64,000 nucleotides of DNA from Perkinsus olseni (Eukaryota), in the NCBI GenBank assembly GCA_013115125.1, contig JABANN010000031.1, positions 1 to 64,000 of the forward strand, in the 5' to 3' direction. Of the stretch, positions 1-64,000 are shown one piece after another; position 1 is the stretch's first letter; the number at the start of each line of letters is the position of its first letter. Position numbers and translations under genes: made by a program. The notes under the pieces were generated by a model, which did not search any database, had not been told where the DNA came from, and was given only the letters and a program-made list of their open reading frames with translations.

Positions 1-111
1 TCCTCGTTCATAAATGCTTCGTTTACCTTATAAATAACACGTAGAAAGCTCGCTTTTGAAACCTTGCTATTCCTCGAGCGTAGTGAGGGACGTGGTGCCT
101 CTGACTAAGAG

Positions 112-149
112 CTAGAGAACCCCGGAGCGAAGCGACGGGTTCTGCTAGT
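112..149 (+). mobile_element. Probable Helitron 3' terminus (hairpin followed by CTAG|T)
   Basis: AGAACCC (116-122) pairs with GGGTTCT (137-143) around a GAGCGAAGCGAC loop. CTAG follows at 145-148, then T. The element body would lie left of the window. Confidence 0.5.
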
Positions 150-609
150 CTATCCTGACGCGAAACGGTTTCAATCTTAAACTACTTGAAGATCTTGCAT
201 TTCCTGCACGCACATTTCCGTGCAACTTGCACGAAACTTCGCGCCTGTCCCTCATAGGAGGTGAGTAGCAGCAAGGAGCATGTAGACCGTCATGTTGGCC
301 CTCGGCCAAGCGCGGCCAGGCCCCGAGTGGTCACGTAAACACCCTGGGAAAAAAGCGGGCCGAAGGCCCGCGTAATACCACCCCTAGCGCGCCCGCCAGG
401 AGTTTGCCTACCTTCGACCCGAAAACTGCCCACGTTGGGGCCGGTAAGCTGAGAAGGGTGAGCACAGTACCAGCAGTAGAGGGCAGCGGTCGGTGGTGAG
501 TCTCGCTGGCACCATCCCGGGGGCCGAACCACTCAAGGACCTCACCAGACCCGTGAGGACGAAATCCGAGAGAGTGTCACGCGCCACAAAATTCTCAGGC
601 ATGGTTAGA

Positions 610-770
610 CTGTTCCTGAAATTTACGTTCCTGGGAACGTGTTCAGGAAAGTGCTTAGCGTCTTTTGAACATTCCTGGGCACGTTCCTGGAAATGTTCCT
701 AGGAACGTTCCCAGCGCGCGTTTTTTGAACAAGATTTGTGCACTCCCGTTTCTGGGAACGTTCCTGAAAC
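610..770. repeat. Degenerate ~12-bp tandem repeat with palindromic units
   Basis: Consecutive units ACATTCCTGGGC/ACGTTCCTGGAA/ATGTTCCTAGGA/ACGTTCCCAGCG at 669-716, with further copies near 612-645 and 748-768. Confidence 0.7.
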
Positions 771-1422
771 TCAGGATCGGTTATTGAACAGCCCGTATGA
801 CTTGGAGGGTAATTCCCCTCCCACATGAACCCGAAAGCGTCTACGTCGCGTGGGAGAGGCCACCGTAAGGTGACTCGGAATTCGGGCAATCGAAGGCGAA
901 GACCTACCCAATCGGGTCATTAGCTGCTCTTCATCTTGAGTCGCTATATGGGGAGTTAAGGGAAGTCTACTTGACTTGTAAGTCCCCTCGCTGAACAGTT
1001 TGAGTTGAGTAATTCCCAAAATCCAAGGGAGAAGTACAAAATCCAAGGAAGTGTTTTCAGGGATCTGCATTACCTGGGCAACGGTTCGGGTTTCTGGTTT
1101 ACCTGGGTAACAGTTCCGGGATCGGGTTGCCCTGTCAGGTTTCGGGAGGGGTTTCTGGTTTCCCGTTCCTGCCTTCACCCGCAATTCAGGGGTTTTTTGT
1201 GGCTTTTGCCCCCCTGTCGCATGCGCTTCCCTGTCGCTCGGGACTGTAAGAAATTCTTCCTAAGAACGCCTTCCTTGAAGGTGAAGGAGCAACTTGTACG
1301 TTTTAGGGCCTCTGGTGACGTCGGTACCGTGCCGACGACTCGTCGGCAATGGCTGAGGGCTGGGGAAATTACCAGCAGTTCCTTGGTGACCCTCGCCCTT
1401 CCGCAGGAAAGAAGGGAGGTGA

Positions 1423-1479
1423 GTTGGACTGGATTGAGAGTCTCAATCCAGTCCAACAGTGGGTCTCAATTTGAGACCC
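1423..1479. repeat. Two adjacent perfect inverted repeats
   Basis: GTTGGACTGGATTGAGA-g-TCTCAATCCAGTCCAAC (17-bp arms, 1423-1457) and GGGTCTCAA-t-TTGAGACCC (9-bp arms, 1461-1479). Confidence 0.9.
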
Positions 1480-2529
1480 TAAGGCAGTCCTGTTGGAATG
1501 TGGCGCCATGCAGCCAACAGTTTTCAGTGGAGGTGCCTTCCAACGGCCTAATTGCCCATCGAAATTAGGACACCCAGTTTGTTTTCTGGTCGAGGCGAAG
1601 CGGACGGCAGCGGCTGCCACCCCAGGAAGGCGGCGGCATTCACCAGCAATCCATTTTCGGGCAGCATGGTCGGCATAATTTTGCCCCTCTGAAGTGGGTG
1701 GAGGTTAGGGTGTTTTAAGTTGAAACTTTTAACTGAGATGTGCTACAATATGAGGCGAAGTCAGAGTAGCGCCGTGTTTACAAACAGGAATGAAGATATT
1801 GAAGCATCAGGAATGCCTTTGCAAACGGCTGATGACCGCGAGACCTCACGACACTCTGCTTCGCAATGGCACGCCAGTACAGCATCGGCAGTTATCCTAT
1901 CTATGAAGGTTGAACACTCGTCAACTGGGAGACCCGAATCAAGGCAGGACGACGTCGCGATCTTCGGACAGCCAATCAGTCGTTAGAATCAGTCACTATG
2001 TAAATATCTCGTCACGAATCTGGAAGCGCTATACCAACCTCAACAGCTAAAATCCTTTCGCCGCCGTATTACTGCGGGTCGAATCGAGACAGTCCGCAAG
2101 TACATGTATCATGTAACATGATACTTCTCATTTTCAGCATTTGTTTGTGGGCCCCCCCGAGTGTGGAGCTCATGTCCTTGAGAAAGCCGCGATCAAATGT
2201 ATGCGGCGATTATCGATCATCGATCAGCTCAGGAATTGCTTGGTCGTTTACGCTGCCATCCTGCAGTAGAGGTTATGAGATCCTGTCGGTGCCGATGTGT
2301 ATTACACGATGATCGTTAACTCACAGCCTGCTCAAACACCATCTTCGCATACTCAAGAGACTCAGCCCTGTTGTGTAAAAGAGAAGGCGATGTAGGAATG
2401 TCAATCTACTATACCATTCAGAAGTCTATTTGGCGTGTAAGGCCGTATATATGGGGCTGGATTTCACGTTGCCGGGTTGAGACAGCATGTTGGCGGAAGG
2501 GTAGAGATGGGGGGATACAATTGGCGGAT

Positions 2530-2644
2530 AAGGAAGTCATTTTAGCGACCGACCTCAAGTAAGGAAATCAATTTAGCGAACAAGGCCCTCAATTTCATCA
2601 TTAAGGAAGTCAATTTCGCTGATAAGGATATTAATTTCGCGGAT
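2530..2644. repeat. Degenerate 21-bp tandem array
   Basis: Units AAGGAAATCAATTTAGCGAAC / AAGGCCCTCAATTTCATCATT / AAGGAAGTCAATTTCGCTGAT / AAGGATATTAATTTCGCGGAT at 2561-2644, plus one copy starting at 2530. Confidence 0.75.
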
Positions 2645-3369
2645 CAACTTTGACCCGGAATCGTCGGACATGTAACTCCGCACGACTCTTTTCCGACCAC
2701 CTGTCCCGGGAATTATCTCCATAGTTCAGCCCAGAAATATTCTCGGGTAAGAGAAGGAAGGAATTATTCCAAGAAATATTGGCAATATTATATTGCGTCT
2801 TTTTTCGGGAATCATGGGAATTGAGTGTCACATACCGATGAGGCTGCTGTTCCTTGCGGCCTCCTGATGTTTCTGTTGCTATCGTGCTCATATTGGGGGA
2901 GGAAAGAACGATTCTTCCTCACCCTTCAGCCGCCCTGGATACTTTCGGCGTGCCGCCGAAATTCGTGTTACGGTAAAACAGCTTTTCCCGGTGAAACTTT
3001 CACCGCGGATGCTCGGCTGCCCTGCGGAATTTATCTTACCAAGCTGTAGTAGTTTTAATATTCACCCCGTTCAAAACTGAACTCATCACCATCTGAGTCT
3101 AGGGAATGGACTTATTCCAAAAAATGGGGGTATGAAAAACCCACTATGGGTGGATCTATCGCGGGCGGCCCGAGCCAAGCCACCTACCTGGATCGAGCCA
3201 ACCTATCACAGAGTTTAGCGAGAAAGTACGGCCATAGCTCGGCCCGAGGCTCGAACCCCGAGCAAAAGTATGCGTGCCGACAAATGTACAAAAGGACACT
3301 GAGAGGCTCTCAATGGGGGCAGAAACAGCCGGACGAATCGGCGACCGCAACTAAGCGCAAAACCGATGG

Positions 3370-3813
3370 TTAGGTGTTATAAGGGAGATAATTGTCGATA
3401 TATTTTATATTGTCGAGAGTAAAGACCTTCTTCTTTACCCCGTCCAGTTCCAGGTAGACTTTATCTTCCCTAGCTGCGATTACAATGAAGGTAGAGCCTT
3501 CCGTCGGCACTTCAGAGCTTGGACAGGTCGCCGCCACTTCGCCGATGAACCTTATGTAGTCTGCACCTCCGCCGAACACAGAATTGGTTAACTCGCCGAC
3601 GATTAACTCGCTTATGCGGAATTCGTGTTGGACACCAACCGGCTCACCAGAATAGTCTTCACAGGAGAAGGTTATCATCACGTCTTTCGGTGTAATCTCC
3701 ATCTTCAAGGCGAAGTAGGCATCGTAAAAGACATATGAACCCGGGGCCAGGTCTAGGGCTCTTCTGAAAAATGTAACCTCTTTCCCTTCGAGTATAGTCT
3801 TGAAAGATATCGT
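3370..3813 (-). pseudogene. 3' part of a host gene of unknown function, cut by the LINE insertion
   Basis: Protein-like ORF (…ISFKTILEGKEVTFFRRALDLAPGSYVFYDAYF…CP…). Its apparent start codon lies inside the antisense LINE 5' UTR, so the true N-terminus is missing. Confidence 0.5.
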
Positions 3814-3832
3814 GTAGCCATCTTGGCTCAAG
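3814..3832 (+). other. Spliced-leader relic (Perkinsus-type SL lacking its first 3 nt)
   Basis: GTAGCCATCTTGGCTCAAG equals nt 4-22 of the Perkinsus SL ACCGTAGCCATCTTGGCTCAAG (recalled sequence). It is followed by TCTACT rather than a GT donor, so it is not an SL RNA gene. Confidence 0.9.
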
Positions 3833-3858
3833 TCTACTAACACCCTTATCATCACACT

Positions 3859-6031
3859 ATGCCAGCCGATTCCTCATCCGGCGGAGAACGCGGCCTGGCT
3901 ATCCTATGCAACGGCACCCTCGACGACGGGTCCCTGGGACCAGAAGACATGGAAGTGCAGGATACTAACGTGGAAGTGGATACGCCCGGGACCCCTCCAA
4001 TCCCCGGGCAGGTAGGAAGTGGAGGGAACGTCTGCGAGGAATCTAACTCTCATACGGCGTCCCAGCATGGGAATAGAATAGATAAGCGCTCGACTGGCAT
4101 AGCGGACGACCTGGTGGCGGCGTGGGACTCAGCAGAATCCCTCATGCAAGAGTCGTCACTAGTCGGTGTGGCGATACCCGCGGGTATCGTGCGAGCATCA
4201 GGGTCTAGCACGGTACGAAGTGGAGGAGTAGTAGCCCTCCCGCCCTTTGGCGGGGCGTTAAATGGCGATTCCCACCACTTGACCCCACCCCGCGCCGTGG
4301 GAGAAAAGTCCGGGCGACATCATCTTACTCCGACTGTAAGTTAGTATCGGCTCTTCGAGACAGTAGGAAGCAACGCAATCACTGGGCTGATACGTGCCCC
4401 AATATCGAGAAATTGGTCCATCTTCAAGACACACTCAGAAGACTTGCAGCCCAGGACCCGTCGGCTGTGGCCGTTGACGAGCTCCTAGTGGCTTTGAATT
4501 CCGTCCTTGGACTTCTCACCTTATCGTACGCTACTAGCGTTGGGGAGTCGGTGTACTCAGTAGTTAAAGGAGGCCAAAGTTAAATGGCTCATGACAGCTA
4601 GGGGGCAGGCGCTCCCAACAATGGCTCCCAGGACCAAAGGGGGCAGAACGTCGCTAGTGGTAGTAGCATCGAGGACGCTCAGGCGCCTCCAGCCACACTT
4701 GTACCCTCTACGATTACAACGGCACTAGCAATTCGCGATCCAGGATTCGGCAGTTGAGGAGACGGTTCGAGAGTGCCTCACCGGAACCGCAACCATCACC
4801 TCGGGAAGAGAGCAGTTCTGCTCTGGAGCGGCAGCGAACTCGCACCGCTGAGGCGACCATAGTCCCTCCACCCTGTAGCAGATTTCGACAGCCGAGGCCT
4901 CAAGAGCAACGAGTTGAACCGTCCATACCCTCCCAACGGCGCGGAGGCGGACTCCCAAACAGCGTCGTTCAGACCAGACTCGGGCGCGAGTTGGCCCCTG
5001 AGATTAGGCGCGGCACCAATAGCCACGAACCCGTGAATTCTTGGGCAACGGTCGTCTCGCGCCGCCGCCCAAAAAACAAGAACATCACCGGGGCTGTGAA
5101 CACGGTTACCACGCCGGGCCAACCCTCGCGGCAGCCTAGAGCTGCTCTAGTAGAGCAGCCATGCAAAAAACTAGGCCAACAACGGGAAGGGTGGTGGAAC
5201 TACTCCCTCGAGAGCCAGGTCTACCGTTGACACCGAGGCAGTTACAGGAGATCAGGTCTCAAGCACTCAGTGCCCTTCCGGAGTCGGTGACGGTCGTGTC
5301 GACATTCCCAGTAGGAGGCGGGCTCGGCCTGACCCTTTCAAAAGCAGAAGAGGTTACTGTGGCCTGCCAAGCGCTGTCGTGTATGCGAGGATGGGTTGCA
5401 CGCCCACGACAGTCTCTCTGGCCTCGTATCATTCTTTTCAACACGAGCTGTCCTCGCTCGGCATCCCTCGACGACATCAACGCGTCGTTCAGGAAAGAGA
5501 ACCCCGACATCATAAATGCATGCGGGGACCAACATGGGAGCACTCAGATAGTGAAAGGCTTCTACTGGCGGTCGTCCGACGACATGGTAATCACAAGGTG
5601 CGACGACCGTCGTCGCACCTTGTGATTACCGTTGCACCAGCGGCATACGCCCATATTCGCGACCGCGGGGTTAGAAAGATCAAATTCTTTAGGCTTCTAA
5701 CGGCATTTTCTACAGCCGTCGGGCAGCCCTGCTGCTACTTCTGTGGGCAACTTGGACATATAATGTCCAAGTGCCCCGCAAAGGAGGGGGGAGGGTCGCC
5801 GCGATGTTGCAAATGTGCAGGAGGCCATAAGAGATTCGAGTGCAATTCCGACACAGCCAAGTGCATCACATGTCTACAATAATATTGGTACAGGGGCCAA
5901 CAATGGACCCTGACCATCAGGCTACTGATCCAAACTGTCCCCTAGCACAGGCTAGACTAACCCGTCTGCATCGAAGAACGGATTTCGGTAACCTAGCGAA
6001 GGAGCGGCGCGCTCATGGTCCGTCGCAATGA
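3859..6031 (+). pseudogene. LINE ORF1 (gag-like nucleic-acid-binding protein), broken by several frameshifts
   Basis: ORF pieces in shifting frames. Knuckles CYFCGQLGHIMSKC, CCKCAGGHKRFEC and CITC…HQATDPNCP. The final TGA overlaps the ORF2 ATG (ATGA, 6028-6031). Confidence 0.8.
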
Positions 6032-9000
6032 CCTGTATATACCAATTGAACTGTGGCAAGAGAACGTTCTCCGTCTCTAGCATACTTGGCATCCTTTCGG
6101 CTCTCGCCATTCTACCCTCCTGTCTAGCCCTCCAAGAATGCCCGGCGGATCTAGGTGAGCTTACGAAAAAATACTTGTGGTTTAGAGCAGACCGCGGTAA
6201 TGCGGCGGTCCTCGTTCGTCAAGACATCAAGTCGATCTCTTTGACCTGTGAAAAAGATCTGGTCGCGGTATCTCTGAGGGAATGCATCGTGATTTCGATG
6301 TATATGCACCCAACAGATATGGCCCAGAGAACTCACATTAAGGAGCTTCTTGGTAATTCAGCGCCTAGCTGGCACGTGCCTTCCGTTCTGTGCGCGGATG
6401 TCAACGCGTGGAACGCGCTATGGGGTTCCAGAATGAGCTCCTTCAACACTAAAAACCAGGCGTGGACCCGCGGTTCTAAACTACTGATGCTCTTAGAAGA
6501 TTTGGACTTCCAGGTGATCAATGACCCGGAGTCCCCACCGACATTCATAGGCGGCCGGGGTTGCTCCTGGATAGACATAACCGCGGTCCGGAAGTGGAAT
6601 AAGCCGACAAAATGGGAATTCAGTCCGGAAGGATCCGGTAGCGACCACAGGCTGATTATCACAACGCTGAAGCTACCAATCGATACCACCCAACGACTGG
6701 CTCTCCGACTCACCGACGTCGAGCGAGTCAGGAATCGAGTACGGAACTTCGTGGCTACCAACTCGACACCCACAGCCGTCTCTCTGGCAACAGAACTGTC
6801 CAGAGCCGTCCGCGAGAGCACGCCCACATTGTCATGTCGGCTCAAGCCTGGGTGGTGGACAACGCGGCTAGAGGGATTGAAGCAGCGGCTCAAGCGGCTA
6901 CAAAGAAGAGTGCACCGCCGCTTCTTGCGCGGGGCCCTCCGAGGGGATTTGGAGCAGGAGCTGAAGGACCTGCGTACCGCCTACAGGGCGGAACTGAGCG
7001 ACGCCAAGAGCAGAGCGCGCAAGAGATTTTTTGAAGGACAGGCGGACTACTGTAAACTGGTTCGCCCACCGCGCGTTTCTTCTGTACCTTCAAGTCTGGA
7101 AGGTTGCCCTGAAAGCGAGAATACCGCAGCTTTCATCCTGCGCCGCCTATTTCCGAGATTCGATTCGGGCCATCGGCTGCTGTGGCGCATCAGACATTTG
7201 CTTGGTCCCAATAGAGTGGTCCCTCCCGTCACCGTGCGGGAACTGGAGCAAGTCGTCAGCCGTTTCCGAGATGGTTCCCCTGGAGAGGACCATATAAATA
7301 ATGACATTCTCAAGCAAACCTTATCAGATTTGAAGGATGTGTGGGCTCGCACCTTCACGACACTTTTGAACGAACGCGTCCACCCTGAAGAGTTCAAGCG
7401 GGGCCGGGGTTTGCTCCTTTTGAAGCCTCACCGCGATCTAGCTAAAGTAAGCTCGTGGAGACCCGTGGTCTTGCAATCTTGCGTGAGCAAAATGCTGGAA
7501 GGTGTCGTGTCAGATCGGATCTACCACGAGATCGCCTCCTCGTTACACTGCCCCGGAATATTTGGATTTGTTCGCTCCAAGTCCAGTGATCAAGCGGTTC
7601 ACCGCATCTGCAGCCACTACCGCTCAGGGATGCAGCGGGGTCATGTAGTAGCAGTATGCTTAGACGTCCGGAATGCATTTAATTGCCTCCGGCATGACTA
7701 TATCATCAAGAGCCTAGTATTACTGAACACTTCGGAGTACCTCGTTAGCTTCATCCGTAGCTATCTCCATAATCAAAGTGTAACCGTCGAACTTGGGATT
7801 CACGACTCCTCGATAACCCTTCAAGTAGGGGTTCCACAGGGAAGCCGGTTAGGACCCTTATTATTCACAGCGAGCACTATAAGCCTCGTGCGGGAGCTGC
7901 GAAAAATCAGCGGCGTAGACGTAGTTATTACAGCGTATGCGGACGACCTCACAATCGTCCTCAGCGGTCCGAGCCGCAAACACATCCGCGGTCTATGGGC
8001 CCGCGTCAAAAAGTGCCTCAACAGATGGTGCGACGCGAGTGGCCTTACCATTGACATGGACAAGTCCAGCTGCCTATCCCCTCGCAAGCCGCCCCAACTA
8101 TCTTTGAAGGGGAAAGTACTTGAGCGTCGCAAGGTGGTGCGAGTTTTGGGGGTGCACCTGGACCAGCGAATGAACTTCCGATTTCACGTGAAAAACGACC
8201 TGCGAGGCTGCCATCCAGCGGCTCGGGAGGTTACGTCGGATGGGGATAGAAAGGGCTGGGCTCAGCAGTAGGGGGGTCATTGCAACATACGAGAAGTCAA
8301 TCATTCCATATATCTCGTATGGGGTGCGATCATGGCAATCCGTATTGGAGGATGAGCGGTGCCAGACTCTGTTATCCCGCGTCGCCGCATACGCGGCACG
8401 GCTGGCGTTAAAAGCTCCTCGACGAGCATCCAACTCAGCACTCATAGCTCTGTCTGGACTGACGCCAGCGCATCTGGTGCTTGCCGGCCTGGCGGCTATG
8501 GCGGGAGCGAGGCAAGACTCGACCCTCTCAATGCACGGTAACGGTGTTCTGAATGGCTGGTCGCCTCTGGAACCGATTGGCATGGAGGGGTGGCAGCTAC
8601 ACCCTCTGCCCCCGTGGGACGATGGGATGAGCATTGAAATCCAAACGGAGGAAGCGGCCACAGCATTTGCGTGCCTGGCTCCGAGCGGCCAGGCTATCTT
8701 TACGGATGGCTCCGTCAGTCCCTCAGTACATGCAGGAGCCGCCATAGCGGCATACTCGCAAGGCGGCGAGATACATTGCGAAGGCTACAAATTGCTTGGG
8801 CACTGCACAATTGCCCAATGTGAACTGATAGCCATCGAGAGAGCCATTTCCTATGCGTGCCAGCATCGAGGAGATGCTCCGCATGGGTGGACTATTGTGA
8901 GTGACTCGCAATCCAGCTTGCGCACATTACAATCCCGTAGACAAACTGAGCGAAACGCTGTAGCATGTAGGGTCATGTCTCACTTGGCAGACCTTGCACT

Positions 9001-9574
9001 AGGGAGCCGTCCGAGGCTCAAGTGGTGTCCTTCGCACTGCGGAATCATAGGCAATGAGAGGGCAGATGAATTATGTGGGAGTGCCTCATCGCCATTCACA
9101 TCGTTTCCGGTGGCAAGCGCTAGATCTCACGTTAAGGGTCTGGTTCGAGACATAGTTTCGGACGCTTCGTCCACGTGGTGGGCGGCCCGCAAGGAATCCT
9201 TAGGCTCCACCATACGGTCACTCTTCAGCACCTTCTCAGCAGCTAGGAAATTCTCAAAGTACGAGACGTCGCCGGCGCTCATGGCGCTTGTGACGGGGCA
9301 GCTACCGACACCGCATCTACGCCACCTACAGCGGCTAAGGGCGACACCAACGTGCCCGTGCGGGGCACCCGACGGCAGCACGATCCATCTGGCTCAAGAA
9401 TGTCCGCTCTTGGATAGCGCCAGGAAGGAGGCAGGGGTGAGCTCACAACTCCTCTTGAGTAAGTTAGTCACAGCAGGCAAGCAGAGGCGACGCTTGCTAA
9501 AATTGAGTGAGTTACTTCTGAAATTCTGCGTCGATCTCAGAGATGCGGAAAATGGTTCTGATCCTCCCCCGTAG
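6028..9574 (+). CDS. LINE ORF2: APE endonuclease + reverse transcriptase + RNase H + Zn finger; one frameshift near 8191-8195
   Basis: APE motifs QLNCGK, LQE, ADVNAWNALWG, SDHRLI. RT motifs GVPQGSRLGPLLF, YADD. RNase H motifs FTDGS, ELIAI, SDSQS, GNERAD. Zn finger CPC…H…C. Removing one A from the A5 run joins ORFs 6028-8271 and 8240-9574. Confidence 0.93.
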
Positions 9575-11528
9575 ATTCAGAGCTACGCTTTCCACTTCGA
9601 ACACGTCCATGAAAGGAGTGGATCGGACGAAGACTGAAGGAATCCCACGATAGTCGAAGAGGCCGTAATGGGGACACCTTCACGTCCTCGTCGCCATTGA
9701 TCAACGCGCCGTATTTTATAACATTGTATGGCACTCACGTGCAATAGTCCGGGGGGGAAGTAGTGTCTTCATGTTATTGAGGTCCTGCATTCTCACTACG
9801 GCAACGGAGTCTCCTGAATGGCGATCGTGAATCCTGGATGTGGTCCCGGGGCGATACGTCTGAGAACGAGCAAGGTGGTGACTTGCGCTCGACGGTGACG
9901 GGAGTGGTCGCCCGCTCCACGACGTTCTCCAGGAGAACAGAGTTGTCGTCTGGTTTGCGGGTCTTGATGCATCGTAGTTCACGACGGAACCTCCTGTCTT
10001 GCGCACCGTAGTAGCTAAGCATGTCTATACCACTTACTATTGATTGGCCTGTGCTGCCTGCGGGCGTTTGTCTGTCTGTTTGGCTGGTTAAGGCCGTTGA
10101 TAAACGTTTCACTTGTGATCCGTATAATCTACCATGTCAGACGTGTATAATTCTGTTTCCACTCAAAAAAAAAGAAAGTTCGCAGCGGCCGTGAGAGAGA
10201 AACTCGGCAGGTAAGATGAGATTTCGGGATTATCGCTCAATGAGTATTGGTATGATATCAATGCTCATCATGACTGTATCATATGGCTTCCTTACCCATC
10301 TATTTGTGCGGGGATGGTACAGTACTTCTGCCCAACGCGCTATGCGCATGCGTGCAGTCTGAGGTACCGGCTGTCATTGGATTAGGGACCCGAGCCCGGG
10401 TTTGACTTGACGGTTATTCTCACGCACAGTCACTCAGGTTGTGTGAAGTTGTTTCCTCTGCTACTGGTACTCAGTCACCGACTCATTCTCGTGGATCTCT
10501 TTTGCCTGCCGGGCTACTCTTCGATTGTCATTGCGTTTCTCTAGTTATGGATAGGAAGCACGCTGCGTTGACACGTGTGCACTAATCGGTGGCCCAGCGT
10601 CTACGAGGCTAACACAATAGAAGGCGCAGGCACTATAGTATATAGGTTATACCGTAACTTTGGCATCATAGACGCGCTGACTTCATTCAGTCTTGACGCA
10701 TTCCAACGTGATGGTTCGGGCAGACGGCGAGTGATGAACACACTGTGATCCATACGGCGAACAACAGCTCTGCACTTTGTCTCCCAGTTCTCCATAGCTT
10801 CACGGTGAAGCCTTCACTGATTATCTTGAGATCGAAGACTTGGGTTCATCGAAGTACTACAAATACGGTGTTGTTCGCCGATCGAGGGCCGCTGCAGTGC
10901 TGAAGTGGGTGGTGGATTTTACTGTGCAGCCGAATCTGTATTTCGGGTGGTGATCATAAGTTGATGTCAGATAATAACCAAACTGCAGTTCAGCAGTTCT
11001 AACGTCACTTTTAATGAACTTCTAACGGCCCGTTAGTAACGGGCCTCTGAGATGCCTCCGTTCGCCAAACATCTCGAAGCTGCACAATTTCTGAACGATT
11101 TTTGGTAGAAGATTGGTATAATATTCCGCAGATACTTGATAGAGATACCGCGCGTGACGGTGTCACGGTGATACGCTGTGCGTGACCTGAGAGTGGGCGC
11201 CGGTGTTCAGAATGGTGGCGACTGCTTGCTACGGGGGCAGTTATGTGGGTCCTCGACAAGGCGTCTCTCCACTATTTCCACTCATACAGTGCGCCGTGTG
11301 ACTGGGGCGTGCTCACGATACTCGAACTCTACCCATGCCTTTCGTTTATGTACGATGAGCGCTGCGGGCGTTCGCCCTGTGAATTTCCCGTCCATCGAGG
11401 GCTCTCCGTGGGTGAGATCTCTCTGTTCGTTGGTCTGAGGTCCTCGTTTCCCGTCCATTCAGTCTGTCACTCCGACCCAGAGCCGCTTCTTCGCTTCTCG
11501 AAGCTTGGGCTTGACGTTTGCTCTGCTT

Positions 11529-13756
11529 ATGTTGCCAATCACCGACGTCTTCCTCTACGTCGTCGGCAAGGCCACATCAGCGATCCGCTCTCGACCTTTC
11601 GTCGGCCTTCTCACAGCTGCAGCTGTAGTATCCCTCTATCGCCTCAAGAAGCACCGCAAGCGTAAAGCACCATCACTTCGTGCCGCATTCGGCGGACCTA
11701 CAAGAGTAAGCCTTGCTTGTTTCACCATCTGATCTGAATTCGGTGCTGCTGATGAGTATTTTTTAGTTCTGCAACACCCTGCTCGGACTCGTTCCGGAGT
11801 CCATACAGCATACTATCTCTACCTCAGAAATCTTAGCCGACACCTACGGGGATGCCTTCGCGATGAGGTAGCCCGTGTCCACTGGTGGTTGAATCAATGC
11901 GATTGATGTGGATTATCTGCTCATTCAGAGTTTGCGATTATTAGTTCTCCTCTGTTTCAGAATTCTGGGTCGAGACTGTCTCATCCTCACAAATGGGAAG
12001 TTGATTAGGGAAGTTCTCAAGAAGCGGCCTCACAGCTTCGTTAGGTCCTTCAATGACTTATCGAGCATCTCTGGCATGCTGACTACGGAAGGAGAGGAGT
12101 GGAAGCGACCCACAGGCGACTGGGAGCCCCGGCCTTCAACGCAGCCAATGCGACAGCAATGGTACCAGGACTTTCGCTTGTCGCCAAGAGATTTGTGAGT
12201 TCACGCCGGGGGAAGCATTTGTCACCATCCCGTAACCAATGGCAATACCAACTATCAGGTACGCCTACTGGAAAAGTCAGTCAGCCAGGATGGCAATCGG
12301 ATAGTTTGGGAACCCAAGAAATCGTTCCTGCCGGTTGTATTTGACTGCCTGTGCATTTGTGTATTTGGAAAGGACTTTCATCTCGTGAACCCCGACGGTG
12401 AGAACGTCACGTGGATTTGTCACCCCCGGCTCATATTCGTGCTTAGGGCTCTTTGTTTTCCCTTATTTTACAGGGAAAAATAAGAAAACAATTCTCATTA
12501 TTTTCAGACTTGCCAGCTCCTGATGGATCTCAAGGGATCATAGGAGCGATAGAGGACCTCACGACCGGCGCAGATCACATCCTCACTCGTGTCTTCCACC
12601 CCATCATGGCCCGAGATTGCTTCCCGTGGAATTTGCACCCGATGATAAAGAAAGTAGGAGTGGAAGTGTCTGCGATTGTCTCATCCCCACGCAGTTCCAC
12701 TCTGGACTCCGGCGCTTGAGCGAGTTCAGTGAAGATCTTGCCGCAGAGAGGAGAGCAGAAGAAGATTCAGCAAACCGAGTGGACCTCCTCAGCAAGCTTC
12801 TTCATTTGCGCAAGGAGGATCTCCAAGGAAATCTTGTGACGTAAGCTCTCATCGAAAGTTCTGCTGCGAGGTGTTAGATTGAGCATGAAGTCCCTTGTTG
12901 TAGGTTCTTCGTCGCTGGTAGCGACACGACAGCTTTGAGCGTTTCTTGGTGTGTTTGCTACCTTTGCCTTTACCCTCATGTGCAAGCAAGAGCTCGGGCA
13001 GAAGTTGACCTGCTCGGTCACGATCCGGAGACCATTGACGATCTCGACCATTTACCCTTCATTAGAAGCTGCCTCCTAGAGTCGTACATACGAGTAGTCG
13101 CTCATCTATAACTTCCTGGTGTGTCCTGGATCTACGATCAGCTACAGCCTGCCATCGTCGCGCTCGGGCACGAAGCCTTAATAACCGAGGTGTCCGTCGG
13201 TGGAAAGAAAGTGGCAGCAGGAACTACGGTTGTCACTTTGGTTCGTAAACATTTGCGGACTGATGCAGGGGGCGGAAGCCTGTTCAAGTAAGTATTCTGG
13301 CAACTGCGCTCCAAAACGTTGACGCCTCTCTGAGTATTCCCCCTAGCTCGTGATGGTTGAGTTCACGCTTGAATTCGAGGCGTCAAATCATAATAATAAT
13401 CGTGGTTAATTTGTGATAGCCACTCTGTGGGTTCACACGCCCTGTCAGCTCCCGTCGGGACATGCACCCTGAATGATGGTCATGCATGCTGCTCTCGCAG
13501 GCCCGATCGATGGCTCAGCTCTGACGGCTCCGTGGACCGAGCTCGTGTCCAAGACCTTCTATCATTTGGGTCCGGTCCCAGACAGTGCCCCGGAAGGGAC
13601 ACGGCTGTCACGGCAGGCACTGTTCTGTTGGCCACGATACTGAGACATTTCGAGGACATTAAGCATAACTCCGATATATCTGAAGTCAGAGCAAGAAGTT
13701 CCGTCAGTACCTGGCCGGATAAGTTAACAGTGTCGATGTCCCCTAGGAAGATTTGA
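11529..13756 (+). CDS. Cytochrome P450 (multi-exon; apparent frameshift near 12110)
   Basis: N-terminal hydrophobic anchor, GMLTTEGEEWK…RRLGAPAF, ExxR region split by an intron, PDRW, and heme motif FGSGPRQCPG. Confidence 0.88.
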
Positions 13757-13879
13757 CCACCGTCATTCTGTAATCGTTAGAACAGTCTTGTGGCTGCAAA
13801 GACGGTTGTTTGCTGTTAACCCCGTCAAATTCTAGTCTCAGATTGAGCCTCTCAGTTGTTCGATTCCCACACATTTTGT

Positions 13880-14460
13880 ACTGCCTCGTCCTTTGCTAGA
13901 TGGACTGCGTTCTGAAGTCTTCATTCTGTATTTGCAAAGTCGATTCATTATTACTTTCATCTTTGAGTCACCTGCCGAACATACGTTCTGCTGATCTTCG
14001 CCTGATCCTCGCATGCGAGCTAAGCTCGATGTTCGTCGAATTCTCCTATGCCAAATTTGCCTAGCTGCAAAACGCTGTCTGACAGCGGCTGTTATCAACC
14101 ACTTCAACAGGTTGAGTCCGTTCTCTCGGTTCCTAGAGGATGGACTATTTCGAAGGAACCATATCGGAGCTCGAATACAAGCACCGGTGCCTATCACCGA
14201 TTGTGAGGAACACCTTTCAAGGAGATCTACTTTTCAAGATAAGATGGTGTTGAGTGCAGCTGCAACAGGCCGGGCGGGTTAAGTAGTTTTTGTCAACGAT
14301 AACGTCCACAGAGCCAGCAATGTGTGCGCTTCTAGTATTGGGCGATGTGAATATTTCGCGCACGATTATAGCCGCGCAGCATACTATAGGCAATAGGTTA
14401 TCCGAGAGTTTGAAGTGGAGTCCCGGGTAGAAGTGGCTCTGGAGAAAATGTGGTTCAAGA
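13880..14460 (+). mobile_element. Possible highly degraded MULE (Mutator-like) transposase remnant
   Basis: Ordered motif echoes: YFHL, …AAVINHFNRL, DYFE/NHIG, STFQDKM, DNVHRASN (compare MULE GCxFH, YFExNYIG, RTNN). Contains stops and frameshifts. Confidence 0.35.
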
Positions 14461-16492
14461 AAGGAAATTGTGTTGAGAGAATTGTGGCAGAGAAGGGGAT
14501 ATAGCGATTCGTCGGGCCCGGCCGCCACTTGTCAGTTTTGGCAGGGGATCTCTGTTAACAGTCATTAAGTGCCGAGCATGGCGGGCCGGGGTCGAGGGCC
14601 TCCTGGGAGAGCGATCGACTTGACGATACCGAAAGTCGTCATAAATGCAGCCAATGTGATCCACGATTACGCACAAAACTGCCTCGGCCTGGGCGAGCGG
14701 ACGTCCAACTGGAACGGCGCTAGAGAATGCGTGAAGTACTTTCGTGCTTGCAATGCCGAGGTAATGGCAATGAGACTGCTGCGAAGGGCACCTACAATGG
14801 CAGGTAAAATTAATTGTGCAACACGGCCTTGCCAATGACATTCCCGAGGATATACGAGAAATGTGTGATGATATTCCGAAGTGTGATGCCAATCCTGGCT
14901 CCAGTGACGACCTGTCCACCATCATAGCAGCCTCCATAATAGACGGGTAATACCACTGCCGCAGCGCGAAGAGCGGGCCCACAATCATGTAGATGTTAGT
15001 AGTGTTTATTGGAATGACTCTTCTAGAAATATGTAAACTTAGTATGATGCGTCTTAAATTGATGATGATGGTGTAAGCATTCACGTGCCCGATGCTATGT
15101 TACTCTAACGTGCCGGACGCGCGGTACGGAAGTTCTCAGGAAGAAATCCTAACAACTTTCAGATCGTCATTGCGGCGGCAGATGGCATACTGCGTATCAC
15201 GTATACTGATTATCATATTTTTACTGACACGCGGGTTTCTATAAACTCCTGTATATCTCCACTGTGTAGGTATTTCGTTGACAATGACAAGTACCGAGAT
15301 CACAAGGAAAACTCTGCACTTCCTGATGATATTGGACGGTGACAACGACTCCCTCTTGGCTACTAGCAGGAGGCTGCCGGTGCCCTTCTCAGGTTTTTGC
15401 GGACGAAGGACTCGGCGCGGCATATTTACTATTGCTGGATGGACGGGCGGTTTACGCCCTTTTTGAATAGGGGGATGGAAGGGGCTGGTAATGGGGCGGA
15501 GCTAGCGTGGCTAGGCTGATCGAGACTAAGGTTTTCTATCGCCCTGGAGCCTCGAGGTGCGGACGGCATGCAGCCGCTCGCCCAAGGCGCAGATGGTGAC
15601 GTCGTCGTCTAGTGAGGACTTGGAAATGCAGCCAGTCCCGTCACGGCGTCGGACAGAGAGAAGAGTAGGAGGCTGATGCAACAGAGGTTATTTTGAGATT
15701 GTTGTATCAGTTAGATAGGTGGGAAGTAGCTGCCCCTAGTAGACCACTGATGTCTATGGACAAATGGCGGGTAGTTGCTGCCACCGCCACATTGTGGGTT
15801 GACCCGCCCTCGACCTCCAGCGGCGGCCACTGGGGACGTTCCTACAAGGATAAGGTCCCTAAGGGTACTACCGGGCACACAACCGGGAAGAAGCGATTTT
15901 CGCTCCGCTAATGTATGCTGCGTGATGGACTATCGTAGACGAGACTCGAGTTTAGATCTTTAGCGGGCCGAGTTCAGCTGTGGGGACCATGGCAGAGGCT
16001 CTTTTACTTTCAGGGACGATCATCTCGCAAGAGTCGCCTCTCATGAACTTCGGCCCCAAACTTGGCGTTGCATTCCGGACGCGTGAAGGGTCGTGGGTGC
16101 ACGTTTACGAAGTAGACAAGAGTGGACAGCGAGTGCCCGTGTTGGTGCCCCTCAACAGCTCAGTACCGCACATAATTGGGGAGAGTAATCCGGCACCGCC
16201 GACGAGCTGACACCTTCATTCCTTCCACGACGCTGTGTTGCGTTCGCACAGTAACCTCGGCAGTGGGGGAGTTGGAAATTGTTCGCTCAGCACGGCGGCC
16301 ATTCTCGTTATGAACCGAGCTACCAGGCTCCTGGTTACTCAGGCGTATCGGTAAGGTTAGTTCTCCCGGTTGGGAGCTTCGGCTACGCTGCTGTCGAATC
16401 AGGGTAGCTCTCGTGGACTTGGGATTCTGTGTAACTGCTCATGGGTGTTCTTACCCCTCCCCTACACGTTCTCGTCGGCGGGATAGCTACGC

Positions 16493-17600
16493 ATGGCCTT
16501 GCCCTTCAGCCATCTTTACTGCATGCCATTCACACCGTCAGGCCTTCTGTTTTTCACGGCTACACCGTCCTTCATCAGAGCTGCTACAGGGGGTGTTGCC
16601 CTCTCCCGGCTGCTACCGATGGAGGGGATATGCAGCCGCAGGGAGGCTAAATCGTAAGCCAGCCGTGCCATGACGGTGCTCCTGTTCGCACGGGCTGTCT
16701 AGGTTCATTGAACTCGGACACGTCAAGGTTGACGGATCTATCGTCACTGATGGCGCAATGATGGTATCTTTTATTCTGTTCGGACCCGTCGTCAACCTCG
16801 AAAGCTAGGTACCCGAGGGTGCGGCCGTGGAGCTCACTAAGCGAGCCCTCGACGTCCAGGCCAACAAAGCAACTATACTCCTGCACAAGCCACTGTGACC
16901 TACTCTTCAATTTCGTGGCGCGGTGACGATTCTCCCAGGCATTACGCTTCGTGCCAAGCCGAGATGTACCACAAGCCTTCGGCTCGACGGCTTCTGACGC
17001 CGTCACAGCGCTGGGAGGCCTGCGCGACCAACCACGACCCTCGGCAGCTCCGGAAGCTGGTAGAGCGATTTTGAGAGTGTCTTCGTCGACTCCCTCGTTC
17101 AGCTCATCGCCGGTCGGCTGGACTCTGACAGTAGTGGGCTGCTAGTTTACACTCAGGATGGGAGGGTCGCCAAGGCGGTTAGCGATCGCAATAGTACGCC
17201 AAGTTGCATCACCGTTGGTCGCACTTCGGCGTCCCAGGTACGGTACCGATGGAGTACGAAGTCGCCCTGAGAGCACCCTGCAATGACGATCAGCTGCAAA
17301 TGCTGAACCGTGGCATGCTCATAGATGGGAAGCAGGTTGATGGCTGCGAGGTCTCGAGGGTTGAGGAGAGCGATGACAAGTGAGACCACCGTCAAGCACT
17401 TTTTGAAGGGGAGTCCTTTTAGGTTGTCACGTATTAGAGTAGTTGTGCGGTCACAAGTACTGTCACGACAGCTACAGCGCATGCTTGCCCAGAGTGGCGT
17501 ATCGTTCATGTACTTGCATCGTGTAAGTGTTGGCAATGTTCAACTGGGAGATTTACCAGTTGGCCGTTGGCGCACTCTCGGACGGGATGAAAGTTTCTGA
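16493..17600 (+). CDS. RsuA/RluB/RluF-family pseudouridine synthase with S4 domain (multi-exon)
   Basis: S4 domain LSRLL…GICSRREAKSFIELGHVKVDG, catalytic GRLDSDSSGLLVYTQDG, C-terminal LHRVSVGNVQLGDLPVGRWRTL. Confidence 0.88.
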
Positions 17601-17811
17601 CACTCTTGCTTGTTTTGTTCGTTCAAGTCATTTTTCTACAAGAGACTTCCCTGGGTGCTAACGAGTGTACATCACAGGTGTATCGCGCCCTCTCGTGAGA
17701 ACAGGGTCAAATAGGGTTTCCCTGTATATCCCTGAGGAAGGAGTGCCCAGCAGCTCTCTCAACTCTCAACAAAAGTTTGTAAACTTTGGCGAAAACGGCC
17801 GCCTGTGACGG

Positions 17812-19910
17812 TTACATGGCAAGGAACTCACCCCACCTCTCTCGGTGGCCGGCTCTGGATTTCATAGACTGCCCCACTATCATGCTCAGTCCCCCAGTCG
17901 TGCAGGTAGCATAGCGAATGTGCCTAGACACAACCGTAACACTGGCGATTATAGATGACCCCTCACATGCCCGCGTGAGGGTTCGGTATGCCCCCGTACT
18001 CTCCTTGTTGGTACCTGTTAGAACAAGAGCTATTGCGGGAGTCTGTTGCGGTGGCTCTATCTCACTGGAGCCCATGCGTCCCTGGCGGCGCCTTGACTGG
18101 TGGTGGCGTTTGAATATCGTACAGCCAGTGCTCTCGACCAGGCTTCCACCAGAACCTGTCGCCAACATCGATCACATCTCGGACGTTGCCGGATCTCACG
18201 AGTCGTTCAAGCCCTCGCCGGCGTGCGCCCGGATGGTTACACTCTGTAGGGGCGTCAAGGGGCTCGGTACCTATCGAAAGGCAGTAGAACGACGGGGATT
18301 GTAGCCCCTCACCCCCTGAGGTGCCACGGAGTAGCCCATGGCTTGCGCCATCTGAGCAGCTGCAGCTTGCATTGCAGCACTCTGAGAGTACCTTCAGAAT
18401 AACAACCATCATACCCTCCGACCGGTGCGCACTGACTTCGCGTTATTGGCCATTTGGCGGGCCACCTCCGCCGCCCTGCTTGCCTCAGCCTCGGCCCGAG
18501 TAACCATATGCTCGGCCACTGCAGCTCTGTGCGAGGCTTGAGACAAGAGACGTTCGATCAGCTGAGATATAGCAAGTGTGCGCTATATATTCGACATTTG
18601 TCTCACATTGGTCGCTAAGGCAGCCTTCACTGCAGTCTGATTCACAAGGCGCTGGGCGCTGGCAACGGCCGACGAGGCCTCCAAAGCAGCGTCATGCAGC
18701 AGACGTTCGCCGGCCAGTCTCGTCAGAAACACGTACCCTAGAGTATGCACCCTGGAGAAGAGAGGGCTGTTACACGTTCAGCCTCTTACCGTCAGATTTG
18801 GACTTGAGGTCGCCAGAGAGCTGCTGCGCCTTATTGATTTTCGATCCCCACAAATGCCGCCACTTGTCTGTCTCGTGTACTTTCGTGAAGCGCAGTGCCT
18901 AGCTGGACGAAAACTATCAACGCCCCAGAACGCAGCACCTGCTTTTTGGTAAGCGTCGAAGAGATCGTGCTCCGTCTTATCCGCGCCGGGGAATGCAGTG
19001 GAATGGATTCGATGACCGCTCGCCTATCACAAAGTCATTGGCTCTTTGACTATTCGGCACGGCATCACATTCTGGTCGTGGGTGACAGCGAAGCTCGCCT
19101 TCTTGGGTTCGTCAGCGAGGTGCTGCATTGCCTTCGCGAACTCGGCTTTTCGAGCAGCATCCAGTGACTTTGTTGCAAGCGTCTGATACCGAAGCAAGAA
19201 TGATTAGTCGAATTCGGAGGACGCGTCACATGGGCCATAAGCGCCTGCTTAGTGGCTGTGTCCACCATTTTCTGGGCGAGCTTCTGACTAGTGATGGCCT
19301 GGCTGGCGATTTGGTCAACCTGTGCGGCACCGGTCACCGCAGCAGCCACTTGCTGCAGCGGACCAGATGTTGGCCGTCCTTCTGCATCTGCTCACCAATG
19401 AGGGCCGCCCACCGCATCAGCTTGCTCGCATCCCGCTGTGTTTGCAGCACGTAACTAATGAGTGCCGCATAGCATCTCCGAGGAGCCCAGCTTGCAGGTG
19501 GCTACTCATGGGTCTTCTCGCGCATCACTTCGATGTCCCCAGCAGCCGAGTCGGCCTGCCGCGAGATATGTCGATCGGCCAGCACTCGAGCCTCACCATC
19601 TTGGAGGCAACGAAAGCATGGTTGGCCCAGTTGGTCGCGGCCTCTGCTGGTGGCGGCGGAAGACTGTTGGGACGTGGTGGATGATGCCACTCCCGACTGA
19701 AGCCTGCAGGACGTGGCCCAGAGCGTTCAGCTGGGCCGTACCGTCGTCCACCTCGTAGCCTGGCCCCTTGAACACTGGACACGTGCACTTCCATTTTCCT
19801 GGTGTTTCCTTCGAGCCTTTGGCAGGGTGCTTTGATGCGCCGTGGTGCTTCAACGCAGCGTGACCGTGATGAGCTGCTGTCGAGTGATGCGCGTTAGGGC
19901 TCACATGACC
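17812..19910 (-). CDS. Hypothetical multi-exon protein(s); boundaries uncertain
   Basis: Chain of protein-like exon ORFs (HHGASKHPAKGSKETPGKWKCTCP…, AAQVDQIASQAITSQKLAQKMVD…) separated by short introns. Confidence 0.45.
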
Positions 19911-20234
19911 TGTTAAGTGCCGAAATGGACTCTGACTGTATAGACGGACGACAATCCAGGAGCGCTGGGTCGCGTCAAGGCGTTCCGAAAGGTTCTACGT
20001 TGCCCCTGTGCTATCTCGGGAGAGAAGAATCGCCTATCGAAGCCAAAGACTGAATAGGTGGGCAAGCAGGCTGATCATGAAAAGAAACGCTACACACCTG
20101 CGAGGTAATGATGCGCTTGCTTCTCGCCCAGGAAAGCCGTCGTTGGCAGTGAGGGAAGGGCATGCGGTAAAACAAGGACCATCAGGAGGACAGATATCCG
20201 AGAGTAGCCCTAACGCGACGACAACGGTAGACCA

Positions 20235-22151
20235 TCACCCGTTGAACCGCACAGCTGCATTGGAATCAACCCATTTGATATGCCACACAAGAGACCACAA
20301 GCCATGGCCAAATATCTCCCATCGCTTGCCAGCCTTCAGCTCTACGAAGCCGTCGGGCCCGGCGCAGTTGACAGGACCGATGCCCTTGAGTAGCACTGTT
20401 AGACGAGCGTCCATGAGGCAGCGTATCATGAGCGGCTGAACATCATCGCTGAGATGTAGGAGGGGATTCGCCACCACACCCAAGTCACGGCTGACGACGA
20501 AGTACTCGCTGTTGTAAGGCGCCCAGGACTGCAGGTCCTCCTCGAGCAGAGAGCGCCAATCGAGAGGCAGGTCAAAGGGCATCAACGGCGGCGGCCACGT
20601 CCGCTCCTGTGAGTCAAGGATATCGAATCTGGAATCAAGGACTAGCTGGAAGGGCCGACCGCAGACCGAGAGCCAATGGTTCGAGCTCAGCTGATAGGCG
20701 GCCCCCGCTGAGCCGCCATGCGCCATCTTGCGCCTTGCGAACTGCACTATGAGGCTCCTGTGAGGAGTCGTCCCTCTCGGCATCATCGCGTACGTGTTCA
20801 AGATGTTCCTGGCGCCTGTGTGCCAGTTAGAGGCAGCGAAGTAGCCTAGCTTCAACTGCTTGTCCTTCTCCAGGGGATTGGGTATCGAGTCCCTGATAGC
20901 CTTGGATTTCATGCGCCATGAAAACTCGTGGTGGATCGCTGTCACTTCTGTGATCTCGTTGACCTCCCACAGGCTAGCACTTTCGAGAAGGAAGAAGCGC
21001 CTCGTCGAAAAGGCGGCTTGTCCGAGGACTATGAGTAAAGCAAGGAGTGCTCTCCAAGAGACCCCCGTCCTGTTGAAACCATTCTCGGTCTTAGCCGGCA
21101 AGAAAAGCAGCGTAGAAGACAACATGTTGAGCGGGAAAAATTGGATGCTCTGGAAGAGCCATGACAGGTTAGTGAGATGGAATGATATGAACATGCTTAG
21201 ACACGCGTAGGTGGCGAGGGTCTTCCGAGCGGTGACGGAGGCCAGTAGAAGAGGGCCGCCAACCAGATCGAGGAGGAGGCCGCCCCAGGCTAGAAGTTGG
21301 GCCAGCTGGAGTAGCGTCATGTGGTTGGGGACGAGGGCATCGACGAAAGGGAAGTCCCAGTTGTGCAGCATGGTCTCGGTGATGTAGCCGCTGAGCCAAG
21401 CTTCCGATATCTTACTGACACCCGCCATGAAGTAGGTCCAGCCGAGGAGGAAACGGAAGGCAAAATAATACCACGACGGGACCGTGCTGACCGCCCGCTC
21501 AGTGTTGAAGGCGCTGTCGTCATCTCGGATGCCGCCAGAGTAGCTCAACAGCGAGTCCGCCGTGTCCATCACTTCTGGCCTCTCTCGGTCTTTGAGCTCT
21601 GTGCCGTGGTTGTGGTCGTCGCTTGGGCCCGATGGTGCATACTCAGAATCAGTGATAGTGAAGAGAGCCAGCTCGAGGATGTTGAGATAGTAGTGGTTGT
21701 TCCAGTTGGTGAAGTCGGATACTCTCAGGTAGGAGTAGACTATAAGAAGGGGGAGACTAGTCCAGCAAGACGGTTCCAGTGCGATGAAGCAGACGCTCAC
21801 AAAGCAACCTGAGGAAGAAGATTCAGGAGGAATCTTTGCAGTGCGAGCGTGACTGAATTATTCAGCCGACCGGCTCACCGACGATGAGGGCGAGATCTAG
21901 AGTGAATGGTGTAAGGGGGACGTCAAAAGGGAGCTCCGCCGGGGCCACTGGACTGAAGCCTGAAGAAGAGTTCACTGGCCTCATTTTGCACCATTTGAGG
22001 CCTCACCCTGGGACATGATCTCAGCGGCATGATCGGAGAACCACAGGAGCTCTAGTAGTATGACAAAGCCAAAGCATCTCCGGTACAGCATGAACGGTCG
22101 CCCGTCGCTTCGGCCGGTGAACCAGGACGAAAGAGGTTGTCGCATCACCAT
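20235..22151 (-). CDS. Vitamin K-dependent gamma-glutamyl carboxylase-like (HTTM domain) membrane protein
   Basis: WNNHYYL, YFMAGVSKISEAWLSGY, WGGLLLDL, FHLTN, FSWRM motifs and several TM helices. N-terminal exon MRQPLSSWFTGRSDGRPFMLYRRCFGF. Confidence 0.82.
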
Positions 22152-22195
22152 TGAGGTAGAGCCTGCTAGGTCTTCTATTCGGGTCCAAGTTTGCG

Positions 22196-25100
22196 TTACA
22201 CACGACTAAGTACAACACGACTCAAGAGTTCAGAAATCGATCTATTAGGTAGCATGCTCAGTCGGCCAGAGCTGGGGTTGTGCGAGGTCGGCCACATCGA
22301 GGTCTTGACCCGGCTGAGCAGCAGCACGGTTCTCCTTGGCCTCCCCGGTAACGGTGCCCGAACCTGCACGAGAGAGATGCAAGCAGGTGAGGATACGACG
22401 TACGGCACCTTTCACTCTATCAGCGTCTCGCGCTTTCCTCTCTTTAGTCCGCCGGTGTCCTCGGGCAGAAGAATCCCTAGCAGTATGTCGGAAGAGATCG
22501 TGCGGCAAAGCGGGGTCTGCGTAAGCACTGTAACTGCCAACCACGAGAGCTGATACCCCATACTCAGCCGTAGCAACTACCTCACTGCACTGCCGCCAGC
22601 TGGGAAAGCTGGCGCGTTGGTTAGGGCCAGGGTACTTTGGCCGTAGGTGGCGTGCAGTAGGCGCCTCTCCAACCTAAGCAGGGCACCTGCACCGGTCAAA
22701 CCAGCAGCCTCTGCGTCTACTCGGCGATCCGCTGCTCATAGGAGCTCTTCGACTCGGAAGCTCGCCTCTCGATGTGGCCCTGTAGTCGGACCAACTGCTT
22801 CAGTTTGTCATTGGTGGTGGAAACTTTGGTATCTGGCTGAGTGCTCCCAGGCGAATTCGTCTTGGCAGCGCTGAGCTCACGAGCTTCCTTCACTTTCTGC
22901 TTGTTCTTTGCCTGCATCTTCTTGGCATAAGAACGAGTCCGCCGAAGCTCCTCCGCCACAGCTTGCGAGTGCCGAGTCATCTCCTATGGCAGAGCAGCTG
23001 TATCAGTAACAACTGCTGTGAGTAGCCGATTACTCGATTATTGTACAACCGCGGCCTACCACCGCACGAGGATATACACGTCGGATTAAGTCTGCAACCA
23101 AGAAGGCTACAGCGGGTGGGAGCCTACGAGAAGTTCCATCCTCGTTTGCTGCGCCTCCTGAGCCCATTGCTCGGCATCTTGAACCGCCTGGTGCCTCTCA
23201 TAGTCATCTACGAGCAGGCAGCTCCTCAGAGTCGTCCGGGCCCACCCTACGGGCCCTGCTGAGGTCCTTGAGCTCGGCCTTCAACGCCTCAATAGACCTC
23301 TCTTTCTCCTCCAACTTCTCCACGGTGTTGGTCAGCTAACACAGACGTACGGCGCTGTGAAGTCGAGGACCCACCAGAGGCAGCGGGTCGGCAGCATCGC
23401 AGAGGCGAGCGTCCGGACGCAAGGACCATACATGAGCGAGAGTCTCTCGGTGCTTAGACTGCAGCAGAGAGTAATCCCGTGCCATCTGCTCGAACTCAGC
23501 AGCCCTGTCCTCCGCAGCCCTCAGCTGGGCCCTTGCTTGCTCCAGTGAGCCGGCCATAACCACCGCCTAGACCGTCCAGACATACCGAGAGTCTCGCTGC
23601 CTTCATCTACCTTATCCTCCTTCTCGGCCACTTCTCGGTGACTCCTGTCTTCCAGTGACCGCAGAGCGGCCTCGAGCTGAGGGCGTCAACGCCTCAGCCT
23701 CCTCTCTAGGACAGGCTCGCTCACCTCGCTCACCGTCTGCTTGGCCTCCGCGCAGGCTGTGTTCATACCAGCGAGTCTTCTGTGGAGCTCGCAGACCTCC
23801 GCCTCGTGGGCCACAGTCACTCGAGCCTTACCACAAGCAATGCAACATTATACCACCACTCCTGCTGTCTCACCGATTCCTCATTGAACTTGCCCTGGAT
23901 AGCCTCGACTTTCCGCTCAGCCTCCCTCACTTGCTCGGCCGCCCTGTTCACGTGCTCGCAGCATTCTTGGCACTTCCGATCAAGCTCCTTCTCAAGCCGT
24001 TCAACGCAGCCTTCCTGTGCACTGAGTTTAGATCGGAGCTCGACCTACATCAGAGAGAGTTGTGATGCGCCTTACGTACCCCCGCTGGCGCCACCAGGAA
24101 TGGATCACCTGGGTCTGTCCCCCAAGTTAAAGGCGTCGCAAAAATAGTCACCCCTACCATTTCCCTTTCCCTCTCCTCCTTCAGCGCCTTCTTCTCCTCC
24201 TCGTGGGCCTTCCTGATAGCTGCGACACTGGCTTCCAGTCGCTCCTGAGGAGGCAACGACGTCCACGGCTCCAGTCGCTACTGAGGCCGTACAATCTCTC
24301 TAGCCCGCCTCGCGCTTTCTTCGGTCAGAGAGACATTTGCCCTATCCGTCTTCGCCTTCTCCGCCAGAGCGTCCCTGGCCTCCTTTCCCTTCTGCAGTAT
24401 CTCCTGCCGCTGTGCCTAATGCAACCACGGCGTGATATACCCTAGGCGATCGGCTGCCCACATCGATTCTGGCCTGCAGGTTGGATACCGTCTCCTCATG
24501 TTGCCCCTTCAGCGACGACACTAGATTGGTGCCCTCCTGACCATAGTAAATGGACCGAGTTTCCATCATCACCTTGCCTTCATCTTAGCCCCCATCTCCA
24601 ATATCTGTGCCTTGAGCTTCGGGATCATACTCGCCTGCTCGGCGTATCGCTTCGTCTCCAACTCGGCCTCTCTCAGCCTCCGGTGCAACTGCAGACGAGT
24701 TGTCGAAGTGAGACAAGCGGTTGGTGGTGATTGTTCTACCGTCTCTTCCTCGCCCCGCGTTTCCTCCCGAGCCTTCTTCAGTGCCGCATCGGCCTAATCA
24801 CGCAGAGAGTCCACCCAGTCACCGTTGAACCAGGCTATAGTAGTACATCTTGTCGCTCCATCGCAATGTGTATCCTCTCCTGATCGAGCTCCCGTTGCAG
24901 CTCTGCGCACCTCTGTCTACTGCTCGCCAATTTCGATTCAAGTGCGGCCATTTTGCGGTTGTATCTAACGCTGATATCGGTCGCCATGACGCTGTTGTTT
25001 GTGGCGTCGATTCTTTTCCCGTCACGACGATTTCTCAAGGGTGGTGACCGTCCTTTCGCGTTCGGCACCAGGAATGCATCAACATTGCTCCACAAGCGAC

Positions 25101-25866
25101 TGTTCTCAAGTGTGTCACCGCGAGAGTAGAACATACCAATCATTTCGCATCTTCATCATTCTATTCCCCCCAGGTCCGTTCCTATATGAATCCTCCTTGG
25201 GTGGTATTACAATTTTCCCATCAGTCTTTCTTGCGATACGCTACCACACTCACTCGGTCTCCAAGTCGCTGGCCATCTTCAGCTTCTCTGCGTCAATATC
25301 TTCCTGAGTCGTAACTAATTTGTGAAGCCGCCGCATCTGAAAGGCGGAGCGAAGCCAAAAAGGACACCAGGAACAACACGTCCGGGGTGGGGAGACATCA
25401 TCGGGCGTCACCACCACGTCGTCGACGAATTCAGCCCAGGAACCCTACCCGTACTTCATCCGCCTGCGCCTCGAGTTGGATTTTCCACCGCTCTCTGGAA
25501 TTCTTCTGCTCCTGGCATGCTCTCTCCAACTCTCCTTGTGTGAGGCTCAACTGAGTTCATCATCAAGGCAGCCGTGCTTGGCTGCGGCGAGAGGCTGGGG
25601 CCTCCTCCCTCACCTGCTCTTCGACCTCCGCTAGGCGTCGTTGCAGTGCTGAGTTCTCGGCCACCACACTATCATTATAGGACCGCAGCTTGTCCAGCCT
25701 AACTAGCAGCATCTCTGCACTCCCTTCATCCCATGTATCCATACTTGTCCTTGAATAGCTCAACCGTTTCTCCTGCCTCCGCCAGCTGCCTCTGCTTGCC
25801 CTCCAGCTGCCCCAGCAAGTGGGCGTAATCGCCCTCGTTATCGACTTGCTCGTTGTGTGGGTGCAT
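22196..25866 (-). CDS. Large coiled-coil hypothetical protein (multi-exon)
   Basis: Many E/K/R/L/A-rich heptad exons, e.g. LEQARAQLRAAEDRAAEFEQMARDYSLLQSKH and MAALESKLASSRQRCAELQRELDQER. Confidence 0.65.
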
Positions 25867-26193
25867 GAAAGACGTGATTTGACTGCCGGAATTACAGTGA
25901 CGTAATTCTTCGTCACAATTGCATCCAGCCCGCGACAGAATCAGCGATGGGCATACATCGTTAGCCTCATACCTACCTATTATAATTATTACGATAGACG
26001 CTATGAATATCAATACCATATCTATTTACTATTCATAAACTTCATATTTTTTCGACTACCTATATTTATTCCATATTTATGATACACTAAATTCATTAAT
26101 TATCATATGCCTGCCCACTTGATTAACAACACTAGCCAGAAGAAGATAGAAACTGTGTACTCAGTATCTCATCAACGCTCAACACTCTTTGCT

Positions 26194-28213
26194 TCACGCT
26201 GTCGTGGACGGCTTTTTACCGTCTGAAAGGCCGAACACTCTCTCGATTATCCCAATCACAGCTTCTCACCTTTAGCTGCCGATATCTTTTCTGCCTTGGC
26301 CTCGGCCTTCGCCTCTGCCTCAGCCTCACGTGCCTTGTTGGCGATCTTGTTGTTGATGAGGTTGTGCAGGGCTATGGTGGCACGAAGGATCGATCCTAGG
26401 GGGCAAGCACGTCACACGAACGAGGATAGCCGGAAGTGAGTAGTCAGATTTGCTACATCCTAGCTCGATCATTTCCATGTACCCAAACCTCGATTACTTA
26501 CCAAGGTAGATGCAGAGCATGCTGTCGTTGGTCTCCACGTTGAAGGAGCGCATAAGGTCAATATCCTCCTGGTTGTCTCCAGGCAGGTAGTTGAAGATGT
26601 TCTGAACCGAAAGGGCGTCGACCCGCGACTATCGTAAGAGCCTTACCTGGAGGTTGTAGATGATCTGCGCATTAGGGGGGAGCTTGCCGTCGATAACCTG
26701 GCCCAGGTACTGAGCGATCTCATTGATCTTCACCACTAGCGTCCTGAACGAGGCGGTTAACATGTGACTCGAGCAGCGCTAGCACACGAAGCCCACGGCA
26801 GTGACTGCCGCCCTTGGGCACATCTGAGAATACTGGGGAACGCGAATGACTTACTTCAATGCGTTCATCTTGGAGTCCACTCGAGTGGCCAGCGTACTGG
26901 TACTCTGCGTCCTACCACAACAGCAGCGGCGTTACCCTCTCCCAGCAGCAGCATCGACTCACCTGATATCTCGCAACAGGTGCTCTACGCCCACCTCCTC
27001 GGCTTCGAAGGCACCGACAACGGAAGGAAGATGTACGAAGGTCCTACGGGTAAGCGGATCCGCAGAGGCCTGAGGACGACGCGCAAGGACTCTCAAGGTA
27101 ATACAACATCTCTATACACTTCAAAATGGTTCACCGTGAAATAGGTTGCCATTGTTATGGTATAAATCTATGGAGATAAAAATAATTGATAAATCGACGG
27201 AGCGGTAAGACAAGTGAGTATCGAAAACTCCATTCACAGCCACAGACGAGTCGTCACGGTGCGTGTATCGCGAGGGTCAACTAGTAGATTCATGCTCACC
27301 TCTTCAGCCGAGTAGTAGGCCTGCATAGGGAAGTCCCTGGGGTCGAGGTCGCCCTTCTTGACAGTACTGCTGCCACCAGTGACGTCCATGATAAGGAAGA
27401 CAGGCTCCGGGCAGTATCTACGCACTTCACAGTAGGACCGCGTCGAGCACGTCGGCGAGGACGGTCCACTAGTTCCGTGCAGGGCCCCGAGCTTTTCAAG
27501 ACTCGAAAGAAGTGAAGTCGAAGTGGACTCGCTACCGTCGGAAAATCTCGTTGATGGCAAGATCACTGGGTTTGATTCTCGGTCCACTGGAGTACCACCC
27601 AACGACTACTTCCTTCTGTGAGACCTGCACAGCATACACGGTGGAATCTGTTCGATTCCCCTTGCGGTAATCGGGCCCAGCCCTCGAGCTCCTGCCGTTT
27701 CTCACACGGAGCGCGTGACCATTCACAATGTCGTCAACACTGAAGGCTTTCATCGAGCGACCCAGAAACGCGCAGCGGGAAAAGATTGCGGTCGCCTACC
27801 TTCTTGAACATAGCATACATCTTCTCATGGTAATTATGATCCACAAACCACACTTGAGGGTCTCTAAGGTCCTCCTCGAAGGGCAGGGCAAAGCTGTTAG
27901 TAACATGAAGTTTACCGTCCTGTAGGGAGAAGAAAAATTCCGACCACTGAGGGACTGGCACGACAGGCCTACCAGCATCTGGCCCAGCAATGTACCCACA
28001 ACGCGTCGAGCAGTTCCCTTGGCGGCTCTATTGTAGTGATCGACTATCGAGAGGAGTACCTGCACAAGTGCTCAACACTGAGCTGCAATCGACTTTGCGA
28101 AGGCCTACAATCGGGTGGACCACGACCGTGGTGTTGATCCGATCGCCAGAGCCCTTGGTGAGGGTCATCTGGCCGACGTCGACTTCCGGCGCTTGCGGTT
28201 TCTTGTCCGACAT
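26194..28213 (-). CDS. RPN8: 26S proteasome lid subunit RPN8/PSMD7 (MPN domain), multi-exon
   Basis: [17 protein letters not shown]…RVVGTLLG…[12 protein letters not shown]…[18 protein letters not shown]…VVGWYSSGP…[10 protein letters not shown]. Confidence 0.96.
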
Positions 28214-28365
28214 GTCAATGTAAAAAGGGGTTCGACAAGCTGAAGAGGCTCACAGAGTATGCGAGTATGGACCGACCCAGCGACAGACAAAACACTGGTA
28301 GGATGAAACAACAGTGACGACGTGAAGTGTGTCAAAAATAATACTACCAGAGGCGCAACTTCATT

Positions 28366-31300
28366 CTAAAAAATTTCCGAATTATCAACCGAACCGAGTA
28401 GGCTCCTCGCCAGGTCTTCCTCTCCAGCTTCCTCTAGCATCCCGGCAACGCGAGCGATCTGTCGCGAGTCGAACCCCGATAAACTGGAGGCCTTGAGGGA
28501 GAGGGGCGACCGGAGAGCCCGAACTAAGGCCCGGCTGAGATCATCAGTAAGGTTGGCATTGTCGTTCCAAGTCGAAGTTGGGCATCTCTTCAGGACTTCC
28601 AGCAGCCTTTCGGTATCGCCCTCGACGAGGTGGGGATCGTCGAGTATCCGCGTTATACATTTACGTGCTACACGAGTCACCACAGTAGATGGCAAGGTGT
28701 CGGGTTCCCACTGGGCAATGGTCTCTTCCGGAGCGACTAATACAGTGTCCATTGGGAACGGTGAGTCGACGATGACATCATCAGAGGCATGAGCCAGCAA
28801 CGTGGTTATCGATTTTTCTATCAGAACCCCCCTTCGGAGGCACCCCACCGCACACCCAACCCTCTGGCTGCACTCGAACTTGTCGAACGCCTCAGAAAGT
28901 GCCACCAGCTGGGTGGTTCCCATGTTGTCGTAGCCAACTCTCTCCGCCCACTCCACGACCCCTCTCTTAGCCTCGGTCGGGCCCATACCCTTGTCCACTA
29001 GAGACAGCAGTACCCCACTCAAGACCCGCCAACTCAGCCCAGCCCATCCAGTAGTCAGCAGAGACATGACGATCTCTCCGCTGAGCTCAACGTAGTCCCC
29101 TTCTGAAACTTCAAGCACCCAGGCGAGCACTACTGTGGCGTCCGCCAGGGGACCGCGTACGGTTTCTGATAGGGCAGGGAAGTCTACTCTATGGAGCGTC
29201 AGGAAACTGGGACCAGTCGCCTCCTCGCCGCTGTCGAGACGCACAGCCGCTGAGCAGTCTTGCAGTAGCCTCTCAATATGAACAACCAACGCTGCCCTGC
29301 TGGCCTCAGCTAGCGTATCAGGGTACCCTACCATGCACTTGGCGAGCGTGATGATGCACTTGAAATAAGCAGACGAGGCTGAAGCTTCCGAGTCGTGTCG
29401 ACTCTCAAAGACCAGCCTTCCGTCATCATCCACCTGCCCAGAAAGATCCGCCCCCCTCCGCTACTCTTCCCTATTACCCCTATGCTGTTCAGGCTCCTCA
29501 CGAGAGCCGTCAACAGGGCGTCAGGGGTGGCCACCAGACTCCGACACAGGCATATCGCAGCGCAATCGCAGGCCACCTCCTGAAGCCACCGCCGCCGATT
29601 ATCCACCTTCGACCTAACCATCATAGGCCTACCTGTATATTAGAGGACGCTGCCTGAAGGGCTGCCCTAATAACCGGTACCACCTGTGCCTCGTACGAGG
29701 CCAGCCGTGGTGATTCCGCGGGGGCGCCATCTCGATGAGCGCTCGAAGCCACGGGGACAACACTGTACTTACGCAGGACCTGATGAACACAAGGGATGAA
29801 CGGCACAACACCCACTTAGTCGCGTCTTGGACGCAGCAGAAGAAGCCCCGCGGAGACAAAAGCACGGATCTGAGACCTACTTGCAGCAACAGCACCAGCG
29901 AGGCTAAGTACAGCGCATTCCAATCGACCGATGGTCCAGCAGCCTTTTCGTCAGCTGAGGAGAAAAAGTTGCCAAAAGAGGCGGAGCGACGCCATCCCTT
30001 ACATGAATTCGCAACAGTGAGTGTGAACCGCAACACCGCCTCTGGAGAGCCCCCATCGGCGGCGTCAACCTCCACGTTGTCAACAACAACGCCTAGAAGT
30101 CTGACGGCCAGAGCTCGAGCCCTAGGAAGCAGCACCGCAGGCCGCGGAGGAGCAACGCTGTCACCTGAAACCACTGCAATATGGAAGACTGTGAGAGGCA
30201 AGGTCGGGCCACCACCTCCTGCTGCTGCTGCTGCTGCAACGGGGCTGGAGGCGTCCTCCATGACCTGCTCTCGCATTGCCTCCAAAAAGCGAGAACGCCT
30301 GTGGCCGTCAGGTCGTCTAAAGGTGTTATCCGAGGCTGCAGCACACGGGCTCTGAGGGGAAGTCACGGCTGACCCTCAGGATAACAGCTCATCGTCATCG
30401 CACCCCCTCGGGACATGAGCCCACTCACCAACGCAAGGCCGCCGAGGACCTCCAGCGCCTCCCCAAGACTCCCCCTCGGCTGGACATGCTTCATACTCCG
30501 CACCAGCTGATCTATCTCCTCACAAAGCCCTTCCTCTCCCCTCACCGCACTGTTGCTATACAACCGAACCAACGCCGGACCCCACTCCACAGCCCCTACT
30601 GGTATGGACTTTTCAGTAAGTTGAAGCAGACACGAAACCGCCTGGCGTCGAGGGCCGTAGTACTCCGAGGTGATCAGCTGCCGACACAGCCGCTGGACCA
30701 CCTCAGGGCTTGACTCTACGCAGGCAACCGAGTACTCCAGCAAACTGGTAGAGACCGTCTCCGAGGTTTCACCTGCCATCAGCTCCAGACAGCGCATTAA
30801 CGTCAAGGACAGGGCAGTGGGAGAGCTTTCTTTGCAGGCCTCGAGAACTCGACTGTGCTGCTCCCATGCGGCACGAGAATCCCAGGACTCCTCGACCAGA
30901 TGGGCCACAGAGAGGCTCAAGGCCCTCGTTCCGCCGTGACGCAGGGCCGAGAGCACCGCGAAGTGCAACCGAGGATTGGTACTGTACGCTAGCCGCGACC
31001 GAGAGCGGCTGAACTCCTCCCAAACATCTACAGTCTCGGTAAGAGCATCCACTGCCAGGCAACCGTTAACTACAGCTTCCTCACGGCAGTCACTCGAGTC
31101 GAAGATCCCACGGACCAGGACCCGAACTCTCTCTGGGAAGGTCGGTGCTACTGCAACTAAGAGCTTCATAATAGCGTTTAAGCGAGCACCGTCCAAAGGC
31201 TTGAGCAGGGCCACCGCCACCAACGTCATCACCTTGTCGAAGCATGCAGCCTCGGACTCGCCGCTATCATCACGTAGAAGCTCCGCTACCTTGACGAGAG

Positions 31301-34300
31301 TCCGCAGCAGAACGACGGAGCGGAGGTCATTCGGAATGACGACCTGCGTCCCCTCCTCCACGCTGGAGAAGTCAACCAAAGGGAAGCTATCTAGCACAGA
31401 CCGGACCATCGTGTCGATGCTCTCCGCCCTCCTCTCACTCACAGCCAGACCAACAGCGAGAGTATCAGAGATCGACCGAAGCAGCTCACGGGCCGCCTTC
31501 GCCTCGTCGCCTTGACCACCACCTTGCTCCATGACGGTCAGCACTGCACCGCTCGAGATCCAATCGCTGGGCGGCACCCCAGCAGGTTCTTCCAACTCCC
31601 CTAGCAGTAGCGAGCCGCCATGGACAGGTACTACTCTGCCACTGACATCCTCCATCAACCCTGCTACTACATCCTCAACCTGAGGCCCATCCAGCAGACC
31701 CCCACCACTCTCCATAACCGTCCGCAGAGTGTCGCAGCAGCAAGACTTGATCTCGGCTAGCAGCCTCATTCCGACGACACACGGGCGAATATCAGACCCC
31801 GTCGAACCGTCTTGGAAGACCCTCAACCTGTCGGGTATGCCGCGGTCCGTCAAGCTTCGTATCAGCTTCGGCTGAGAGTCGTTGATTGGACCCAACGGGC
31901 TTGGCAGGAACTTAAGCAAGTCCATGGTTTCCTTCACAAACCCTACCATCCGCTCGGCAATTCCTAGGACATCCTCAGAAGGGTCGCTGTCCCCGCCTGT
32001 GATAGCTGAGAGGAGACGACGGAGAACCCTCTGGCCCAGCAGCAAGAGAACAAGGTGGTCGTTCAGATTCAACTCCGCGGTAGAGTCAACCTGCAGGCAC
32101 AATAGAGGGCGCAGAGACCGGTAGTCGAGTACCTCGGTGGCATTTCCGAGGGCAGCCGTAGTGATGATCCACTGCTGCAACTCTGAGACGGCGGGCGACC
32201 CTAGAAGGCCGTCCAGAAGGTCCACCACTTGCTGCAGCCTCGGCATGGCGACCCATCGGCAGCGGTCAACAGAGCCACCCAGGCACCCTGAGCAACCTCC
32301 ATTTCCAGTTGGCCGTGAAGTTGAGTCCCTCACCGTCTAGCAGAGTCAGAGCACAGGCAGCCCTGGGCGGGCAAGAGTCGACCCCTTCCCCAAGCCAGTT
32401 CATCGCTATTTCGAAGGCCGTCGTCAGTGTCGTCATGTGAGCAGAGGACGCCTGGGAGCCCGCCAGTTGGCATAACCTGACCGAAGGGAGGGCTGAGCCC
32501 CTGCACCATTGGTCTCCGTACTACCCGAAGAGCTTCCTCCACCCGACCTCCCCCACAGGAGCCTCTTTCCCAAGCAGCCCTACTATCCTATTCGTGAAAG
32601 AAGGATCACACCGCACGATCTCGAGCACCTATACAACACGCCCCGTCGCGTGCGCTTATCACTAATGCTCTTACAGCTGTCAACGCGCTGCTGGCCGCCT
32701 CTGCCGTAACCCCAGCAGGTTCTCTCACATAAGTCATGAGGAGTTCAAGGACGTCTGGCCAGCTCCGGTCCGAGTGGGACCCCGGCACCCCTCCCGCTCT
32801 GATGCAGACCTCTACCAGCCTTAGCATCAGTACCGTCTGGAAGGTCGTCCTCGAGGCCTGCACAACTTCAACTGTCCCTGCAGCGAGAGCAAGCTCCTAG
32901 CACTACCTTGGCATCGCGCAAGCCTTGCACAATATAGTCGAAGACCTCCCCACCTTGACCAAGCTCACTCGCACGCCAGACCAGAGAGCAGCAGCACTTC
33001 ACAAAGACTCCCGCATCACCCCCTTCCGCTACGCCCTCCATGGCCGGATCGCCCGGAAGCCCCAAAAGCGCTTCGAGGACCTTCAGCGGTCTCATCGGGC
33101 CATCTTCCTCCACTCCGCAGCGAGCCATGGTGATCATCACCGCAGCGTTGTTGACTCCTTTGGACTTCAACTTCTTACGCAGGCTATTTAGATTGGTGAC
33201 CCGGGGGTAAAGCACGTCAGCGCAGGCCACACTAGACTCGAGGTCAGCCACTGAAGCCGGGGGTTTGACCAGGGTGTTAATACACATCGAGTGCATAGCG
33301 TCCGACAGCCCCCTCGGGAACAATGCCAAGCAGCGGAAGAGCAACGTGCGGACCTGACAAGGACGGGGTGATCGTCGACACCGCCGCTGCTGCCAGTCAC
33401 TTCAACGCTCATCTCCTTCTCCGCGAGGTGGTTGATGACACAGTAGCGAGCGTCGTCCAATGCGGTGCTCTGATCGTTGAGGAAGCCCGCACCTGCAAGC
33501 GAATAGCTCAGGGGCCTCGCAGCGGCGGATGAGACTTACGTAGGAGCCTCTCCAGCTGAATGCTTGCGTTCTTCCGGCACTCGACGTGGGCCCACACCGA
33601 CTGCCGGCCAAAGCGAGACAGGTGGCGTCTGATGGCTGCAACGAGGTCACGCTGAATAGCCCTGGTCATCGGCAAGCCAACTGAGAGGTGAAAGAGCTCA
33701 CTCAGCAAGAGCGGCTACCTCCCTACCAGTGGTGAGGTCCACTGCTGCCTTCAGAGCAGACATCCTCCTCAGGATTGCCACAGCGCTCTCCACCTCCTTC
33801 GGGAGGGACTCGGCAGCAGCATCCAATAGAGAGGCACAGGCCGCCTCCAACTCCAATGCGTCGCCACCGCCATCAGGGGCCCGCCGAAACCTGGAAAGCA
33901 TCTTAAAAGGTGATTAAGCGACATGTATGAGCACAGCATTCAGGCTACCCAGAGCAAGCTCATACAGCAGAGAGCTCACGCCTTGCCACCCGACTTACGT
34001 GGCCTTCAGTACCGCGGCCGCCAGAGTGTCCACAGCATAGCTCCTCCGCGTAGCCCTGTCACCCGTAGGGGACGTCAACAAGTGCAGACACAACTTGCGG
34101 AGCTGGATCAATGACGACGACTCTACCTAGAAACAAGAGCCTCCCTTGCATCGCTCCACCGGCAATATTCTCACCTCATCCCATTTCGAGAGCAGCAGTA
34201 TCTCCTCCAGTTCTTGAAGCAGATGACAAAGTCTGACAGGCGCAGCGGGGGCGACATTGGACCCCGCCCGGGCCCGAGTCTGAAGAGTCACTATGCAGCC

Positions 34301-34700
34301 CACCGTCACACAGTGTCGCATTAGCCCCACCATCACCGCAGCAGCAGCAGCTTCCCTCTGCCCAACAAGCGATGCCAACAGTGTAATACGATCTTCCAAG
34401 GTCGCGCTGGCTGAGGAACGACACGACTCTCGGAGCTGCAATATTCCGCAAGCCACCTTACAGTACCTTCTAGTTTGATCTCCGCTTCCTCAGTTCGCTT
34501 CATGCTCTCCTCGACAGACTGCGCGATCTCCGTGGGTGCAGCCGCTGCTGTTGGGCAGCCGTTTTTCTGGCTCGTCCCTTCCAATGTGACGCCACCGACA
34601 TCACCAGCATCCGCAGTCATTGAAAACGGACGTGGGCTGATTCCGCGACACTCAGTCGAACTACCCGAACAGTCCATGGGCGGAACCTTCATACAGGCGA
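28366..34700 (-). CDS. Very large alpha-helical HEAT/ARM-repeat-like protein (possibly HEATR5-like; may be two genes)
   Basis: Co-oriented long Leu/Ala/Val-rich ORFs (656, 355, 245 and 158 aa) separated by short introns. Family assignment rests on composition only. Confidence 0.6.
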
Positions 34701-35323
34701 CCCGGGTTCAAACCCTGCTTCCACATTTTTCAGCACTCAGCACAACACCATTACTAGGCATAGCGGAGTATCGTCAGGAGCACGTGAAGGGGATCTTTCT
34801 TAATAAAGTAGCCACCACTGGGCGGTGGACCGAGCTGAGGCCTGACGCTGGCACGGGGCCGAGCCCGCCGGGACCTCCGCGTTTGCAACAACGGCATCGT
34901 CACGTTGCCCCGGCAAATGTTGAAGATCTATTAAACTTGGTTGAAATTCTTACAATCGATTCACCATCATATGGATACAAAATGCGCCACGGCAGGCCGC
35001 TCGATCCACCACTCACTACTACCATGACGTCATAGACGTCATGGCGAGAGCCGCTGAAGAATCGCAAGATCAGCAAGATTAGTGGCAATCACGGCGCCTG
35101 GTTCGATAACCCAATAGTGCACGTAGGAACATAGAACATAGTAATGACAATGGTAGCTAGTTGGATGGTTGTGAAGTTATCAGAATTACACTCAGAATCA
35201 ACGGAAAATTATTAGACTCACCGCTTGCTTGGAAAAGGTACTATTATTTACACACAGAAAATGCTTACGTAAAGATTGGCCTCTTTGAGGCAGCCTGTAG
35301 CCAGTAGCAGGGGTTGATAGCCT

Positions 35324-35732
35324 TTAAACGAGGTAGTACGGTACGTCTTCGGCCGGTCTAGCTGTCGTTATCCCCTGACGAAGGTGGGAAGCCGCCGCGG
35401 TGGCTGCCTCAACACCGTAGTCACCATCATAGGCGATCCCCGCAGAGACAGCTTCAGTAGTGTTGATGGAAGGGGCCACCTCGTCAGCCTCCACCGCTGT
35501 TGCATCCGTAAGGTCCTCAGATAACGGTGAGGGAGTCGCAATCGTTGCTGGCATAACCGGGCGAGATACCGCAGGAGCATACAGCATCTCGTGCATTATG
35601 ATAGCCAGGGACACCGCTACGAATATCACGAACCTACGATAGAGTAGAGCTACTGGATAGCGGTCCTGTCACAAGCACGCGTAACGGCAACATGGCCAAT
35701 TCGAAGATGCCGGGGTAAGGATGAGAGCCCAT
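35324..35732 (-). CDS. Small single-TM hypothetical protein (2 exons)
   Basis: MGSHPYPGIFELAMLP… intron …FVIFVAVSLAIIMHEMLY followed by an Ala/Thr/acidic tail. Confidence 0.5.
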
Positions 35733-36220
35733 TGCAATATAGGAAACCTCCAGTAGTGGAATGACATTGTAATATCGGGAGGGAAAATTTTCTGAATTTG
35801 CGAGGAGGCTGCAAAGGCGTCGCTATACCATATTACGCTGTCAGTATACTTGTGTTGTGGAAATTTCGGGTTCTATCCAGAAGTTAGACCCAGTTAGGTG
35901 AAATACTTAACCTATGCTCACAAGCGTGCCAAGCTTATAAGTATACGAACCACTAAGTAACGGCTATGATACATAACGAAGGCCACAGTCATGCACTTTT
36001 GTCTTACAGCATCCGCCATCTATAGACAGGTGAACTCTAACCCCGTAAGGCACTCTTCATAGCCCAAAGTATGTACATGCAAAATATCATTGCCAAACTC
36101 TAAAAGCTGAACGCATGAGCCCCGTTGAAAGTTTGCCTGTCTTTAGATGGCGGGTACTGTACAAAAAAGAACAATATGACGACGCAGAATGATTCCTACT
36201 CTCTCCTTGACCAGTCTTTA

Positions 36221-38870
36221 CTACCTTAAAGGGAATCCAGCAACGGTACCACACTTTCCCCGACTCGCACGGACTGCTTTCCTTCGAGCATCGCCCCCAC
36301 TCCCGTCAGCAGCGCAGTCTATTACACCAGGTAGCGACGCGACCTGAGCCGACAAGATGCCTAACCAAGAGTCGAGAGTCGAGCGGCCTCCTAGGAGCCC
36401 GATCGATACCAAATCATCCTCAACTCTCGGAGGTTGACTACGATTGCTCTCCGTCATTGATGACGTGCTGCGACCAATATATTGCTAGCAGGAACTGGAG
36501 CCCCAAACCAGATTCGTCCAGCACGAATGAAAACCCAGCGGTCCGATCGGAGTCCTACGCTTCTCCTCCGCGGCATCCGCTTCCGACTGCCATCCTTCTT
36601 GGCCCCCATCTCCTCACCATCCACCATTTCCTCGCCAAATCTGAAAGCACCGCGATATTCTACGACAATGCGCTTGCGATGCAAACGATGCCTTACCCTT
36701 GTTGTGGAGACCTCTTCGCTGACCGGGCCGCGCTGCTCTTCAGTTGAGCAGCGACCGTACCTGATCGGTGGTCGCTAGTCGGAGTAGCTCTACTGCCATC
36801 TAGTCACATCCCATTGAAAGCCTGTGAACCCGAAGAACAGACTGAGCCAAACCTTACTGGGTGTCGGTGGCTCAGAGTCGTCAGTGGAGCAAGCATCAGA
36901 GGACCGGCAACTTGGGGCATACCCATGTGCTCGACAGAGTTCATCGCGAACGCCCCAGATGCGTTCCGGTGCTTCCTGAGAGACACACAATACCGCATCC
37001 CATCCACAGACACAGTACGGCCGCCGGGAGCGTGCCGGATGCCACACCTCAAACGCCCATGCTGCTGAGAATTCGCACGAATTCAATCACGCCCGATACA
37101 GAGCGATCAAGTACCACGCGATTGCCAGCTGCTATTAGCCAGCCGCAGTAGGGCTACGCTTCCCCTCACGACACCCTACTCCCCACCATTACTACCCATT
37201 CCAAGAAATCATCGTTGTCTCGGGGAAGTGACAGAAGCTGTGCTCTCCCTCCTTCAGGAGCAGCGGCTGCTGCGGCCAGCAAGGGCTGATAATTGAGCTC
37301 AGCAAAATCGTACCTGCGTCACGAGGCGTACTACAAAACATGATGACCGATGTGTGCAATTGCAACAACTAAGAGTAACAACATTCTTCCAATCCCACTG
37401 CGTTTAGTTGTTACCCGACGGTACGGAACAAATGTGACGTGAATAAACGTGAATTCCGTGATGTTTTTCGGCAGTGGTAATAGGCCCGGAAACGACGAGT
37501 TAATAACGCTAAGCTAGCAGATGAGATCGGACAGCCACATGCGCGTTTCACGGCGTAGAGACGCGAAGCCTGATATTACGTAGCGGCTGCCACAATGTTT
37601 CCCGCCTCTCTAACCTCCTCCGGCCAGACCTCGGGGCTATCATCCAGAACCACGAACCATCTACGCAGTTTGCTGCTGCGGACTAGCCCGGATGCAGCGC
37701 CCGTAATAGAGAGTCTACCATCGCTCAGGGCTGCTGAGTCCTCGGCCGAAGCGTCTATGATCTGACCATGAACACCGTTCCAGCGTCAGCCTTCGCGACG
37801 TACTACTACAAAATCAGGGTCCTTCTCCACCGCCGTCATATTCGGTGGCTCGTCATCTCGTGACACCATCCGACCCTGAGCAGCACCCCTTGACGACTGA
37901 CCTCTCGCCCTTATCGACCAACCTTGATAAGCTCCCCAGAAGGGTCAAGCATTTGCGTGATGACCTCCATGTATCGCCTAGCTCCTTTAGTATATATCGA
38001 CACTACTACCTCGCTGTCGGTATTTGATACCTGAAAAAACGGAAATCATGAGAAACCGCATATATCAAACGCTGTAGTACCAGCTCCCTCAGGAACGCCC
38101 GAGCATGCGGACGAATCTTGGTCAGCACTTTTACGTCGCTAATTACGCAAAGATACAACTCCGGCAAGTCGAATCTGAGGCGAATGAAGCACATAGCCAG
38201 ATGACTGTGGAGGAGGGGCTGCACTACTCATCTCTGTAGACCTCTTGTAAAATGGGAGCCACATTCTCGGACTCCGACGGGCCTGCCTTCCTGATCTCAA
38301 AGCTGTTCACCAGAGTACGATCAAGATCCAGAATCACGTCGAGTCGGTGTCGCTGAGAGGTATTAGGCCGCCACATGCCTGCGCAGCCGAGAGCAGTCGA
38401 CTTGACGGCGGTCGGGAAGCGATAAGTACCTCTGCCGGTCACACTCGGGCAGCCTGTGGACGCCTCTGAGTCTGAAGTGACGTCCGTTGAAGCTGTCCTC
38501 CGTGACTCTGAGCGAGGCCTTCCTCGGTAGCCTGAAACGAAACTTTCGAATACCAGTGAGTGAGCAACATCGTAGGAGTTTCGGGATCAACTCGTAACCT
38601 ATTCTGAATCTTGCAATGTCAACCTCCAAGATACCCGCCACCACTACTACCTGCAAAACTGAACTCCGTTGAATCTTTCCGTTCATCATCGCTTTCCGCG
38701 TCCATTGAATGGCGCCCCTTGAGGCGCGAAGCGTTATAAACTCGCGTTATCGCCTGTGGGACCTTGAGCTCGTCGTGAGCGCAATCGACAAACGACGAGC
38801 CGAGTCCCTCCAACGACGATGGCTCTGTTGAGACCATTGCCCGGTCTCGAGACATGGCTTGCACTTTCAT
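36221..38870 (-). CDS. FCP1-like CTD phosphatase (NIF/HAD family), multi-exon; 3' end uncertain
   Basis: VILDLDRTLVNS (DxDxT), TKIRPHARAFL, SIYTKGARRY, VVLDDSPEVW. Confidence 0.8.
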
Positions 38871-39056
38871 TCGAATCGCCAATAATAAGCTTCGATGGTA
38901 TGTAACAATAGGCTGACTCGAGGACCGTTGAGGAAACGCAAGACTGAGCAAGATTTCAAGTTAAGCATTCACGACCGCACCTGATTAAACTATTTTTATC
39001 CACAAATGTCTAATATACAGAGTATTAAATCACTCAGTGTTTATTTTATTTAAGCC

Positions 39057-39827
39057 ATGGCGCCTTCCATTAAGACTAGTCAGCCCGTTGCGGAGTCGTT
39101 TTCTGGGCACGAAGAGATTGACAAGACAATAGAGCAGCTAGATGAGATACTCGACTCGACCAACGAGAAGGTCACTGGACCGGCGTATGGCGGCCCGACC
39201 CAACTGCTGCCGACTCTCTTTTTGGGTAGGAGATTCTACGCACCCATCAATTTTCTCGAGTCATCGTCGTGAACCTATTGTTACATTGCGTGAAACGGTC
39301 GATCGATTTGGTATCCATATAGAATAACGTGCAGATCAATCGACATTTAGGTAACGAAATGCAAGCTCGGAATACTGCTCGACTGCGAGCTTTGGGCATA
39401 ACCCACATCGTCAACGTGGCCAGTGGTTACATCACCACCAGCCAGGAGTACTACGGCCGCAGCTTCAACTACCTGGGCATCCCCTGTGAGGACACAGAAG
39501 AGTTCGATATCATAACAGCATTCGAAAAGTGCAAAGAGCATTACTACGACGCTAAGAATAAAGGCGGCGCGGCACTTGTACACTGCATCATGGGAATCAA
39601 CAGGAGCGGGTAAGCCACCGGCCGTCACTCCCTCTAGCCCATCTGAAATTTCCTGCAGGTTCTGCGCTGTTGCACTGGTAGCGTTGGAGATGGACGTTGA
39701 CATTTTGCAAGCTGCGGCGTATGTTCATGAGCGTCGAGCGAATCTTTTGTCTAACCATGGCTTTCGTAGACAGCTTGTGCTATGGGCAGCAAAAGAAGGA
39801 AAGCTGCCTCAATGGTGCGTTGTGTAG
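39057..39827 (+). CDS. Dual-specificity protein phosphatase (3 exons)
   Basis: PTQLLPTLFLG, LRALGITHIVNVA, active-site loop VHCIMGINRS, R…NHGFRRQL. Confidence 0.92.
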
Positions 39828-40384
39828 AAAATTTGTAATTTATATAACTTGTAATTTGCAATTGTATGTATCTTGGTGTTCGTGTGAATATTTTCTAATT
39901 TTAACTTCAAACTTCTCTGGTAACTTGCTATCGCTCGGGTGCTGCGTTCAAAGTACACCATTTCCCGTGCAAGTTCGACGAGTTAACTGGCAAGAATGAC
40001 AATGTCACGAGCAAGTCTGATGTGATGTCACGAGCATGTACGGTGACTCACCGTCGGTGAGTACTCTTTCCCTCCCGCTTTTAGACAGTAAATGAGTGTG
40101 GTTGCTCGAGCCGAATGAGCTAATCTGTTTGAGTCGGGCCTCTCATCGACGCGCTGTCAAACTTGGATGTGCACTTGTCAATGTTGCCCGTGTATTGTCA
40201 AACTTGGCTGCGAAATTTTCGCCATTGTCAAGCTTGGACTCAAAATTGTGCATTCTTGCCTGCTCATTTATTAAACATGCACGGAAAATGGTCTACAGTA
40301 ACCGCCCTCTTCCGAGCGTCCACGTCCCTAACGCATGGACGGACTGGCTCCTGAACGCGACTACTACTCGATACAAGAAAGTAA

Positions 40385-41938
40385 TCAAGTTCCACTCCAG
40401 AACGCCGCAGAGGCTTTCCTCACGGCCATGGACAGCTTGATCGTCTCTTCCGACATACGCTTCAGATCTCCGTATGTCAGCGACGTCATAATCTCAGCAA
40501 GCTCATCGACTGCGTTCCAGAACATCCACGGTGACTTTTCTAGGGAGAATCTCTCAGGAATGGTGGTGATGTCGCTGAGAAGCATAGCCTCGGCTACAGT
40601 GATATCCTCAAGGAACGGGGAGGTGGCATTGAATGGCCTTCTAGCAATCCTCTCGGCGTAGGCCTGCTCTATAGTCCCGTACGGAACGCTGCGTTGTCTA
40701 GCCGTGGCAAAGGCCGGCCCAGAAATCAACATTGGTATTCCCAAGTGAAGTGTCTCCGCAAAAGTGTACATGGTGACGTCATTGAGGGCGAGTACAACCG
40801 CAGCGTACTGTGTCCAGCTCTCGAAGGTGGACTCTTCGGGCGTCAACTCATTGCCGTAGACGAGACGAACGCCCGTATCAAGGAGGATGGCCTCTAAGAC
40901 GTTCAAGAAGATCTGCCCAGACGGTCTCGCCCAGAATCGACCGCGATGAAGGAGCACCGTCTTCGCACGCCCACCAGGTGGCGACCACACAACGCCCTCA
41001 GGGAGGTACCAAGCAGCCCGATGCACGACAGGAATCGGTACAGCACCGAGGAGGTCCGTCTGCCAGGCGTACTGCACCGCTGTGAGGTCGTAGTCAGTGA
41101 TTAGTCTACCATCGATGACCAGTTGTCGTCCAAACGCCAGTATAGCCAGTCGTAACGGCTTTGCCGAAGGGACCGTTCCCCAAAGCAGAGCAGCACAGGT
41201 GTGGACGTGCAAGGTCGCATTCGGCGGATGCAGTATACTGAGGATGTAGCACAGAGGAAGCGGACCGGTACATATCCAAAAGTCGCTTCCCGGGTCTTCA
41301 AATACACTATAAGCTTTCTCAAGTACTCCCTCGAGAGACCACTCACGCTCATGCAGAGTTTCCGGTTCGAACATCTCCATGAGTATCTCGCCGACCCAGT
41401 CATGGTCGGGCGCGGTCGGCATCATCATCCTCTTGAACTCGCAAGCATGGTTCTGATCCTTATGCAGACACGGGTGTCCCAAATACCGCATTTTGACCCC
41501 GGGAAAACACTTTTGGTAAGCACTGCCCACTTCTAGCGAGGACGCTACATGCAAGCCCATGACGGCAACAGCGGTCTGTGGTCGTACTCGAGGAGACCCC
41601 CTCCCGTAAGATTGTCTTGTTTTCAGCAGCCTTAGATCACGCGGCATCGGTCCTGACGGCCAGGAGAAATCCAGCGGCCGCTCCGGGCCACCATAAAACT
41701 CGTTCGGAAAGTGTTCGGCCATTCTGAGACACCCGATGGCGTTCGGAGGGTGCGCGTAAGCAGTGTAATTGAGCAGCCCCGCGAACCACTCCTGAGCATC
41801 CGAGAGTGGCGGGTCGTTTGGTCCGAAAATCTTAATGTCACAGCTGATGTATCTGCGGAATCTTTGAAGTGCGCTATCCGCGTCGACAACAGTCGCGATC
41901 AGCTGGAGGAGGATCAGTATGTTCGTCATACTGAGCAT
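40385..41938 (-). CDS. Apparently intronless secreted hypothetical protein, possibly glycosyltransferase-like
   Basis: Single 536-aa ORF. Signal-peptide-like start MLSMTNILILLQLIATVVDA; C-terminal TFAETLHLGIPMLI resembles a GT-B fold motif. Confidence 0.6.
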   Translation of the reverse strand: MLSMTNILILLQLIATVVDADSALQRFRRYISCDIKIFGPNDPPLSDAQEWFAGLLNYTAYAHPPNAIGCLRMAEHFPNEFYGGPERPLDFSWPSGPMPRDLRLLKTRQSYGRGSPRVRPQTAVAVMGLHVASSLEVGSAYQKCFPGVKMRYLGHPCLHKDQNHACEFKRMMMPTAPDHDWVGEILMEMFEPETLHEREWSLEGVLEKAYSVFEDPGSDFWICTGPLPLCYILSILHPPNATLHVHTCAALLWGTVPSAKPLRLAILAFGRQLVIDGRLITDYDLTAVQYAWQTDLLGAVPIPVVHRAAWYLPEGVVWSPPGGRAKTVLLHRGRFWARPSGQIFLNVLEAILLDTGVRLVYGNELTPEESTFESWTQYAAVVLALNDVTMYTFAETLHLGIPMLISGPAFATARQRSVPYGTIEQAYAERIARRPFNATSPFLEDITVAEAMLLSDITTIPERFSLEKSPWMFWNAVDELAEIMTSLTYGDLKRMSEETIKLSMAVRKASAAFWSGT

Positions 41939-42208
41939 TCGATAGAACAGTAGTGAGCCCTTCACGAAGGGCCATTCACTAGCCAAACACAACACAGACA
42001 GTGCTCTGGAATGAAAGCTAGAAAGGCTAAACGCGGCAGACCAAGTGTACAGGGGTGCTATTCCAGCAGTTTAGACGATGTTTACAATGGAGTACCCCGT
42101 GCTGTTGGCTCAGGATACTCCATCATCTACTCTAAGACACGACGTGTCCGACGCATTCACACAGCGACATCTAGTCACTGTAGTGGAACGACGACAAAAA
42201 ATTATACG

Positions 42209-44314
42209 TTAACGTCTAATATCGAAACAATCACAGGCCGAACTGGCCGAGGGCCATTGAGGAGGGCAATCTGGTGCATTGAGAGTCAGCAAAGCTTCAG
42301 TCGCTACATCAGCGTCGAGTTCATCTACCGGAACACCGAGCTGTGCAGCCTTGCTGGCCAAGAGTTCCTCGGCCACAGCTTCGACTTGACCCTGCTTTTC
42401 TCTATGACATGAAGCGTCGAATGCCTTATGATCCTTGTTGGCTACTTCCTCAAAGAGATCGTGATCAAGGCGGCACTTCACTGGTTTCTCCCGGTAGACG
42501 CAACCCTCGCCACGACGCCACATAGGGACCAGGCCAAAGTAGTCCGGCCATGTACACCAGTCGCACCACTGGTCATACTCCTCGTGGTCTCCGGCATTGA
42601 GTTGACCTTCAACCTCGAGACACAGCTCGGGGCGTTTCAAACAGTAGTCCACCATTGGCTGTGACGAAGGCCCGAATCCGTCCTCTACCGGTCGAGGAAG
42701 TAGCGAACCCTCGTGAACCTTCGCAACAGCCTTCTTTAATAGTGACAGAATGGGCTCTTTACGAAGGCGCCCAAATACATTCCACAACTTCCGTGGATAA
42801 TAGAAGACGTTTAGGTAAGCGGCACCTACAGCGAACTGAACGTCCTGATACCCAGCCAAAAATCGTTCAGGATCGCCCATACTGATGAACTCCCCTAAAT
42901 TGATAACCACCCCTCCCGGACGAAGGAGATGGGCCCTGGTCATGCCAGTGCCAACGCTACTGACATAGACGTCAGACTGAGAGAATAATCTCAATTGCTC
43001 TCGGAAAGAGTACTGGTCCCATCGCATGAACGAAATCGTACAGTTCAGAGACGCTGATGAGTTGATCGCGATTTCCTCGAGCATTCTTCGGTCCTCTTCG
43101 GTGAACCTCTTGTTGTCAACAATGACCCCTCGACAACCCTCCGACCCATCTGGTCGGTCAGAGAAATGTGGGCTGTCCAGTTTGTACTGAGTCAGCAGCC
43201 GACCGGAGAACATATACAGGGCGTTCTCGAAAGTGTACGAGCCAGGCAAGGTAGTGTCAGTCTTGAAACTTCGATGAGCCATCCGCCTCGACCCAACAAC
43301 GAACTTTTCGAATCGGTACACCGAGCTACGAAGCTCGTTAAGCCTGCTGTAGTGACCACCACCGAAGATTGGGAACAGTTCGTCAGCAAGGTAGCGCCGG
43401 CCTCCCCGGGGGTCTTCAAATCTAACAACTAGGTTGAATGGTAGATCGCCGTAACCGAAGCGGATTAGCGACACATAAATAGGATAGAGACCGTCGTAGA
43501 GCAGATGACCATGGTTATGAGGGTACAGTGAGAAGCCATAACCAGTGACACCAGCCATAACGGTGAGTGGCCGAGAAGACCACGAGTACCGCAGCCAGTC
43601 TTGGGCTTCCAGGGAGGTGGAAAAGTACAGCACTCTGGGCATGAACGTCTCCCCTTTGAAATAGTCGGAGCAATTCGACATAAGCCGGCGGATCCCGCCA
43701 ATATCGCCCTTCATGCCATCGACCGCAGAGGCTACCAGTTCGGCCTGGCCGACGTCATCAAGGCTTACAGGTTTCTGCTTGTACGACACGGACCTCACCC
43801 GACCAGTCAGCCTCGTCCTCGACGGCAAGAGGATGACGAATCGCTCTTCAGATGCAAAATAATACATATTCTCGACCAGACAGGTTCTGTTCAGTCGGTG
43901 AGCAGTGCACTGTATCCTGGACCACAAATCTTTCTCCTCAACCGGCACCTCAGGAAAAAGGAAGTCGACCGTAGCAGGTCGAGCGTTGCTACGATCGACA
44001 AGGGCATGACCCCAATCAGGCACCCGGAACAGCGGGGCTGATGGATCAGCAGTGACCTCCGCCTCTTGGGAAATTGGCTGGTGCGAGGACTGCAGGTGTA
44101 AGCGCAGTATATCTCTGTGAATACCGTGCGACAGACTCGGCTGGAGGGCCTCCAACACTGTGGTGGTAATCAGCGAGAAGAGGAACAACGCCGACAGCAG
44201 AAGATATTTCCGATCAGCCCCAGCCTTCTGGACCGGGCATTCCGGACATGGTCCTCGAGACTTCTCCATACAAAGAGGAAACGCTACAGCGACAGCAGAA
44301 GTAACCGAGGCCAT
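42209..44314 (-). CDS. Apparently intronless GT61/DUF563-like glycosyltransferase, type II membrane protein
   Basis: Single 724-aa ORF with TM anchor YLLLSALFLFSLI, NHGHLLYDGLYP and SFREQLRLFSQSDVYVSSVGTGMTRAHLLRPGGVVINL. Confidence 0.78.
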   Translation of the reverse strand: MASVTSAVAVAFPLCMEKSRGPCPECPVQKAGADRKYLLLSALFLFSLITTTVLEALQPSLSHGIHRDILRLHLQSSHQPISQEAEVTADPSAPLFRVPDWGHALVDRSNARPATVDFLFPEVPVEEKDLWSRIQCTAHRLNRTCLVENMYYFASEERFVILLPSRTRLTGRVRSVSYKQKPVSLDDVGQAELVASAVDGMKGDIGGIRRLMSNCSDYFKGETFMPRVLYFSTSLEAQDWLRYSWSSRPLTVMAGVTGYGFSLYPHNHGHLLYDGLYPIYVSLIRFGYGDLPFNLVVRFEDPRGGRRYLADELFPIFGGGHYSRLNELRSSVYRFEKFVVGSRRMAHRSFKTDTTLPGSYTFENALYMFSGRLLTQYKLDSPHFSDRPDGSEGCRGVIVDNKRFTEEDRRMLEEIAINSSASLNCTISFMRWDQYSFREQLRLFSQSDVYVSSVGTGMTRAHLLRPGGVVINLGEFISMGDPERFLAGYQDVQFAVGAAYLNVFYYPRKLWNVFGRLRKEPILSLLKKAVAKVHEGSLLPRPVEDGFGPSSQPMVDYCLKRPELCLEVEGQLNAGDHEEYDQWCDWCTWPDYFGLVPMWRRGEGCVYREKPVKCRLDHDLFEEVANKDHKAFDASCHREKQGQVEAVAEELLASKAAQLGVPVDELDADVATEALLTLNAPDCPPQWPSASSACDCFDIRR

Positions 44315-44429
44315 TGGGGAATGAATACTCGAACACAACAACGCCGCTGGAACGTGAACAACCGGAGCATGGTGCAAAAGCACGATAAATTTAGCGATGA
44401 GAAATAACAGTAGGATCGATCCTGACGAA

Positions 44430-46770
44430 CGGAGTAAATCACGAGTCGAGCGATTGACATCTCAGGGGCGGATATAGTCGGCAGACAGCTGGGCAAGAGG
44501 CCTCAATCGCTCTCCTTCTCTCCTTCGCCAGGCAAAACCTCGAATACTTCGTCACTGCTGCTGCTCGTCGTACTGCCGGACTCCTGTCCACCGACCTCGG
44601 AGGCTCGAACCAGACTCAGAGACGATTCGCCGATCTTCCGCCGCACAGCCTGACCCGGCTGCTTACTCCAGTGCCGCGATCGATCGTAATGGACCTGCCG
44701 CTAAGTGAACAGCGACCTCCGGGAGACCCAGATTTCAGACCACGACGCTGCATCTCGAGAGCTCCAGTCAAAAACCGGCAGTCCATAACATTCTCACCTT
44801 CATAGCCAGGTCCCTGAGGAGCCTACGACGAAAATACGACTTAGTCTGCGTAAGGCTATAGGCCCTCTTTAGCGCATCACAGTCACCTAAGTAGAAGACC
44901 CAACCGTCTCGAACAGAGACGGAGGGCGATCAGGGCCCACCTAGCGAGGAGGCTCCTTGACCTATAGAGATCTGATTCACGCGTGCTACCTTCCGCAACG
45001 CTTCGATGTACCTGTCGAGACGCCTTGGTCCCCTTCGAGGCAGGATCAGCATCTGACTCACTTCTTGGTCCTGTCGATAGTGCCTAGGAACTGAGGCAGC
45101 CTAATGGCATGTCTGCGGGCACAGAAGCGGACCCTGTGGAGGTCCTTCCGGGACAACAGCCCACAGTAGAGCAGCACGAAGTCTATCGACTCCAAGTGCC
45201 TCAGGATGTCCACTGCACCGAGGAAGTACCTGCGATACCGCTTACGATTCAGGCGAGGAGTGGTATCGCGGCAATACACAGAATAGCGTCATACCAAGCA
45301 TCCCCCACTCACGCTTGGTCCAAGGTACATGCTCCGACAGGCACGCCAGTGTCACGGATGCCCCTCTTCACTCGACCTGACCACCATCATGACCAACACC
45401 ACCGCTAGCACTACCCCTACTGCACAGCTTGAAGCGCCTGACCGGGTCCTGAACGTAGCGCTCCAACAGTTCGAACAGCTGGACGAAACTCCGGTTCTGG
45501 CCCTGTACCGTGGCCCAATACCGTAGCGCCGGCGACCAGAGGAATACTAAAGCGAAACTGACAGACCCCCGACGCACTGGCGGGTGCGTACACTCAGCGC
45601 TGTTAGGCCTCTTCTCCGACTGCACGAGGGCGTTGAGAGTAGCCAGTCCTTCCTCAGTAGCGAAGTGGTTTGCAAGCTTGATACGCCGGCCCTTATCGCC
45701 AGCCAGACAGCGATCTGCTCTCCATGGCTGAACGCGTGACGTCAGCATTGCAGGCGCTGCTGCTGCTGCTGGTAGCTACTTGAAGGTCATTATTGAGCAT
45801 CCTGAGCAGATGGGTCCCTATCTCGTGAGCACAGAGTCCCGGTATCATCCCCGCTGGCACTGGTGTATCTGGCAACGATAGGCCTGAAGAATAGTAGTGA
45901 CGAGGCTACTCACCAGTGAGGTGCAACACATGCTTGTCGGGCGGTGTCTTCACGACATTGGCGATGCTGAGCAGCTTACTGGAGGTCTTAATGGTGACCA
46001 CTCCTAGCAGGCCCAACCCTGCCAGATACCTGACCACAGCGAAATCGTGTCCGCAGCCAGTCCACGTCCCTACTCTTCCATTTGACTCCGTAGCTCCGTG
46101 CCTTCCACTTTCTCACTCCCGAAGGCAGTTTCCAGATATGCGTCACTAGAGCCGAATTGCTCCAGTACCCGATCCAGAATGCCTGCGTTGAAGCCGTCGC
46201 AGCAGCCGGCGATGCCCAAGGGCCCTACGCTGGGCTTCTTCGAGAAGGGAGCAATCCACAGTACTGTGCCGCTCGAACACGTCGTCTGGATCTCCGTCGT
46301 ATTCAAATACCGGATTCTTGCTGCAACGCGACTCGAAGAACTCCGCCATAGTGTCGTTCAGATTGCGAGGCTTCATTCGCAGTATCTACAGGACAGAGCT
46401 CGCCTCAAGTAGTCTGAGTATGATAATTTTCGGACTACCACGCTCGGACGAGAACGGAAGACTCTCCGCCTGGGTTTGTCCGCGCCATTAGTCAGCAAAC
46501 TGGAGGCCAGACCATCACGAGCTGCTGTTCGCTCTTTGCTTCTGGCGCGAGTGTGAGACCCCGGGAAGCAAGAGACCGTGCACGACAAGGAGCGACGCCT
46601 GCGACGAACCAGGGATATCAAGTTCTGCGCAGACCCAGCGTCAGAGAGCGCAAGATCCGAAGGCGGAAGCGTTCTGGCCGTGGAAGGTACTACCTAGCGG
46701 CCTTAGCGAAGGGCCGGTCTCCTGGTATGCCTCGTCGGGAGGTGACATCCGTGACATTGGACATGACAAA
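44430..46770 (-). CDS. MATCAP/KIAA0895-family (DUF1704) tubulin tyrosine carboxypeptidase-like metallopeptidase; ends approximate
   Basis: HEIGTHLLRMLN, TEEGLATLN, LWSPALRY, SFVQLFELLERYVQDP, RVKRG, DQAYFLGA. Confidence 0.85.
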
Positions 46771-47344
46771 CACATAGGCTGAACCACAATAATAACGATA
46801 AGACCGCCCTGTAAGCGCGCAATGCTATGTGATCTTAGCAGACCCACGCAGCGCAGCCGCTGCATACTGGGAGACTTGGCCCGTCAGCCGTCTCTGCTTG
46901 CAACGGAAACAACAGGTTCGAAAGTCCCCTGGACTGAGGGGACAGCAGAGGGATGTCATAGTGAGCTCGATGAAGTACACCCGAAAGGCTTCACTCAGCG
47001 GCCCGGCAGGCACATGCGCGTCACGCTGCGTTGACACGAGGATTTTACGGGCGAGCGAGATAATCAATCCTGTAGGGTGTCTCGCTGAAGCTCACAGTGT
47101 GATGGTTGTGACTCACAACTTGTGAGCATGCCCTCCGAGCTTGCAGATGAAACTCGCTGTAGAGAGATTCGGAAGCGACGGGATGCCAGAAACCGTTGAG
47201 ATACTGTACGTTACACCCCGTTCGTGCAGCACCTTTACTAACCAGCAGCTTGGCGCAGTGGATAGCGTGTTGGGCTCATAACCCAAAGGTCCCTTGATCG
47301 AAACAAGGAGCTGCTATTTTTTCATCACTGAATTACGATATATA

Positions 47345-48711
47345 TCAGAACACAACATCCCCCATAAACAATATGAGCTTATCATGAACTCTCGATAGCT
47401 TCATTGTCTTGTCCCAATCTTGTTCTACATTGCATCCCCGGACGGGAAGCCCGGATAGCCACCGTAGTAGAGCTGTTGGTTCGGCGTTGCCATCGGCATC
47501 CAATGTGGATGCGGACTTGGACCTGCGGACGTAGAGAGCGTTGTCCAGCATGTGCTTGGTCGGGAGCCGGCCAAGCCTACCGAAGGGTGGTTGCGATGCT
47601 GTCCTGCTGACATGGGAATCTGTTGCTGACCTAAAATTCTCGAAGCGGTCACCGAAATATCGACATTCTCGCTACCGTTCCCTTTGCCCAGACAAATACA
47701 TGGCCACGAACTCGGCCTGAGCCTCGAGATTGGGTCGTGCCCGAATCAATTGGTGCAGTACTTCAGCACAGTCCTGCGAACCTGACCACGCAGGGTCTCG
47801 CTGCAAGGTTCTACGACCAACTCCCGCACTGGCAACCAGTTTGATGGCGAGCTGCACGTCGTTCTTGCTGAGTTTCCCCTCATCCAGCATCCGACCCAGC
47901 GAAGCGAACACAGTCGCTGGCACGACAAAGGACATGAAGGTTTGCGTCGATCTCGCGGGCTACCTCGGACGCTGGGCTCCTCTCGACGAGATTCCTCGAT
48001 ACCCGGTGGAGTTCCCCTCCCTCCTCCTATCAACATGCCATTGGCCGTTGGCATGCCTCTAGCTTCTGACATGAGAACTCTCGCCGAAACTTCAACCCGG
48101 TGATGCTACTCGGTAACGGGCCAGGAGTAGGGGTGAACCGCGGCAGTGTATGCAGGCCAGGCGCTCGAGGCAGGGCACTCGGTACACGGGAGGCTGAACA
48201 ACCACATCCCCTTCAGGGCCTTTGGGTCGGTCGATCACCACGAGCCGTTGAGCTAGGGTCTAGGTCAGGTCTCACCTTCTTCTCGCCTCAGGGGAGGGCT
48301 GCAACTCGCCGGAGGCGGCGAGGGATACTCAGACACACTCGTGTCGAACTGGATGTTGTAACCGCGATGACTGGACGGCGAGGGTTCACTCGGCTGCTGC
48401 TGATGAGCGAGCTTCCCTGCATCCTGCAACAGCTTGGGCGGTGCCGAATAAATACCCAGGGGTACGCAGGGAGTCGTGGCAGACTGAGATGGTCCACCTC
48501 ACTGCGGCACGAAGGAGGCTGCCGCTCTTACCAAGCGCGCTCCGACAACGGAATCCGCGTTATCAGTATTAAACCGAGTGTCATGCCCTTCGGTCGGAGA
48601 CTCGGGATGGCCTTCCGAGTCGCCACCGACTGTGCTGATCTCCTCCGGTATAAGGGCGGCTAGAGGCAGGCTCATAAGGCTCGAACCCAGCGGGAGAATC
48701 CACCATACCAA
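47345..48711 (-). CDS. Hypothetical multi-exon protein
   Basis: Co-oriented protein-like exons, e.g. SFVVPATVFASLGRMLDEGKLSKNDVQLAIKLV. Confidence 0.4.
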
Positions 48712-48953
48712 CTTCTGACTTACTCAACGCAAGTGAGGCATACTCCTCATGTCCCGATGCATAATGTATTTATTTATGTACCAGGCTGATGATGATGAGG
48801 CATGCATGATCTTTTCAATGCTTCACTTACGAACGTCAAGCACACCGACACGGCCGACAACGACCGCAATGAAGTGTGACAGGTAGCAGCAGCCAAAGGA
48901 CAAAGGCAAGCTGGAGAGTCGTTGAATGCGAGTCAAAGCTAGAGCCAGCAGCG

Positions 48954-53161
<4,208 letters not shown>

Positions 53162-54196
53162 GGTCAATGTAGCAAACAGTCAATCCCTGATTCGACGTGC
53201 AGTCTATGGCTGACAACCCTTATGAACTCGCTTCACACACTCCCTTAACAAGGCACATTCACTGCCATGCGAGGTGGACCACCACTATCGCGTGCAATCC
53301 TATCCATGATGAACTTAGTGCAACAAAAACGCGGGAGAGAGCGGGGCCTCGTACGAAGAGAATGTGAGTCACAAAACTGTAGTTTGGCATTCTCAAGGGC
53401 TCCGCGGAACATTGACGTACACTATGTGGCCCATGCTGACCGTAAGGCTGTTATGATCTCGCAACTGCCCAGCCTTCTCCAGAGGTGCCGCCGCTGTGCC
53501 ACATCCGCTGATGTGCCACCTTTCGTAAACAGAAACGCACCGTTAAGAGATGGCAATGTACTTTCGCTGACGTGTCATCCTTTCATTGACGAAAGGATCT
53601 TTCGCTGATCCTTCGTGTGCGCGTGTTTATGGTCCCAGGTTCGAGTCCCACGTGCGTCAAATTTCTTACGGATTTCCTCGCGTGGACGGCTCTGTGAAGA
53701 CACATTTCACAGTTCGCATTCTTTCGTAAATTTCTCCCTTTCTCCAGCAGATCCAGGCCTCTCAGGATGGCTTCTGCTTTCCCCTTCCTTTAGATTCAGT
53801 ACTCCCAGGTTCCCGACCGCAGTCGCACGCGCGTAGAAGCTAGTGGAGTCTCTTACTCCGTAGGTTGCGCAGAATTCATATGCTTCGATTTGTGAAGTCT
53901 CCACTTTGTCGGCAAGTGATTTGTGGCCGGATACCGTGCAAGCCCTTTCGTATGCAGCTGAAGGGTATCGAGGTGAACATGTCCCACTACATGCGACACG
54001 CGTGGACGGTGAAAGCTGGAAGCATCGGGTTCTCCATTGATCGCCTGCTGCTGAAGTCCCTGCTCCGATTACCTGAGTGCGCTTCGTGCGTGACCTGGCT
54101 GGGAGCACGCAGCTTTAAAATCGAGACAGGGTCAAGCAGCGCATTGACGCATGAACGTGACGTGGGGGAGCACGATCCCCCCGGCACCAGTCCTGA

Positions 54197-54612
54197 AAAG
54201 ATAAAGGTTCGCCTTTGTCTCAGTTGAAAACTCCTATGAGGGAACGCCTTTTTCGTAGATTCGGGGCTCGCACAACGGGATAGGGACAGAGTGTCCCAAT
54301 TGGCTAGTAACTAGGGAATAGAGATTCCAGTTATTCTGGTGTGCTGTCGTCAATCGGCATTTTGGTGTTGTACTGCTTCCTTGCGGTGACGCGTGGGTCG
54401 CGCCGACAAAACGATCAGTTTTTGAGATCCCACCTCGCCCACGACGAGTAAACCCTGGTTTCGAGGAGCCTCGCTTACTTTACTCGAGCATGACTTAGAC
54501 ACTGGTGTTAGTCAATGCGGATTGTCCGCAGTTATGGCTGCTGTCCCAGATTCTCACGGCAGCTGAGTTTCTCTACCCCTCACGTCCCCGAAGTCAGAGG
54601 TTTTCATCAAGA
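54197..54612 (+). repeat. Dispersed ~420-bp repeat, copy 1
   Basis: Shares exact blocks with copy 2: CAACGGGATAGGGACAGAGTGTCCCAA (54273-54299 = 60829-60855) and TGCGGTGACGCGTGGGTCGC (54382-54401 = 60945-60964). Confidence 0.85.
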
Positions 54613-55093
54613 AACCTGAGCCTTCCCCGCCGATGATATTCTCATTAGTGCGCAGTGGATAAGCGCCTATCAAACATCCGGGCAAGAATCTCTCTCACAT
54701 ACGAAGTGGCCCAACGACTCGGCAACGACCAGAAGAAAGACAGGCTGACCACCATGCATCACGGGAGTCAGTAGCAATGCAATTTGAGTTTCGTAAGCCT
54801 CTCAGACGAATTTCGTTAAGCATTTGAGCATTGAACCCTACTATTGAGAGATGTTGCGTGACGGTAGTTATTGAATCGATGCTTCCATAGCCACATTCCC
54901 GGTTCTTGGAACATCCAAGTTGTAAGGCTCCACGGAACTGGCGTGCGTCGCGGGGGGTGCTCCAGCTTCCAGCCAAAACTTTTCGCGTACTCCGCCGCTT
55001 GTTGAGGGGCACACTCCTCATAGCTGCTATGCAATTCTCGTGGCCACACTCTGACCGGCATTCCGATCATCGTAGTGATTTTGGCGGTGGACG

Positions 55094-58000
55094 ATGTCAA
55101 CTGCGACTCTTTCTACTCCTAGCGAGCAACCCCTTGCAGACTTGCACGAAGTGAGCCACGGGGCTCGCAGGTCGATCGCAGCAGTCGCTGTGGTTGAACC
55201 GCAGGCACCGCATTTCCATCGGTGATTACGAATTTCGATTCAGAATAATTGTGAAACTCCCCTCCGGCGTCAAGGGTCGCACTTGCAGGTCCTCGAGGAT
55301 GATGAGGAGTCCAAAAAGTTCCTCGGCGATCCTATTTGGTGGAGGTGTGTCGATCAAATTGATAGGCGGAGAATACTCAACCCAAAAAGCGCAGAATACA
55401 AGAACTTACGGATCATGTTCTCCGAGGTCACCTTCTACATATTCTTTGTAAGTAGCCAGCGACAAATGAGCAAGCCTTGGAACGACGTAAATGAGCGCGA
55501 TTGGTAGCTCGACTTGGAGCGCTAAGGGGCTGCGTTGGGTTAAGGAAGCCCTTGGATGAATTATTTTCCCTTGCTTTAGCTCATCGTTCTGACCATGTTG
55601 GTGCACACCTCCGAAGGCCCGCTGGAACACCAGACGAGAGAGCATCAACTGAGGTACATCGCACAGAAGAGTCAGTACCGTAGGCAGCTAGGTCACCCAA
55701 TTATTTTTTCCGGCCGGCTCGAGAGGAATGGTCGCAAGAGAATAGCGTTTCCTTGGAGTTCACGGCTTCGCCAGCGCGAGAACTCCCGAGCTCGATAAAA
55801 CCGATTTCACTGGTAGATCAGCAGTACATCGAGTGCTCACGACGTAAGGTACTGGGCTTCATGTTCCAAAGGAGCTACGAAGTGCGGCCTACGTAGCGTG
55901 AGAGACGTGCGCACCTTCTGGTCGTGGATGGTGGACGATCTGGTACACATCCCCTCGCGATACAACACCCTCCAGAAGGACAGATGAATCAATGCTTCGT
56001 GCCGCTCAGATTCAGCTTTCGGAAGTTCAGCCTCTTGAGAAACACGCTCCAGCTTTCATGATGAACGGTCAAGCTGAGGATGTGACCCGAGCCGAGAACG
56101 TAAGCGTGTCGGCGTATCGGGGCTCCTTCCGATCCCTCTCGTGAGTTCATACAGTTAGACGGATGATCAGCGAATGTGTTGAATCGAGACGCTTGGCTAC
56201 GGTCAGATTCGAAGCATGCAAACGAGCTTCCCCTCCAACGATTTCACGGTCAATCACCACGCAGCTGTGCTCTCTGACCCTTCCGCGTTCACCATCATCC
56301 TGGGTAGAATCCACGGTGAAGGGGGTGGACAACTTCCCCTTCCACATTCCCAGGCCCCATTCGCGTCAGACAACTCCGTGTTGACAAGAATAAAGGATGT
56401 GAAGTCTCCAAATTATACCGGTACCGGTGCCGGTGTGAACCGCTTGTGGAGTGATCTCTCAGCGATCTGCCTTAGAGGAACTACGAGGAGTGCCGCGTCC
56501 TTCAGGCAACTCATCTCCAACTGCTACAGCAAGTTCACCGAGGGACACAGCGAAAGCAGGGAATTCTTTGGTTCATCGCAGACCCCATCGTACGGTGCTT
56601 CGCAGCGGCCACTACCGCACGCACGTCTGGAAGGTACTTAGTACCCGCCTTTGAATGGGCCGATTCCTCCCAGACGGGCGGAGCCGGTATCACGAGCGGC
56701 GGCATCCTGGCTTTAAACACAGCTAGCGGTGCGAGGTGATTCAAATCAGGCACACTCGTTGTCCTCAGCTCTTAAGGTCTGTTGCAGTTACCCGGGCAGC
56801 GGTTTCTTCTTCGACCTGCCACATAACAGCAGCAGCGCAAGAAGCATGCTCCTGGATCTCCAGGTTTGAAGAGAACGAGTCATTCCCGTTCACTGACTGC
56901 AGCTCTCTCGCCCAGGAGTCCTACTGGATCGATGCCGCGACCAGAGCCATCGTTGTAGAGATCCCGACGTTGAGCCCCAATACGCGTGTTGTAACCACAA
57001 CGCGAATACTCTTCGAGTTCAACCCGACCGGTAGGAGACCGTCCTTGTTAATAGCAGCACTTTCCTTACATTAGTGATAATGATACAGTTGCTCGTTCCT
57101 GCCTCAGTCACGGCTGGTGATTGAAGGAAAGGCGCTCCCGTAGGTACAGTGACGGTCTCAGAGAGGGTGTCGTCATTCCCTGTGCATGCTCTCTCGATCT
57201 CTGCTGGCCATAGCGAGGAGGCAGCGGCCCTTCTACTACAAGTGGGCTGTCCTCTCACCATACAACACTCGCACTCCTCGACAGATCCTCACCCTTCTTG
57301 TGCTCGCCATCTCAGCAACGTGGATAGTGTGGCAAATCAAACGGCTTGGAGTAGCTCGGGTGAGTTCGTCACAGCGGCTGACTCCCTTCTTCCCAACTTC
57401 TCGGTGCCGACAGATCGCCCCTGCGGTGAACGCCTCATCACTCCTTTCAGTATTTCGCCTACGGCTGGAATGTTGTGGACGTTGTCATCACACTGCTCTT
57501 GACGTGCTATCTAGCTTACAAGATCCAGGTCATAGAAGACCTGTCCAACCTCCTCACCCCTGCTGATGCTCTCGCGTAGACTTATGTCGGAGTCGCGAGT
57601 GCCGAGGCTCTGAGCAGCGAGAAAATCGGTCATCCCGATTACTTCCCGCCCTTGGCGGCAAAAGCTGGTGTCCCGCTGGAAAAGGCGGCCACCATTCTGA
57701 GGTGAGCCCGGGAGGTGTGAAGCGCAACATAGACAGTCCGGGTGTGGCGGCCGCGTGCCCTCTGCCAAAACTCGTCCCCTCATCGCTCAGTTGCATCTGT
57801 CTCTTGGCATGGATGAAGCTCTACAAGTACCTCGCGCTGTGGTCGCCTCTCCGCATGCTCGTTCAGGTGGATTGCCATTGCCACGACCTCGCCCAGTTTT
57901 GTTGTTGCTGCAGATCCTTCTACGCAGTACCCGTCAACTCCTAGTCTTCGGAGCCCTCCTAGTGATTGTTGTCTTCACTGGTTTCTCCTTCGCGTTCTAT

Positions 58001-60363
58001 GCTGGCCTTGGAAGTGTTGCCCCGGAGTACTCCAACATCACTCACGCTTTCGCCACGGCGGTCTTCTCGTTGATGATGAGCGTGAGTTCGCCTTACCTTC
58101 CCGACTGCGCTGCGCTCATCGCAGCCGTCAGTAAATGGCGGATGTCGTCTGGGGGGGGGGGGCAGTCTTGAAGGCCCGACGTCCGCAGAACACCTCCTCC
58201 GCTACACATATATGTTCTCGTGAACTTCTCGTCATCTTCTTGTCTATGAAAGTTTGCGCGCAGAGTCTCCGATAGAAAGGGACAGATTGGGTGGCAGTAG
58301 GAGTTTCATGACCGATCTCGCCTCGCTCGATGGCTCGATGGTCCTTACGCTGTAGCTCTCCTCTCTCAGCTTCGTATCGACCCGAAACTGTACCTTCCCG
58401 GCAACGACACCGTTGGAGCCCTCCTCACCGTATGCTATGTCCTTCTGGTCTACTTCGTCACTGTGCCAATGTTCACCGCCATTGTACTCAACGCTTTCTA
58501 CCACGACCGAGGTTGCGAAGAGAAAGCCGACAGTGTCAGTTCCTGTCCTGCTCCAAGCGGTGCGGCTGAACCCAAATTCCTCGAAGTGAGTCCTTCCTGG
58601 GGAAATATTTCCGACTGATGGGCATCGGAACTAGTCGACCCGATTCGCACAGCCTTTCAGCTTCCCTGTGAATCAAGCTATACCCCTCTGATTCGACCCT
58701 CTCAGGGTAATTCCCGAAGATGGAGACACTCGCTCGGGAACTTGTGGTCCATGGAGAAGGATGTCGAGCGACGCAATCCTATGGCTGTCTTCCTGTAGGG
58801 GCACTTGAACTTAGCTGAGCTCGTCGCGACGGGCAGCATACCGATCCGAATCTCTTCCATTCTCGCTCCTCTGCGAGGTACACATTGTACAAGTCATTGA
58901 GAGGCACATCAGTCGACTTCCATCATGATGAGGACTTTGGTCTCCCCGAGGAACAAGATATCCAATTGAAGCTGCTGCCCGGGTAGCTGATAACGAAATT
59001 GTGATGAATTATTATCATTGATCTAAGCTTGAGCTTGAGCCTGGCAGAGTTCGCGCTCATCTACCATGCCGTCTATCATGATAGCATCTCTTTCTCTCAG
59101 TATCGTCGCTCAGCGGTGGTTCGAGCGCAAGCGTCGCCTGTCGTACCTGGTCGATAAGAACCTCCGCAGAGAAAGTCATAGAGTAGGCGGCGTTGCTCTC
59201 TCGCGGCTCCTATGGTGCCTACTGCTCGTTGTTGCCGATAGGATTCGACTGACGACTCTCGTGCGACATCGGCGGGGACGGGGTCTCGAGACAGCTCCGT
59301 GAAGGAAATCGGCGTGGTTACCAAGGTACGCGAAGTACAAATGACCGGTCATCCGGTGTGGCCTTCTTCCGGCTGCGGCCGGGCCATGGCGGCATGATTG
59401 CTGCTTTGTATCTCAGCTTCTCGAGAGGACAAGAGAGGCGCTCCACCTACCCTCCGCGACTGAGTTTCAACCCGAGCTGCCGAGCCAGGTCTCAGAGAAT
59501 AGCGACGCCCGCGGACCCAACCCGACGGATTTGTAGGCCGCTCGCCATCAGCGCGCACGACGGCCGAGGCGGAATTCTACGAGGCCTGAGACCTCACATC
59601 TCCTCTCAGATACCTCCTCGACAAGAGTGCTGTAGAGCGGACCACAGTCAGCCGGACCCAATTGCAGCGTTTAATGGAGGAAGATCGAGCATTGCCATTG
59701 CTTCTTGGAACTACACGAGCCATTGACGTTATCAGAAGGTGTCCACATCTCCATAGGAGACCTGTTGAGCGCCGCAGCGATGCAACGGTCGCAGGTTCAA
59801 GTTCCCCGACGACAACCCGGAGATTTCTCATCCGGTCGATAAGGGTCCGGGGCCAGTCGCACAGTTACAAGAAGATTGGTATCGTAAACTAGACCGCCTC
59901 GAGAAAACGGGGCTCGGAGTGGAAACAAGAGAAGTAAGCGACGGTCGGTCAACAGTGCCATCTGTTGTTTCTATCGGGATTTCAGAACCCGTTCTGCCGC
60001 CAGCTGATGACGGAACTCGACAGGGCGATCGATCAAATGCATAATGTGTGGCGCAACGACCTCCGCTCTCTCTTGGAGGTCGTTGGCAACCTCGCCGAGG
60101 AGCTGCTTGAATTGATCAAAAGCTTAGATACTGCTAAGGTGAGATCTCTGTTTCTGTGTTGACTCGTGCATCACTCGCTTCTTCATGGACGTTGTCGAGA
60201 TCATCTTCTGTGAGAAGGAAAACGCAGTGCGAGGAGATTCTCCTGACAGGGTTTTCTTCAGGCAAACTATATTCTGATGCTTGATAACGACGCCGAGCAT
60301 GCCTTGGCACAACTGCGTCGGAAGAGCACAGACTCAGTAAACAGCAGCGATGATCATCAATAG
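55094..60363 (+). CDS. Polycystin-2/PKD2-like cation channel (many exons; ends approximate)
   Basis: YWIDAATRAIVVEIPTLSPNTRVVTTTRILFEFNPTG, AWMKLYKYL, GFSFAFYAGLG…YSNITHAF, VYFVTVPMFTAIVLNAF. Confidence 0.88.
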
Positions 60364-60752
60364 TGACAATCGTGGCATGTGAGATTATATACCGTGCTTC
60401 CACCATGGAGGTGTTGAGTAATTCAACAGCGATCCTGGGGTGGAGTAGAAGTATGAGGCGACAGGTGCGGGTCACCCGCAGGTGGCGCAGTCACAGCACA
60501 AATAGGGTGGACCGACTGGGTGTGATTGAAGCTGCTTTTTGAAGCGGCAATATCACTTCTAACGGGGCATGATCATGCCGCATGATTCGTGCGTATGTTG
60601 TGCCCGTGCAAATGCCTTGATGCTGAAAAGTGACTTCCGCATTCTCACGTCAAGGTGATCAGTTCGTAGTACTGAGTGAGCCCCTTCCCCCGCAGAGCCT
60701 CATGATGGAGTGTCATACAATCAGAATCTTCATACAATCGAAAAATTTCTCC

Positions 60753-61210
60753 CAAGATAATGTTGCAGTTGTTGCGCTTGAACGCCCTCTAGGAGGGGAA
60801 CGTCTTTCTCACAAACTCAGCGCCCGCCCAACGGGATAGGGACAGAGTGTCCCAAACAGCTAGCTACTAGCGTAAGGCAGGATATGCTCTTCCATGCTCT
60901 AGCGTTTGGCCGTAAATCGGCAGTTCGGTGTCGTGTAGCTTCCCTGCGGTGACGCGTGGGTCGCACCGACGAGCTGATCAGATTTTCGCGAGCCCACTTC
61001 ACCACGCACGCATAAACCGAGGTTTCGCAATCGAAACGTCATGATGCTCAGAGATAGCACAGGGGTTTTCAGGTGCCAACGTGGCCCTCCAGTTATCGCG
61101 GCGCATTGTGTGCCGTTACTGCCGCCATCTCAGATTCTCAAGTCAGCCGAGTTTTGCTACCTCCTTCGGAAAAGAGTAGGTTCTTTGGGAAGTAGAGATT
61201 TTGTCAAGAA
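60753..61210 (+). repeat. Dispersed ~450-bp repeat, copy 2
   Basis: Collinear, diverged homolog of 54197-54612 in the same orientation. Confidence 0.85.
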
Positions 61211-61629
61211 GGGACAGGCGGGAAGGCGAGCCGAGCTGGCCCCTCATCCCAGTCAAATGCACCCGGATGGATGCCGAGGATCATAGCGGAGCATCTACTC
61301 GGGTATTCTCAGATGCGGGCTCTCTTCCTCGGATGGCGAATTTCTAACGTTGAGATAATCACGAACGGGAAAGATTGACGGCCACTTGCCGTCACCCCTG
61401 TGTACATGCGTGCTATGTCTTTCTTCAGCGTACGCATGCACGAGCCAATCGTGTGTCGCACAGCAGTAGCTGGATTCACGTTGTCCTTGCCTAAATCACT
61501 ATATGAAAGGGAGTCAGGACCCGATTACATCTCCCGCTGGTCCTCACAGGCGTATTCGCATGAGGAGCGCGAAATGAGTGACATCCGTCTGCCGGTGATC
61601 GCAGTGTCACCTAAGTCACGATGGGTTTC

Positions 61630-61680
61630 TGTACAGCTGAGATTCTCAGCTGTACACGAATTTCTCAGCCTGAGAAATTC
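61630..61680. repeat. Two adjacent perfect inverted repeats
   Basis: TGTACAGCTGAGA-t-TCTCAGCTGTACA (13-bp arms) and GAATTTCTCAG-c-CTGAGAAATTC (11-bp arms). Confidence 0.9.
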
Positions 61681-61754
61681 AACCCGCGAAGCTCTCAGCC
61701 AGAACATAGCGCACTTGCCGATTCGACTATCAGGCAAAACTTCATTGTACAAAC

Positions 61755-61970
61755 ATGAGGTTCTTCTTCCTTGTGACAATCCTACTTGTCATCGCCGCCA
61801 TCGTTGTTGGTCAAGGCGGCGGCGACAGTAACGATGGCCAGGACGGTCCAGATGGCCGCAACGGTCGGGGCCCAAATGGTGGTCGTGGTGGCCAGGGTGG
61901 GCGTGGTGGCCGTGGTGGAAGTGGTGGTAACGGTGGTGCCGGTGGTAATGGCGGTAATGACGGGCGCTAA
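61755..61970 (+). CDS. Small secreted glycine-rich peptide (71 aa)
   Basis: Signal peptide MRFFFLVTILLVIAAIVVG followed by GGx repeats (GGRGGQGGRGGRGGSGGNGGAGGNGG); A-rich start context AAACATG. Confidence 0.72.
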   Translation: MRFFFLVTILLVIAAIVVGQGGGDSNDGQDGPDGRNGRGPNGGRGGQGGRGGRGGSGGNGGAGGNGGNDGR

Positions 61971-63317
61971 TCCTTTTGAAGAGACCCGGCGGAGAGATGG
62001 ACGACTGCCTCTTGCCCGAATACGTGCCGGTTATGCATAATATTATCGTGACACAGAACAGGATATTATCCTGCATCATCGTGGAACACAGGACATATTA
62101 CGCAGCTGGTGATATCGACGACCTGCCTCAGGGCGCGGGAGTACTTGATATAGTGATGCCTAGTTCGTCTCTCCGAAAGCCGTCCAGTTGATTTCTTCAT
62201 CATTCTTATTTCACAGCAGTATATTCGAGTACGATTCATCGTCTCAACTCAGTCTGTACTCACTCTTGCGTTGATACACCTTGTATCATACACGTCCGAG
62301 ACTCCCGGAAGGAGGGTGGCCCGCAGCAAGCTCACGATGAGGTTGCATTCGCCACAGCATTCTCAAGCGGAATTTTCAATGCGACTCTGCAACAGAAAGC
62401 ACGCGAGGCGCCCTGTTACAGCGTCGGGAACCCGGTTCCCATAGTTTCAGAGTATCCGACGGTGTACCTCGGAAGCCGTTTTCGGCTCTGACTCCTTCTG
62501 ATGTGCTCGCTTTGAGGTCCCATCCAGAGAGTGATACACAACTTCCTTAGCGGCACTCATCGGAACTGAGGAGACTCAAGAAAACGTTTCGCTCTTATTG
62601 CATCGTCCGAGACGATGCATAAATTAAATCGTGGTCGCAGAAACAATCTAAAAACATTTTTGACGATGAGGAGTGAGGGCTGGCCTGCGAAACTCACATC
62701 AATCGAAAGTTCTGCAAACTTCTAATATATTGAGTCTAGTCTCGCTCTAGTAATCAAACTTCGAATGGATTTGATTGAGTGTGGACTTTTTTGATCGGGA
62801 TGTATCGAGGTCCCGGATGACGTATCCTTCCATTCTTATAGAACTGACATAACGGCCACGACCAGGCCGATGAAAATCGTAATAGAACTTCCTCGGCTGC
62901 CGTTAAACTCCACACCTTTTCTCTTGTCCTTGATACTCTTGTTACCCTGCCGACAGGAAATAATGGAGAATCCAAAGTGATAGAAGATATATGATCTGAA
63001 GCGCTCATCTCGTGATCGTCCCTCAGTATAGTAATATCCGCTTGTGTTTGTTATACTCCCAGGTTCAGAGCTCAGGTAAGTTGTCGGAGCTTAGTTGTGT
63101 TCAGGTCATGGTAAAACCATACTAACTAAAAGACACATGCCTGTGAACTTACTACGAGAGGTGACGGAAGAAGACCTCGCTATCCTCAGCAAAACTCGTG
63201 AAAATAGGCTCTTGGAATCCGCAGGGCCTGCGGCGCAGGCTACACATTCGTCATTCACTCTCAGTGAATCACTGAGAATCCCTCTACATGACAGCTTATC
63301 TTCTTCATAGTGCTTCA

Positions 63318-64000
63318 ATGGACCCGTCGCAACAGCCCCGTCTAGCTTACAGAACCGACTTCGAAAAGCACGTCCTCGTATCGAACTTCGAGCGTCTAGG
63401 ATGGATACGTGCTGGGACTTCGGGTGCCGCAATGGGAGGCTCAGCGACAACCAACAGAGGCAGCGATGGTCAGGTGGGCCACACAAGACTGACCATAATT
63501 CATTACCTTCTGGATATTACAGATGCTCACATTTGCTCGGGGTTGCTACCGCAGGGAATCCACCGGTACTGCCCTCAGGGCAGTGCCCTGTGAATCGCCC
63601 TTCGACTGCTTGCCGTCGGCGCGACTCTTCCCTGATTTCTGCAGCAGAGATTCTACTTATAGTTTCGTGACGCCTCCGCCTCAACATACGGCAGATCATA
63701 CGTGACCGTTAGATTCTGTCGCTGTACCTGCCGATGAGTGGAACTTCTATTGGGCATCTGTTCAAACAGCGCGATGGATCTTCAACCCCGATAACGGTAG
63801 AAACATCGCTCGTAGTCGAAAACCTGAGAGTTCTCGGAGCGGTGTCACGGTGGGGTGCCCCTGTACGACCTCGAACCACCTCCGTCAATATTCCCGAACA
63901 CTGCACAATCAGAAGAACCTGCGTCTCGATTGTCTAACCTCCTCTGTCTTGTACGCGCTGAGTTCTGCTCAGGGATAAGGCTGAGAGAAGACCAAATTAT
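63318..64000 (+). CDS. TTLL1: Tubulin polyglutamylase TTLL1, 5' part (runs off the window)
   Basis: YRTDFEKHVLVSNFERLGW and EWNFYWASVQTARWIFNPDN match the TTLL1 N-terminus as recalled. Confidence 0.8.

Follow-up and report, generated by a model that had tools for sequence, protein, structure and literature searches.

Structure of the leader-bearing LINE

The DNA analysed here is a 64-kb window from Perkinsus olseni, a parasite of clams. The region of interest contains the remnant of a host gene on the reverse strand, an element on the forward strand that starts at a 19-nt piece of the spliced leader (SL) and ends in nine A residues (A9), and, downstream of this element, a P450 gene. The element is a LINE with the domain order APE-RT-RNase H. 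The features of the locus are listed below with their positions in the window; X1 and X7 designate two of the runs whose contigs were compared with it.

3373–3813, reverse strand: host gene remnant in the upstream flank, C-terminal 147 codons of a 220-aa protein family found only in Perkinsus
3814–3832, forward strand: SL-derived 19-mer, nucleotides 4–22 of the 22-nt L-type Perkinsus SL
3833–3858, forward strand: 26-nt leader that separates the SL from the ORF1 ATG, with TACTAAC at 3834–3840
3859–5882, forward strand: ORF1 region (stop-to-stop ORFs), broken into five frame segments
3841–4344, 4209–4583, 4667–5230, 5140–5625 and 5175–5882, forward strand: the ORF1 frame segments, from the ORF list
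5571–5608, forward strand: 38-nt segment absent from the X7 copy (X7 contig 19 joins 5570 to 5609)
6028–8271, forward strand: first part of ORF2, with APE (~6289–6660) and RT (~7447–8157) from Pfam
8192–9574, forward strand: second part of ORF2 in a different frame, with RNase H (~8693–9085) from Pfam
9575–10164, forward strand: 3′ UTR, within the stretch of rising X1 depth
10165–10173, forward strand: A9 tail and 3′ boundary, with contigs diverging behind 10170–10172

Positions 3814–3832 (GTAGCCATCTTGGCTCAAG) are identical at 19 of 19 nucleotides to positions 4–22 of PmaSL1, the 22-nt Perkinsus SL, which was published as ACCGTAGCCATCTTGGCTCAAG (Zhang et al. 2011, PMC3101222). With up to three mismatches allowed, the 64-kb window had no further match and contained no second SL, no SL relic behind the first one and no relic array. 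Shuffled sequences searched at the same threshold gave a mean of 0.03 matches, with one match in 3 of 100 shuffles; the exact 19-mer match is far beyond chance. The sequence directly 3′ of position 3832, TCTACTAAC, starts with TCTACT and lacks a GT donor. The SL-derived piece stops where the SL exon ends, the SL intron is absent behind it, and 26 nt separate its end from the ORF1 ATG at 3859. An AG is retained both at SL nucleotides 6–7 (3816–3817) and at nucleotides 21–22 (3831–3832). The initial annotation had read this stretch as SL nucleotides 4–22, followed by no GT donor and placed 26 nt upstream of the ORF1 start codon, and our comparison confirmed all of these points.

The coding capacity of the element is that of a decayed LINE. 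The last of the five ORF1 segments carries a CCHC knuckle motif, and the 38-nt segment missing from the X7 copy falls at a 45-nt palindrome (5586–5630, a 45-nt inverted match in a self-blast) where ORF1 shifts frame. In ORF2, Pfam detected an APE domain (Exo_endo_phos_2, 9.7e-18) N-terminal to the reverse transcriptase (RVT_1, 6.5e-27), and the best PDB matches were human LINE-1 ORF2p (1.9e-16) and the R1Bm endonuclease (3.7e-05). A frame shift located in 8192–8271 separates these domains from the RNase H. Of the two components of an I/Jockey-like architecture, the RNase H was detected (RNase_H, 1.5e-09) and the gag-like ORF1 has a zf-CCHC score of 20.4 bits, just below the cut-off of 20.8. 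No match to a restriction-like endonuclease C-terminal to the RT was found by Pfam in ORF2, whose domains bear out the earlier description of a LINE with APE and RNase H, not of the restriction-like-endonuclease type. The copy at 3814–10173 is degenerate. HDV-like self-cleaving ribozymes are found at the 5′ end of LINEs of the R2, L1Tc and RTE types; an Rfam scan of the whole window at the gathering threshold retrieved only a tRNA-Met (47244–47316), and neither an HDV-like ribozyme nor any other family at the 5′ end of the element.

Copies and relatives of the element

The window contains no further copy of the element: tblastn with the ORF pieces, blastn with 3601–10700 and a repeat search returned just the 45-nt palindrome. 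In X1, a source-like run, the element body is single-copy (depth 84), and from ~9230 on the depth climbs toward the 3′ end to 168, 330, 667 and 2203 versus 84, a gradient expected of many 5′-truncated copies of the family. Behind 10170–10172, 16 contigs of X1 continue into unlike sequence, and the same divergence was seen in X7, X9 and X10, that is, in 4 of 4 runs; contig 22 of X7 aligns from 10172. The A9 tail marks the limit of the repeat, with a wide variety of flanks behind it, although its final two A could be part of the target (AAGAAAG).

Run X7, a different DNA run, contains a second, near-full-length copy, the only other one of this kind seen, which differs at 7 of 474 nt. Its match to the window begins at 3836 and is preceded by 74 nt of unaligned sequence, and no X7 contig spans bases 3816–3835. 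Since it matches only from 3836, this copy probably shares neither the SL nor the TCT. The SL tag has been seen on one copy only and is a single case. In run X9, taken as RNA by guess only, contigs fall on either flank and four short ones of low depth on the body, with just a trace over 3794–4040 and no SL-capped transcript of the element, which says nothing on expression. At the protein level, a search with ORF2 gave 8 matches; just one was close, namely the NCBI model of the window itself, and the following one was 25% identical. The ORF1 N-terminus likewise retrieved only its own NCBI model, and a search for longer proteins gave none.

Host flank and insertion junction

The protein encoded by the upstream flank is 96% identical (phmmer) to a member of its family, P0010, with query residues 1–147 corresponding to residues 74–220, and the homology extends to the T codon at 3811–3813. 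The first 73 codons of this host gene are absent: residues 1–65 had no tblastn match at E<1 anywhere in the window. Pfam recognized no family in the flank protein. Intact members of the host family read ELSQYN-TISFK at the junction, not the antisense of the SL, and have 73 more residues beyond it. Translated in antisense, the SL (…DLSQDGY) looks like the native host protein (…ELSQYN); with liberal scoring, 443 of 20,000 random 30-mers from the window were equally alike, and the resemblance is probably due to chance.

Contig 17 of X7 matches positions 3318–3815 and then continues with 580 nt of unlike sequence; the X7 flank contigs, which are 95–96% alike, could be paralogues instead of the empty site. 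Considering that host homology ends at 3813–3815 and homology with the X7 copy of the element begins at 3836, the SL lies exactly at the junction and appears to have come with the insertion. With the X7 flank diverging at 3815 and the X7 element starting to match at 3836, the SL seems to be part of neither that flank nor that copy. The host family natively has an Asn codon where the flank goes on with GT (X7 is aligned through 3815). This GT, the first two SL-derived bases (3814–3815), is common to the SL piece and the native flank and may therefore be microhomology. No target-site duplication was found between the upstream (...GAAAGATATCGT) and downstream (GAAAGTTCGCAG) flanks, which have just GAAAG in common, not abutting the 5′ end of the element, and no remainder of an SL lies behind the poly(A). 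As the initial annotation had supposed, SL RNA gene arrays are absent from the flanks, given the host coding sequence upstream, the P450 gene downstream, the one SL match in 64 kb and the lack of an SL RNA family in the window.

Spliced leaders in environmental sequences

We also scanned metagenomes for the SL 19-mer, which yielded 71 loci in 57 distinct contexts. The CC corresponding to SL nucleotides 2–3 stands directly 5′ of the 19-mer in 46 of these 57 contexts, which implies that copying usually reaches SL nucleotides 1–2. A tblastn search of the LINE proteins against the environmental SL loci detected a single one, L051, with an RT on the opposite strand and upstream of the SL. Pfam assigned none of the 52 ORFs located downstream of environmental SLs to transposon families (the 52 ORFs come from the 57 contexts after dropping 5 with no ORF of at least 80 aa), a negative result that is weak because just 6 of the 71 loci have at least 2.5 kb downstream.

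Origin of the leader-bearing copy

We propose that the locus is probably a processed and now dead LINE copy of the APE type in P. olseni. Its template would have been a LINE RNA onto which the host SL had been trans-spliced, the fate of many Perkinsus mRNAs. The SL lies exactly between host sequence and LINE, ends at the last base of its exon and is not followed by the intron, so that the simplest template is an RNA with a trans-spliced SL, in agreement with the template put forward in the initial annotation. A source copy would have been transcribed and the 22-nt SL spliced onto a putative acceptor just 5′ of 3833, ~26 nt before the start of ORF1, which would have eliminated any 5′ UTR or promoter that the source copy had. 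The LINE proteins would then have reverse-transcribed the SL-bearing RNA, from the poly(A) tail to the SL, at an A-rich nick (AAGAAAG), and the cDNA end may have joined the upstream DNA via the 2-nt GT microhomology. This joining would have cost the SL its nucleotides 1–3 and the host gene 73 or more codons at its start, and would have made no target-site duplication, an absence that leaves a simple TPRT event uncertified. Because the flank natively continues with GT, a 2-nt microhomology junction would explain the truncation of the SL. The missing three nucleotides had originally been ascribed, tentatively, to arrest of the RT at modified cap-proximal bases, a view that finds no support in the GT of the native flank or in the retention of CC in most environmental contexts.

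Other explanations for the junction have to be weighed against this origin. It is extremely improbable that the join is an artefact of assembly or sequencing. The flank at 3685–3793 is repeated (~4x depth in X1) and contigs break nearby, which could favour such an error, but contig 2 of X1 (5690 nt, depth 84), from an independent short-read assembly, covers 3765–9454 and is continuous across the join, differing at 0 positions; an assembly chimera is thus excluded at k=31, even if X1 may be the window's own source sample and hence possibly not independent. A chimeric join, considered in the initial annotation as a possible flaw, is thereby contradicted with that same proviso about X1. Moreover, two contigs from two NCBI assemblies carry the same ORF1 and ORF2 protein models; these assemblies are perhaps not independent of the window either. 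It is also very improbable that the LINE landed in or beside an SL relic or SL RNA gene that was already there, whether by chance or site-specifically, as the existing SL-gene-specific LINEs of the SLACS, CZAR, CRE and NeSL kind do. Perkinsus genomes contain many intron-less SL copies, which are described as common in P. marinus (Zhang et al. 2011, PMC3101222); more than 100 have been reported in this species. However, the sequence flanking the element codes for a protein family whose intact members do not carry SL antisense at this point, the X7 flank departs from the window at 3815, the window contains no second SL, SL intron or SL RNA family and no SL after the poly(A), and the endonuclease is an APE and not restriction-like. 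The coding flank, the X7 flank and the APE domain largely refute a target of this type. Alternatively, the copy might be an integration chimera, in which the RT, having copied an unspliced LINE RNA up to its 5′ end (~3833–3836), switched template to an SL-bearing RNA. LINE reverse transcriptases can switch templates, with U6/L1 chimeras as the model for such an event, and the start of the X7 match at 3836 fits a natural RNA 5′ end nearby. Nevertheless, the switch would need to hit the SL exon precisely at its final base, whereas SL RNA goes on into its GT intron and mRNAs go on into their own bodies, and trans-splicing gives the same junction for free; we consider a template switch quite unlikely.

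A more far-reaching possibility is that the whole family depends on trans-splicing. These LINEs would have no internal promoter or ribozyme, and SL trans-splicing would cut a capped, translatable and retrotransposition-competent RNA, serving as mRNA and template, from any read-through transcript; copies would be expressible wherever they landed, the AG of the integrated SL would be re-used as acceptor, and the X7 copy would be a differently processed or 5′-trimmed one and no promoter-bearing master. The gap of only 26 nt between SL and ORF1 ATG, the lack of a matching ribozyme family, the AG at SL nucleotides 6–7 and 21–22 and the recycling model established for dinoflagellate retrogenes, as presented in PMC7245778 and PMC3942190, are in line with such a dependence, but we judge it unlikely. 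It predicts SL plus TCT on every full-length copy, whereas the X7 copy is unaligned over 3816–3835, where no X7 contig exists; there is one SL only, with no relic behind it, the body is single-copy in X1, and transposon families are missing behind the environmental genomic SLs (0 of 52 ORFs). In addition, the upstream gene remnant lies on the opposite strand, so that there is no obvious read-through. The earlier proposal that trans-splicing stands in place of a promoter, with an acceptor regenerated in each cycle, is not supported by the single-copy body in X1, the X7 copy matching only from 3836 and the lone SL without relic. Under the trans-spliced template that we favour, we regard the SL tag as most likely incidental, like those of SL-relic retrogenes, and probably not as a device of the LINE family.

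Comparison with known systems and implications

Several known elements share one aspect of this locus. CRE1/2, SLACS, CZAR and NeSL-1 are LINEs that insert into SL RNA genes and have a restriction-like endonuclease. The P. olseni element resembles them in being a LINE physically associated with SL sequence, but differs in its APE, in having a protein-coding gene as insertion site and in an SL that ends at the splice junction. The SpIREs of human L1 are copies of cis-spliced L1 RNA that have lost 5′ UTR and promoter sequence, a loss expected to be a handicap. They are likewise LINE copies from spliced RNA, although in our case a trans-spliced leader would have taken the place of the 5′ part, with a presumed loss of a 5′ UTR. 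In trypanosomatids, the Pr77 internal promoter of L1Tc/ingi is reported to drive abundant unspliced transcripts (PMC1874656, PMC8190864); these are also APE-type LINEs in hosts with pervasive SL trans-splicing but, unlike the LINEs treated in these sources, the copy described here bears an SL.

Further parallels are the SL-relic retrogenes, recycled processed cDNAs of dinoflagellates and Perkinsus (Slamovits and Keeling 2008, as described in PMC7245778, PMC3942190 and PMC3101222). As in those accounts, an intron-less genomic SL exon forms the 5′ terminus of a retroposed and polyadenylated unit whose template was presumably a trans-spliced mRNA. In contrast, the retroposed RNA is here an autonomous LINE instead of a host gene, and there is a single SL that has lost nucleotides 1–3, without a relic array, whereas 46 of 57 environmental contexts retain nucleotides 2–3 (CC). 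Genome-encoded SL exons merged to transposable and retrotransposable elements have been reported in Schistosoma mansoni by Boroni et al. (2018, PMC5832876), who suggest trans-spliced and retro-transcribed elements and warn of possible chimeric assembly. That case also places an SL exon on a transposable element, as far as it is described there, but in another phylum and with an unrelated SL. Our literature searches, with the transposable element tables of Boroni 2018 and Song 2017 left aside, brought up no paper on a Perkinsus or dinoflagellate LINE that carries a genome-encoded SL, and the main text of PMC9399869 contains none of the strings retro, transpos and relic. The suggestion of novelty in the initial annotation is thus weakened by the genome-encoded SLs already printed for retro-copies, including those of Schistosoma retrotransposons.

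Being one degenerate copy, this locus is an anecdote consistent with the existing model and does not define a new mechanism. If our reading is true, it directly shows that the RNA of a perkinsid LINE can be a substrate for SL trans-splicing and that, on SL-capped RNA, the LINE machinery copies nearly as far as the cap. This machinery has been assumed, so far without demonstration, to be the maker of the SL-relic retrogenes of dinoflagellates and Perkinsus. The locus also raises the question of whether promoter-less LINE copies may still be expressible in hosts that practise trans-splicing.

A spliced leader at the 5′ end of a decayed LINE

Positions 3814-3832 of the window read GTAGCCATCTTGGCTCAAG and are exactly identical to nt 4-22 of the L-type spliced leader (SL) of Perkinsus marinus, printed as ACCGTAGCCATCTTGGCTCAAG (Zhang et al. 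2011, PMC3101222). This 19-mer had no second match in the 64 kb with up to 3 mismatches allowed (mean of 0.03 in 100 shuffles). As the initial annotation had described, the SL stands at the element boundary, the letters that follow it (TCTACTAAC) are not those of an SL RNA intron, which would open with GT, and ORF1 has its first ATG at 3859, 26 nt past the SL end. TACTAAC, a branch-point word of the yeast type, occurs directly 3′ of the SL, and 26 nt further on, just beyond the ORF1 ATG, there is a CAG (3834-3865); this arrangement could be 3′ splice-site-like or due to chance. The features of the window are:

3373-3813, minus strand: C-terminal part (147 residues) of a 220-aa protein (96% identical to residues 74-220 of the Perkinsus protein P0010)
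ORF1 region: five frame segments; CCHC motif at 20.4 bits versus a cut-off of 20.8
6028-8271: first part of ORF2 (Exo_endo_phos_2, 9.7e-18; RVT_1, 6.5e-27)
8192-9574: second ORF2 segment, after a frame change (RNase_H, 1.5e-09)
10165-10173: A9 tail, end of the element
11893-13756, plus strand: multi-exon cytochrome P450 gene shortly 3′ of the element (Pfam p450, 1.3e-11 and 2.1e-08)
47244-47316: tRNA-Met (CAT), the sole Rfam and ARAGORN match in the window
54240-54423 and 60796-60986: two direct-repeat pairs (75 and 89 nt, 78-80% identical, 6.56 kb apart), suggesting a diverged tandem duplication

The element downstream of the SL is a non-LTR retrotransposon, with human LINE-1 ORF2p (1.9e-16) and the R1Bm endonuclease as its best PDB matches, and the Exo_endo_phos_2 and RNase_H domains bear out its earlier description as an APE plus RNase H element. 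The ORF models are, letter for letter, Perkinsus olseni NCBI hypothetical proteins, and the second-best reverse transcriptase (RT) among 5.8 billion proteins showed merely 25% identity. This copy is dead, since both ORFs are frame-broken in several places. A 38-nt segment at the ORF1 frame change (5571-5608), absent from the copy in the public run X7, overlaps a 45-nt palindrome (5586-5630) made up by a perfect 22-nt inverted duplication. The TAG ending the first ORF1 segment sits within GTAAGTTAG, a donor-like word (4336-4344), and predicted introns in the NCBI gene models span the frame breaks.

Boundaries, copy number and host flank

Boundaries were mapped on contigs from public sequencing runs. 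A single contig of X1, possibly the window's own source, covers 3765-9454 with 0 differences, so that the flank-SL-LINE join was assembled identically from short reads. X1 depth was 88 in the flank, 93 in the junction bin (3794-4040) and 84.2 over 4041-9227, and then rose through 168, 330 and 667 to 2203 toward 10172. Contig matches in each of the four runs stopped at 10170-10172 and continued into differing sequences (16 contigs in X1), which, together with the climbing depth, marks the A-tail as a genuine boundary of the repeat. The depth profile also implies that the family consists mainly of short 5′-truncated copies and that the full-length body is single-copy in the X1 genome. Further downstream, 10398-10555 showed very high contig depth (~1340 in X9, ~2620 in X10), with contigs leaving at 10555. 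The stretch matches no Rfam family; a short repeat present in many copies, or an RNA of high abundance, could account for it.

In X7, a different sample with the same organism label, a flank contig matches 3318-3815 (20 differences in 498 nt) before 580 unlike letters, and an element copy, with 74 unlike letters before it, matches only from 3836 (7 differences in 474 nt); positions 3816-3835 are not covered by any contig of X7. Judging from where these alignments end, the SL appears to be part of neither the flank nor the X7 copy.

The 220-aa family of the flank is found only in Perkinsus, has no Pfam domain and retains intact members in several P. olseni assemblies; among its members (P0010-P0014), some begin with a signal-peptide-like sequence. 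The ~4x X1 depth over the last 110 nt of the remnant (3685-3793) fits such a multi-copy family. Nothing in the window corresponds to the first 73 residues; the 5′ part of the gene was therefore lost when the LINE arrived or in an event linked to it. No target-site duplication was detected at the two flanks. Insertion into an SL RNA gene array, which would have told against the initial annotation, finds no counterpart in the window, where nothing similar to such an array occurs and the flank is a protein-coding gene remnant. At the junction, intact family proteins read ...YN-TISFK, the Thr codon being CGT at 3811-3813. The Asn codon would put GT at 3814-3815, in agreement with the X7 match through 3815, so that the first two letters of the integrated SL piece would be common to the native flank. 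On the minus strand, 3814-3840 reads LVDLSQDGY, like the LTELSQYN of the native protein; an equal score was reached by 443 of 20000 random 30-mers, and the likeness is probably due to chance, homology-guided joining being possible.

The SL 19-mer in environmental DNA

The Perkinsus-type TCTT SL was present in 71 environmental contigs, representing 57 distinct contexts. CC directly precedes it in 46 of the 57, implying that retro-copied SLs generally reach nt 1-2; TCC, GCC or ACC precedes it in 42, and GT follows in only 3. Several loci (e.g., L051, L060, L003) carry degenerate relics after the SL. These contexts suggest that SL-relic retrogenes are widespread among uncultured alveolates with the TCTT variant. 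The ORFs behind these SLs are ordinary genes (e.g., aspartyl protease, ankyrin proteins, lipase, globin). An RT occurs in one of the 71 loci (L051), upstream of the SL and on the opposite strand. None of 52 downstream ORFs matched transposon families, a weak negative because only 6 loci extend at least 2.5 kb beyond the SL.

Origin of the copy

We consider it somewhat probable that the locus is a retrocopy of an SL-trans-spliced LINE RNA, as the join at the last base of the SL exon is that expected of a trans-splicing product and rival explanations fare worse. An RT switching templates onto an SL-bearing RNA would land on that exact base only by luck, and an SL already present in the target DNA is largely contradicted by the host protein sequence at the junction and by the X7 contigs. 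The trans-spliced template proposed initially thus stands as the best explanation. Under this retrocopy scenario, a LINE RNA would have received the SL by trans-splicing and then been copied, with reverse transcription primed at AAGAAAG; the cDNA would have been joined to upstream DNA at the GT, with loss of target DNA. The absence of SL nt 1-3 is explained more simply by a 2-nt microhomology at the junction than by the RT arrest at modified bases suggested before, arrest being disfavoured by the GT shared with the native flank and by the CC that precedes the 19-mer in most of the environmental contexts.

The further idea that the family uses SL trans-splicing in place of a promoter is unsupported and partly contradicted. 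Were it correct, each full-length copy should bear SL letters, and repeated cycles should have left arrays of relics. The search for further copies did yield a near-full-length one, in X7, but this sole other example does not align over the SL; the locus shows one SL without relics, the gene remnant upstream runs antisense to the LINE, SL-capped transcripts of the LINE were not seen, and, as a weak negative, the environmental ORFs supply no transposon.

A search of the full-text literature turned up no report, for Perkinsus or for dinoflagellates, of LINEs bearing an SL encoded in the genome. P. marinus is reported to have >100 intron-less SL copies, many tandem and unexpressed (Zhang 2011, PMC3101222), and DinoSL-relic retrogenes to be enriched for RNA-dependent DNA replication (Song 2017). 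In S. mansoni, six genome-encoded SL exons are merged to transposable elements, for which trans-spliced, retro-transcribed elements have been suggested as source (Boroni 2018, PMC5832876). The locus resembles such SL-tagged retrocopies, a kind already known: the SL at the 5′ end of the LINE was correctly observed, and an SL-capped template is its best explanation.
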